NCBI GenBank assembly: GCA_030704615.1
Contig: CM060731.1
Coordinates: forward strand, 17,174,001-17,238,000
Reading direction: 5' to 3'
Length of the DNA stretch: 64,000 nt
From: Takakia lepidozioides
Lineage: Eukaryota; Plantae; Bryophyta
Positions 1 to 64,000 of the stretch are shown one piece after another (the first letter of the stretch is position 1; each line of letters begins with the position of its first letter). The position numbers and the translations under genes were made by a program. The notes below the pieces were generated by a model. It made no database searches, had not been told where the DNA came from, and saw only the letters and a program-made list of their open reading frames with translations.

Positions 1-3000
1 TCAAGCATGATGCTTGAAAACACCAACAAAATATATGGAATTTTGCCAAGGTCGTCATTTCTGACAAATCTGTCAGCCCATATCCAAGCACTTCCGAACC
101 CAAGTTCCAGAGCTCTGCAGGTACATGTGCCCCGGTTCACCTAATTAATTAACGTGTTGATATAGCGAGAAATATTGGGGTCGTGTAGCAGCCCTGGGTT
201 CTTGCAGGCTGCACAGAGAATTGTACTAGTTATACAGCCAATCGTGCTCGATTCCGACGCCCTTTAGTCCAAGTAAGTGGCTCGGAAAAATACTAGGCCT
301 GCACATCGAGTGCACATCTTGTGGTCTCCAGCAGTCACATCATGTGCATGTCCTTTGGACCCTACCATCTGATGGCAATGATCGCTACAGCCAGAGCTGC
401 ACATCAGAATGTGAATACTAAAATCCGTTGACTTCAGGAAGTACGTGAACAGCCCATCTGAAGTGAGCACGAGCAGTGAATCGGTTTGGTGATGAAACAT
501 TTTATGTTTGATCTTACAAATCGTATTGATGGAGATCGCGTGTGCAGGCTTACATCTCAGTCCTCGAAGAGATACAAACTCGCACCTCAGATGGATGGAA
601 GGTGATTCCTCTGGATGCTGTGAAGAGCCATTTGGAGTCGCTCCCTGGCAGCTCAGTCAAGGACGCACTGGCAAATGATGTAGCTCGCTTACTTGCGCAC
701 CGTCACAAACAACGGTGGCTTCTGGCAACTGAGAAACCACACGACACCTTGAAGGTACTGTAACATGTAACTTCAAGGACCTACCGGTTTTCCCTATTGA
801 TCAATTGTCGGTTAAACAGAGCTTCTTTCTCTCTTATAAAGCACCAAATTTCATTTCATTTCTAAGTCTACCAGTTGGCACATATGCCAAGTTACATACA
901 TGAACATTCTATGTATATCATCTATAGACTTACTGTATTGCAACCTCTATACATCTTCGCACATCTGCTTTTGTATGATCTGAATAGCTCTCCTCTTGAA
1001 AGCATTGGTGCGCGGTGTTTCTTAGGCCCTGGAAGACGTCCTTGGATTCTAGTAGTCTTTCAAGTTGACCACCTGGTTGGTCTACATCATCTTTGGCTCT
1101 ACAGTCCGTTCCACCTACATGTCACATGTCTAGATCACATGTTTACGTAGATGCCTATATGTTCAGAAAATGCAGATCAATCGTTCTGGACAGGTTTCCT
1201 CACTTAGCAGCACTCACAACAACCTGAGGATCATGTACCTACAAGGAGGAGCTGTTTCAATGAGCAATCTTGAAAAGAATATTTCTGTACACAGTAAGTA
1301 CTAAGGCTCTTGAGACTAAATCTGTTGGCATACGTGTATGTCTCTCGCAGGGAAAGGAGTTCCAAAATATGTCTATAGTGCCGAGTCAGGATGAGCTTCT
1401 ATCTCGTGAGCATGTTGCACTGCCACTCAACCTTGTTGGTGTGCGCTACACATCGATAATGGAGTATCTCGAGACCCAATTTCTGCTTCTGCGGGAAGAT
1501 TTTATTGAGCCACTCAGAGCCGGGATTAGGTCCTACCAAATGCCAGCCGTCCAGGCCAGCCATGACAGGGTCCAAGAGTTGCGTGTCTATCGTCATGTCC
1601 AGCTCGTAGGACTTCGATGTGGTTCTTCTGGCATGGAATTCCGTTTGTCCTTCAGGGTCAAACCTTCAAGGGGAGCCTCCCGCTTGGAGGCTGATAAAAG
1701 TCTGATGATGGGATCTTTACTATGTATATCTCAGGATGATTTCCAGTCAGTCCAAGGCTGTGCAATAGTGGCACATCGAGATGCTACGGCTGTAGCAAAT
1801 CCTGGTATGATTGATGTCCAATTCATCGGACCAGCAGATCAGTGGTTACTGGACATAGGCAAGGTCTATGTTATGGTGGAGTCCTCCTCCGCATATTTCG
1901 AGGCATATTCACATGCATTGAAGTGTTTGCAGCAGGAGGAAATGGAGAATATCCCATTCTCAAGGTACCTCGTCAACCTTGAGCCCATGGTGAATCCACC
2001 CAGCTATCTTCTGGCCAGTAAAAATGGCCTACAGTACGATATGAGTTGTATTTTTCGGGAGTTGGAGGGAGATGTCGGGAGGAAAACCCTGAACGTGTTG
2101 GAAGAATGGCCGTCATTCACCTCTTCACTTGACTGCAGCCAGATGAGGGCGCTGAGACATGCATTGACAAAGGAAATTGCCTTAATCCAAGGCCCCCCGG
2201 GCACAGGCAAAACCTTCATAGGGCTGCTTGCAGTGCGAGTCCTACTAGCAAACCTCTACAGCTCAGTCCTACAGTCCTCTTCTATCAAGGATAGTCCTAG
2301 CTTTTCCCTGGAAACTGAGAATGCTCTAGTTCAAGGACCCATCTTGGTGGTTTGTTTTACCAACCATGCACTGGATCAGTTCTTAGAGGGCATTTACAAG
2401 TATGAGAAGTGCCTTATCCGCCTTGGTGGTAGAAGCAAAAGCGTGACTTTGCAGGAACGCAGCTTATATGCAATTCAACAACAGCAAAGGTCTACCAGGA
2501 CCCTTGATCGTGTCCACCTCCATGAACTCACTGGATCAAAAAGGGAGAAAAGCGAACTGGAGAAGCGTTTGACTGAGCTTCTGAAACTTATGGAATTGAA
2601 AGTGGCCACACAGGAATCTCTGCACGGTGTGGCAACTGAGGACCAGATTGCCCACTTATTCTTTAATGATGCAGATACGGAAAACTCCCATAAGACTGTG
2701 GAGGTCTGGCTTGAATCTCCATATGACCCCGGCTACCGCATGAATCTTCAAGCTTTGAGGGACACTGTGGGTGATGAGACTGACCTGGAAGATCGCATGG
2801 ATATTTCTAATCCCTACTCAGCATTGCAGGATGAAGTAGACACCTGGAGTGATGGAGAGTATAGCTCCGAAAGCAGCTCAACATCTGCAGAAGCGTTTGG
2901 ACCCGACCACACGAACAGTACCCTGCAGTGTGACCCAGTTGCAGGTACAGTAGGTGCAACCAAGATTCTTTTCCTGGGCACACTTTCTAGATCAGATGTC

Positions 3001-6000
3001 CAGTTCGGTTTTGGCAGACTCAATGGGTATTTGTCACCTAGGGGGACCTAAAGAGTGCTCATTGTGCAAAGCCCAGCAGGAATGTATAGATCCCCCAACT
3101 GTAAACTTGTATAGATCTTTCTTAAAAATGTACATAGATCAATTGCTAGATCATGTCATCGGCCGACATTTTAACTCATCGTATTGTTTCTGCTACACGT
3201 CCTAGGTGCAGTAGTTTCCGAAGAGCGGAGCCCTCTCGATGAATGCAACACATCCTCCGGACAGGATCGCATTGGATATGCAGGCCCGGTTCCAAATTCT
3301 GCTGGAGCTGGAGGGGTATCTAGTAATGGGAACAGGCAAGAGATTGAAATTCATGTAGAGGATCAAGTCGATGTGGACATAAACCGTCCAGAAGAGGATT
3401 TCTATAGAGCAGAATTTGGGACTGATCAAGGTTGGCGAGAGGATGGTCAAGCGTATCCCCTTCAAGACATAATTGATTATCCCGATGTTTGGCATCTTGA
3501 CAAAGCATCTAGGTTTCGGCTACACAATTTCTGGTTGGAAGAGATAAAACAAAAGGCTTCGACAGAGATGAAAACTGTTCTTTCCCAGTATGAGACGGCA
3601 TGCCGAGCAGTAGCGACAATCGACAGTGAAATCAGTCTGTCTCTTCTTCGAAAGGCCCGAGTTGTGGGACTGACCACAACATCAGCAGCACGTCACCATG
3701 AATTACTGGTGGCTTTGAAACCAGAGATCATTATTGTGGAAGAGGCAGCAGAGGTTCTGGAGGCCCACATTGTGGCCTGCCTCAGCCCTTTCACGAAGCA
3801 TCTCATATTGATTGGGGATCATTTGCAGCTGCGTCCATCAGTTGCAGTCTATAACCTTGCTGTCCAACATAAACTGGACGTGTCCATGTTCGAGCGCCTG
3901 GCAACAGGTAACATATTTGAATCCAGATGCTGTGATTTTCTTCTAGATGAGTGTGCAACCACAAATTCCCGACTCCTTTCTGTTGCAATATTTCATATAA
4001 TCAATATTTATGATTCTAATCTGGAGAGCCAGGTAGAGAAATCCGAGCTCGCATCGCTTAAGCTGTCTGTATCTATAGAACTCTGTGTAACCGGTAGGCC
4101 CCTCTAGTATTGAGCTGAACCTGACACCTCGCCTGTACACTTGCTAGTAGTGAATCTGACTTCCGTGCATTTGAGCCTGACGTAGATTTTCAGCTGTCAT
4201 TTCCGGTACGTCACTGAAGAAAATAAAGTGATTTTGTCAGGTGGTGTTCAGCATGTGACACTGGAAATGCAACGGAGGATGCGACCTTCCATTGCTACCC
4301 TCATCACTCCCATCTACGGCCCCCGGCTTCAGAATCACCCCTCTGTTTCCACTCTCGACGATGTTAAAGGAGTCAAAAGTAATGTGTTCTTTTTGGATCA
4401 CACAGCTGAAGAGAGCAGCAGCGGCGATGCTGGGAGCAAGAAGAATGTGGAGGAGGCTAAGCTTGTAGTAGAGTTCTGCTCCTACCTTCTAAAGCAAGGA
4501 TATAGCCCCAAGCACATCACCATTCTCAGCATGTATTCTGGCCAGATTTCGCATATTAAAGGCCTTCTTGCAGACAGAAAGGTGGGAGTGTCGAAGCATA
4601 CGTTGTTCACAGGAACCGAAACGTCTTCTGCAGACCTGTCTGTGCCTCTTGAAGGCATACATGTCGTGTATCCAACAGTCACCAGCGTGGACAACTTCCA
4701 AGGGGAAGAATGCGACATTATTATATTATCTCTTGTAAGAAGCAACCAGCATCCCGGAAAGGATCGTGGCTTAGGAAAAATTGGCTTCGTTGGTGTGGCT
4801 AATCGCGTGTGTGTTGCGCTGTCGAGGGCACGCATTGGGCTGTACATGTTTGGAAATTCCAAACTCCTCTGCCTGAGGAGCAGCCTGTGGGAGGAAGTGA
4901 TAGACAGCCTCAACAGCAAGCAATGCTTGGGCCCCGAGCTTATTTTGAGCTGCCAAAATCATCCAGAGACAGAGACGAAAATCACCAACGCTATCGACTT
5001 CAACCTTGTACAAGATGGGGGTTGCAACAGGCCTTGCCTGTACCAGCTAGACTGTGGGCACGCCTGCCCGAGGAGGTGCCATCCCGGCGGCCATGAAAAT
5101 GTTGCATGTCCAAAACCATGTGCTAGAAAGCATGAGCTCTGTGACCATAATTGCATATCTCGGTGCCATGGAGAGAGTGAATGTCCCCCCTGTGTCAAGA
5201 GGGTGTCAAAGTTACTCTCTCAATGTGGGCATTCTGCTACCATCAGCTGCTCACAAGCTGTGGATACGTATGTCTGCCAACGTCCATGTGAGGAAAAGGT
5301 GGACTGCGGTCATCCCTGTCCAAGACGATGTGGAAACCAATGTGTAACCCCAGAGACTTGCAAAGTAAGGATTGAGAAAGTCCTAACATGTGGTCACACA
5401 GCTCAGGTGCCCTGCTCTCAAGACATTGCAGTTTACCTCTGCCGTGAGCCATGCACAAGTGTGCTTCCTGAGTGTGGGCACTTCTGTAAAGGGACTTGTG
5501 GCACCTGCCAGCAAGGGATTAGCCATGTTCCGTGCAAGGAAAAGTGTGCAAGAATCATGCCATGCTCGCACCCCTGTCAGGAAGGCTGCTTGCTTTCTTG
5601 TCCACCCTGCAGTCGAAAGTGCCAGAGGCGTTGTATGCACAGCAATTGCTCACATAAGTGTGGCCTTAACTGCCGACCCTGCATTGAGCCATGCGCCTGG
5701 CGCTGCAAGCACTTTCGTTGCCCACTCAGGTAACGCATAAACGGCATTTATTTAAGAATGGCATATGAGTTTGTCTAGGTTATCACAGAAGATGGGCTTG
5801 AGCAGAAGTTGGCAGCTGTAACTCAAACGGCTTACATGAGTCTCATAGGAAGCCCACTGTATACGCGGGTCCTTGTCGAATGCCTAAGTTTTGTTGATCT
5901 TAACATCCTAGAAGCATCAAAGCGTGTGCTCTAAGTTTTAACAGCAATTGCCCTTCGCGATTGTTGATAGGTGCTACCAAATATGTCGTCGGCCACGCTG

Positions 6001-7594
6001 CGATGAGCCATGCAAGAAGACCTTACGGAAATGTAAGCATCCATGTTGCGGACTGTGCGGGGAGCCATGCCCCAAATGCCGGCTCTGTCACCCTGAAGAA
6101 TTTGATGTCATAGCGCAAATGAAGCTCAGTGAGTTCGACGAAGCCGATCGTTTCATACAACTGCAGGATTGCGGACATGTGTTTGAAGTCACGGGCTTGG
6201 ATGGTTGGATGGACCATGACGACGCAACCTCCGTGCCTACAGACGCTGACAGTATTAGCGCCTCTGTCGCTATGAAGCTCAAGCAGTGGTAAGTCTCATC
6301 CTTTGCTATGGCAGAAATTTGAACATTTCTAACGTACTTGTAAGCAGTACCTCATAATAAACAGTGCCAACGAGATACTCCTGACCGAATTGTGATCATA
6401 GGGCTTCATAAGCAACCCACTCGTCAACATCTATATTGTTCTCTGGCCAAAGTAACTACTGCAAATCTCGTTGCAGCACCTTCTGCAGGAATCAGTTTAC
6501 TGTATGACCCAAGAGCATTTTGTTAAGGGTGGATATCTGAAGCTCTGGTAGATCCCTCTTCAGGAATTACAGGTCTACTTGCTATGAAGTGGCTCTGGTT
6601 AGATATTGTATCTGCACAAGCATTTCATTGATCAATATGTTGCATTTACATAAGGAGATCAGTAAATGCTCAGGACTAGCATCAATCTGAAGAGTATTCA
6701 ATATAATTTCCTGCACACTGTGCACGAAACAAAGTCTGCATGAAGATCATGTTAGTAACTAAAACTGTTTCTTTTTGCAGCCCAGCCTGCAAGACACCTA
6801 TCCAGCAGACATTCCGCTACTCGTCTTCTGTGAAGACAAGGCTGGCTCAAATTGATGAAATAAAGCGAAGAATCTACGCCATTGAGATGACAAGGGAAGG
6901 GAACGAATTGCTAAAGACAGCAAATCCTATAACGGCGCTTGGCCATTTCATTGAAGCTCTACGGCAAAATCCAGAGCTTCTACAAGCCCACTTTGGCATG
7001 GGTTGTGCACATTCTGCCCTTAATCAAGGAAAGGAAGCCATCTCTTGCCTCAGCCTTGTAGTTGAGAGAAGCCCTCTTGCAGCTGATATGGTGACCAACG
7101 TGATTGGAACTTCCAGTAGCTCATGTGCAGCACTTGGTTCCAAATTGAACAACATCGGGGTCGACCGTTCAGTCACGAGGGCTGATAAGGCGCTAGGCAT
7201 CCAGGCAACTTTACAGTGGGCACAGTGCCTCGGCAGAATGGGAAATCTTAGCCAAGCTTCGCTCCTGTGTGATGTGGTACTCAAACATGATCCTGAATGC
7301 AAGGCAGCTAAGACAATGAAGGATCAGGCAGCTGAGCGCCACATTTTTAAGCAGGTCGTTGAAATCATGACTGCGGAAGTGGGAGGGCGAGGGCACTGGT
7401 ATAGTTGCCCCAGTGGCCACTTTTATGTGGTGGGAGAATGCGGAGGACCCATGCAGACTTCGAGATGTCCAGACTGCGCGGCAGTGATCGGTGGCCAATC
7501 TCACAGACCTGCAGAAGGCAACACGCATGCCACTATCGATGGGAGCACTCACGCTGCATGGAGTGATGCTGCTGGTCTTCATGGTCCCCCCTAG
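1..7594 (+). CDS. ZNFX1: NFX1-type zinc finger-containing protein 1-like (SF1 RNA helicase, NF-X1 zinc fingers, RING-like region, TPR, RZ finger); 5' end lies outside the window
   Basis: Phase-consistent GT-AG exons: <1-120, 189(or 192)-272, 548-754, 1351-2944, 3206-3907, 4241-5729, 5971-6288, 6781-7594(TAG). Helicase motifs QGPPGTGKT, CFTNHALD, VEEAAE, IGDHLQLRP, SMFERL, QRRMRP, VDNFQGEE, NRVCVALSRAR. Cys/His NF-X1-type repeats (CGHxCxxxCH) at about 5020-6090. CGHVF...CPAC spans the last intron. C-terminal GHWYSCPSGHFYVVGECGGPMQTSRCPDCAAVIGG is an RZ-type finger. Confidence 0.92.
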
Positions 7595-8914
7595 TTCACG
7601 ATATGTTTTTGGATGTCAACTTATTCTGCGGTCAGACTGAGCCTACAAGTCTGTCCAGATGCATGTTGATCTTGACAAGTTGAGGCGGAAAACTCTTCAT
7701 GAATCATCTAGACTTGTGAGCGCTCTGGACAGAAGTCTTTGATTGGCAATATTCTTGACTGCTTAAGACTGCTTAAGACTGAATCTAGTTGAGTAGAAGT
7801 TACAGTACTGCAGGGTCTATAGTTCACGTTCGTCCTCTATACACAGGAAGTTCTGATTGGCAAGACTGTTTTAGTAGAAGTCAGATGAATCTACTGGTGC
7901 TATATAGAGGGTCTTTGGATCCTCATGCCTTGAATTGTTTTGTTGTATAAATTCGAAAAATCGACAAGCATATGATGTTGATGAAAAAAACAGGATCATT
8001 GCCTGCATGAGTTGGAAATCATGAATCCGTGCATTGCGAATTCGTTTGCTTTGACACTCGCATCCCCTGCATTCTCCATCAAGTTGGCAACATGCAGGCG
8101 GGATGGTAAAAAATTGCCCTTTCCACGTGCAGCTGCTTCTGTTGGGGGCATGCAGGTTCTGGATTTGGTGAGGGTGTTTTATGCAGCGGCGAGAGACCAA
8201 GTGAGAGTGAGAGGGGATGATGGCAGGGAGTCCGAACTGGGAGTTTTTTTGGTTCAGAAAGCTTGGGCTGAGGGTCAAGGAAGGGCGTTGGAGATGCGAA
8301 GATGGAATGAAGCAGGCTTGGCCATTGATCAGGCACCTTCGTAGGACGATCGGGCCAACGAGGAGGTTGAAGTTACCGTTGCCTCTCACCGTATATTGCG
8401 GAGCTCTTCCTCCGCCTCCATCCCCACTAACCCAAAGTTTAGTTTTCTTTTTTTTCCCTTTTTTTTTAAAAACATTAACCCCTAAAGGACTAGCCCGTTT
8501 TTGGTGGGCCCCTTCAGTGATGAACTGTATGAAAGTAATCCTACCTACTTCAGGAACCTACTGGAAAAATTTCACTTGATTTCACCGTGTCATTACGAAG
8601 ATTATAAAATAAAATGCAAGCTGTAAATGTTTACTGTGCTCTAGTTTTGGAGTGAAAAAATGGTTTGACCAAGCAATTGGCCTGGCGAAAATGAATTTTC
8701 ATTGATATAGCATACCCAGATTCTAATTGCCTGGCATGTATAGCACCTTGGGCCAAAATTCCAAAACCAAATTCCAAAACCACATGAGGGTTGCTTTGAA
8801 TGGGAAAATTGGTGGGTCAAAAAGACCTTCCATTACAATTGACCCCAAATCTGCCTCAAATGTGTCCAAATTTTCATCACAAGGTGAATTAGTTTGACAG
8901 GTTGTCAGCCAAGA

Positions 8915-9250
8915 AGCGGTTTCATGGAGTGTGATGATCACAGGATATGTCCAGCATATGTGTGGGATCAAGGGGCTCTGGAAACCTATGAGCAGATGAT
9001 GTGGGTGGCAATGAAGCCCAATCAGGTGTCGCCCCTTTGTGTTTACAATACATGTGCAAGCCGGGCAGCCTTGGGAAGGGGCAAAGAGGTCCATGCTGAT
9101 ATCATGGGGGCTGGAATTTTTCCAAGTACCAATCTGAACAACACCCTCATGGACAGGTACGCCAAATGTGAGAGCATCAGAGATGCAAAGGGAGTGTGTG
9201 ATTGTAGGGCTGAACGAGATGTGGTGTCATCGAATGCGATGATTGCAGGT
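8915..9250 (+). pseudogene. Degenerate PLS-class pentatricopeptide repeat (PPR) fragment
   Basis: VSWSVMITGYVQH, then a frameshift, then ALETYEQM..MKPNQVS..CAS.AALGRGKEVHA..NTLMDRYAKCESIRDAKGV..ERDVVSSNAMIAG. These are typical plant PLS-PPR motifs, but truncated and frameshifted. Confidence 0.8.
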
Positions 9251-9949
9251 CAGCCTGGTCATGAGGGAGGATCTGGAGAGTGGATCAGATCCATGTGCAA
9301 GGAGCCAGCGGGCTCAATCAGAGGTGCAACTTCGAAAGGAAGGGATGGGCATCACCCAGAGGGTGGGGTGGTGCATGATTCTGTTGTTGCTGGTATGGGT
9401 AAACATGAGAGGACAGATAAGAGTGCTTTGGTGGCTGGATCACAGGTACATATGATTGCCACAACATCAAACAGTCTGAAGCATGGTCAATGCAACAATG
9501 GTGGAAGGCGAGACACCCATGTCAACTCAAAGAAAAGCACTTGCTTGCACTACAGCAAAGAGAAAGGATACTATCCTAACATGAGGCCCAATCCTATGAC
9601 GCTGCCAGAAGGCCAGAGTACAAGTCTGGGAACCTTGGATCATCCAGAGTCTAGCCAGCCTGTTTACGCTTCTTTTAAATAATTAGCATATCTTGTGTAT
9701 GTTGGAATTGCAGGTACTCTTATGAAAACAAAGCTAGGCAACAAGTATGCCTTGTTGTCCATTCACCATCAATCTGGAGAGGTGGGAGTCAGCCCAATGG
9801 CAGCCGACGTCTTCCCTCACGTCTCAGTTTCTGGAAGGAGAGCTGTGTTGGCAGAGTCAGCAGAGGGTGACTGGGACAAAAGCTTTTGCCTGGCTCTCAT
9901 GGGCCACATCCTATCCATGAAATTCAAGGCACACCCATCTGTCCATGTA

Positions 9950-10345
9950 CCAGCAGAAGGGGTGCACATATCTATGGTTGACTGCTCGAGATCGAAAAAA
10001 GACTTGTTTATTCTTGGGATACAAGGACTGCAATGTCCAAGACCAAACAATGGAGGCAAAGCAAGTCTGGGAGCTGAAAGATGGCTCTGGCGAGGTATGG
10101 AGCAGGAACTGTTTTGGGCTTAAAATATTGTGCCTACTGAGTGTGCCTTATGACCCTGGAGGAAAGGCTGGTTGTGGTGCAAGCTCAAGGCTGGAGCAAG
10201 GGTTTGCAGTCAAGAAATGGCTTTGGCAAATTCTGGATCAGAAGCAGGCAAGACTTGGAGATTCCACCACATGGAGGGTCTTGGAGGATGAATCATTACA
10301 GATAGAGGTTGGGGTGATGGCCATCATGGTGCGAGGAGGGAATGT
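9950..10345 (+). mobile_element. Degenerate Ty3/Gypsy-like 3' internal remnant
   Basis: PYDPGG and LEDE...GGNV motifs resemble the C-terminus of plant Gypsy polyproteins. Purine tract GAGGAGGGAA is followed by TGT at 10343 (possible PPT/LTR start). Confidence 0.4.
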
Positions 10346-10827
10346 ATCTTTGTTGGTGCATTTCTGAAGGGGCCAACGATGAGCACATTGTGAGGTTGTG
10401 TCCCTTCTGTGAACAGCTAAGTCCACTCTCGACCCTTACAACTGCCATCTTCTCGCAATTTCAAAACTCTACATAGAATGGCCATGAGCAAGTGTGTACT
10501 CATGGAGTTTATGATCCAGTAGGGATAGCATGAAATGAAGGAACCTGAGGTACTACCGATCATCATACAGAGAATCATGACATCCAAAAAATTCATTGGG
10601 CCTGAAAAAACCAGTATCCTTCTTTAAGGTTGTTCATTGTCCAGTCGTGAGGTGTCCTTGGAGAGTAAATTCTTTCTCTGCAAGCACTGCAGCATAAATA
10701 GGCAGCCAGACAAGAGGGACTTCTTCCCCTCAATCCTACACAAAAAATTGCTCCCTTATAGTAGCCCTCCTACACACCTTGGACTGGCTATATAATGCAA
10801 ACTTAGCCATACCACCCCTTCCAACGT

Positions 10828-11327
10828 NNNNNNNNNNNNNNNNNNNNNNNNNNNNNNNNNNNNNNNNNNNNNNNNNNNNNNNNNNNNNNNNNNNNNNNNN
10901 NNNNNNNNNNNNNNNNNNNNNNNNNNNNNNNNNNNNNNNNNNNNNNNNNNNNNNNNNNNNNNNNNNNNNNNNNNNNNNNNNNNNNNNNNNNNNNNNNNNN
11001 NNNNNNNNNNNNNNNNNNNNNNNNNNNNNNNNNNNNNNNNNNNNNNNNNNNNNNNNNNNNNNNNNNNNNNNNNNNNNNNNNNNNNNNNNNNNNNNNNNNN
11101 NNNNNNNNNNNNNNNNNNNNNNNNNNNNNNNNNNNNNNNNNNNNNNNNNNNNNNNNNNNNNNNNNNNNNNNNNNNNNNNNNNNNNNNNNNNNNNNNNNNN
11201 NNNNNNNNNNNNNNNNNNNNNNNNNNNNNNNNNNNNNNNNNNNNNNNNNNNNNNNNNNNNNNNNNNNNNNNNNNNNNNNNNNNNNNNNNNNNNNNNNNNN
11301 NNNNNNNNNNNNNNNNNNNNNNNNNNN
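10828..11327. other. Assembly gap (exactly 500 N)
   Basis: Run of N. The round size suggests a scaffolding join of unknown true length. Confidence 0.99.
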
Positions 11328-12000
11328 GTCACAGCCCCAAAGGCCTCAGGCACGGCCTGTACAGCCCCTCACAGGCCCATCACAGCCCCACAGGCCAGGG
11401 GCACAGCCTGTCCACAGCCCCTCACAGCCCGTCACAGCCCCACAGGCACACTGGGCACAGCCTGTCACAGCCCCGCACAGCCCGTCACAGCCCCACAGGC
11501 CACTAGGCACAGCCTGTCACAGCCCCTCACAGCCCAACGGCCATGGGCACAGCCCTGACATGCCCCTCACAGCCCGTCACAGCCCCACATGCCAACTGGG
11601 CACAGCAATCAAGCCCTCACCGCCCCAAAGCCACGGGCAAGCCTATCACAGCCCCTCACAGCCCGTCACAGCCCCAAGAGGCCTCAGGCACGGCCATGAC
11701 ACAGCCCCTCACAGGCCAGTCACAGCCCAAAGGCCACAGGCACGGCCTATCACAGCCCCTCACAGCCCGTTCACAGCCCCAAAGGCCTCAGGAAGGCCTG
11801 TCACAGCCCCTCACAGCCCATCACAGCCCACAAAGCCATTGGACACAGCCTATCACAGACCCTCACAGCCCGTCACAGCCCCACAGGCCACTGGGCACAG
11901 CCCCGCACAGCCCGTCACAGCTCGCCACAGCCTGTCACAGCAGTCACAGCCCAACAGCCACAGGCCGGCCTGACACAGCCCCTCACAGCTGTCCCAGCCC
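11328..12000. repeat. CACAGCCC-based minisatellite with about 52-bp higher-order units
   Basis: Dozens of (T)CACAGCCC(C) sub-units grouped as cacagcccctcacagcccgtcacagccccacaggccactgggcacagcctgt. Confidence 0.95.
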
Positions 12001-12019
12001 CATCCATGGCCGCTCTGGC

Positions 12020-13535
12020 AGTTAGCCACGCCAGCTTAGGGTTGTGTGTCTCTTGGACTCTAGGCTTCTTCCCACCGAGCTATGGCGGCTGTGAGAGAAA
12101 TCAGCAAGGTATTCTTGCTCTTTTGGCTCCCACACACCACCATAGTAGCCATAAGCCATGAGGTGGTTGCCACAAACCAAGCCTTATTTCGACTTAGCCT
12201 TCCCCAAACACGTCACAAACTCAATGGCAAACAACCAAGCCCTTGCTGGTTCCCAGCCCTTGTGAGCACTCATTCAAGCACTCTCCTTGGCCATAGCATC
12301 TGTCTTAGAGACTATTCCAGCCCCATACACTGCTGTTTCAAGGGAGTTGCCTCCTTCAAGCTTGAAGTTGAAACCCAACTCACAGATGCCATACAAGTGC
12401 TTTTCTTTCACTCCAAGTGGAACCAGCCCTAGACCTTCCGTTCTAGCTCTCTAAAGCTTGAAAACAAGAGCCTCAATGGGCTGAGGCATGCTCCACACAT
12501 GCCCACTCTCACCATAAGGGAATCAGCTCCTTTGCTTCATTTCTTGCACCCACAAACCTGAAAATACAAGCTTCAGGCAGGCTGAAAAGCATGCTCACAT
12601 GCCCTACAGGGAAACCAGCCCCTTCCTTCTTTCTTGCACTCCCACACTGAAAGTTGCAGCCTTCACCAGGCTGATAGCATGCTCCACACATGCATTGCCC
12701 CTCACATAAGGGAAGTCAGCCCTTCCCCGTCATTGCGTGCCCTCCAAGCTTGAAGATAGAAGCTTCAATGAGCTGATACAGCTCCCACATGCAACCTCTT
12801 CACAAGAGGAATCAGCCCCCTATCTTGGCTCCTGGGCTCCTTGATGCTCTCTAAGAAAGACTAAGCACTCCACAGCCTTGCAAGCTCCTGAAACCATAAG
12901 CTTACATTCCAGTCACAAAGACACTTCTCTTGTGGTGCAAAGAGCTCTTCTTCCAAGCTCTGAAAACCCTAGGACACATTCCATGGCCTCGCGCACCTCT
13001 TAGCTCCTGTTCCAGCCCTGCTCTTGCCATGACAAAAGCACTCTCAATGCTGAAGCTCGAGATTGAAACCCAATCTCACCATACTCCACAAAGTGCACTG
13101 CAGCATGGTGCTTTCATCTCTGAAGCTGAAGATCGAATGCCAAGGTCTACCACCTCGTAACCATCGCCTCCGCGTCTAACAACAAAGAGCTCCACGCTCC
13201 TTGCATAACAAACTTGGTTTCTCTCATTCTCAAGCAAAAACCACAAGTGCTACAACTAAATAGTATCTGGCACTCACAGATACGAGCTGATCTTTCTCGA
13301 GTGATAAATAAGAAGAATACAAGCCGAGCTCACAAATCTGAAGCATAAACTCATGCATATATAAACCTCATCACTCAAAATACAAGTAAAGCCAAGTGCA
13401 CCCCACGCCATGGGGAATCCACACTACGGCGCCATCGCTAGGCGCGGTGAGGCTCAACCGAGAAAGATGAGCTCCCGCGGTGCCGTGAAGATAAACACTC
13501 CAGGGCCTAAATCTGCCTTGACCCCTGGATTGACA
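12020..13535. mobile_element. Putative LTR / non-coding part of an LTR retrotransposon
   Basis: Strand-biased C/A-rich non-coding sequence with internal tandem repeats. It ends in ...GATTGACA at 13535, after which composition changes. The other end is probably lost in the gap. Confidence 0.35.
12480..12830. repeat. Four diverged tandem repeats of about 90-100 bp
   Basis: Core gctga..gcatgctc(ca)cacatgc...aggga(a)tcagccc recurs at about 12481, 12581, 12670 and 12772. Confidence 0.75.
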
Positions 13536-14073
13536 CTTGGGCAATCCCAAATATCAATATGTAAAGCTAGCTATTTCCTAGCTAGTTTCACACTAGTGGT
13601 AAAATAACTTGACAGAGGTTTACAACTCCAATGGGATGAGCATGGATTTTAAAGTATATTTGATGCAAGACATTGTTTAAAGGAGTTGTTCAAACTAATT
13701 CTGCTGCTAGTCTCGCATGTAATCCCTGCCATCAGGACTGAAGTTTGACAATCTATGTCCAGTATAATAATGCCATGAAGACTGATAAAATGATCAAATC
13801 GGTGGAAAATGGAAAATAGTTCATCGCCTACTTAATAGATCTATCCTTTTGTGTAATTGTCTCATAGAACAGCAAAGTTGTCAGTGGATGTGAATAGCTT
13901 TTAAAAGCAATGGGAAATGTCCAATCTATTGCAAGCCTGTTGAAAAGAGCATCCAAACATTGTGATGGGAAAATTCACATTACGTGAGATCACGGAAAAA
14001 CAGTTGTCATAGTGACCATCGCCTGCTGCAGTTAAGGAAAAATGGTTTTATTGATAATGCACAAGGTAGCACT

Positions 14074-17000
14074 TCATGATATGGACTCTAACAAATCAAC
14101 AACATATTCATAGACAACAAATGTGACAGCAGCCGCCGGTGCTGCTTTAACAACAGAGGGCAGTGTGCCCTTATAAAGCCCAGCCCACCCCCACGCTTAT
14201 GATTCGCTGAATTGCATCCCAAATGTTCCTATAAGCTTTCTCTTCTACCCTAGCTCCATAGCGTGGATGCCGAGCTAAACCTTCAACCTGTAGCCATGCA
14301 CCATCTCCTCACTGTTATCCGGACTTGGGAATTTGTGAACAATCCTGTTTAGGGACATTTCACCCGTCAGACTAGTGATTTGGATCTGGAACTCATCTCC
14401 AACAGGTTCAACCAAGGAGGCTACCAGCCCTACTAGAAAATGCTCATCCAAGACCGTATTTGGCTGGTCCATGGGTCCTACAGATTGATGTGGCACGAAC
14501 TACAGGAAAACCCAGAGTAATACAAAGCCCAAAGACAACAGTAGTTGAGAACATAAACATACTACGACAATACAGACCTGAAATCGCTTTTTGACCACAT
14601 TCAGTGGATGGCAACAAAGCTTCGCAAATGTGCCAGCCCCCAGCCCACATAGGAAGAGTTGCATGCCTGACAACTCTCCACCTCCACCACCACTCCTCAT
14701 CTGATTATAAGCCTGACATTCACAAAGTTGAGATACAGTTAGGGATCACCGGCAAAGTCTATTGCAGTAAGCTTGCCTTCTGACCTTATAAAATGAAAAG
14801 AAATCATAATTGGCATCACCTACAAACAGAAAACAGACAGCACACAGAGTGTACCAACACATATAAGACATACAATAGTCCAGCGTTTCAAAGTGTCGTA
14901 GGAGCCAAATTGGAGGCCTGCATATGGCACAATTTCTATGAGTGAAGGTGTAAGGCCAGCGTACAATCCTGCAAACCCTTTGGACCGGACAATCTCCACA
15001 AGAGCCGATCTCAAGTTTGGATATACCTGTCCCCAAATCCCCAAAGAAATGCTTCATTACATTCAGCCGGACCCTTAAACCCCAAAGTGCTCTCAGAAAT
15101 ATTATCTCACAAATCTATCCAGCTTAGGTGTGTCCCAAGTCATTGCAGAGAAGATAGCTTTCTTTCATCTCTCAATTTCAGAAACATCCAAATGCCTGAT
15201 AGAAATCGTACAATCACCACTTACACACTCTGCAAGCCGAACTTATCATTTCCTGTGTACCTCCCAATCCACCCAACTCAATTGTAAATGGAAAGTGGGC
15301 AGTAAAGGATACTACTGCAAGGAAACACACCCTTTTCCATGAAGAGGTGAGAAGCAGAGTCTGCACGGAGATTTGAGAGAGCAGTCACCTTGGGCTCTCC
15401 TTGGGATGCAAGGATGGTGCGAAGAAGGTCAAAAGGATATGACCCAATCGTGGAAGCACACCCTGCAAGTGCTCCGCCTATGTACGACATGCATGGACTC
15501 AGCTGTATATGATCCTCTGTTTCTCACCCCCCAAACATCCCATACTTATCATGTGCATCCTTATCCTACCTTGGAAAGTCACAGGGAGTTGGAGAGCTGT
15601 GTGATGGGGGTGGTCAACAGCAGCAGGCTCATACATCTACCATGTGCATAAAAACTAACAGGCGGAAGAATTTCCCTGCTTTCTGTTCGGGGGTTACAAC
15701 CACTCGAGACACTACATCTGGCACTTGTTGCTGTCACAAAAAGACACTATGAGGCCACACAACTCTTTTTAGTATACCACAGTACATGTCCAACGTGAGG
15801 GGTGCAGCAACAATGCACTGAAACATTCAACTTCAATAGAAAGAACAGTGAATTGCATTGTTAATAAAGTCTTTGGAGGGCTGGAGGAGATGCAGACCTC
15901 CCTTGGCAGAGCCTGCAGCCATAGTCTTGAATTTATGAAGAACAACAAAATGGATAGCTGTGTATGGCATCACCAGTAGCAAAGGCGGAACATTTCCACG
16001 CCAGAATCCCTGCTCCAGAGCCCCCCATTGTCCCGCCTTTTCAGCAAGATGCAATGCCTAGGTTGGGTAAACAGCACAATCACCACGCGAAGTATCTCTG
16101 GTTACCAACAGCTGCTGTTTGCTTCATTTCTAACAAGGACCACCTCGACATGTCCTCTTTCTTTCTCAACTCCCCCTCCTTCAAATTGCCTCCTTGTTTG
16201 CTGTCACTAGGTCTGCCACCAGTGCATCCAATTGTTATTGTATAGATAGGGTTCTGAGATGAGGGAAAGCTAAAGAAGATTCGCCTCAACTGAATTATTC
16301 TACTCGCAAAACAACAGTTACTACATGGTTGCAAGGCAATCCCGGCTTATACTCTTACATGCTGGCCGCAGGTGCTGTGCTGGTCACAAACTACACATAG
16401 TAGTATGGTACCAAAGGTTGAAACCTCAACTGCAATTCCACATCCAAGAAACAATATCCAGCACACAGCTGCAGCTAGTACTAGCTTGCAACCTTCTGAA
16501 AAAAGCGGGAACAATGGTGTTTGAGCATACAGGAAGTCCCTCCTCACGCAGTATGTCACGGGCAGCCTGAAAGAAGCCAGTGTACTTGGAGACTCCTTGC
16601 GTAGCAACGCCACTAGTCCAACGTGTACCCGTCGGCTCCAGCTGCACCTGTCTTTCAAAGCGCCAACCAACTGTCTCCAAGGTATTGCGTGACAGCAGAG
16701 CGCCGTGGGTTGCTACCTCAGGTATGACCCACAAAATACATAGCTCCCCTTATCGCAGATGCCTACCTAACAGCTCATCCTTACAACTTCGAGTTTCCGT
16801 TCACATTAAAAAGTAAAAGATGGCAAACGGGCTTCATCATTAACCCTACTATCTGCAAGTTGACATGGGGGATAACCACTGCTCGAGAGCACCTGAAACC
16901 ACAAAACATCTCCATGGCAATAAAGGTCTTCCTGCAGAACCAAATTGCTCTAACACAGAAGGAGACCTAAAGCTGTATTGCATCCCAAAATGGTCAATCT

Positions 17001-17329
17001 TTAGCCCGGCCATACTCGATCCAAGAATTTTCTGCTCATCGCATAAGTTGAAAGAGGGAGCCACATTACAATCCCCGCACAAGCCAACATCCCTCCACCA
17101 CACACCCATTCAAGAAAGCATGATCACACCACAACATGTAATAATTAAGGAGGTCTCTCATGCAATCAACCGATTGCCCCAGTTACAAGCAACAGGCAAA
17201 AGACAGAATTCGGACCTGAAAGCGAATCTTGATCACGTCCAATGGCGAGACTACGGTACGGGAAAACCCCCCAGCGCTTGCCCCCGCCACCGCATCCACC
17301 CACGCCCGATGCCGGTGCTCCATCACCAT
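14074..17329 (-). pseudogene. Mitochondrial thiamine diphosphate carrier (SLC25A19/TPC-like); frameshifted in its last exon (pseudogene or assembly error)
   Basis: Seven GT-AG exons encode [37 protein letters not shown]../[35 protein letters not shown]/..[46 protein letters not shown]. There is a 2-nt deficit at about 14188-14192. Confidence 0.8.
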
Positions 17330-19205
17330 CCCCTCCGCACAGCACCAAACCCTTTGCAGAGCAATACAAACCTCCCCACTTGGTGCGGCACTCGCTGTGC
17401 CCTTCCAGTCACAATCAAACCTGCATGAATCAGAGCCCATGTATTACCTTCCTGGAGGTAATACAAAATCCGACCTCCCCCACTACTCTCGGCAGACTTG
17501 GCAAAAACTCCGTCCTTTTTTTTTGTTTTTTTTGGATTAAAGGGATGAAGTCAATTTGGATTTGTCAAACTTTCCTTTTATTTTAATTTATTTTCAAAGA
17601 TAGATGAGGAGCCTATTGTCGTCCTCAAAGCCCATTGGGTCCGACTCGATTCTTCAACAGAAAGGTGGAAGCCGGTGTAAATAAGAGCTTACTACCCATA
17701 CTTAATAAGCTTCAACTCTTAAAACTCTCAGGGCACCGTCCCTGTTCCGGGAAGGAAAAAAAAAAGAAAAAAAGATAGACTCAAAAAACACAAAAAACAA
17801 CAAAAACAACAAAAAAAAAGACTATGGTCATGCGGGCTGGTCCCCCACACAGGAGAGCACCTCTTTTAGGGGAAAACACATGCACACCCACACACACACA
17901 CGTCTGTAAGGTTTTTGGTAAGAACTAAGAACATGAGTCCATCGATCCAGAAGTTTGAATTTAAGCTCTGGTTATAAACGTAACCTATTTCGGTAGGAAG
18001 GGGTTGGTCCACCGCAAACTCAATAGCATTATGGGGGGTTCTCTTCATATGGCGCGATTGAGTGGCCCAACACCTCAATCTCATTGTCTAAAGGCAAGGT
18101 GACATATTATCCTTGCTTTGTACTGAAAGGATTTGTTGAGGGTATCAATCTGACATGTTAGTATATATATAGTAAGCAAGGTAGTTTGTTTTGTTTTTGT
18201 TGTTTTGTGTGTGTAGCATTCTCCCAAACCGCAAGGCCTCTGCTAGGGGTCTGATACCGCTGAAAATCCCTCGCTGAGTCAGGGTGCATCGAGGCGGGTT
18301 CATATTTGGACCTGCCGTGTGTGAGATATCTTCAATGGTCCTTTGCACCATCGTGGCTTTGCGCATTATGGAGTCCACATCATCTCAACCAATGCAGTTT
18401 CCTTCATTCGTGAAAATCACATAATTAGAGATTGTCTATCTTTGTTGCCCCAATCAGAGCCCCATACCAAGCCGTTGGTCTGGTTGAACTAACACTCTCT
18501 TACAGGTAGTAGTCCCAAACTCTATCTATGATTAATGCATGATAATAAGCCTCGAAATGGCAAAATCACCCTGTCTCCAATGTCATGCTTAAATAGTAGT
18601 TTCACGAATGCACCGTCAAGGCATGAAAAATAAAGATCACACACAACCACGCACCCTCCTTAATCCACATTTTTACTAGCTGTGGCAAATGAAAACCCCA
18701 CTCTTCTTTCCGATTTATGGGCAAACATTAGGTACTTTACAGAGGTGGTCTTCACAAAAAAACACTGCACTGCTTCATTGCATAAGAAGCAATTTAGTGG
18801 TGTCATACGCATCCTGAATAGCCCAAGAAGTGGTCTCTACTCTCGAGACATCATGGCTTACATCAGGAAATTGAAAAGCATTTCCATTTTCCTAGAAGAT
18901 GTCACCTTAACTTGTTAGTAGAAGAAGTGCATATACCTTTGGCACCAGCTCCACGAGAGAAGCTCTTAGTCTTCTACATGCCTTTTATTTCTTTTTGTGG
19001 CTTTGTGGTTTCTTGATCACACCCTATCTTGGTCGGCACCCCGACCCTCCCTCAACCGGAGTATCTCTGCATTTAAAAAGGCAGCATACTCCGTTCCTAT
19101 GCAGTTTTTCTTTTTCAAGGAAGCGAGGACTGCTCTATCTACACTTGGTTTCTTCAGACACACCATTGAGCCCTGACAAACTTTTTTGGTCTTTTTGGTG
19201 GGTAC

Positions 19206-22200
19206 CTATGCAGGGGTTGGTTCCATCTGCCGACCAGAAGCTTCGGTATGTATTATTACTTCGCTAATGTTGTCTCCATATGGAATGATCTTAACAATCG
19301 TGGTCTGTGTCGGTTCACAGTCTTCTGGACTGACCTTAACAGGGACAGCCTCATTTTTGATAGTTTTAGATACACAACCAGCCCCTTCTTCCAAGTGTGG
19401 GAAAGATTCAGGACGGCCACCTTCCCATGCATGAACAGGTGAGTGGTGCTGCACTCTGCCATAAGGGGAAACGTGTGGACTTCTTGATCCCCTGCACCCC
19501 TGTAATGGGTTGGGATACCTACTCTGTCCCTTGTGGGATGGGAAAAGATACGGGGTCCCACCTTGTGAGGCAGGAGGAGGATGTTGATTTCGTCCTTCCT
19601 GCGGTGGGAAACAGTACTGACTCTGCCCATTTGGAGTACTTGGACTTGGATGGCTTCTTCTGCAGGGAGAGGCAATGTTCATTCCCCTTCCACCCCAGGG
19701 GAAGTGGTGCTGAATGGCTGTTGGGTGAACTTGCCTAAGAGATTGGTCAGGGACCGGCCCTTGGCTTGCAGGTCTAGTGCTGGCCCTTGCTTTCTCAACT
19801 TCCCATGATCTATCTCCAGGGGCCGTCCGCGGCCGATTCACCCTGGTCTTGGACCCTCCAGCCCCGTTGGAACTGATCTGGCCATGCACATCTGATAATG
19901 CCTGTGCCAGGTTGTTGCAAAATCCCCATACTGAGTTGAGTGTCCTCTTTCTTTCGGGACCTTGGTGCCTTCCAATGGACGCCCTGGTGGCCTCACCCTC
20001 TGATTTGGCGGGGCCCTGCTTCAATAAAGGACAAAATGTAGCATACTAAGCAATTCCACTTGAGTGAAAGTCTACCAGAAGAAAGTAGCAAACTGTCTGG
20101 TAAGGCTTATCAACTAATACTAGCAATGCTCTGCCTCCCACACATGCTCATCGATTTTATTCCTACCATGTCAAGCATGTGTGGTCCGTACATCTCTGAT
20201 CTGAAGACTTCAATACATGTCCAGAAGTTCGACTGAGTCCAGACTCCAATATAGAGTTGAATCAGGAATGGACAGTGTTGGGCAGGTGCTTTAACTTAAC
20301 ATGTGGGTCTGGGTAAGTTGGCCACTTGAAATTCAATCAGGGTCCAGGCCCGCTGATAGAATTTTTTAATTTCAAATTACCCACCAGGTCCAGGTAAAAT
20401 GCATTTTGATTTATTTCTTGGTTATATTTAAATACACAACAATGTCAGAATTTACCCTGAGGCTATGGATAAAATCAGGTTATAGTCCAATTGGATAAAA
20501 TATATTATTAAATAGTAAAAGTTCAAAACAAAATTAATATAATACAAAAATATACGCCACAACACTATAATTATGATATAATTAGATATATACTACATTA
20601 TAACCAAGATATTACAATTATGATGTCACCCTTACTTATACTGATTGCTCATACCATGGACTAGATAGGTATATTATAACCCATTGATGCAGGGTATGTA
20701 TAAATTAAGATGTACCCTAACATCAGGGTGTACATCGGGGTCCCAAAATATGCTACATCAGGTTATATATCTGGATACATATCCCTATACCCGGCGGGTA
20801 TATCCGGGTAGCAAATATACCCGCCCAACAGGTTTCTACATATATTATAAAGAACAACCTCCGCACCTTCAACCTTCCACCAGGGGATTATACAAGAGGA
20901 AGACTCTTGCCGAAGCAACCATAACTTATGGTGTCACTTCACCCCGAAGGACTACTGCCTTCTGTTTGGAAGGTGGACACTGGATACCTTCTAACGCCCA
21001 CAATCAGGCAACACCATTGATCAAGGTACGTCCCATTTTATAGCTTGGTTGGCCATAATGGGTGACATCAACATACACCTATGTGGCTTCAAACCCACGA
21101 CCACTTGTACGGCGGCCTTGTGCCCTAACCACTCGGCCATGGATTGGATGCTGGGGATGATGCACATGTACTCCACATCCGAGTCATGGCTATGCTTCTA
21201 GTGCCCAAGGAACTTCAGCAAGTGGGTCGTCCCCTTTCATATTCAGTGATAATATGCACTCCCACTATGTACGGCTACATCACCTTTCGAAGGCTACAAT
21301 ACATACGTAAAGTCCATGATGGTTGCCAAATGTCCTATAGCACATGTCCATAAGCATCTGAGTTTGGAAGGAATGTCGGAGCCAAAACAGAAATTTGCAT
21401 ACCTGGAGCTGAAGGGATTGCATCTCCTGTGTTAAGAGTGTTTGCAGCTCAATTACCTCCTGCTGCAATGATATCTGACCAACCCAGTAAAACACATGAC
21501 AACTGTTGTAACTAAGGTCATGTGATTCTGAGCTTGATGCAAATGCTGACAGGTACAAAAAACTATCCTTCCTGTAAGCGGAGCTGGGCCGACTTCAAAG
21601 AACTATGTCCCTTTAGGCAACCTCAGAGAACACAATGCTAGGTACTTAAGCTCAGATTCACTATGGGTAATGGTCTCTTGACCTGCTAGACCACATGTCC
21701 CTGCAATTGCAGGTGTTGGGTAAAGAACATAATGCAAACCATATCAGAAAAGCAGGCCTGCCTGTAAAGCTCGCAGTGCTCTTGCAGTAAATGTCATCCC
21801 ATCAGTGGCTACTGGGTCGTGTTCTTTTGAACCAGTCCGGGTAACCGCAGACACTTTACGTCCTACCCCAAGATTATGACTGAGAGTGCGCACAGGACAT
21901 CCAGATGAAAAACCAGTCACAGGCCCTCTCTGCTGGCTCGCACCAGAACCCCGCATCACTGATGAGGCCTTTCGGTCAGCCTGAATGATGCCTAGATTTC
22001 TGGGCACAGACGCATTTGGAATGTCCAATTCCACAACAGGACAAGAGGCCACCAATGCACTCTCGTTACTGTGGGCTTTGGCATGAGCGAGAGTACTGTC
22101 AATCACCAACTGATGTTTCTTAGGTTTCTGTGGTTTAGCTGGCTGACTCTCCCGCAAAGTTAGCAGCTGCCAACGAAAGAAATTTCGCTCCATCTGTCGC

Positions 22201-25200
22201 CGCTCTGCTACCCTCCGTACCCACCCTGGGAGGGCCTCCATCATTTTGTCTAATGACATCTGTCTTGAGATAGTTTTTTTCTCTAGTATGCAGGTTCGAG
22301 CGAATGCCCGCCAAGCTGATAAAATGAGAGGCACCAGCTTGCATTCCATTGACATGTAATTCGCCGCTTTTTTCACCGAGGTGGTCAAGTTTCCAAACTG
22401 CGCTGACCTCAAACGTTGAGCTAGCTTACTGGCCTTGTCTTCCTCATGGACCTGCCCACACTTGCATGAAAGAGGGAGAAATTCAACCAACCAGGTAGGA
22501 TGCAGCATGGCTTGATGGAGCCTATCTACCAACTGAAGCCACATTCAGAAGCCTCACACAAAGTTCTAAAAGCCACAGGAAGTGCTGATGTCTTTTCAGT
22601 GTTTGGGTGTAATGAACAGGAACAAGAGCTCCAATGGTGAGAGAACGAGATCTTCATTTTGGCCACATGAGGTAGCTGAAGTGCCAGGACCAGAATCAAT
22701 GCAACTCTAAAATTGGTGCAAAAGTGCAATATTCCACACACTGATGCTCCCAATGTGGAGAGGTTTTGTTTTGTCATATGTTTTGTTTTGTTTTACATGG
22801 TAAAGTGTTACCAGATGAGTGTCCTCTTTCCCTCCATTCTGTACTCCCATGCCATGCAGTCGCTTGCCCAGTAGTTCCGCCCTGGCATTACATTTCACAG
22901 CCTGCTCAGACTTCAATCAAATACTTCAGCTTCAAATGCTCATACCAGCATTGTCTCAGATCGAAGACATTTCAAATTTCAACAGCTAGAACAGCCCCTT
23001 CTATAAGTGAGTGCGCGCAATGATCATGTTGCATATCAGATTTCACATGATGAGCCAACCATGGGCTGGGCAAAACTGTGAGAATTTCCCTGAAAGACAC
23101 ATGTAAGCTACACCATATCCATACACTACAGGTTTTGCATCAGTGGCAAAAGAAAGAGAGACCTGGCAGCTGATGCAGCCCACCGCCATTTCCAAGCTGT
23201 CCAATGCTTCACTGCCTTTAAGTCCCTGTCTCTCTCAGGTAGAAATGAGGTTGAAGACGTATCCTCTAGTTGAGGCCTCACTGCTTGCTGCTCACTTACT
23301 GGCGAGAAGCATACATGCCTTTTTGGGCTCCGATTACCCTCCCCCCATGTTTGATAGTCTTCTACGACACCTTCAGCATTGCTGGACACCATTGTAAGAC
23401 CATGGGACAGGTCCTCTGATTTAGCAACTTTGGTCACCTTGCACCCATGCTGACGAACAGTTGCCCTCTTGTCAAGACCATCATAGCTCAAATGTTCTTC
23501 TCTGAAAGGAAACGAATGCCAATTTACTGAGCTTTCAAACTCTCGCATGTGCCCAGTTAGCCTCTTGAGGTGCTTCACCATTTCCAATGCCACCTCTTCA
23601 GACACCTTAGCTCGCTCTTCTGCTGTGCAATGCAACTTCAGTTGTAGCTCCTGATTGACACCAGTAACATTAACAAGCAAGCCAGCAATTGCGAACCATT
23701 GCATCCCCTCTTTCAATCAATGTCTCGAGTCTTGGTTGGAATAAATAAGAGACAAGGGGGGATGATCACGAAAAATTGCATGGTAAGGCTAAAAGTGGTC
23801 AGGACACTCTATAAATGTGCCTAGCTTGCCCACTTACTGCTGCATGTCCTAGTGGTCATCCAGCTAAATAGCTTCCCACCTTTTACTGCTCTTACTCTTC
23901 CTGCTAACTATAAGGACTGAAATTAGATGGCCACAAGGGGTACCTCTGCACGGCAGGAGGCCAAATCTGCTCGCTCCACCGCATGATGAAGCTGCAGCAT
24001 CAACTCTTCCCTCTCTCGACTCAAGCCACTGCAACGCTCTGCGAATGACGCCAAATCCATCTGCCATTGCAGACCAATACACAACCTACAATCCCTCATT
24101 TTTAAATCTTATCATAGCACTTAAGATGGTACTATGCTGTAATCGTCATCGATTGAAGTCCAAGGTTATACTCGATCAGACTAGATAGAAATTATTTACA
24201 GCACAAAAAGAAATTACACGTGCATAGAACTCCCTTGGCAAGCAAATAGATATTGGGTTGCATACCCAGACCTACACATGGCTATGGGTTGTGTGCAGAA
24301 ATTTCCTAGGTGTCACAACCAGGCCTCAAAATTTTGATTCATAACCAACTTAGATCTGCAGCTGAAAATCACCCAGCCTATGTGTGCTACTACAAGCATG
24401 CAAACTTAGTTTCTTAGATTATATTTCAGGTATATAAATCCTCGGAGGCCTTGCTAGGAAAATTGTAAAGCAAACATGCAAAGGAGAGAAGCAGAAAATT
24501 GAAAATTACACATGGCAATAAATTTGACCTCTTTTGCATACTTGGCACCATAGGCTTGTCGTAGTTGGTCCTGCAGGCTCTGAATTTCGGCATTGTGTTC
24601 AGTTTTCAGCGACTCAATGTGTTGCTGGTGCATGGTCTGCAGGTCTGCCAGTCTGGCCACTACCACCTGCAGCCTCTCCAGCTCCTCGCCCCGCATTCCA
24701 AGTTCCTGATCCCTGCGTGCCAACTAGCACCCAAAAATCTTTCCACATGACGTCACAGTAGCACTCAAAATGCTTGCCACATTATCCTGCAAAGATCCAG
24801 AAACTATGCTGGGAGCCCACCCTGACCCTACAGCCACATGCCAGACTTACATATGTCACATCATACATATGCCTATGCACAACAAGCAGACTCGTTCAAC
24901 AAGACATTCAAATATCTAGTTCGTAAGGAAAACATTCAAAGACGGGCCTTTCATTTTTACCTTGACTTGGAGAAGGTGCTAAAACCAGAGGTTTAAGAGC
25001 TGTATAAACAAAAACGCCCATGCAGAATGTCAGACAGAGAGGAGCATACAATGCAAGGATACACGTGAGATCATTCAAGGTCATCAGAGCTGCAAAGGGG
25101 GAATGGTGTAGGGGCACATCGTCACCAACTCAGACCTACTCCTCAAAGCTGACCTACTGACTTACAATGAGCAGACTGGTCTCATTGATTGGATAAAACT

Positions 25201-27754
25201 GGAGACAAGTTGGGGCAAGGCAACATGGCAATAATTGAATTGCAAATCCCCCTTTGATCTGTTTCAAAGGAGTACAGTTCATCAGACTGAAAAAAGGCCA
25301 TGACAATGCAAAGCTTGCCGTACCTGCTCCAGTAGGATCCCATTTTCCTCCAGGGCACCATAATTCTCTCGCTGTAACTGCGAGACATTGGTCAGCAACT
25401 CGCCATCAACTCGACCATCTTGTTCCTCTCTGCACTTCAAGCGGTCCGTCAGCCGCCGTATCTCTCCATCACGCCTGTGCACCTCTGCCTCTGCGGCTAC
25501 CACTCCCTCTATTGCCTTCAACATCTCCCTATCTATCTCCTTCACCTGATCACCACATGTTGCTTAAGTGAAAGATTGGCACCAACCATATCAGCAAGGA
25601 ATGTGTTGAAATGCTCCAGTGTGAGTACTCCCTTCATGCCTCCAAAGGACATGTCATGTATTTTGTTGATGAAAGCAGATGCACATCAGAAACACTCTTA
25701 CCTCTTGCTTGATGTTTGTGCCATTCGCCTCCACAAAAGTATGTATTTAAGTGAGTTTAGGAATATTTGATAGATCGGATGTAATGGATGGGTAAATCGT
25801 CAGCCCCGTCTGACATGCAAACTCCATTTTAACCCACAGATTGCACCAGCGTGGATGCAGGACATGTGTATGCCACACATCTTAATCTTTCTCAGATTAC
25901 ACACCTCTACTTGATCAGATCAACTGATGGCACACAATAAAAATAACCCTGAGCATTGAACATCAGCTAGGAAGCAGTGCTGCAATATGCACCCAAACTG
26001 AGGCCGTGCTGGCAGACACCCATGTGAAGGTGACATTAGAGAGGAGAGACACAGGCCTAGGCCCAAGGTATGTATGCACCTGGGGCCCCAGAATGCCAGG
26101 CCAGTGCAGCGTACCCACACAGCCCCCTGTGCAAACAAATTACATCCTTATCCAGCATTTTAACAACAATTTGCTGAAGGCTAGAACTCTGCTAAGTTAA
26201 GGTCACACAAAGTCATTGACTTGAGCATGCCACCGGGGGAGACATCAGAGCCGCAGTGCAGGTTTGAATGGGGATAGGGTTGAATGTAATCCTTTCACAG
26301 ACAACTACCTGACCTACTCCTCGTAGATCGACTATTAAATCTGAAACCTCCACTACAGCTGAAGGAGAAAGATATACCCTGGCCTTCATGAACTCAGTTA
26401 CCTGCATCAGGCACATCCCTCTGCAGCTGCCAGAAATTAAGACAGGCAAGTAACTGCACATTTTGTACTGGCCTTACCCCTGCTATTGCTCGTCTAGCAT
26501 ACAGAGTGCTGCAGCCTTTCTATAGTGTGCTATGTAAGGAGTCACATACACTGGAGTCAACAATTTGTTGTTCATGGTGATAAGTCCTCTCACTCATTGA
26601 CAGCTGGGCCCGTAGCTTTGCAGAATCAGCAAGTGCCATTGCCAAATGCTGCTCACTGCTTTCAAGTTCACCCTCCAGGGTCGCAAGACATGCCTCATCC
26701 TGACGTGCCTCCTCCAGCACCTTTTTCAACTCTTGGCTAAATATACTCTGAGGTGTTACAGCAATGGAAAATTTTCAAAGTTAGAAGCAAATCTTACATT
26801 CTTGAAGGTATTCTTTCACACAAATTCATCTTTGCACATCAAACATAACCAGTACACCTGCATCAACATAACTTGTCAGCTCATGGCACATGGCTGCTAG
26901 TCCTTTTGAGGGGCCCCTAAAAGTGCCTTACAGCCTGGAACACTGACAACTGCATAAATGAATAAATGAATGTTTTAGAACTTGCGGATCAATCTCAAAA
27001 CAATTGTCGAGCACCAAAATGCGAGCTCAAGAAAAAGTTCAACCAAAGGATGGAAACCCTTGCTGTGTGGGTTAATGTGCCTCCCGCCCCTCCTCCATTC
27101 AGCAACATAACTGCGATACCTCACGAGCTAGCCCTCCAGGAAGGGACTTAATATTCCAAGGGAAGAGCCCGATCTCAAGAATTTGAAGCTTCCTCCCTCC
27201 CTCTTACTCTCAACTTTTCTCTCCTAACCCACGCTTAGGGGTCAGTATTTCTAGTGAGGGGGAAAACAAAAAGTTAATGTAACATGAACCTTGAGCTGGG
27301 TGTGACGCCAACGCTGGAATGCAAGCACCACCGCAACAACCTTTGGCTCCCCGATTTTATCCTCTTCGTCCGTATCATCCACAAGAGTGTCTTCCGCATT
27401 TCTATACTTTTCAATTGCTTTTGGTTGGACATGAATGAGTTTGCGCATTGATGTCGACTCTGGTAGGAAATCCGCCAAGACAGAGGGAGAGGCACGCCAG
27501 TGCTCTACCGCAGACATGCCCGAATCCATCAGAACGGGAATTTTGCCCAAGTGCTGGGCTCCGTGCCGGTTCTCATTACCACTCCTTTTCTTGTGATGGC
27601 TTTGCGACTTGCTGTACTCGGAGGTGATGTTATAGTGATAAACTCTTGGGGATACTTCACTGATGCATCTCCTACTCACATTGTTATAAGTGTGACCGTC
27701 TTGAGTGCCACCTTCACTACTATGAACCAGGCGCTCGAGGTCACTATCGTCCAT
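19206..27754 (-). CDS. Uncharacterised multi-exon coiled-coil protein with Sfi1-like F/LxxW(R/K) motifs
   Basis: ATG at 27754. Heptad-rich exon ORFs at about 26550-26730, 25320-25545, 24530-24725, 23160-23650 and 21762-22450. A 72-nt exon lies at 21403-21474. A phase-0 acceptor (ttttgtcctttattgaagcag|G) at 20015 opens a 269-codon ORF to TAG at 19206. Exact exon structure and 3' end are uncertain. Confidence 0.6.
20273..20833. mobile_element. Degenerate non-autonomous DNA transposon (hAT/MITE-like)
   Basis: Inverted ends TGTTGGGCAGGT (20276) and ACCCGCCCAACA (ending 20830). ACCCG/CGGGT-like subterminal motifs flank an AT-rich core. No clear TSD. Confidence 0.5.
20845..21146 (-). mobile_element. 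tRNA-derived SINE-like element
   Basis: Minus strand has A-box TGGCCGAGTGG (21139-21129) and B-box GGTTTGAAGCC (21095-21085) at tRNA-like spacing. The acceptor and anticodon stems do not pair. About 230 bp of unrelated tail follows; the 3' end is approximate. Confidence 0.55.
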
Positions 27755-28573
27755 GAGAACAATTCCACCTTCTTGTCACTACCGTACCTCCAGCATTGGC
27801 GTCCCCAATTCCAAAATATTTCAAACAAATTCAATGGAAGAAAAGGAGAAGCTCTTTAAACGCATTCCTAGCAAGTCCACAGGGGCGAAAAGCAAGGGAA
27901 CAGATGCAGGATGGATTAACCAAGGGAGCGGAAACTTTGTTGTGTGTAGTTTTCACCACCATGGACCAGCCCCAGGTCGCTATGGTCCATGGCCACAGTC
28001 CTTCAAAATATTCTCCCTAATTCTTGCATTTTCGTCCCCCCAAGTTAGCAAGATTTCATCGTCATTCCACAAAAACTGCAGAAACGGAGGTATCAGGCAG
28101 CATCGAAAGGAGACCGAAGTGACAGTGCATGTTCCATGCGAAAACCGGAAAAGGCGCCAGTATCCAGGAAGTTATGCCGCCTTCGAGCGTGCTCTCAAGC
28201 TACATAAGAAGCTACGCTGAAAACTGCAGCATTGAAGAGGAGAGGAGAGCCCGGTGCAAGAGAAACAGAGCGCTGGTCTGCTCTTGAGCACACCGAGCTT
28301 TCCGGTACATTCGGTCTGCGCGGAACAATTTTATATGCCCCATTTAAAGTGGATCCGTTAAATGGTCGCCTAGGAATTGATTATTTATACCCCTGACAGA
28401 CCCCACTTAAATATATATTGTTTATTTTTCCTTGACCAAGGCGAGAATAGGTATGGCACGTAAGCATGCTCAAAGGAGCTTTATTTTAGGGGAGAGAAGA
28501 AGAAGGCTCTGGAGACGGACAAGGGGAAGGTAAATCGAGGGGTTGGGCCAAGGTAGATCTAGAAGGAGAAAGG

Positions 28574-31500
28574 ATGGATGCAGCAAAGCTCGCACAGCTG
28601 AAGCTGTTTGTGCAGCAGTGCGAGGCTAACCCTGCCGTTTTAGGGGAACCATCGCTACGTTTTTTCCGCAACTACTTGGACAAGTCAGCTCCTTCCCAAT
28701 TTTGCATGCCTTGTCTTTGCGGCCCGCGTCATTTTTCGGCATCTGATTTCTGGCATTGCTGTTGTAATTTGTCACAAGGGTTAGCAACTTAATAGAATCT
28801 TTATGATACTCGACAGTTTAGTTCGTGCTCCCCCCCTTCTCCTTCGGTCGTCTCTCTTTGCACTCCGCGTGCTTGTTATGCTTAGTCTTCAAAGCCGCCT
28901 CTGTTGGTCTTATGCTGGCATAAAGCAGCGATTGTCACTGTGCTTTGGCCCCTTGCTCCATATTCTGTCGGAAGAAGTACGCTAGTGGCGATCCATGTCG
29001 ACGGTTGCGTGTCATAAGCTAGGAATTTGTTGTCCTTAAACATGAGCTAGGTTCTAGGAGCGGTAATGTAGTGACATGCCCGTCTCAGTTTTCTTTTATT
29101 ACAGTTTCGATGTGCTTTTATTGCACATTGGATGCTCACGTCGTTCTAACTCCAATCCTCAGCTGAATTCTGTCTTCGTCGCTGATAAGAAAGCTGTCTC
29201 TGTTTTGAGAGTTTGCATGCTTGAATGGACATAGTTGAGCTCTTGTTTCTCTGTTTTTCTTGCATCTTATTTATCAGAAGATAGTCTCTCTTTCTCAACC
29301 CCTTATCAACTGGACATTTCAACACGCTTCTTGTCTACACCCTGATGCAGTAATAAGAAATAATATGTCAGACTGCTGACTTATAATAGATCTAGTCTCT
29401 GACAATCCCGCATACAAGGTCTAAGATGCATACAGGAAGTTTAATGACACCTTGGTTGGGAGAGTTGACATGTTGATATATGGGCTTGTATGTGCAGGCT
29501 TGGTGCAAAGCTTCCTGCAGCTGCCTATGGCAAGGCAGAAACTGGAAAGTCATCACCATTTGCAGTGCGTTGGTTCTCTTCTTATTTAAGTAGAAGTCCT
29601 GCGTCAGCCTTGTCTGTGCTGGCAGTGTGTCCCCTCTTTTTGCCTGCATCCAAATCTGGCACGAGATCTTTGCACACAGTGCAATAGCGAGCAGATTTTT
29701 CTGAGCTGCCCTTGTATCAGACACAACCACCTTCAGTTCAGATACTTTCACACTTACATAGGATGTCTGCCTGTTGCTCAACCAAACTAAGCAGTTTAGT
29801 TATTGCACATTAAGAGGATGTTAGGTTTGCGTAACAATGCCTGTCAATGCCTGTCAGTGGCACGCTTCCATGGCATTTACAAATTTGCATCCTATAGTGA
29901 AGAGCTTGTTATTTAGCTTTTCTAGCATCCTAGGTCGCTGCCTGAGGTAACTCTGACAAGTCAACCTGGCAGGACAATCAGGTTGAGGAGAGTGATGATG
30001 ACATGCCAGAACTTGAAGAGCAGGATGCACCAGGGAAAACAAGGCCTGCCAAGTCATGGAATGACAGTGAGGAGGAATCGGACTTGGAGTTGGACAATGA
30101 GTATGTTGTACCTCCTGACAATGAACCATTAGAAAAGGTAGGCCCAAGCCTATTATGATGTTGTGCTCTAGGACAGCGAGGGCACAACATATCAACTTTT
30201 TTGATGTGTTGGTATTGAACTTTGTTTCTTTTTATGTGAAAAGTGTTGAGGACCTTACTTAGTGCATAATAAGAAAGAACTATACAGAGAGGAGTTACAA
30301 GCCCATCCAGCATTGGGATGCCATGTGAAGCCTCTAGGTTCTTATACATAATGAGCAAATAGAGAAAGGAGGATCTTCTTTGTGCCATAGTATTCAGAGT
30401 GGCGAAGCTTACCATTATCACATTCTGCGAGAAAAAGGCTTGTTGGAGGCTGTTTCTTTGTTGACTTGCTGATATTGCAACTGTTGTTGCATGGACTTGG
30501 CTAGTTAGAAGGAGTCCAAGTGAAGCAATGTATGTGTATGAGTTAGGGCTTTGACTGAGGATGATAGCCACAAGGAATGAAAAATACGCATTGAAAATGT
30601 ATGACAGATGCCTGACCCAACAGTGGAGGTAACAGAGGAGAAACGGGATAGTGCCCAGATTGCCAAAGGGAAAGCTATGGAAGCCATGGCTGAAGGTAAC
30701 TGCATGCTCTTAGAGTTCTGATTATTCCAAGTATATAGACTGCTTTAGGTCTGTAGTATCAAATGCTTTGAGTTTCAGTGGGTTAGAGCCACAATGTAGG
30801 TTTTTCCACCTTGCTGGCACAGTTGTCACCTATTGGAGTTTCATGAGTTCAGGGCTAATCTGTAGTCTATACTTGTTTACAGGCAATTTACGCGAGTAGA
30901 CCTTACCAAATGAGTGGGACCCTGTTTGGAGCTTTCTAGTCAGGTTAACTTTTGTGTGTGGCCAAGCAGGGAATCTGGATGAAGCTCTTCATTACTTAAC
31001 TGAAGCAATTGTGTGCAACCCCTCATCAGCCATTCTCTATGCAAACCGTGGTACTTAACAGTGGGCTCTGCAACCCTCTCGCCTGTGAAATGTATGTGTC
31101 TTGGAAGTACTACTGAGAGTAATCCTTGGTGTTTGTTGGCTCACAAGGGCACAATAATGCTGTAACTTTGCCGCCTCAATGCTACCCACTATGACATAGA
31201 ATTCGTAGTCTTCTGTGGCTCTTCCTTTAGGTTGCTGCAGGGTACTCTAGGACGTAAGAAACTTGCTCAAAGCAGCCAATTACTTTTCCATCTGCTAGAT
31301 AGGAGGTGGTGTGGTGATTTATTGTTTATGTGGTCTCTTCTTGCATGGAAAGCTGGAGTTTATGTGAAGATGAAAAAGCCAAATGCTGCAATCCGTGATG
31401 CTGAAGCTGCAATCAAGGTAAAGCCACTCATCATATGAAAAGTTTTATGCTTTTAAACGTAGTTCCAGACTTTTGACCTTACTGGTGTTCAAAAGTTGAC

Positions 31501-34252
31501 ATTATGTTCAAGTCACATCTACTTGAATCTTCTCCTCATGATCAAACAATACATTGTGGCATTTGGCTCTGATGACAGATAAACCCAGACTCTGCAAAGG
31601 GCTACAAGTCGAGAGGGCAGGCTAAGGCACTACTGGGATTGTGGGAAGAAGCCGCCAAGGACCTGCATTTGGCATCAAGACTTGATTATGATGAGGAGAT
31701 TGCTGCAGTGCTCAAGATGGTAAGGAAGGCCTTCCATAATAGCATAATCCCAACATGCAATAGTTCATTGCTGCCACTATAAACAATGATTATGTACACC
31801 TTGTAAGAGGGTGTAAGGCTTGGTAGTAAAATTGATAGACAGTGAGTGCCTGACATGCAAGGTGAAGAGATATTACACATGTCATAACCCTCATGTTGCA
31901 ATTATTGTGGAGCTGCAACTTTAGTAGGCTGGCAGTTGAGAGGAACAGTGGAGATAAATAATATTGGCAAGTTGAAGCATTGCCTCTGATATGGAGACTA
32001 TACTTATCGTGCTTTTGTGTTGTTGCTGTCATAGGTTGAGCCCAATGTCCACAAGATTGAAGAGCACCGCAGGAAGTATGAACGCTTGCGGAAGGAAAGA
32101 GATGAGAGGAGGATTGCGCATGAACGTGAAAAGGTTATCTTCCATTTTTAAACCTTGTATATATACCATGACAACAACTGGATCTGACGTCCTTTGTGAG
32201 CTGTCTATTGTTAAGTTGAAATAAAGTTGGATGGAACACATCTTATATTGTCGTTGTTGTTATCGTTGTTGGCATAATACACGCACTGTTGCCTGGACAG
32301 TAACCTCAGGCAGTTTGTAACTTCATCTTGCCTAATGATTGAGGTACACATGGCAGGATGGAAAAGAGAATCTGATGGTGATTCCTCCACGTGTGCAGGC
32401 TGCACAAGAGAATGCAAGAAAAGAGCAGGAGAAATATGTGCCACCAGCAGGTACTGCAGGGAGGGGTAAGCCAAGTGGTTTTCCAGGTGGTATGCCGGGT
32501 TTCCCAGGGGGTATGCCAGCTGGTATGGGAGGTGGAGGTGGTTTTCCCGGAAGTGTGCCTGGCATGGCACCAGGGGGTATCGACATGAGCAAGATACTAA
32601 GTGTAAGAATTTTATTGCCACCTTTTGTGCATGATGTTGATTGAATAAGTGAATGAATTGCCCAATTGGCAGTCTGATTGAAGTGTGACGCCCGATTGCT
32701 TGAATGAGTGCACCTTTTCATAGTTACCTTACAGAATAATCAATGATGATGCACACTGCACTTATTGGAAGGGCTCGTTTATACAGTTTAGTGAGAAGGT
32801 AGTACAAGCACAAATGTTGGCAAGGTTTTTTGTGATGTCAAGTGACTTGCTTTAAGCAGGCCTTGATCCTCAAGGCTTAGGCTGCAACCTGTCATTTTTT
32901 ACCTTTGCTGCCCTTTGAATATACAACCTATCTTGTATCCTCATGATACTGATGATGGAAGTGTAATGTGGATCTTTAAGGTATCGTAGTGCAAGTGTTG
33001 GGGTAATCCCAGGAAACTCATTGAATTATTCCTAGCTTCTTGTCACTCCCCTGTTTGTACTTGACTCCATACTATGTCTTGAGAGGATTTTCGCATAATC
33101 CAAATGAGCAGCTTGCTAGAAACTTAACTAACTCAAGTTTGAGGAACTTACTCGAAACACCATGGACCTTAGCACCCCTTGGAAGTGATGTGCATTTATT
33201 ACTTATTTGAGCCATAGGCAAGGTCATGGGACACTTCCTATATCACTCATGCTCATGGTTCCTTCGTTCGAATTTGAATTTGAGCCGTTTACATAGGAAA
33301 TATGTGTTTAGTTGAATGGGTCAGTCTCTTATGGAGCTTCAAGCATAGGATAAATCAGTTAGTTCTTACAGTTTGTCAACCCCCATTAGAAAAGGCCATA
33401 CTCAGCTTGGATTCTTGACAAGCAAGTATGAACTTCAGGAAAGTTATTTTACTTCTTTTAAAAAAGAAGGAAGCCCAGTGAAGACATTTACTTCTTAATT
33501 AATCCTAATATATTGATACTTGCACTGTCTTCCAACACATCTTCCTGAACTCTTTTGACCCTAGTTGGCTGATCATCAGCTTCAGATGCTTTTATTGTCG
33601 TAACCATATTGTGGTACCCATGTAATTATCGATTGTTGTGAACACAGCAGTAGAAACTTATAACCTGGGTGCCTTCGTTGACATTCTGAAGGTACACCGA
33701 AACCTTCACACCCTAATTCTTCACATGCTTGTATGTTGACACAGGATCCAGAGATGATGGCTGCATTTTCAGATCCTGAAGTCATGGCAGCTCTCCAAGA
33801 TGGTGTGTGCCTCCTTGCCATCTCTTATCTGTTCAGCGCTGTAAATTTTGAAACTAACATGTGTGAGCAGTTTTTATGATTAGCTATGATAACTTGTATT
33901 TGCTATGATGTGGATGAGTTGTCCTCAATGATTCGAGTCATCATAACTTAGACATAAATCTTCCACCATGCCTGCTGTGTCTGGGTGGAAAAACTAGGTT
34001 CAAAGGAGGTTGTTACGATCTGTGATTTGGTCTGACTTTGTTACTTGTTTCATGTTGCATATAAGCAATTGTGCCTCTCTTCTAGGAACCTGCAATATTG
34101 AACTCTCTCATTTTGATATGACATCTCTACCTGGTATTCATGCAGTGATGAAGAATCCAAGCAATCTTTCTAAGCATCAGGGAAATCCAAAAGTTGCTCC
34201 TGTGATTGCAAAAATGTTCAGCAAATTTGCTGGTGGAGCTGGTACATTTTGA
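28574..34252 (+). CDS. HIP1: Hsc70-interacting protein (HIP / FAM10 / ST13 family)
   Basis: N-terminal [35 protein letters not shown] dimerisation domain, acidic [11 protein letters not shown] region, TPRs ([35 protein letters not shown]), GGMPG repeats and STI1 domain ([35 protein letters not shown]). GT-AG introns. Confidence 0.95.
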
Positions 34253-34644
34253 TGACCACAGCCACAACCTCCATTCCTTGCATTGGCTCTTGAGCCTTGA
34301 GAGCACTCTAAAAGCAGAACCTTGGTAGCGAAGGTTACTGTTATGTTTTTGATAAGGATGTGACAATCACTTATATCTAGCTGATGTCTGTTTTTCTGCC
34401 GATAGGGATCAACTCTTCCAGTTCCCACATCGGAAGAGAGCTTTGCATGTAGACTAATGACATTGGAAATGTTAATGAGTGTATAGAGAAGATTTTTGCA
34501 GTTTGATTATGTCTTCTCTTCTCCTGGGTCCATCTGATATGGACCAGAGCATCCCAAATGGTGGTATGTTAGAGATCTCTTTTATTGACTTATCTGGGTC
34601 AAACTATGTTAAGTGTGGCCAATAGATCAATGCGAACAGAAGGC

Positions 34645-34750
34645 TGAAGGTATCATAGATCCTTGCAATTGGATGGTTGTAAAACAGGTTGTGTAAACAG
34701 GTTGAAGGTATCATAGATCCTTGCAATTGGATGGTTGTAAAACAGGTTGT
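34645..34750. repeat. Tandem duplication, period 58 bp
   Basis: tgaaggtatcatagatccttgcaattggatggttgtaaaacaggttgt is identical at 34645 and 34703. Confidence 0.95.
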
Positions 34751-34999
34751 CCTCCTTTATCTATGCAGAGATCTAGACTAAAATATGTACCCGCAAGTTA
34801 CGAGTCAGAAGAAAAGAAAATGAAATAAAATGGACAGTGTCCTAATGAACTTGGTTATTGCATGCTGGCCCCCACATGGCTATGGCGAATGGCCCCACTT
34901 GGGCCATTTCACTAGCCCAGTGGGAAGGCAGCTGCAACAAATAGATTTACCATTTCGTTTTGTAGGATATGTGTATGTTATTGCCAGAATGGCCCGAGG

Positions 35000-35059
35000 G
35001 AGACTGCTCTGAAAGAAAATGTGGTGCAGTGAGACTGCTCTGAAAGAAAATGTGGTGCA
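35000..35059. repeat. Tandem duplication, period 31 bp
   Basis: gagactgctctgaaagaaaatgtggtgca occurs twice. Confidence 0.95.
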
Positions 35060-35915
35060 AAAGAAGTATCGCATGAACTCGACATCCTCCGAAAATGCAC
35101 CTCGACATTGGTAAGATTTGTTCCAATCTTAATATCTGGTGGAGGTGGTTAATGTGTTGACCATTGAATTTTGCACTAACTTATGCTATGGACACATATG
35201 TTTCCATCATTCAAACACATCCAAAATTTGTGAGGATTGATTTCTCTGTCATTGTAAAAATCAAACAAGTCAATGACTGCAAGATTTGGAGAGCCTGCAT
35301 TTGATGTGAAAATTGCATTCCAAAAACGAATTTGCTCGCGCCACCAAGCATGTCACTTTGGAACCAAGTGTGCTTTTTTCATGGGAGGGTACAGCAAGGG
35401 GCAATCTTGGTGGTGGGCCCTGTCACTCCTTTCAAGACAATCCTACACATCCATGGAGAAGAGGAAGCGATGCTGATGGTCAGCCCTCCTGCTCTACCCA
35501 AGGTCACAACTCTACAGGAATGATGCCCGGCAACCCCAAGCGAGGCACAACAACTCCAAGGCACAACAACTCCAAATCGAGGGTCCGGTGGCCCTTCCCC
35601 AATTCGCCTTTCAGGTACACGGTGGCCTCCCACAGAGCTTACCTCTCCACCTCCTTCTAGACAGCGGACAGGTTCACTTGATCAGACCGCCCGTTCTTTT
35701 GCTCCATCTTATCTCTCACCACCAGCACCACCATTTTCTCCACCAGACCGAGTGCCTTGTCTAGGTTGTGGTCAGATGTTTGCCCATATCAGGGTCTTGC
35801 ACGTCATCGGCACACGTGTTCTACGATCCATTAGTCTTCTCCGGACACTCATCTACCTACCCCGTTAGTTGCTCCGTCTGCACAAGCATGGCTTTGGATT
35901 GCAACCCTTGATGTT

Positions 35916-36342
35916 TTGGTGGTCGCTTTTATTAGTTTATTCCGAAAAATAAAGCGACCGCCAATATTGCAATCGCCTCCTTAAAATTAATAATAATAAT
36001 AATAATAATAATAAAACTACCGCCAATATTGGCGGTCACTTCATTTTAAGAAATTAAAACATTAAAGTGACTGCCAATTATATTTTTAATTTTTCATTAT
36101 TAATCTGTCACCGCCACTGTGTCGGAGACATGGTTGCTTCAGTGACATTTTTTTACCTAGATTTTTTATACTGGTATATTCCCAGAACCTGACATGACGT
36201 AGGGCCCGTCAACGTCAGGTGTGACGTGACTTAATGCTGATGGACGGACGTGATGCTGATAACTGGGGTTTTGGGAGTATTTCATTTGTGTTTGCCCCGT
36301 CCCCGATTAGCAAATCGAAAATAAGTATGGCCCAATTTTCCC
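35916..36342. mobile_element. Hairpin array plus possible Mutator-like terminal sequence
   Basis: Alternating ttggcggtc/gaccgccaa inverted units, perfect palindrome ccgccaatattggcgg, (AAT)n, TGACGT motifs and an end ...cccaattttccc. The partner TIR was not found. Confidence 0.35.
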
Positions 36343-37889
36343 GTTGAATTATAGAGATAATATGAAACTGATATGGTTTTTCAACTCGTAGACACCCATT
36401 TGTGACACATAGGCCCCCCCCAAAGCAAACAAAAATAATCCTATTATGGTTATTTCGTCATCCAATTCTAACTTTAATTGACCTTAAATGGACATCAACT
36501 GCACCTGGAATAGACATCATTAATGGCCAATGTGGCCCCGCAGAGTTAAAATATGAGGCACTGCTAGTCTGACCCTGGCGCCCCTGCATGAGGGAGCGTT
36601 TTTCCAACAAACATCCAATAAGGCTTAGGCTGAAGACCATCAATTGACCAGTCAGGTACTTGATATGGTATTACCACATATTGTCATTTTAATACCCCCT
36701 TATTCATCTTTGCTATGCTTCTATTAATTTATTATGTCATGCTTTGTGTTTTTCTTGCGGCCCTGCATGTGCAGCCCCTAGGTCCTAGTAACTAATAAGT
36801 GAGTAAGTGAGAGGGGAAAAGAGCCCCCAGACTCTCTTCATATACCCTCACAAGGCGGTGGGACCTTCTAGAAGCCCACATAGGGGTAAGCGGTGGGACC
36901 CTTCTAGAAGGTTGCCTCCGCCACGTACACTTCTTCAAGTCTACCGCTGCAGGTCCCTCTGCCGCACCATCCATGTATTAATGTCCCTGGCATGGGGTGC
37001 GCAGTTTTCCGGGCACTATGGGACCCCTCTTCTTAGCCTTAATATAGGCTTTTCCCATTCCCTTTGGGCCCTAGTTAATTCCCGGACCACTCTCTAATTC
37101 CCACACCCCTTTGAAACCTGGGCTCATTGTCTTGAGCGAAACTCCTAGCCCGCTGTCCCAAAGATGCCAATGATTAACATATGAGTAACCCTATTTGATC
37201 CTAAATCTATCGCATATTCCCCTAAATGTGGTCCCCACTTCCGTAAAGTCACTATAAGGTAAAGACAGTGTCACTTTAAGGTCAAGGCATGCAAAAACAT
37301 AGGCGTCTATTTAAGGTCAGTGACCATTTTCGGTGCGACTACCTTATGTAGAAATGATCTTACCCTTCATATGGGTAAGGATAAGTATAAACCAAAATAT
37401 TTACCCGTATGAAGGGTAAGGATAAAATGAAAAAGGAACCTGCCAAATAATCTACCTGACACTGGAATTTACCACTGAGGCACTTCCAAAGACTTCTGCC
37501 AAACTCCCATGGTGTTGAATCTGGGAAATTTTGAATTGGACCAGTTTTTTAACATTAACCCTGGGTTGATAAAATAATCACCCTGTTCATGGACCTTGCG
37601 GGCATCAATTGAAGACTGAAAATCAATCTTCCATGCTTCGCTTATCCCAAGAGGAAACAGTACCTCGGCACTCATATAACTTGACATGTATGCTCCAAAC
37701 ATCAACACAACCTTGTGAAGAGAATAACCACTGAATGAATTGCCCTTCCTGAGGGTATGTGATAGCCAATGGAAAAGATCAGTTAAGATAGATATCGTCC
37801 ATGGCTTGCATATATTGAGAAATTTGGACATACACCCTCCACTGCTAATTGATAACAGTCACATAAGCCTAAACCTCCAGACCTAGAAG

Positions 37890-40800
37890 CTATAGGCCTA
37901 GCTCAGAGCCCACAAGTCGTAAAAGTATCTGCAGCAGTTCACACACACCTGACACCCTGCAAGCAAGGGAAAGCCAACACCCTCAGTTTCATACAAAGCG
38001 CTCTCATAGGGGACTAAGGATGTTCCATCCCCAAGCTTTATAGCTTTATGAAGGAGCTGTGCAATGAGCGGAAATCCCAAGAACAACTTCCTCGAGGAAT
38101 GGATTATTGGGGCTCTCAAGCTTCATCTATCCCCCTTTGGATGTCTGCTGTTGATGCAACCAAGGTCTAACAGCATCTTTTACTTGGCGAATTTTTCTGT
38201 CAAGCATGATAACAAAATGAGGCTGTCAGACCCACCTACTGGATGGGTAAGGTGGCCTGCTATACATGTTTATGCATCCACCTATTTGGATTTGGTTGAA
38301 CATGTGATGCTGATAAAGAGGTTTCTGGCCCGGTCATAACATGGGAGTTCAAACTTCCTCAGAGGCTGGCACCCTCATCAAAAACTGCGGAGCTAAGTTA
38401 CATTCACACAGCCTTTTTCTTTGAAGATTAGACATAGTGATTGAACCTTACCGAGACATGACTAGTTGACATAGACTTGTATATAGCAATAGCAAATGGG
38501 CACGTTGCCAGACTTGTTGGTCTGCTTTTGTGACGTCAAGTGTTGATGCTTCTGCACTTCGGAAGAGGGGAATGTTGAGAGCCTTGGCAGTCATAGGATG
38601 CAAGATAAGCTTTGCAAGTTGTTGCAACACGAACATCACCTCATCCATTCTCATCTGTGGTAATGGTGTTCCGCCTTCAACGACCACAAACCACACGTGA
38701 AAATTTTCTCAAGAGTATGGCAATTGCTATACACATTATTAGGCTTGCTGTTGAGCTAGTGCCACAAGGCTTTCAGTGAACCCTTTGAAAGAGACTGTTA
38801 AAAGGTAAGTGATGTCATGGTTTGATAGCTGATAAACATAACTGCTGATCAACGTAGCATAACTCGAAGGAGAAGATAGATGTACCACTCTCAATTTCAG
38901 CTTCAACAAACTGATGAAGTATGGCTTTGCACCGTCCGATTAGGAAATGTATTGCAGTTTGACTCACAATGAGTCTGGATGAGTCTGCTAGTACTCCAGG
39001 TTCACACCTGCAAAGCAAGTCCTCATGCAACAAGGCCAAAAGATGCTCAGCACATACGAACGGATTTATTACAGACAGATGTAGAAGACTTCCAGTACCA
39101 CTGACAAGCCCAGGACTGAATCTCCAGACGTCTAACTGATGGACTCACGAGGTTTGGACCTTTGTGTCATGGGAAGAACATTATATCACACATATCATAC
39201 CAACCTTCTTCCTATGAGGAGCGGAAGCCTCTTGTACCCTACAGGGGCTGGCTGACTGGAGCATATAGTAATGGAAGCAGGGGCAGCTGTGATGATGAGG
39301 ACCCTCACAGCCCTGCCCAAGCGTAGAAGGCTTGTGAACTTCTTTACACTTCCTTGTCACAGCCTCCAAGTGATGTCTCTCTAGTGTTTAAACTGAGAGC
39401 GGAGGAAAACCTTGAAGGAATTCCCATTTCATTTGGACAGGGTTCTTGTCATACATTATGCTTCCATAAGAAGCTTATGCTTCTTCTGCTTGATTTTGTC
39501 TTGAATGTGCCCGAAGCATGTGAGCCTTCAAATGCAAAACCAGTATCTTTGATGAAGCAATTGATAACAGCGAGCCAATCCTCTGATTGGTTCTAGATTG
39601 ACAACCAAGCACACACTGGCAAAAACTGTGAAGCTCTACCATTCAGTACAGATCATGACCACTATAATGTGCTGATTAGAATCACAACATAAGCTGGGAA
39701 CACAGCCAGTCCTGGGGACAATATGTCAGGAAAGAGACGATAGCTCACATCAGACATACTCCTTGGTGACCTTTACATCACTCAATAGGAACAAGCCTGA
39801 TGCAAGACATTATTTTTGGCTGAATCTTACCAAATTCATGTGTGTCAAATGCTGCACTGCACAAGAGAGGTATACCTTGATAGCTTGAACAACTTCTCGA
39901 GGCAAATCAATGAAAAGCGGCCACAGTGAGCAGGAAGAAGAGCAACACTTCCAAGAGGCAAAGCCGAAGTCCTTGCAGCACACTGATCAATCACACCTAC
40001 CAACCGGTGTACAACCTGTTGCAAAATATGCATTCCAAGAAATGTAAATCCGCCATTCAAATGCAGGTTTAAGCAATACAGGGGAGTTTCTACTTTCTCA
40101 CATAAGAAAAGACAACAGATATCAGTAACTGGTGGGCGGGAATCCTAAAATCATTTTGGTCAGAAGCCATTTTACAGAGACAAATTTTCAGAGGAGTTCA
40201 CCAATGCTCAGGGCTTCCGCATAAAGCTGTAGGCCTGTCAGACCTATAGGGACAGTAATAGTGTAATAAAAAACCCCCATGGTTGAGGAACAATCTCAAC
40301 ACTTCAGTTGCTGCCATGAGTCTTCCATACCATGTCGAATCAGAGCAAAAGGTTTTCATTTTCTTACTATACAGATTCAGAAGCTTCCCTATCTACTTCA
40401 TTGCTGGATAGGCTACCTTCCACCGTTGTATGTGTTGACCAGGCTAAATGAATCAATGTGAATAACTGCACCATTGGTCCAAATTTTTGGAACAAGACAT
40501 CAAGTCAAGGGGAAAGAATTTGGCGTCAATCACAAATATGCTCTCGTATTGCACTTGGGGTTGGAAGGTATTCTACCACTTTGTCAAAGAGTTATAGAAC
40601 ACAAGAACAGCCTTACTTTCTGAGAATCCACAAGGTTTCGTGACTTCATCTAGAACCTTCCTACCACCCTTTCTACCTTCCTCACTAGTTGACATGGGTC
40701 TTTACCAACAAAGCTATCCCAAGCACTGCGTGAGAAGCGAATCTCTCCAGAAACCCTCCATCTAGAGCGAGGGAACGCAAATAAGTCTTCACTGGCATAC

Positions 40801-43800
40801 AGTACATCTAAATACTATCCCATGTTGTCATGTGCATCAACTGAGACTTGACTTGAGGATTCTCAGGACTGAGTACTATTGTTATTCCATCCATACCCGG
40901 GTCTTCTACTCTGAACCATTCAGCAACAAGTAAACCCTGCAGCTACCATTTGGCAAGAAAGTCACACCTCCAAAGGAGCATCTTGGCATGAAGTAAGAAG
41001 CTCATCACATAGAAATCCCAGTACCCTGATTTCCAAGAGCTCATCATCCTCTAGAGTTTCTGGTGAAACCATCATACTAGCACGTCCACATGTGCCCCCA
41101 ACAAATTTCTCATAGACATCAGCCACCTCCTTCCAGAACCGTAATCTTGTAGGTGCAGTGGAGACTGAGCTATCTTTGCGACCAGGTTGCACAGTAGCAG
41201 GAGAATTGCATGCAATTGCTCTCTGAAGAGCAGAGATGAAGGCATTCAAAGCCGTCCTCCATAACATAGTGTTAGGGGCATCCCGCCGTGTTGCCATACA
41301 CCTGGTTGATCGAGTTTGCAACAATCGTATAAGGAACAAACAACCCCTCACCTGCTAAGCACATATGGTTGTTGGATAACTCATGACCTTTATTGGATGA
41401 TGGGTAGACCTTGAAGCTAACCTCTTTAATGAAAAATCTATGATGATGGTATTATGCAACTAATCCGTTCCACTTCCTAACCCTTCCTCAAACTAATAGG
41501 GATGTCATCATCAATAAAGTGATAAAGATGATGACAGATGCTCAGATCTACAAACGCTCTTCAGTCAACGGAAGTAACATGCCAGGCAGAGGATTCATAG
41601 AAGCAAACATTACTGTATTTGCCACCAAGCCTTCCCAACAACAGTCAACTAATCGACAAAAACCTCAATGCCAAGAAATCATCAAACAAGAGAAAAGCAG
41701 ATAACAAAGTCAGACCATTCTGTGCTCATGCAGGACAAAACTGACATACCTCTCACTATATGCTGGTCTAACCCCCTCCATCAGCATCAAAACATCTACT
41801 AAAATCTTATTATGCAAAAACCCTAGAGATCCCTTTGTGGAAAAAGTCTTTAATGGATCCCTTAAGTTTCACCGATTACCTCCCCAGTGCAGCAACAATA
41901 TCAGGCAAGACTGCAGCTCGTGTAGATGGAGGGGCTGACTCATTTAGTTCGAGCAATACGTTGACAATCTTCTCTGAGAATGTTGAGGACAAAGTCCTTG
42001 AGGTCACCAATGCAGTCTGGCTGATCTTGGCACTGCTGCTTGATGAAGACACAATGGCTTCATCTTTACCAGGGTTGTTCCAAATTGCTTGGAAAGGAGG
42101 GGACTCCTCTTGAGAGTGGGAGTTTTCTGTTACCTCAGCAGGAAGTAAAGCATGCCCATTCAGTTGCAAACCTGAGCCTTCTGCAGATGCCATAGGCTTA
42201 CAAAAGAAGGAACCTTCATTTCCTCCTACCTGATCCTTTGAATATTTCTGCTGGTCACATGCTAGGCTGTCCACATCGGGCAAATATGATATGACTTGAT
42301 GGAGAAAGATTGGCCACATAAGGTTGAGCTGGTCATCCATTGGCTTCAATGATGGCAAAACTGCCAGTACTGTCTGCTGGACATGTGAAACAACTCCCTG
42401 GAAGTCACAACCAAAGGCAACTGCTCAGGGGAAAATCAAGGCAGCTCTAGCAAGACAACATCCTGTTGTTTTGAGATTTATGCATAAAACAAGCAGAAAT
42501 GAACACCCTATCCATGCATCCAGATTTAACTTTCCAAGGCAAACGCAGACTGCAGTCCTACCTTACCTAGATGTGCTAGTGCACATAGCAAGCTCCAGAA
42601 CCACTGCAACCCCAATCAAAGGTGTGAGTGCTATACTTTTTACCAAGGCAGATCATACTACCTGCATAAATGCTGGGGTATCTCCTGGAGTGACAGGAAG
42701 CCATACAAGCATGTCCACGAGTGCGAGTAGCCGGAGGTAGCTACTTGCCACAAACATGGAATGTGTGTTGAGATAAAGTTCTCCTGTGTACAGCCGACAA
42801 GAAGATGGCCTGATTAGACGAACCACTAAACCAATGTGCACTTTTCAAACTTATAACCCCCCATCAAAATGACAACCATGCACGACTTCTCCACAATCAT
42901 CTTGCACCAACGTAGGTAAATGTTCAGTTTTTTGTCAGAACTATTGTTTATTCCAATTCTAAAGCTATCTCATGGCACCTACACCCCTTGTTCAGATGAT
43001 GGCCTCATCCACGCAACTGCCTTGCATCAAAAAAAAATTTACAGGCAGGAAAACATCTGCGCTAGCCAACTTTAAGTTCTTGTGAATTTGGGAAATAAAG
43101 AGTTTTCTATGAAAAATTATTTGGTGTGCTTACGGTTTTATCAGTGTCCCCCTTATAAGTTGAACATAATATCAGGACAACACTACAGGAAAAGTACAGC
43201 TTTCAATGCTACAATCATTGATGGGACCTCAAAACCTTGAGTCCTATGACAGTAGCAGGAAAACAGTTCAGTTGGGAAGGCACAAAGCAAATCTACTTTG
43301 CGTGTTTGTTTGGATTACCCATGACTGGGGGACCATAATGAAATGATATTGGTTCATTTCTTCGAGTCACTACCCCCTCATGATGACTGAATCTTTTAAA
43401 AGAAATACAGGTTTGTCCCCTTCAGTAATCAGGGGAACTTCATATGTTGGAGATCATGGAAGTAACTTCATTCCACTAACATAAATCACCAGGCCACTTC
43501 AATCCAAGATTGACACGAGGGTTCACAAAGTCTTAAAATATGAGCTGAGGGAGCACATTCTTCAAACTGTCAAGAGCCCTAATGTAACCTGCAACCGCCA
43601 TGAAGGACGTACAACTAAATGGAATCTGACTGGAGAGAAGGCTCATATAGTTAATGAAACTTGTGAGGTGATACAGTGAGCAGAAAACCGAATGAGGGAT
43701 CCTCAAAGGGGATGAAACAATACCCAAGCTCTGTAAGAGTTCTTGCCGCACCTTTGTTGCCATCCTGCTCTCGGTATGTGCTGCACTCCGCACTATTAAC

Positions 43801-46800
43801 TCATATGTGGTGAAAGCAGTTTCAAAATAATAAGCTGGGAGATTACCCTGCCATAACAAATCCTCAAGTCAACTTTTGGAACATGAATGAAACAAAGTGA
43901 TTTTCCTGAAAATGCTGAAGACCAACCTCATTTCAGAGCTCCAAGTGTTTATGCTCTTCTTACCAGGCTATATCTATCAGAACTTGAGTTTTCGGTCGAT
44001 TTTTGGTTTCATATTTGGTCCCTTTGGGCTTCCAAGGAGTGTATTAAATTATGTTCTGCTTCTGTAAGGTTGGCCTGTACTAGAACAGGCAAAAGATAGG
44101 AGGAATCTTCTTAAAACTCCCAATCGTCCCAGCCGTCTCAGAAACCCTTCTGAATTCCTCTAGGAATTTATTAAGAAGATCACCTACTCTCAACATCGAA
44201 AGGGAAGGGTAATTTGCATTTGCTTTCACAATGATCACTGACTGTAGGGAATTCCTGCAGGCTCTGTGAGTGTATCTAGAGAGTTCCAAGCATTGGACAG
44301 CCAGATGCTTAGCTGGAAGCACCAGATATTGCAGTTTACATGTCAGGACTATCTTTCACAACATGACTCTTGGAAAGATCCTCCAGACATGACCTAACAT
44401 AGCGGCACACACTTCAAGAGCACATAAAACATGGGTATATGAGAGTATGAATTCTGGCCTTGGGGGCATGAGTTATGAGCAGAGTGTTCAGTGATGTGAT
44501 TGCTGCAAGTGAAACCTCCTTGCTGCCTTTGATCACGCTCTCTCCCACAAATGAGAGAAGAGAATCCCATCCTGCATCATGCCGTGGTGACCTATCCGTC
44601 CTAAGTGAAAACAGACCAGAAATGTATTCTGGGTAACTGACCATATAAAGTACTAGTAACTAACTACCACAAACGCTCTTTCAAGCTATTAAATGGTGGC
44701 TAGTTTTCTCTGGTAAGAGGGAATCAAACATGTGGATTTCAAGGGGTACCAAAAGGGTAAAGACACAGCCCTGAGGGACCTTTCCAATGATTAACAGATG
44801 GAAACCATATTACACCTTATTTGAATCAAGAAATTCCCTACATGTCCAATGACGAAATGTCATTCGGTTCCAAAATGGCACTTACCCTTAGTAAAGTTGT
44901 CCAATGCCTGAAAAACTTTGAAATAAGGTTTCAGAAGGCGACTTAGTCCATTCAGTACTAAGACCAAAGTTTCGTCCCACTGCTTCTGAGCTGTATTCCG
45001 GCTGGTAGTCATGGCCATAGGAAAAGATTGTGCCAGCAAACAGATCCACAATTAGATGAAAAGGCAAAGAGTAACTTAACATAACTTCTCACTACACATC
45101 CAGAGCCTAAAATACATTTTGGATATCATTGATTATGTACCCTTGTACCCGTGCTGCATCCGGTGCCTGCCAATCTACAGAAACCCAGGGCTTCCAGGCT
45201 AGAGGTCAACAGTCTGATCTATCATATATCTGTGTCCGACATCATGCCAGCAATAGAAGAAAGACCATTCTGTAAATAGTACAAGGTATAAAAGCGCAGA
45301 GGCCTTTAGTCATGAGGGTTCAGGACGCTTTGTAGCTTACCTGCATGAGAACTCCTTGTTTGTACAACCTCTGGGGTATCAACTGGGTTGTTCTATTGTA
45401 CCGGACCCTCCCATTGAAGTAATAAATACATTCTCTTCACCCACAACAACTACACATGCCGGAAACTTTTGTTTGTCCAATTGATGAATCCTATGGCTGT
45501 ACATGGTAAATTCTTCAACAGCATCGCTTAAGAAAGCAATGCATTCGGGCGCCAGTTGTACCCCAAATTTCCACTGCACACACAACTGTCCTTCTACAGC
45601 ACTGATGGTGATAGACTGTAAACAAGCATAGACTTACATACCTATGATGAACAAGCATGTGAACAGGCTTGCCCCCTTCAATTCCAAGCTCCTTCCCATG
45701 CCACTCATCCTTTGAGGAGGTTGCAGCCTGTGCAAAAAACATAATAGTCCACAGCATGGGTGAATGAATGAAACACCATGCCCTTATGAGACCACAGGGG
45801 AGGAATTTGACATATTGATAATTGATTGATATTGTGCCCTTACCAAGTGCTGTACGGTATCCACCAGAGGAAACACGAGGTTCCATAGGCACTCCTCCCA
45901 CATAGCTTTCGAGAACTTATGTCCATGGCTGCTGAGAGACTGGAAGAAGGTACGAATAGCAGAATGTCGAACCTGGAGCGAACAAGACATCATCAGCATT
46001 ACCCTACAGATCACTTTCCTAGTTGAATACAAAATCCAAAGTGGCTGGAGCTTTCTAATTTTCCTCAAAGCAAAATCGGTGCTTGATAGCTCATGTTTTA
46101 ATCTCCTGTTTGGCTCCCCATGATGAGTACAATACAGCTGGAAGTTTCCTTGCTAGCTATGGTTGTAAGGCTTCTTTAATCTCCCAAGGTTCCTTAGTTG
46201 TTGGTTGAGTAAGCTTTGTAGTAGAACTGACCTTCCCAGGTTCACAAATGTCAGTCTTTGGCTCAGCAGCCATCTCTTGTTTAGCAGGAAAAATGCAGGT
46301 GTCAAGTGGCTTCTGCCTCTTCTTCCCTTCCTAATGAGGTTTCTTTCTACCACTCTCTCACCTGGTTTATATCAAGGTAAGTCCCACTATGGGCCCCTCA
46401 CAGAGGTAGTGTGTGTTCCCTCTTGCTCTGCCCAAACTGTGCATGAGGTACATGGTCACAAGGCTATGGCAAACAACGTCATGATACATTCTCTCACCTG
46501 GCTTTTGTTTGTCTCCGCATGCAGGCCAAGGGTACATTTTGGCTTGCCTTGATGAAGGTTTTCATTTTACAAACTCTGAGTGGGAAAATACCCATTCATT
46601 GTACCAAAAGAAAAAGGAAAAAAGAGAAAACAAACAAATGGGGTTTGTTCTGGGGTGTTTAACCTTATCCTCCAAGTAAATTAGCTATTAACATAAAAGA
46701 AGGAAACCATTTCTTAGCTGCAATTGACACCATAATGTCACTGCAGAACAACTCCATACATTCCAGGTATAGGCAGATTGTGCTCTACCTCTGGCCTCTC

Positions 46801-49800
46801 GTCTGTTCCCAGACCTTGAATAACACCATAGACAGCCAAAAGCAGAGCCTCGTAGTCCATGTCAGGCCTCTGGTTTGATGAAGCTGGAGCATTCTCATCT
46901 TCCACTTCACTGGCAATCTCCCCACCGCTTCTTCTTTCATCTATACCTGTAGTACTTAGCTGTTTGCTGTACAAGTCTATAGGACTCAGACGTGGACCTG
47001 CAACCCAACCCACCATAGAGAGTTCACTGTCACTGAGGAGCTCAGTCTCTTTTGCAATTCGAAGAAGTCCACGATAAGAAGAATTTGGAGCTGTTGGACC
47101 ACTTTGAGTGTTAAGCATAACTGCCAACCTTCAGCATAAAAGCATGCTGGTAGGACGTCCTTATAGGGCCTCCACGTGTGTTGAATAAAGTCGCATAGAG
47201 GATCAAAACACAAGAATGCTTCAAACCATAGCAGCCTCAATGATGAGAAGGCTCAATGAGCCAAACACTGTGCTTACTCCTGGATCAGGGCTTGTCCCTC
47301 TAAACAGCTGCAATAGGAAGAAAAAGGAAGCAATTTCTTGCATCTGCAGCAGGCCTATTGGACCAAAAGGATGACTGTTTGCCAGAAAATCAGTACATTA
47401 CATACATCACAAAAAACTACACAAGCCCTTGATGTCATATACAGGGACAAAGCAGAAACACATACTGATCCCTGGAGTCTTGCAGCTATTGAAACCTCTT
47501 GCGAAAAAATCAGCTGTAGTCCACAGAGACCCTATGGCTGTCAAGCTGATATTTACATCAGTTCTCTGTGCGCCATATGCTCCTGCCACTTCTATACACC
47601 TGCAACACATTGCTATATATAAGGAGGATTTCAAGAAAGTGCAGATCAGAAGCAGGTGGAAGGATGGTTCTTTACTTCAGCTTTCCATTGGCAGCATAGT
47701 CTAGGATTGCACGCCAGGCTTTCAAATGTACACCTACCCACTCAAGATGTAATGCTTACTGGCAAGCCTGGGGCAAAAAAATGTTCCCAGCTATAGTCTA
47801 TCTAGCAGTCTCTTGGGAAAGAAAACGTAGATCGGTGGGGTGCCAGAAAAACAGAAAGTGTCCATCTTCAACAGAGAATGGGATGATGTACACAAACTTA
47901 CGTTTCTAAAGAATGTGCAGGTATTGAAAGGAGTCCATCATTCATGATGACACGAACATTCTGTAGTCATCACCAACAAATATTAGCTATGCAATTGGTG
48001 GCAACAAAGAGGTATTTATCTATTTTATAAAGCTATACAGAACGCATCACAGGGAACATAGAGCACCAAAAGATAATTAGCTTACAGCACTGAAGTTACT
48101 AATCACAGAGCTGATCTACTACAGCATATATATTAGTGCCTAAAACTGGGCCTGAACCCTATTCTTGAGGTCTGCGGCTCAGTCATGAAAGAAGTTGTGG
48201 CAGCTCAAGACAAGAAGCGGGCCTGTCCCAGCGACTAAAGACTGAAATTGAAGCCTTGCAGCTGAATTATGACAGGTACAGAGACCTGGTTTACAGATGC
48301 CATCACTGTCTGTGGTCACTTTCAACTTCATCATGTTCGAAATATATTCTCACCTGGAATCCCAACGGAACCAGATCTCTCTCTGAAGCATTGGCAACTA
48401 ACCTGCCAGACGAATAAGGCAGTCAGCGATAGAGTTAAACAGTGGACAAACAGCAGCCTGGTTCTATGTTAATGACAATCAAGGCCAACATAAAACAGTT
48501 TAGTGCAGAAGGTTTCTGAAAGATGGTAAAGCATGAGCTGGGTGGTACAACTACAACAAGGTAGTACTAACAGACTGCCCACCATGCTCTACTAACAGTC
48601 AAGGCCCTCCAAGATAGTGCAACTATGAGTGAACATCCATTTCAAGCCATTGCAGATTTCCATTGAACTGCGGAGAAAGGAAAGTACATGCCTGTCTAGA
48701 AAATTGTCTTTACCTTAGCAACTCCAAAATGCTTGGCCAACTGTGATATAATTTCTCCCCATGCCTCTGTGCCACACACATAACCAAAAATGATGAAAGC
48801 AGACCACGTACTATCCATCTCAAGAGAGAGATAAATCACATTGCCCTCACGTCACACTCCTATCCCACAACTAAGCAAAGGCTACCCACAAGTACTGGCC
48901 AACACCAATGTCTGTGGTAGATATTTGTGGCCAATACAACCTGGAATGTTAAGGATCAAGACATGAATCCCAACCATGATTCTAGACTGCAACAATTGGA
49001 GAAGGACTCTGTTAGATAGTGCTCCGTCTCTTTCAAATCTGTGTGAACTTTAAGATGAGTTGAACTTGTTCTAAACAGTTTGTGCCAATACTAGTGGTAT
49101 CATTCATACAAATACAAAGTGAACAACTCTGCTACATAGTCTAGACCATGCAGTGGCTGGTGCCTACTCTCCTAAACTGTCCAGAATGCAAATCCCTCAA
49201 ACCTCTGATTGTCCTGTACTCTTGGCGGTCGCGCGCCCGCAAAGCCGAGATACAATGCATGACAATAGCCTGATAGGACACCCTCGAGGAGACTTTCTAA
49301 AGATAGGCCTTGCCGATGTTCTTCAAAGGTAACTACTGGCACTACCACAGGAAATCGGAATTGCCACAGTAGAACATATACAGAACATGTATTGAGGCTG
49401 CATGATAAAGTCATATCACTCAATATCCGGTCCAACAACAAACAAGTGGGAAAAACATTAAACGATTTACCTCCAGTACACGCAGTAAAAGTCTTAAAGC
49501 ACCAGATCGCACATCTGTGGTTTGGCCATAGTTATAGAGAGTGCCGATAGGCAATATCAATGCACATTCAAAGGAAATACTCTGAAAAAACTGCTGCTTG
49601 TTGCTGCAGCTTGCTGCCCCGGTTGTCTCAAATTCCTCCTCCACTCTTGAGACGTCAGCAACTGAGTCACTTCCATGAAATTCTGCATGGACTACCATTT
49701 CCCCAACTCTAGCAGCATCTTGTTGGAACTTCACACATCCCAAGACACCACAAATTGCTCGATCCAAGGCATCAAGAGCGACAGCACGCACCAGTTGGCT

Positions 49801-52800
49801 GTCATGTTCTGCCAGCTGTAGTAGGACAAACATTGCAGTTGTCAGATGATTTGCACAAGCATGAAGTCTATATCACTATGTTTGTTACTGGCTCCCTTAT
49901 TGACTGCTAGTAACATGCGCACAGACAAGTTAATCTTTCTGAACCCAGTCCCGTCCTTTTGGAAGTCATCTGAGTCATGGTCAAAACAGACATACAATTA
50001 GTATTCAACAAGGGACAATGTAATGTGGAGTTGAAATTGACTCATACAAATTACAGAAATGAAATGAAACGGTACTTTATAGTTACAGAAAGAAAGGTGT
50101 GCAGATAGGTCTTCAAGTAGTTTTCTTTACCTCCAGAAGATGAGCTGTTACTTGATCCCATACAAGCTCCGCACCTAAGAACCAAGGAATAAATTATATA
50201 ACAAGTCTGGTGGGCTGCTAGGTGATCTCACTAAAGGGAATTTACATGGAGGTGGATTTGGGATCTATGCATGCCACAAATATACTATGGTGAAGCTCGA
50301 TAGCATGTACACAAGCAGTTGGAAGTAGGAAAATGCTCAATTGACCACCATAACTCCAAAAAGACAAAATGCCAGCTCTTTCTCCCTTTCCTCAGAAAAA
50401 GAATGAATTCTCTCTGATAAATGCACCATGCAACACAAATAGGTCAAAGATAGTGATAGCTCACACCAATGCAAATGCACCTTCAATGGACTGACTTCCT
50501 GCAGACTAATAGTATATAATATGAATGAACACCTCTAGGCTGGGCTACCTCTGCAGCAATCACAGTTCCACTTTGCCAATGTCATAGGTGATATTAGTGC
50601 ATGTGAATACATCCTAACTGTTTCTGATCAGCAAACTTGAATTCCTATGCGGATGGTGATGTCATTCCTATCCACACCTGGAACAAAACACAGGTGAAGA
50701 ATGAATGCAGCAATTACTACTTCTGGTGATTGTCTGGATGTGAGTAAGTGGTATCTTGCCTCCCAATAGCAAGGGCAAGAGCTGGCTGTCAGAAATTGTC
50801 CAAGCTATCTGAACCCTGCTGAAAGGGCACAAGCAGGGTTAAACAAGCTTGTCTAAGGTCGAACATGGCCTCGTCACACTAATTGAATGCCACAGGATTG
50901 TCGACAACGTGCGCAAATGACAACCAGCAAGTGATCCCCTCTATCTACCACTCTATATCTCAACCGGCAGATTGATGCTCGTGTGAAGGGATTTCTTGAG
51001 GAAGCCCAAATCAATTGTTCAGACCATACCAAGTCCCCCTCCTGGAGTGAGCCCCTCACAAAGGTAGTGTCTGTTCCCTCTTGTTCCACCCAAACTGGGC
51101 GCGGAGTCTATGGCCACAAGGCTATGGCAAACAATGTCTCATTTTTTACGTCACCTGCTCAGGGGTAATGTCCCAATTTCTGAAAAACATTTTAGACCAG
51201 GCATAGGAAGCTTACGGTGTAAATTCACCATGAGTGTCATGAGCATGCGCTCAACAGCAAACACCCTGGGAAGCATTTGGCCGGCCATGTTATTTGCCAG
51301 AGAAGTGCCACCACTGGCGAAAGATGGACCCAAGCCACTCGCAGCCCCATACACCACCTGGTTGGAGACTTGACGAAGTGCAGTCAAAAAACAAGTTACT
51401 GCTGAAGTAGTCATCTTTGCCGAGCTTACAAACAACTAGGAGTGGGTGTTGATTCCGCCAAGCCATTTGTAATGTTCCCGATGAAGGACGACCACACAAG
51501 GAAAATGTCAGCATACACTTCACTGGAATACAGAGCTTAACATTCCCAATAGTTAGAGCCACAGACATGGAAAGCATGAGGATTTCAGACGATTCAAGAA
51601 AGGCCCATACATTGACCCTTGTACAGGCGGCTGTAGTGAAACCTCAGGAAAGCGTAGGAGAGACTTACGAGCCAATGAGCTAGTTTTCTTTGAATGGAAG
51701 AAAATTAGAGAAAACAAAATAGGTCTTCACATTAGTACGCACAAAGAGTTTCCTAGGTTTTCACAGAGGCTAAAATGGATGAGAGGGCCCTAAAAGACTA
51801 GTACAAAGCTTAACCATACCAATCAGAGCATTAACACTAAGAGTCATTCAGCTAAACAGGAGATGCAAAGGAGGACTCTCAAACAACCTACCTGAGCGTC
51901 AAGCATTGCAAGGATACTGAGATCACTTGATTGACTGCCTGCATCACTCCTACGTAAAACACTCCCTGGAACTTCCTGCAATGATGGATGATGAGATAGT
52001 TCAACAGGTTTAGCACACAAGCCAGACGATGTCTCTCTTGGTATTATGCCTGGAAACATCCTCAAGAAGCAGGTCTCTTCTAAGGTCGGATCATCACTCA
52101 CAGGGTTTTCATTTTCTAACACCTTCTGAATTCAGGCACACTGGTAATATTCCACTTCTTGTCGCACAAATCCGATGTCTCCGCAATCTTATCTCCAAGA
52201 AATAAGATTGATGAAATACATCCAAATGAGGCAGGGGATGGTTCTCCACAAGAGGAATGAGCACAACTTCTTCCCTTTCGAACTAGACCACATGAAAGAA
52301 CCACAGCTTTGTGCAAGTCCTGGATAACGTTTCTAAATTCGTGCAAACCGACGATCATTAGTACGTTCCAGAGGTGCATTCACGAAGTGCATAAGGGACT
52401 GACAGATACTTCCAAAGGAGATCTCTTAAGTCCAAAAAATTACAAAGGTGTAAGATCAGCTTTGACACAACACCTGAGTTGCAGCATAAGGTGAGTGAAT
52501 GACATGATCCAGCACTTCCAGTGTCTCTAGTACCTGCTCAACAAGTTCAATATCTATGAGGGTGCATCAGACTGAACATCAGAGTTGCATCCTTCAAACC
52601 TGACAACCTTCAAACATCTGCCACTACGAAAAAATCTGGAGTAACACTTTGCATTCGAGCAATGTTTACTGTATGGTGAATCACAATACATACAAGAATG
52701 AAGCCCATGAATTCTAAGCACAACACAGCTTAGAACCCCTCTTTTCTCATCTACTAACAAAAGAATTTAGCTAATCCTAGAAAGCAGAGAAAAACACATG

Positions 52801-55800
52801 GATTAGGTGCTTGGGAACAAGCAGAAACCAACCAGTATCCAAGAAGTTGGACCCAACATACAAATCAGCTGATGTGATATCTTCAAAAGAGTTTGTGATG
52901 CCTGGAAAAACCCAACTTTGTTAGATGCAAATTGACAGTCAATAAGGATTTATGCACTCATCAGAAGTTTGGTTGGACATTCTTCTGTCTTTGCATCTGA
53001 CACTGTTTAAACATGAATTGAAGTAACTGCTGGAGCAACACGGTGCTTGTCTTTGCCAGAACACGCTTTCCAGAGGTGAGTTTTTTGCAGTGCTGTCGCA
53101 ATTTTCATGGCTATTAGTGCCATGAAAACCTGGCCCAAACTCATACACGAAAAGAAGGCACTGATGCCAAACTTACCTTTCTGTTTGCAGTGAGCGGCAC
53201 TGCACAAATTCGCTACCCCTTAATGTCATGAAGCAAACCACACTACAAAGCCTGCGACACGTAAACTAACTGTGGTGCTCAGCCATTCAAAGAACCTACA
53301 GAACAGCCATACAACAGGACAGAGTTCCCGATAGCTCTCCTAGCTGAACTGTACCACACCTGGACATTTTTAGGACTCAGCACAATAGCCTCCCGTTGCT
53401 CAACCACTGTGTCAGATCGCCGTCCAGCAGACATTTGCATTGCACTGTTTCCAATGCCAGACCACAAAGACCCCTTAAGACTCTCTACGTTTCAGTTCTC
53501 TCTTGGCTACGGACAGTGCATTCTTCCACATGCCAGCGCCAAGGCTTAAAATACTTACAACTTGAGGTTTCATAGATATGTTACAAACTACAGGGGCACT
53601 CATGAATGCGTATTCTAAAACTTCCTCGATTTGTGCGAAGGAAACAGCCATGTCTGAACAAAATCAGGTCCCTGAGTAGTCAGACAAATTTTGACGCCAT
53701 ATGTAATGCCTCACATCTAAACATCCTGCTATGAGAACTAACTTCTTTTGCATACATATGTTCTGCGAAATCTATCCATGCAGGCAACAATGCCACATTG
53801 CATGAACTTGCCGGACACATACAAACTACCAGAGCACTTTGTTCATGGGTTTTGAAAGAGAAACATACACATCTCCAAATTATCAAAAACACATACAGCA
53901 CAAAGGATTGGCTTAAAGAATGTACCCAAATCTGTTTGGCTCAATTGGTGCAAATATATGTTGACGAAGTGATGCAAGAAAAGAATCACGAGCCTCAACA
54001 GCATGGAGAACTCCACAAGCCTACAGGAGGTAACCCCCAAAAGCCATTAGTCCTTTCCCCCCATATGCAATCTCTGCAAATCTGCTATGAGGCCCCGAGT
54101 GGATGACCATATTCTAAGACACCACCCAATGCATAGTAGATGCTTCTGCAAGTGGTTTCATCCCCTCATAAAATTCACTGTATACTTCAGCTTCAACCAG
54201 ACATTAGAACTTGCATATTCTGACCGAGTTTGTAATCGTTGGTAATAATCAAAGTGCTTCAATAAAGAAGGTACAAAAAGGGAACGTTTACTCAACCAGT
54301 TTAATAGATGAAAAATTGTTCAAAACCATTTCATGTGATATAGTAGTCAAATCATGTGCTCTTGACAATTGCACTTTTCTAATGGAACGAAGAGGGTGGG
54401 CATTAGATAACTCATTTTGTTTAACAAGAAGCACAAATTCCTGCGTGGCGGAATGTACTCCCTGGATATCAACAGAATAAAGATAGGAAACTCCACACCT
54501 GTGTAAAAGCCTGGTACCCTTTCAAAACTTCCAGCACTATCGCCTCACCTTGTGACCTGACAGTAAGATCGAACACTTAATTTGGAGAATATCCAAGGAA
54601 TAGAGGAAGTTCAGATTGCTGAAACCAACATCTGTCCCTATTTCGATAATACTCCCCCCAAACTAACAGTATGCACTCCCCAAGAGGTACATGTAGCTAC
54701 AGCCTCATCCCTAAGAGAATGGCATGAAGTTTTCACCCCACAGGGTAATTTGACGTAACAGGTATGCTCATCTATATGCTCATCCTATCAAACAAAATTT
54801 TCTTTGTAGGAAAAAATCATACAAGCGGTCCAAGCTCACTTTTGCCTTCACCTGGACAGTATGAGAGAAAGTGCCTCCAATAGTGGACGCCAGACTGAAT
54901 CCACCATGGCTTTGCAGACTGCCACCATCTCCCCGCTTTTGCTTGTCTCCAGCAATGTAGTTATTTCACGTGCCGAGGACACCAACTGATCAAGCTCAGC
55001 AAACACATTACCAATATGATGCTTGTCAAAGGACCGTCATTGGATTAGATAATTTGGATAACCAGGAACAAGAAATTATTATACGTCATTTAAGATTTGA
55101 AAAATGGTTGAGGCCCCAAGGAGCTTTATCACTAAGCTCTATTAATGTCCCATGCAGCGTGGTACTGGTCACCTCACCATACTCAGTGTCCTAACTCTCA
55201 CAGATGAATGGCCTAACTTTATCAGACCATTCCGAGATGCCTTGAACATTTGTTAAAATATAATTCTCCTGATAAGTTCACAGGACATATATTGACAGCA
55301 GGCTCTAAAAGTACTAGCTCCATTACATGTGATACATGAGATAGCCTATTCAGCTTGCTTTGCTGCAAGGAGGGTTCTACATACTAGATTTCTACCCACT
55401 TCGCATATCCAGTTTTTATTCATGAAAACCATGGTATACATGAAGCTCAACAAGAAGTGTGAATCCCTCTAGAATATGTATGATGTAACCATGTCGCCAG
55501 CTGTAAGGTCAGCAACAAAAGTTTGAGAACTCACATCTTGCAAGTGAAAAAACGCACCTCTCCTGTATCAACTGTTTCATCAGACAGGGTAGCAATTGTG
55601 AAAATAACCCCTAGCAGACCCTCCATAGCCAAAGTGATAGCATGTGCCTCACTTGCAATCACCACTGCCATACCATTTGCATCTGTTTCGAATGTCCAAT
55701 CAGTGCCTGGTATTTCACAACACGGAGTTAAACCAATGGGCTGATGACAGGGGATGGTTTCAAAGATGCATGAGCAACAGGACTGCGCACCACACAAAAC

Positions 55801-58800
55801 CTGAATGGCATGAGAAGTACTCAATAAAAGGCATTGGGGCGACAATTTAGTGAAGCAACCAACAAACCAGTATGCAGAGATGGTTAGAGAATATCTATCA
55901 CATGACTCATAGACCAGCCCACTACACATTGTCACTTTGTTGGCAGCCTTCAACATCTCGGATAAACTTCACAAAGCTATCAATTGAGAGAAGTAGAGAC
56001 AATAATACTATTTTGTGATAGGTATAAGCTGTCATAAATGATCACATAGACTCTATAGTAAATTTCCACAACATCACACCCTATGTATGATCCTGAATGT
56101 GCTGACAAACTTTCCTCTGCTAGGAGATTGTAGGAAAAAGTTTTGGCCTTGGCCACCAACAAGGTTACAATGGCTCAAGGAGAAACTCACTACCTAGTCT
56201 CCACTCACCTAAATGAGGAGTTCTGAGCATAAAAATAAAGAAGACTGACTGAGGTCTGCACACAAGCAGTGGCAAAGGTCTTGGATGCTTATGAAAATGT
56301 GACAAGATTGCACCTTTTGCCTTGCTGTTAAACATGCCTGCAACAGCTGCAAGAGTCTCCTCACTGGCGTCAACCACCTGAATAAATAAATTTCCATAAA
56401 CCAGTGCACCAAATGGGGAAAAAAATAATTCTAATAGCCCTGCTGATTGGATGCTACATAATATACATTACTCAAGGATCCAAGCAGCCAATCAAGTGAC
56501 AAAATATCTTTGCTAAACTTGGATCCTATGACAAATTAGAGGGTTTCAAGCCAATCAAAAGTGGTCCAAAGAAATTGGTTGTAGCGAAGGGTTCCTGGGT
56601 GTGGTAGGGTGCTAGAGCTTTCACCCTCCCAAGCAAACCTTGGAATTTCATTTTCACACACGTCAACGTTCAACAAAGTGTTTTCAAGTAAGAGCCATTG
56701 AAAGGGTGCAGTCCCACCTCAACCCTGGCAACAACTTGAGCCAATGCTTGAATCATATTAGTCACCAAATTTGTGTTCTCCGCCTTCCTGTACAACACTC
56801 AGTCAGACAAATAAAACATCCTACGCCTTGCCTTAACCAAAGACTACCTAGGAGTGACAGAATGAAATGCAATTTTCAGAGGTGACAATTGACCCAGGTA
56901 TTACCCAAAAACTACAAACCTCCATTACTGGGCAATAAGAAGATTCAACCAAAAACAATTTTGAAATTCTTGTGATATCTGGAGCTGCCAATCACTTACA
57001 GGTCAAAGGTCTGAAAAAGAAGACACAACATCCTCGCCTCCACGCAAAATCCCTAACACGAATCAGGCACCAGCATACTGAGGACTTGATTGAAGGCCAC
57101 TCACAAGAAACCGACTGACTTTGTCACACAGGCTCAATGACAACACCTGACAAACCAAAGCACATATTCAGAGCCATATACATCAAATGCAAAAACCTCG
57201 GGCAGCCTACAGGACTCAAGAACTCTTCACAACAATTAAAGTTAAGGTGTCCTCGGTCATTGGATAAGGCACAGACTACACCAATGCTGGGAGACTACAA
57301 GAGAAGACATCCATTCGACAGACTTCCTTTCTTTCATTATACTTGTGGCCCTTGCACCCTTGAGCCCTCTCGAAGACATAGTAAATGTCTTCCTCTTTCT
57401 TTCATCTGTTGCCAGTTCATTTCTGATACTTCTCTCACAATGCATTAAATGAATGTTCCGGTTGTTCCGCTCTGAGCACATCGGCGCTTTTAAGTCATTC
57501 AGACTTTTACATCTCTTTTGGAACTTTGTTGGCCTCAGATATGGCCATTGGACTTCCAGGGGATGTGAATTTTTTTCCTGCGTCCTGTCTAGATGTGATG
57601 GACAGTGGATTTAGCCCCGGAGATTTGCACTCTACATGACGGTACAGACACCTGCATCTTGGCCCATAGAGGAATCAGGGAATAGCTCACTGCACTCTCC
57701 CTCCCACTCTCTTTGATGCTCTTAAAAGCCAGGTCTCAAAGATGCAGAAGTGTAATACCATCCCTTGCCCAATGGTTGCAGATGACTTTGAGCCCAAGGT
57801 GTGCGAGCAAGAAAGCTAGCGGAGCAGCGATGGAAACAGTTTTAACATTGACCAGGGTAATGTCCATGCTGGTCACCACCATCAATACCTTGCAAGTGGA
57901 TTGTCATCAGCTCGGCAAAAGGCTCAGTCTAAGTGACACTTCTGGGTTGAAATCCCACCTCCTGCCATGACTACGCTGTCAAAGATGGCAACAGCCAATC
58001 TTCCCAGGAAACAGTAAATATTCTCTTGTCTGCTGTCTCTGCCCCCTCCCCACTCTGCTGTTCTGCTTAGTCTGATGGGCCTACAGGGTCCCCTGATGAT
58101 GTTACTAGTGATTTTGGTTTTGCATGCCCTTATGATATCGTCAGTTTCCAGGAGACATTTGACCACGCTTCCTATTTTCTATCTCCTTCGGCTCCCTACT
58201 GTGTCCAATGGTACTTTGGGCCTCCCATGGACATGATGCGCTTTGCCAATTTTGGGACAAATCTGATCAAACCGGGTGAGCTCAGACCTTCCAACCCCTC
58301 CAGGGATTTCAAAATTCCACCGGGACGATGCCGAGAAGGATATGTCATGGCCAAAGTTCTAGGAGGAAAAGTCAACGAGTACGATTAGATAGACCAATCT
58401 TGTTGGTTTTTAGATTGTTTGGACGAGGCACGACAAGCCCACTTTAGCCTAACTTTATGTATGCCATTATGCTACACTCTTGGTTGGTTAAATCTGGGCA
58501 TAAAGACTAGCCTGACTGTAAAGAAGACAGGCCTTTAAAGGCTGGTAGTTGACCTAACAAACAATGATCACGGGTCGTGATGTGTATACCCTCTACACCC
58601 TCAGTTGCATATGTGGTCCTATATGTTCTCCCAACTTCAGAAGACAGCTATGAACTTTGCACAAGTTAAGATACAGCAACCTGTTTCCCAGAGCCCAGTT
58701 CAAATGACGGATTAAAGGAAAAAGGCCATGGGATCTTCCTGCAATGGAACGCAAATCCAGATCCTCTTGATGGCAGCATTTGCGATTTAAAAGGAAGGGT

Positions 58801-61800
58801 CCATGTCCATATGCCTATAAATGTCTCAAGAAATAATTTGACCTGACAAAGGCAATGCTATGAAATGAAATGAAATGGTGCTTTATAACGTCCACGGAAA
58901 GGTCATAGAGCTTATGGGACAAAATGGAAGAAAACATGAGAGAGGAACAAAACCAGAACCCAAGAATAAGAACTAATGTTCTAGTGATTGTCTAAGGGTG
59001 AAGGCCTCGTGCAGGTAGGCTGCCAAGCATTTTTTATCCTCATAGTGGAAGACTTCAGCGAGAGATTGGGCTATGAAAAGGAATGTTTGCACATACCCGC
59101 AACACTTCAAGAACCATAATTTGATGCCATAGTGGAAGATCAAGGTCTGTACTTTTGATAAGCATACTTATGAACACCTGCTATTACAGCCATTCACCAC
59201 CAAAACCCGACATTCATACCAATGTAAAAATGCAAACCACCAAACAAGCCAACTGGTGGTTGTCCATCAGAACAGCAAAGAGGTAAACAAGCCTCCCAAC
59301 TTTCTCTTCCAACTTTTGGCAAAGTTCTATGCGAAATACCCCACAGCAGGCTACATGTTGAGAAAAGACACACTGCTACTGTTGCTACAGATAACATATT
59401 GCTCCTGCAACCGTCACTAACACATATGTCAACATAGCAAGACTCGAAGTCAAGTCAAAATGCACTTTCCTTTGAGCAATGTTGTACCTCACATTCCGTG
59501 GTGACAATCGAGTTATACAGCCTGCTTACACTAGCCACTGCTCGCAAAACCAGACGGCGAAAGGTTGGTTCACCAACTTCAGCATCAAGCTGAAGATGCA
59601 CCAAGCAACAGTCACCAGCAGTAACTACACACAAACAGGGTAAAATCCATGAGAAAAAATCAAGAGCATTTTACTGGATTGGTAACATCAATAAAAGAAA
59701 TGCCTACCTCACCAGTTGTGCGCAGAGACGTCATCAGCAACGAGCATACCTGATGTCGTAGGACCTTGGACACAAATTTGCAAGTAACTTTGAGTCAGAA
59801 AACTCAAGTCTCCAAATAAGAAAGCTCCCCATCGTAAAAACTAGAAGAGCATGTAAACACCTACAGATCCATGAGAGGTCACTAGCTAACACAACGACCG
59901 AAAAGACACAGGTATTTTAGCAAAATCTCCCATTGTACTCAGAGAAAATCAAGAATTGTAATGCATATCTTGCAAGAAAGATTGACCAATGTCATGAGGC
60001 ACATGTAACCAATTGGATCAAAAAATATATGATACAGGATGAACAGAACATATTTCAAATGTTTCAAGGCTGCATGCTCAGTTCTGACTGTACTAGTAGT
60101 GTGCTATTACTACACACTAGAGTGAAAGAAACTCCAAGTCATGATGTATGCATTGGTTCCTCAATTGAACACAATGACACTGCTGCTACCTTGATCAACT
60201 TCCTACCTCTCTTTCTTCAGAGATGAAGATTCTACATCACAGGAAGTTGCTGCAAATTTCCTTGTAAAAATGTAAGATGGTCAACGTCCTTCAGAAACGT
60301 TGTTATGACAGGGAAACAGAGGAAGCGAGCTCCTGCAGTTCCCTTTCTCTGTGAGAGTGGAAGCTGCAGTGTAGAGCACTGCCAACCAACAGCACTTTCC
60401 TACTCAGCAAAGGTTTTGTTAAATGCCATGAAACCTGGTAAGACTGGAAATTGACATCTGAAGAATGCACAAAACGTTCAACAAGGGCATCAGCCCTTCT
60501 CGAATAATTCATCAATTGCAATACTTGTGCAGCCTGCACCAAGGAATTTAAGACCCGACACTTCCTTCAACTAACAGAAGACATGCCAGTTTAATTAAGC
60601 ATACAGCACAGCAGCAGGCCTCATTTCCAGAGGAGATTTCATCCACCCAAAACCTTACAACCATATTGTGCAAATAAACTGGTAAAATGGTACAGGGAAA
60701 ATGATGAATTCAAGGTGTAGGAGACAAGAAACAGAGGCGATGGTATCCACGGGCCTGAGCGCGGGCAACTCAGGCACCTCGAGATCAGCCGCCAAAAGTT
60801 GTCCCATTGATGGCAATGGAACCCCCATTGCCGCCAAAGATGCCATGAGTTGTGCTTGCTCTTCAGGAGAGGCTTGAACCCAACTGCCACTAGCTAGAGT
60901 CACACTTAAAAGTAACCAATCCAAGGAAAAAGAATAGGTCCTATCATCTCTAGTAAAAAAGGAAAAAATACCTTACAGCACAAAGCAACAGCAATAAATG
61001 ACAAACAACAAAAGAAGAAAGAACAATGCAGGCTTGAATCTAAGATAATCAAGGCAGAGAACAAGACAATACAACCATTCTGTGAATAGCAGCGACTACC
61101 TGCTAAGACTCCCCACTGACCTCATCAGTTCCCACATGTGCACAGAGTGTCTGACATCTATCTGGAATAGTGACAGGAAGACTCATCTTAGACCAGTTTT
61201 AGCATTATAACAGTAAAATAGAGGACAGGGAAAACAGCAAACAAAGTATAAAAGCCAACCAAGGAAGGAATCAACAAAGGACGATCAACCAGGGACCAAA
61301 CTGACCAAACAAGCTGAAAAGCTCCCCACTTGTGCCTTAACAAAGACCACTTTTCACGATTTTGGAAAAACCAACAGTGGAAACATCAAACACATATCTC
61401 AAACTGATGAGGACAGTTCTTCACTTTTGGAAGAGTTATACACACAAATTGGTATCAAAGGCCAACCATGCTCACTAGAACAATACGTACGGTGTACTAA
61501 GGTTCAGTACACCTCACTACTTGCAACAAACATTGTGCTATTTCTTGGATCAACATGGTTAGTATGGGCTTTAATCTCCGCAGACATCTGCACACATCCA
61601 TAGTTGGTCTACATCTGTGTCCTCGAACAAAGGGTCACAAAGCTTGTGAGAGAACAAAAACGGATGTGACAATGCCACACACTGAATGTCATCATTTGAG
61701 GTACTGTACTGACACAGTCTGCATACCTGCTCAAAAGGTCCCAGCTCTCGAAAGACCACAAAATAGTGCGATAGCACATACCTGGCACACATCCAACAAC

Positions 61801-64000
61801 AACTGCCAAAACTTCAACAAACACACAAAATACACTGTAACCATCATCTTGCAGAAGACTCTCAAGAAACAGGTTATGATGCAAAAGCAATTATCAACTG
61901 TTCTGTTCTGCAAACAGCAGTCCCATAACCCTATACCTATAGCACACAGCATCAGGTATTGTGGTCACATATAGAAGGATTTTCACTTCAGAACAAGAAT
62001 GACCATGGTAACCAGATGTCATCTTCAAGCACCATGCATTCTCAAAATATGGCGTAGGCAAAGAGGAAGAGTACATCCTAGGGAAACAATTTTGCTCTGC
62101 CCAAGCTCAGCACCCCAACAGCATTTCCACGGTACTGATCCCAAGGGAAATGAAATGAAATGAAATGATACTTTGGAACATCCAAGGAAAGCTCAAAGAG
62201 CTTATGGGACATGAGAAGAATGAAACAACAACGAGAGTGAGGTCTCCACAAGCAGCCCAAAAAGAACCATTGTTCAAGGGATTGTCTGAGTCAACGCCTC
62301 ATGCAATATGCTGCGAAGCATATCTGATCCTGGTAATGGCAGACGTCTGTGAGAGATTGGGTATCTCAGAATAGACCATGGAACCTCCCACGGATTTTAT
62401 AGTGGAGAGGACAAGTGAAACAAGAAATGTTCTTCAGTTTTCCCTGTCGTTTCCGGCTCAAGGTCAAGGGAGAAAAAGGGACACTCAATCTCCTGTCCAG
62501 AGAAGTGGCAGAGTTTGCTCCGAACAGTACTGATTGTGAAGACTGTGCAATTGAACCCATCACAAATTTGCCCAAATGTGTTTCTGAGAGCAAACAGGTT
62601 GCTAGGTTCAGGCCTTACTCAAGCATGTCGAGTGCAAAAGTTCTCTGAAGCACAGAAACTTGAAGCCAAGCCGCCTGCAAGAGTGTTGTAGAGTGCATAA
62701 AAGTCAAAGCACTTCTAGCATGCAGCCTGTTTCTGCTAATAATACATCTAATACCCAGCATCCCCATGGTGAGAACGCCAACCCTTCTTCATGTGCCCAC
62801 ATCCAAAATGATATTGCACTTCTACTGATCACCTCTTGTGATAAACATCCCATCAAATTTGATGAAGTGTAGCTAAGAGCATACAATGGTCCCTTACATC
62901 CAACTGCTCTTATAAACTGTACGAACCACAAAGTCAATAACCACCAGCCTTGCCAGGAGAACTCATTCTACCCTCCCAAGTACAATCCCTTTGTGTCACC
63001 ATGGAGTATGCATAAGCCACCAACCAGAAGTAGCATAGAAATAAAAAATCACGAAGAGATGTGGATCCTTGGGGCCCGGGGAAAAAGAGGGAGAGTGGAC
63101 TCCTGCCAAAGTAATCGTAAATTACGTAGTATCTTCACCCAGAAAAGGAACAGAGCCTTCCATTTGGAAAATGGACACCTTCTAACGACCAGGGAATCCT
63201 TGGAAATTTAATTATAGGATGTGTCTAGCTTCTCATGATTTTGAAGAGTGATAGAAGCACAATGAAGACCATGTAAGATATCCTGATATTACATCAGGAG
63301 CTTGTTCAAACAGCCATCTACAAGAATTGGGCCCAAACAAACTCCCAATATACAATGGAAGCAACATCTGACTGGTCACTTTCCACTCTTACGAGGCTGA
63401 TATGGAAATAGCAAAGGCAACATAACTGCTAATGAACATACCGATCCACCACCAGCAAGGGATATAAGGTCCTCAAAAAGACGAAGACCAAGCCTCCCTG
63501 CATTCGAAAGAATTTGGTTTCCTGTTGGTGTTGATGGACGGACATCCATCACTATATTCTTCAGAGCTCTGCATTTCAACAAAACAGGAACTTACTTGGG
63601 GAAAACTTCGCACCTTGACTACCCGAGAATTTAACACAAATGATACTATGCCTGGCATTGAAAGTCATTCACTTCACAGACAGATATTGTAACTCTCAAA
63701 AGAGGATAATATGATTGGGTGCTCTGGGATCCTGCCTGTAACAGTTTTCTTACATGAGAAGAGGTCCATCGGAGGAGTAGGTGAAATACCATGAAAGAGT
63801 CTACTTACGCAGATGCAATTATTCCCCGGCTGACGTCAGCTGAGGCAGACCTGGACCTAGACATCCAAGTACCTGTCCCTCCATGATGCACGGCAGGCAA
63901 TGCCTCCGCAGCCAAGACTCGGTCAAAAATTAATGCTACTGCTTGCCGGAAAGTTGCAACTGCAGTGCTGCACAACCAGAAGTGCATATCCTTATAAAAA
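37890..64000 (-). CDS. MON2: Protein MON2 homolog (ARF-GEF-like ARM/HEAT scaffold); 5' end lies outside the window
   Basis: Many GT-AG exons with plant MON2 peptides: STAVATFRQAVALIFD, GLRLFEDL, DLPLWHQIMVLEVLR/GFCVEAR, VIASEAHAITLA, ACGVLHAVE, VLETL..HSP, VNISLTAIGSLWT, DERPEVRHSAIRT, MLVHH/SRNTAQKQWDETLVLVL, GSKEVSLAAI, RCMATRRD, FWKEVADVYE, HLLLLYTSLCQLVMSR/..ELLQILLRLVGSELGL*. Stop at 37890-37892. Confidence 0.95.
46378..46500. repeat. Dispersed intronic repeat, copy 1
   Basis: About 120 bp, closely similar to 51031-51160 (gcccctcaca.aggtagtgt.tgttccctcttg...cacaaggctatggcaaacaa.gtc). Confidence 0.85.
51031..51160. repeat. Dispersed intronic repeat, copy 2
   Basis: Matches 46378-46500 in the same orientation. 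Confidence 0.85.
58860..59085 (-). mobile_element. 5'-truncated non-LTR retrotransposon 3' end with (TTTCA)n tail
   Basis: Aligns by eye with 62146-62400 (gaaatgaaatgaaatg...agagcttatgggaca...gagagattggg). Confidence 0.65.
62146..62560 (-). mobile_element. 5'-truncated non-LTR retrotransposon (RTE/RTEX/L2-like) 3' end
   Basis: Frameshifted C-terminal motif ..KTEEHFLF/TCPLHYKIRGRFHGLF, followed by a 3' UTR and (TTTCA)n tail. Confidence 0.65.

What the first reader, a model, noticed from the sequence alone, without database searches (positions are those of the whole stretch)
1..7594. Intact ZNFX1-type RNA-sensing helicase/E3 ligase in a land-plant genome
Seen: all SF1 helicase motifs, a long NF-X1 finger array, a RING-like region and a terminal RZ finger lie in one uninterrupted spliced ORF. 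Established: animal ZNFX1 binds RNA and acts in antiviral immunity and (in C. elegans) transgenerational small-RNA inheritance. Fission yeast Hrr1 is a related helicase in the RdRP complex, and RZ fingers (RNF213, ZNFX1) catalyse non-canonical ubiquitylation. To my knowledge Arabidopsis has no gene with this architecture (its SDE3 and UPF1 lack the fingers). Inference: this plant lineage may retain, or have acquired, an uncharacterised ZNFX1-based RNA-silencing or immune pathway.
Basis: partly seen in the sequence, partly recalled or inferred. Interest (0 to 1): 0.78.

Follow-up and report, generated by a model that had tools for sequence, protein, structure and literature searches.

The report
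Plant ZNFX1 missing from flowering plants
This non-flowering land plant carries an intact gene for ZNFX1, a protein that in humans senses RNA and tags it with ubiquitin; algal-to-conifer relatives share it with an added plant-only repeat domain, flowering plants have apparently lost it, and it likely works as an RNA-triggered ubiquitin ligase, though nobody has tested that in a plant.

Summary
Seven exons joined at six GT-AG introns give 1,747 open codons. The model aligns end to end with Ginkgo, Cryptomeria, Adiantum, Calypogeia, Selaginella and Mesotaenium proteins. These form one streptophyte clade (100/99); grouping the window with animals is rejected. So the gene is not contamination and not peculiar to this lineage. 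No named angiosperm or moss was among the 120 listed hits of any of three searches. Helicase, RNA-binding, Z-RING zinc and RZ catalytic residues match human ZNFX1; the E2-contacting Phe1575 and Tyr450 do not. A three-repeat TPR before the RZ finger is plant-only (17 of 27 against 0 of 292), and many orthologues begin with PB1 and CCCH domains. Databases already name some of these proteins ZNFX1, but my literature searches found no paper on plant ZNFX1. Expression and function are untested. Verdict: new variant of a known family; the scan's only earlier ZNFX1 note concerns an oyster.

The parts
1..120 (+). Coding exon A, open at the window edge; part of the N-terminal helical (armadillo-type) domain
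   Evidence: Open frame; aligns with Ginkgo, fern, liverwort, lycophyte and Mesotaenium orthologues. Armadillo label is inferred from position relative to human ZNFX1.
548..754 (+). Coding exon B; end of the N-terminal helical domain
   Evidence: AG/GT ends, phase 0; aligns with orthologues
1351..2944 (+). Coding exon C: Pfam ZNFX1 domain (about 1567-1887), Walker A lysine (2209-2211, human K625), start of the acidic 1C insertion
   Evidence: Pfam ZNFX1 and AAA_11; 9q9z alignment; coordinates
3206..3907 (+). Coding exon D: end of the 1C insertion, Walker B EEAA (Glu at 3742-3744, human E1007), motif III, Tyr matching human Y1043 (3850-3852)
   Evidence: Pfam AAA_11; 9q9z alignment; acceptor could be 3206, 3212 or 3215
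4241..5729 (+). Coding exon E: second helicase lobe (Phe 4786-4788, Arg 4804-4806 and Arg 4825-4827 match human F1210, R1216, R1223) and most of the NF-X1 finger stalk (from about 5023)
   Evidence: Pfam AAA_12; 9q9z alignment; coordinates
5971..6288 (+). Coding exon F: last fingers and most of the Z-RING (Miz-like) E2-binding domain; Cys 6170-6172 and His 6176-6178 match human C1591 and H1593
   Evidence: Alignment with vertebrate ZNFX1; the Cryptomeria orthologue models as a RING-like fold
6781..7594 (+). Coding exon G: last two Z-RING cysteines, long helix, three-repeat TPR (about 6890-7330), RZ finger (about 7352-7531; catalytic Cys 7439-7441, His 7502-7504), stop codon
   Evidence: Pfam TPR_19 and ZnF_RZ-type; RNF213 match E 2e-10; the Ginkgo orthologue models as TPR, Z 16.7, rmsd 2.4 over 132 residues
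121..6780 (+). Six predicted introns: 121-547, 755-1350, 2945-3205, 3908-4240, 5730-5970, 6289-6780
   Evidence: All GT...AG; phases 0,0,1,1,2,2 keep one frame; not confirmed by RNA

Best explanation
This is the intact, 5'-truncated land-plant orthologue of ZNFX1, part of a streptophyte clade with a plant-only TPR domain, and it likely acts as an RNA-activated two-step ubiquitin ligase in RNA surveillance, probably antiviral. Shown here: the open spliced frame, the domain order, conservation of the ATP, RNA-binding, zinc and catalytic residues, and the clade. Inferred from human ZNFX1: long single-stranded RNA plus ATP would occupy the helicase groove and relieve inhibition by the acidic 1C insertion; the finger stalk would carry the signal to the Z-RING, which would bind an E2~ubiquitin and pass ubiquitin to the RZ cysteine; the protein and its bound RNA would then be ubiquitin-coated and clustered. 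Speculative: the TPR would position the RZ finger or recruit a partner, and the PB1 domain seen in orthologues (not in the window) would drive polymerisation or hand-over to autophagy.
For: Residues matching human K625, E1007, Y1043, L1051, F1210, R1216 and R1223 are present (using a constant offset of 87 in chain 9q9z; roles from bioRxiv 2025.09.05.674436 and 2025.10.14.682297). The RZ finger has all four zinc ligands, the nucleophile and the general base at exactly the human spacing (+4, +11, +20, +23, +32), as do 14 of 27 streptophyte relatives. All listed top fold matches of the Cryptomeria Z-RING model are RING-type E3 domains (best Foldseek E 0.03; best Z 5.9, rmsd 2.6 over 62; MYCBP2 entry 6t7f Z 5.3). 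The 1C insertion is acidic (34 Asp/Glu against 8 Lys/Arg in 146 residues). Repeated duplication and loss of the E3 end in liverworts, ferns, lycophytes and gymnosperms is the pattern often seen in defence genes (inference).
Against: No plant ZNFX1 has been assayed, as far as my searches show. Human F1575, essential for E2 binding, is kept in 22 of 22 non-streptophyte rows but in 0 of 18 streptophyte rows, whose loop is two residues longer; a conserved Met/Leu may or may not replace it. Human Y450, which stacks on RNA, is Met here and was not Tyr in most of the plant rows shown. No counterpart of the human plug helix could be aligned; only the acidity is shared. The RING fold scores are modest (Z under 8). 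C. elegans ZNFX-1 and fission-yeast Hrr1 work in RNA silencing, and the worm protein lacks the RZ finger, so the family has more than one job. The two Marchantia copies found lack Z-RING and RZ.
Confidence: 0.55

Rival explanations
1. It works mainly as an RNA-silencing cofactor like Hrr1, SAD-3 or worm ZNFX-1: it holds targeted RNAs for an RNA-dependent RNA polymerase and Argonaute to amplify small RNAs, with the E3 end serving turnover or condensate control.
For: All genetically studied non-vertebrate orthologues named in the papers read act in RNAi. Plants have RdRP-based amplification (established knowledge). CCCH fingers and PB1 in orthologues suit RNA granules (inference). Marchantia and a second fern clade keep the helicase but drop part or all of the E3 end.
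Against: The full Z-RING and RZ set is kept from Mesotaenium to conifers, whereas worm ZNFX-1 lacks RZ. Angiosperms have rich RdRP pathways yet no orthologue was found. This rival and the best explanation are not exclusive.
Confidence: 0.28
2. It is a housekeeping RNA quality-control helicase-ligase, UPF1-like, acting on the plant's own faulty or stalled mRNAs rather than on foreign RNA.
For: UPF1 is the next-best solved match of the helicase. Human ZNFX1 is activated by ssRNA without sequence preference.
Against: Apparent loss in angiosperms and mosses and frequent duplication or truncation are unusual for a core housekeeping gene (inference).
Confidence: 0.12
3. This copy is unexpressed, decaying or a non-plant contaminant.
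Against: 1,747 codons without a stop across six frame-keeping introns; catalytic residues intact; placement among land plants 95/92; window plus animals rejected at p-AU 2e-46; PLS-class PPR remnant 1.3 kb downstream on the same side of the gap. Orthologues are encoded without breaks on contigs barely longer than the coding sequence (1,741 aa on 5,947 nt; 1,939 aa on 6,397 nt), which suggests spliced transcripts (inference).
Confidence: 0.05

Closest known systems
Human ZNFX1 (PDB 9q9z; bioRxiv 2025.09.05.674436 and 2025.10.14.682297)
   Same: Domain order N-terminal helical domain, SF1 helicase with EEAA Walker B and large 1C insertion, NF-X1 finger stalk, Z-RING, RZ finger; ATP, RNA-binding, zinc and catalytic residues.
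   Different: A three-repeat TPR replaces the animal region between Z-RING and RZ; the F1575 loop is altered; Y450 is not kept; orthologues add N-terminal PB1 and CCCH domains; plants have no interferon or MAVS pathway (established knowledge).
Database-annotated streptophyte ZNFX1-like proteins (Selaginella, Ginkgo Gb_08232, Cryptomeria LOC131075241, Adiantum L7F22_015804, Ceratopteris KP509_04G085400, Calypogeia, Riccia, Mesotaenium)
   Same: End-to-end alignment at about 42-52% identity; same clade; same Z-RING, TPR, RZ end.
   Different: The window protein nests in none of the sampled lineages, so it probably comes from a plant group without a named entry. I found no paper on any of these proteins.
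S. pombe Hrr1, Neurospora SAD-3, C. elegans ZNFX-1
   Same: Same helicase family; RNA-silencing roles known.
   Different: The fungal orthologues are said to lack the animal-type zinc-finger region and the worm protein lacks RZ. I did not have these three sequences in my trees.
RNF213 RZ finger
   Same: Exon G matches it at E 2e-10 with the catalytic Cys and His.
   Different: RNF213 is an AAA+ ATPase with no SF1 helicase; only the 45-residue finger is shared.
TPR co-chaperone domains and the TPR/U-box ligase CHIP (STUB1)
   Same: The plant TPR models as three repeats plus a capping helix like Sti1/HOP, SPAG1, OM64 and STUB1 (Z 15.5-16.7), next to a U-box/RING-like domain.
   Different: Identity is 13-22%, and these Z values are near what any helical repeat gives. 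The carboxylate-clamp residues that bind Hsp70/90 tails (positions recalled, not from a call) look mostly absent in the alignment, so chaperone binding is not implied.

Membership tests
ZNFX1 | UPF1-like SF1 helicase with Walker A lysine and deviant EEAA Walker B | tested here: met
   Pfam AAA_11 and AAA_12; K625 and E1007 matches in 9q9z alignments
ZNFX1 | Pfam ZNFX1 domain and a large 1C insertion | tested here: met
   PF25396 72.6 bits against cut-off 27; long insertion between the helicase halves
ZNFX1 | Acidic plug helix in the 1C insertion | tested here: inconclusive
   Insertion is acidic but no reliable alignment to human 828-836
ZNFX1 | RNA-contact residues F1210, R1216, Y1043, Y450 | tested here: met
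   Three of four kept; Y450 is Met
ZNFX1 | NF-X1-type zinc-finger stalk after the helicase | tested here: met
   Aligns with the 9q9z fingers; 56 Cys and 17 His in 276 residues. Pfam zf-NF-X1 itself was not hit.
ZNFX1 | Z-RING (Miz-like) domain with four zinc ligands and linchpin | tested here: met
   C, H, C, C present, linchpin Lys; RING-like fold in an orthologue model
ZNFX1 | E2-contacting Phe (human F1575); a functional residue of the animal-type Z-RING | tested here: not met
   Phe-Gly pair in 22 of 22 non-streptophyte and 0 of 18 streptophyte rows. This marks the plant variant; it is not a family-defining feature, and whether E2 binding survives is untested.
ZNFX1 | C-terminal RZ finger with catalytic Cys and His | tested here: met
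   PF20173 85.4 bits; human spacing exact
ZNFX1 | Complete N-terminal armadillo-type domain | tested here: inconclusive
   Only its last 100 or so residues are in the window; no genome is held
ZNFX1 | RNA- and ATP-stimulated E3 activity | not testable with these tools
   Needs biochemistry
Hrr1/SAD-3-type RdRP cofactor | Physical and genetic link to RdRP and Argonaute | not testable with these tools
   Needs pull-downs and small-RNA sequencing of mutants
UPF1/SDE3-type plant helicases | Closer to UPF1 or SDE3 than to ZNFX1 | tested here: not met
   ZNFX1 E 8e-68 against UPF1 E 2e-13 for the same exon; SDE3 itself was not compared
Hsp70/Hsp90-binding TPR (CHIP, HOP) | Two-carboxylate clamp residues | tested here: inconclusive
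   Fold matches; clamp positions only recalled and read by eye

The most novel reading that the evidence does not exclude
Non-flowering plants own an animal-style RNA-sensing immune enzyme that flowering plants threw away: a PB1-CCCH-helicase-Z-RING-TPR-RZ protein that is switched on by viral RNA, passes ubiquitin through an RZ cysteine onto itself or the RNA, polymerises through PB1 and delivers the particle to autophagy. It would be the first RZ-type ligase and a direct RNA-sensing antiviral pathway parallel to RNAi in plants.
Probability: 0.3. Interest if true: 0.82.

Novelty: new variant of a known kind. Interest (0 to 1): 0.52.

Why it matters
Plant antiviral RNA sensing is described almost wholly from flowering plants, where RNAi dominates. 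ZNFX1 was shown in 2025 to be an RNA-activated two-step ubiquitin ligase, and one of those papers calls it conserved 'from invertebrates to mammals'. A catalytically complete version across algae, liverworts, lycophytes, ferns and gymnosperms, apparently lost in angiosperms, lets one ask in Ceratopteris whether this chemistry is ancient and whether its first job was immunity or small-RNA amplification. The plant-only TPR and the rebuilt E2-binding loop are natural variants for dissecting the mechanism. The score is held down because the family is known, was reported in most eukaryotic genomes, and databases already label some plant copies.

Tried and rejected
Expression: no RNA holder was listed; two same-species-label runs held next to none of the words. 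Laid on 1-9000 they covered only repeat and PPR-like sequence beyond 8400 and one 55-nt patch at 2274-2328 with 5 differences; this says nothing either way. Upstream exons and paralogues in this genome: no genome is held. ESM Atlas: both searches gave first hits under 0.9 and no useful taxa. Recent transfer from animals or contamination: rejected. Ancient transfer from fungi into streptophytes: the tree puts Mucoromycota/Glomeromycota and Pygsuia next to the plants at only 87/88, and the alternative grouping with animals is not rejected (p-AU 0.137); no Dikarya, chlorophyte, Chara or Klebsormidium sequence was in the trees, so the deep origin stays open. A link to flagellated sperm: considered and dropped, because the gene is in Mesotaenium and Cryptomeria, which lack flagella, and was not found in mosses, which have them (biology from my own knowledge). 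E2 docking model: not run, no E2 sequence was available. Naming the plant group: the protein is unresolved among land-plant lineages. Literature: ZNFX1 + land plants 0; ZNFX + angiosperm 0; ZNFX + Hrr1 + plants 0; six plant gene ids 0; ZNFX1 + Arabidopsis 25 papers, 24 listed, the two plant papers mention it only as an animal protein; one search was too loose and none of its 30 listed papers held ZNFX1; two searches listed 7 and 2 unrelated papers. The library lacks most subscription papers, and bioRxiv supplements are closed; the conservation figures of the two 2025 preprints may include plant sequences that I could not see. Pfam did not recognise the PPR remnant; the solved-structure search did.
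Full report
Observation. The + strand from base 1 to 7594 holds seven coding exons (1-120, 548-754, 1351-2944, 3206-3907, 4241-5729, 5971-6288, 6781-7594). All six introns are GT...AG, and the joined frame has 1,747 codons with one stop at the end, against 74 and 103 stops in the other frames. One junction (2944/3206) has in-frame alternatives. Pfam gives ZNFX1, AAA_11, AAA_12, TPR and RZ-finger hits. Human ZNFX1 (9q9z) is the best solved match for exons C, D and E, and RNF213 for the RZ finger. Splicing is inferred, not seen: no RNA run holding the gene was listed.

Relatives. Exon E against the 90%-identity collection gave 2,853 hits, 120 listed; apart from cysteine-rich animal proteins, the closest by identity (43-54%) are from Ginkgo, Cryptomeria, Taxus, Calypogeia, Marchantia, Selaginella, Adiantum, Ceratopteris and Mesotaenium. 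The spliced model aligns with these from its first to its last residues, for example Ginkgo 2-1743 at 44% and Adiantum 1-1743 at 44%, which supports even the two small 5' exons. Two further searches used the Ginkgo protein: its C-terminal 362 residues (129 hits, 120 listed) and residues 100-560 (4,231 hits, 120 listed). They added Riccia and more paralogues. None of the three lists names an angiosperm, moss, hornwort, charophyte other than Mesotaenium, or chlorophyte, although an angiosperm orthologue should rank beside the gymnosperms. These searches need shared words and cover only certain lengths. A full HMMER scan of 1.84 billion 50%-identity representatives with a plant helicase profile returned the already known plant proteins at the top. 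Of its 130 new proteins only two fell in the plant clade: a second Ginkgo gene and an unnamed sister sequence. Of 278 fetched proteins not in the trees, 262 had a non-plant best match; 11 matched plants and 5 had no helicase match, and those 16 were all cluster members of two sequences already placed with conifers and ferns. Loss in angiosperms and mosses is thus well indicated but not proven; members hidden inside 50% clusters and short fragments outside the top 150 were not seen.

Phylogeny. On 706 helicase columns of 61 proteins, the window and 26 streptophyte sequences form one clade (SH-aLRT 99). A careful mixture-model tree of 34 of the 191 rows gives streptophytes 100/99, with Mesotaenium sister to land plants and the window inside land plants (95/92) but in none of the sampled lineages. 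Forcing the window with animals is rejected (p-AU 2e-46). The sister of the plant clade is unresolved: some fungi and Pygsuia at 87/88, and the alternative is not rejected (p-AU 0.137). So the gene has been inherited at least since the ancestor of Zygnematophyceae and land plants; whether it came from the eukaryotic ancestor or by an early transfer is open. A degenerate PLS-class PPR at 8888-9304 (E 5e-54 to a synthetic PPR-DYW protein) lies on the same side of the gap, which fits a plant contig.

Residues. I read passages and named sections of two 2025 preprints (2025.09.05.674436: passages, sections 8 and 9; 2025.10.14.682297: passages, sections 5, 6 and 12). They show human ZNFX1 to be an ssRNA- and ATP-activated ligase in which a Z-RING (Miz-like) domain binds the E2 and passes ubiquitin to C1860 of the RZ finger. 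With a constant offset of 87 in chain 9q9z, the window keeps K625, E1007, Y1043, L1051, F1210, R1216 and R1223; Y450 is Met. The C-terminal part is not in that chain, so I mapped it by spacing and vertebrate orthologues. The four Z-RING zinc ligands are present and the linchpin is Lys. The six RZ residues have the exact human spacing. The clear difference is F1575: 22 of 22 non-streptophyte rows keep the Phe-Gly pair, 0 of 18 streptophyte rows do, and the plant loop is two residues longer with a conserved Met or Leu. An AlphaFold model of the Cryptomeria domain (pLDDT 87.7) still matches RING domains, modestly (Foldseek E 0.03; Z 5.9). Both folds were made from orthologues, not from the window protein, because the domain spans an intron.

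Plant-only features. A profile of the stretch between Z-RING and RZ, built from the window and seven relatives, scores 105-178 bits in 17 of 27 streptophyte proteins and at most 3.6 bits in 292 others, and at most 5.3 bits in 130 more representatives. The Ginkgo model (pLDDT 85.2) folds it as three TPR repeats plus a capping helix, like Sti1/HOP, SPAG1, OM64 and CHIP (Z up to 16.7, rmsd 2.4 over 132); such scores show the fold, not a function. Pfam finds an N-terminal PB1 domain at or above cut-off in 6 of 12 streptophyte proteins scanned (Mesotaenium, two Selaginella, Adiantum, Marchantia, Riccia), weakly in one more, and not in the two gymnosperm proteins; CCCH fingers follow it in several. 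These would lie left of the window, so they are inferred for this gene. Paralogues are common, and several have lost part or all of the E3 end (Marchantia, a second fern clade, one Cryptomeria and one Mesotaenium copy).

Mechanism. The best-supported reading (0.55) is the human one: RNA-triggered, two-step ubiquitylation used in RNA surveillance, probably against viruses. Everything beyond the anatomy is inferred. The main rival (0.28) is an Hrr1 or worm ZNFX-1-like role in small-RNA amplification (passages of bioRxiv 220111 and PMC9276528); the two can coexist. Housekeeping RNA decay (0.12) and a dead or foreign gene (0.05) fit worse.

Novelty. [quoted passage not shown] The word 'plant' does not occur in the main text of six ZNFX1 or RZ papers that I searched by term, and term searches for ZNFX1 with land plants, angiosperm, Hrr1 plus plants, or plant gene ids found nothing. 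Subscription papers and preprint supplements were not searchable. The scan's own notes hold no similar stretch and one unrelated oyster ZNFX1 note. What looks new is the plant form (PB1, CCCH, helicase, fingers, altered Z-RING, TPR, RZ) and its distribution. I rate it a new variant of a known kind, interest 0.52.

Noticed in passing
window 8888-9304 (+): Degenerate PLS-class PPR remnant (E 5e-54 to a synthetic PPR-DYW protein); many similar short pieces in the two laid runs suggest a large PPR family.
   Followed up: partly
window 10828-11327 and about 11328-12000: A 500-base N gap, followed by a low-complexity C/A-rich repeat tract built on 'cacagcc' units.
   Followed up: no
window 17186-17443 (-): Piece of a mitochondrial carrier gene (Pfam Mito_carr E 3e-7).
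   Followed up: no
window 45787-47676 (-): Exons of a MON2 gene (Pfam Mon2_C E 2e-6 and 1e-7); the gene probably extends over much of the right half of the window. I scanned 53 of the 113 long frames right of 12200.
   Followed up: partly
P0290 (Funneliformis geosporum): A database protein annotated with ZNFX1 helicase domains and a full set of Argonaute domains (PAZ, Piwi); a real fusion would tie the family to RNAi, but it may be a gene-model artefact.
   Followed up: no
P0235, P0237, P0269, P0321: An unnamed protist clade near Pelomyxa has ZNFX1 helicases with N-terminal cold-shock domains, some also with CCCH fingers, a separate gain of RNA-binding modules.
   Followed up: no
P0061 and P0065 (Marchantia MPTK1_5g14410 and 5g14460); P0011 and P0012 (Mesotaenium ME000680S09085 and S09086): Neighbouring paralogue pairs; the Marchantia copies found lack Z-RING and RZ, so Marchantia may be a poor model for the ligase function.
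   Followed up: partly
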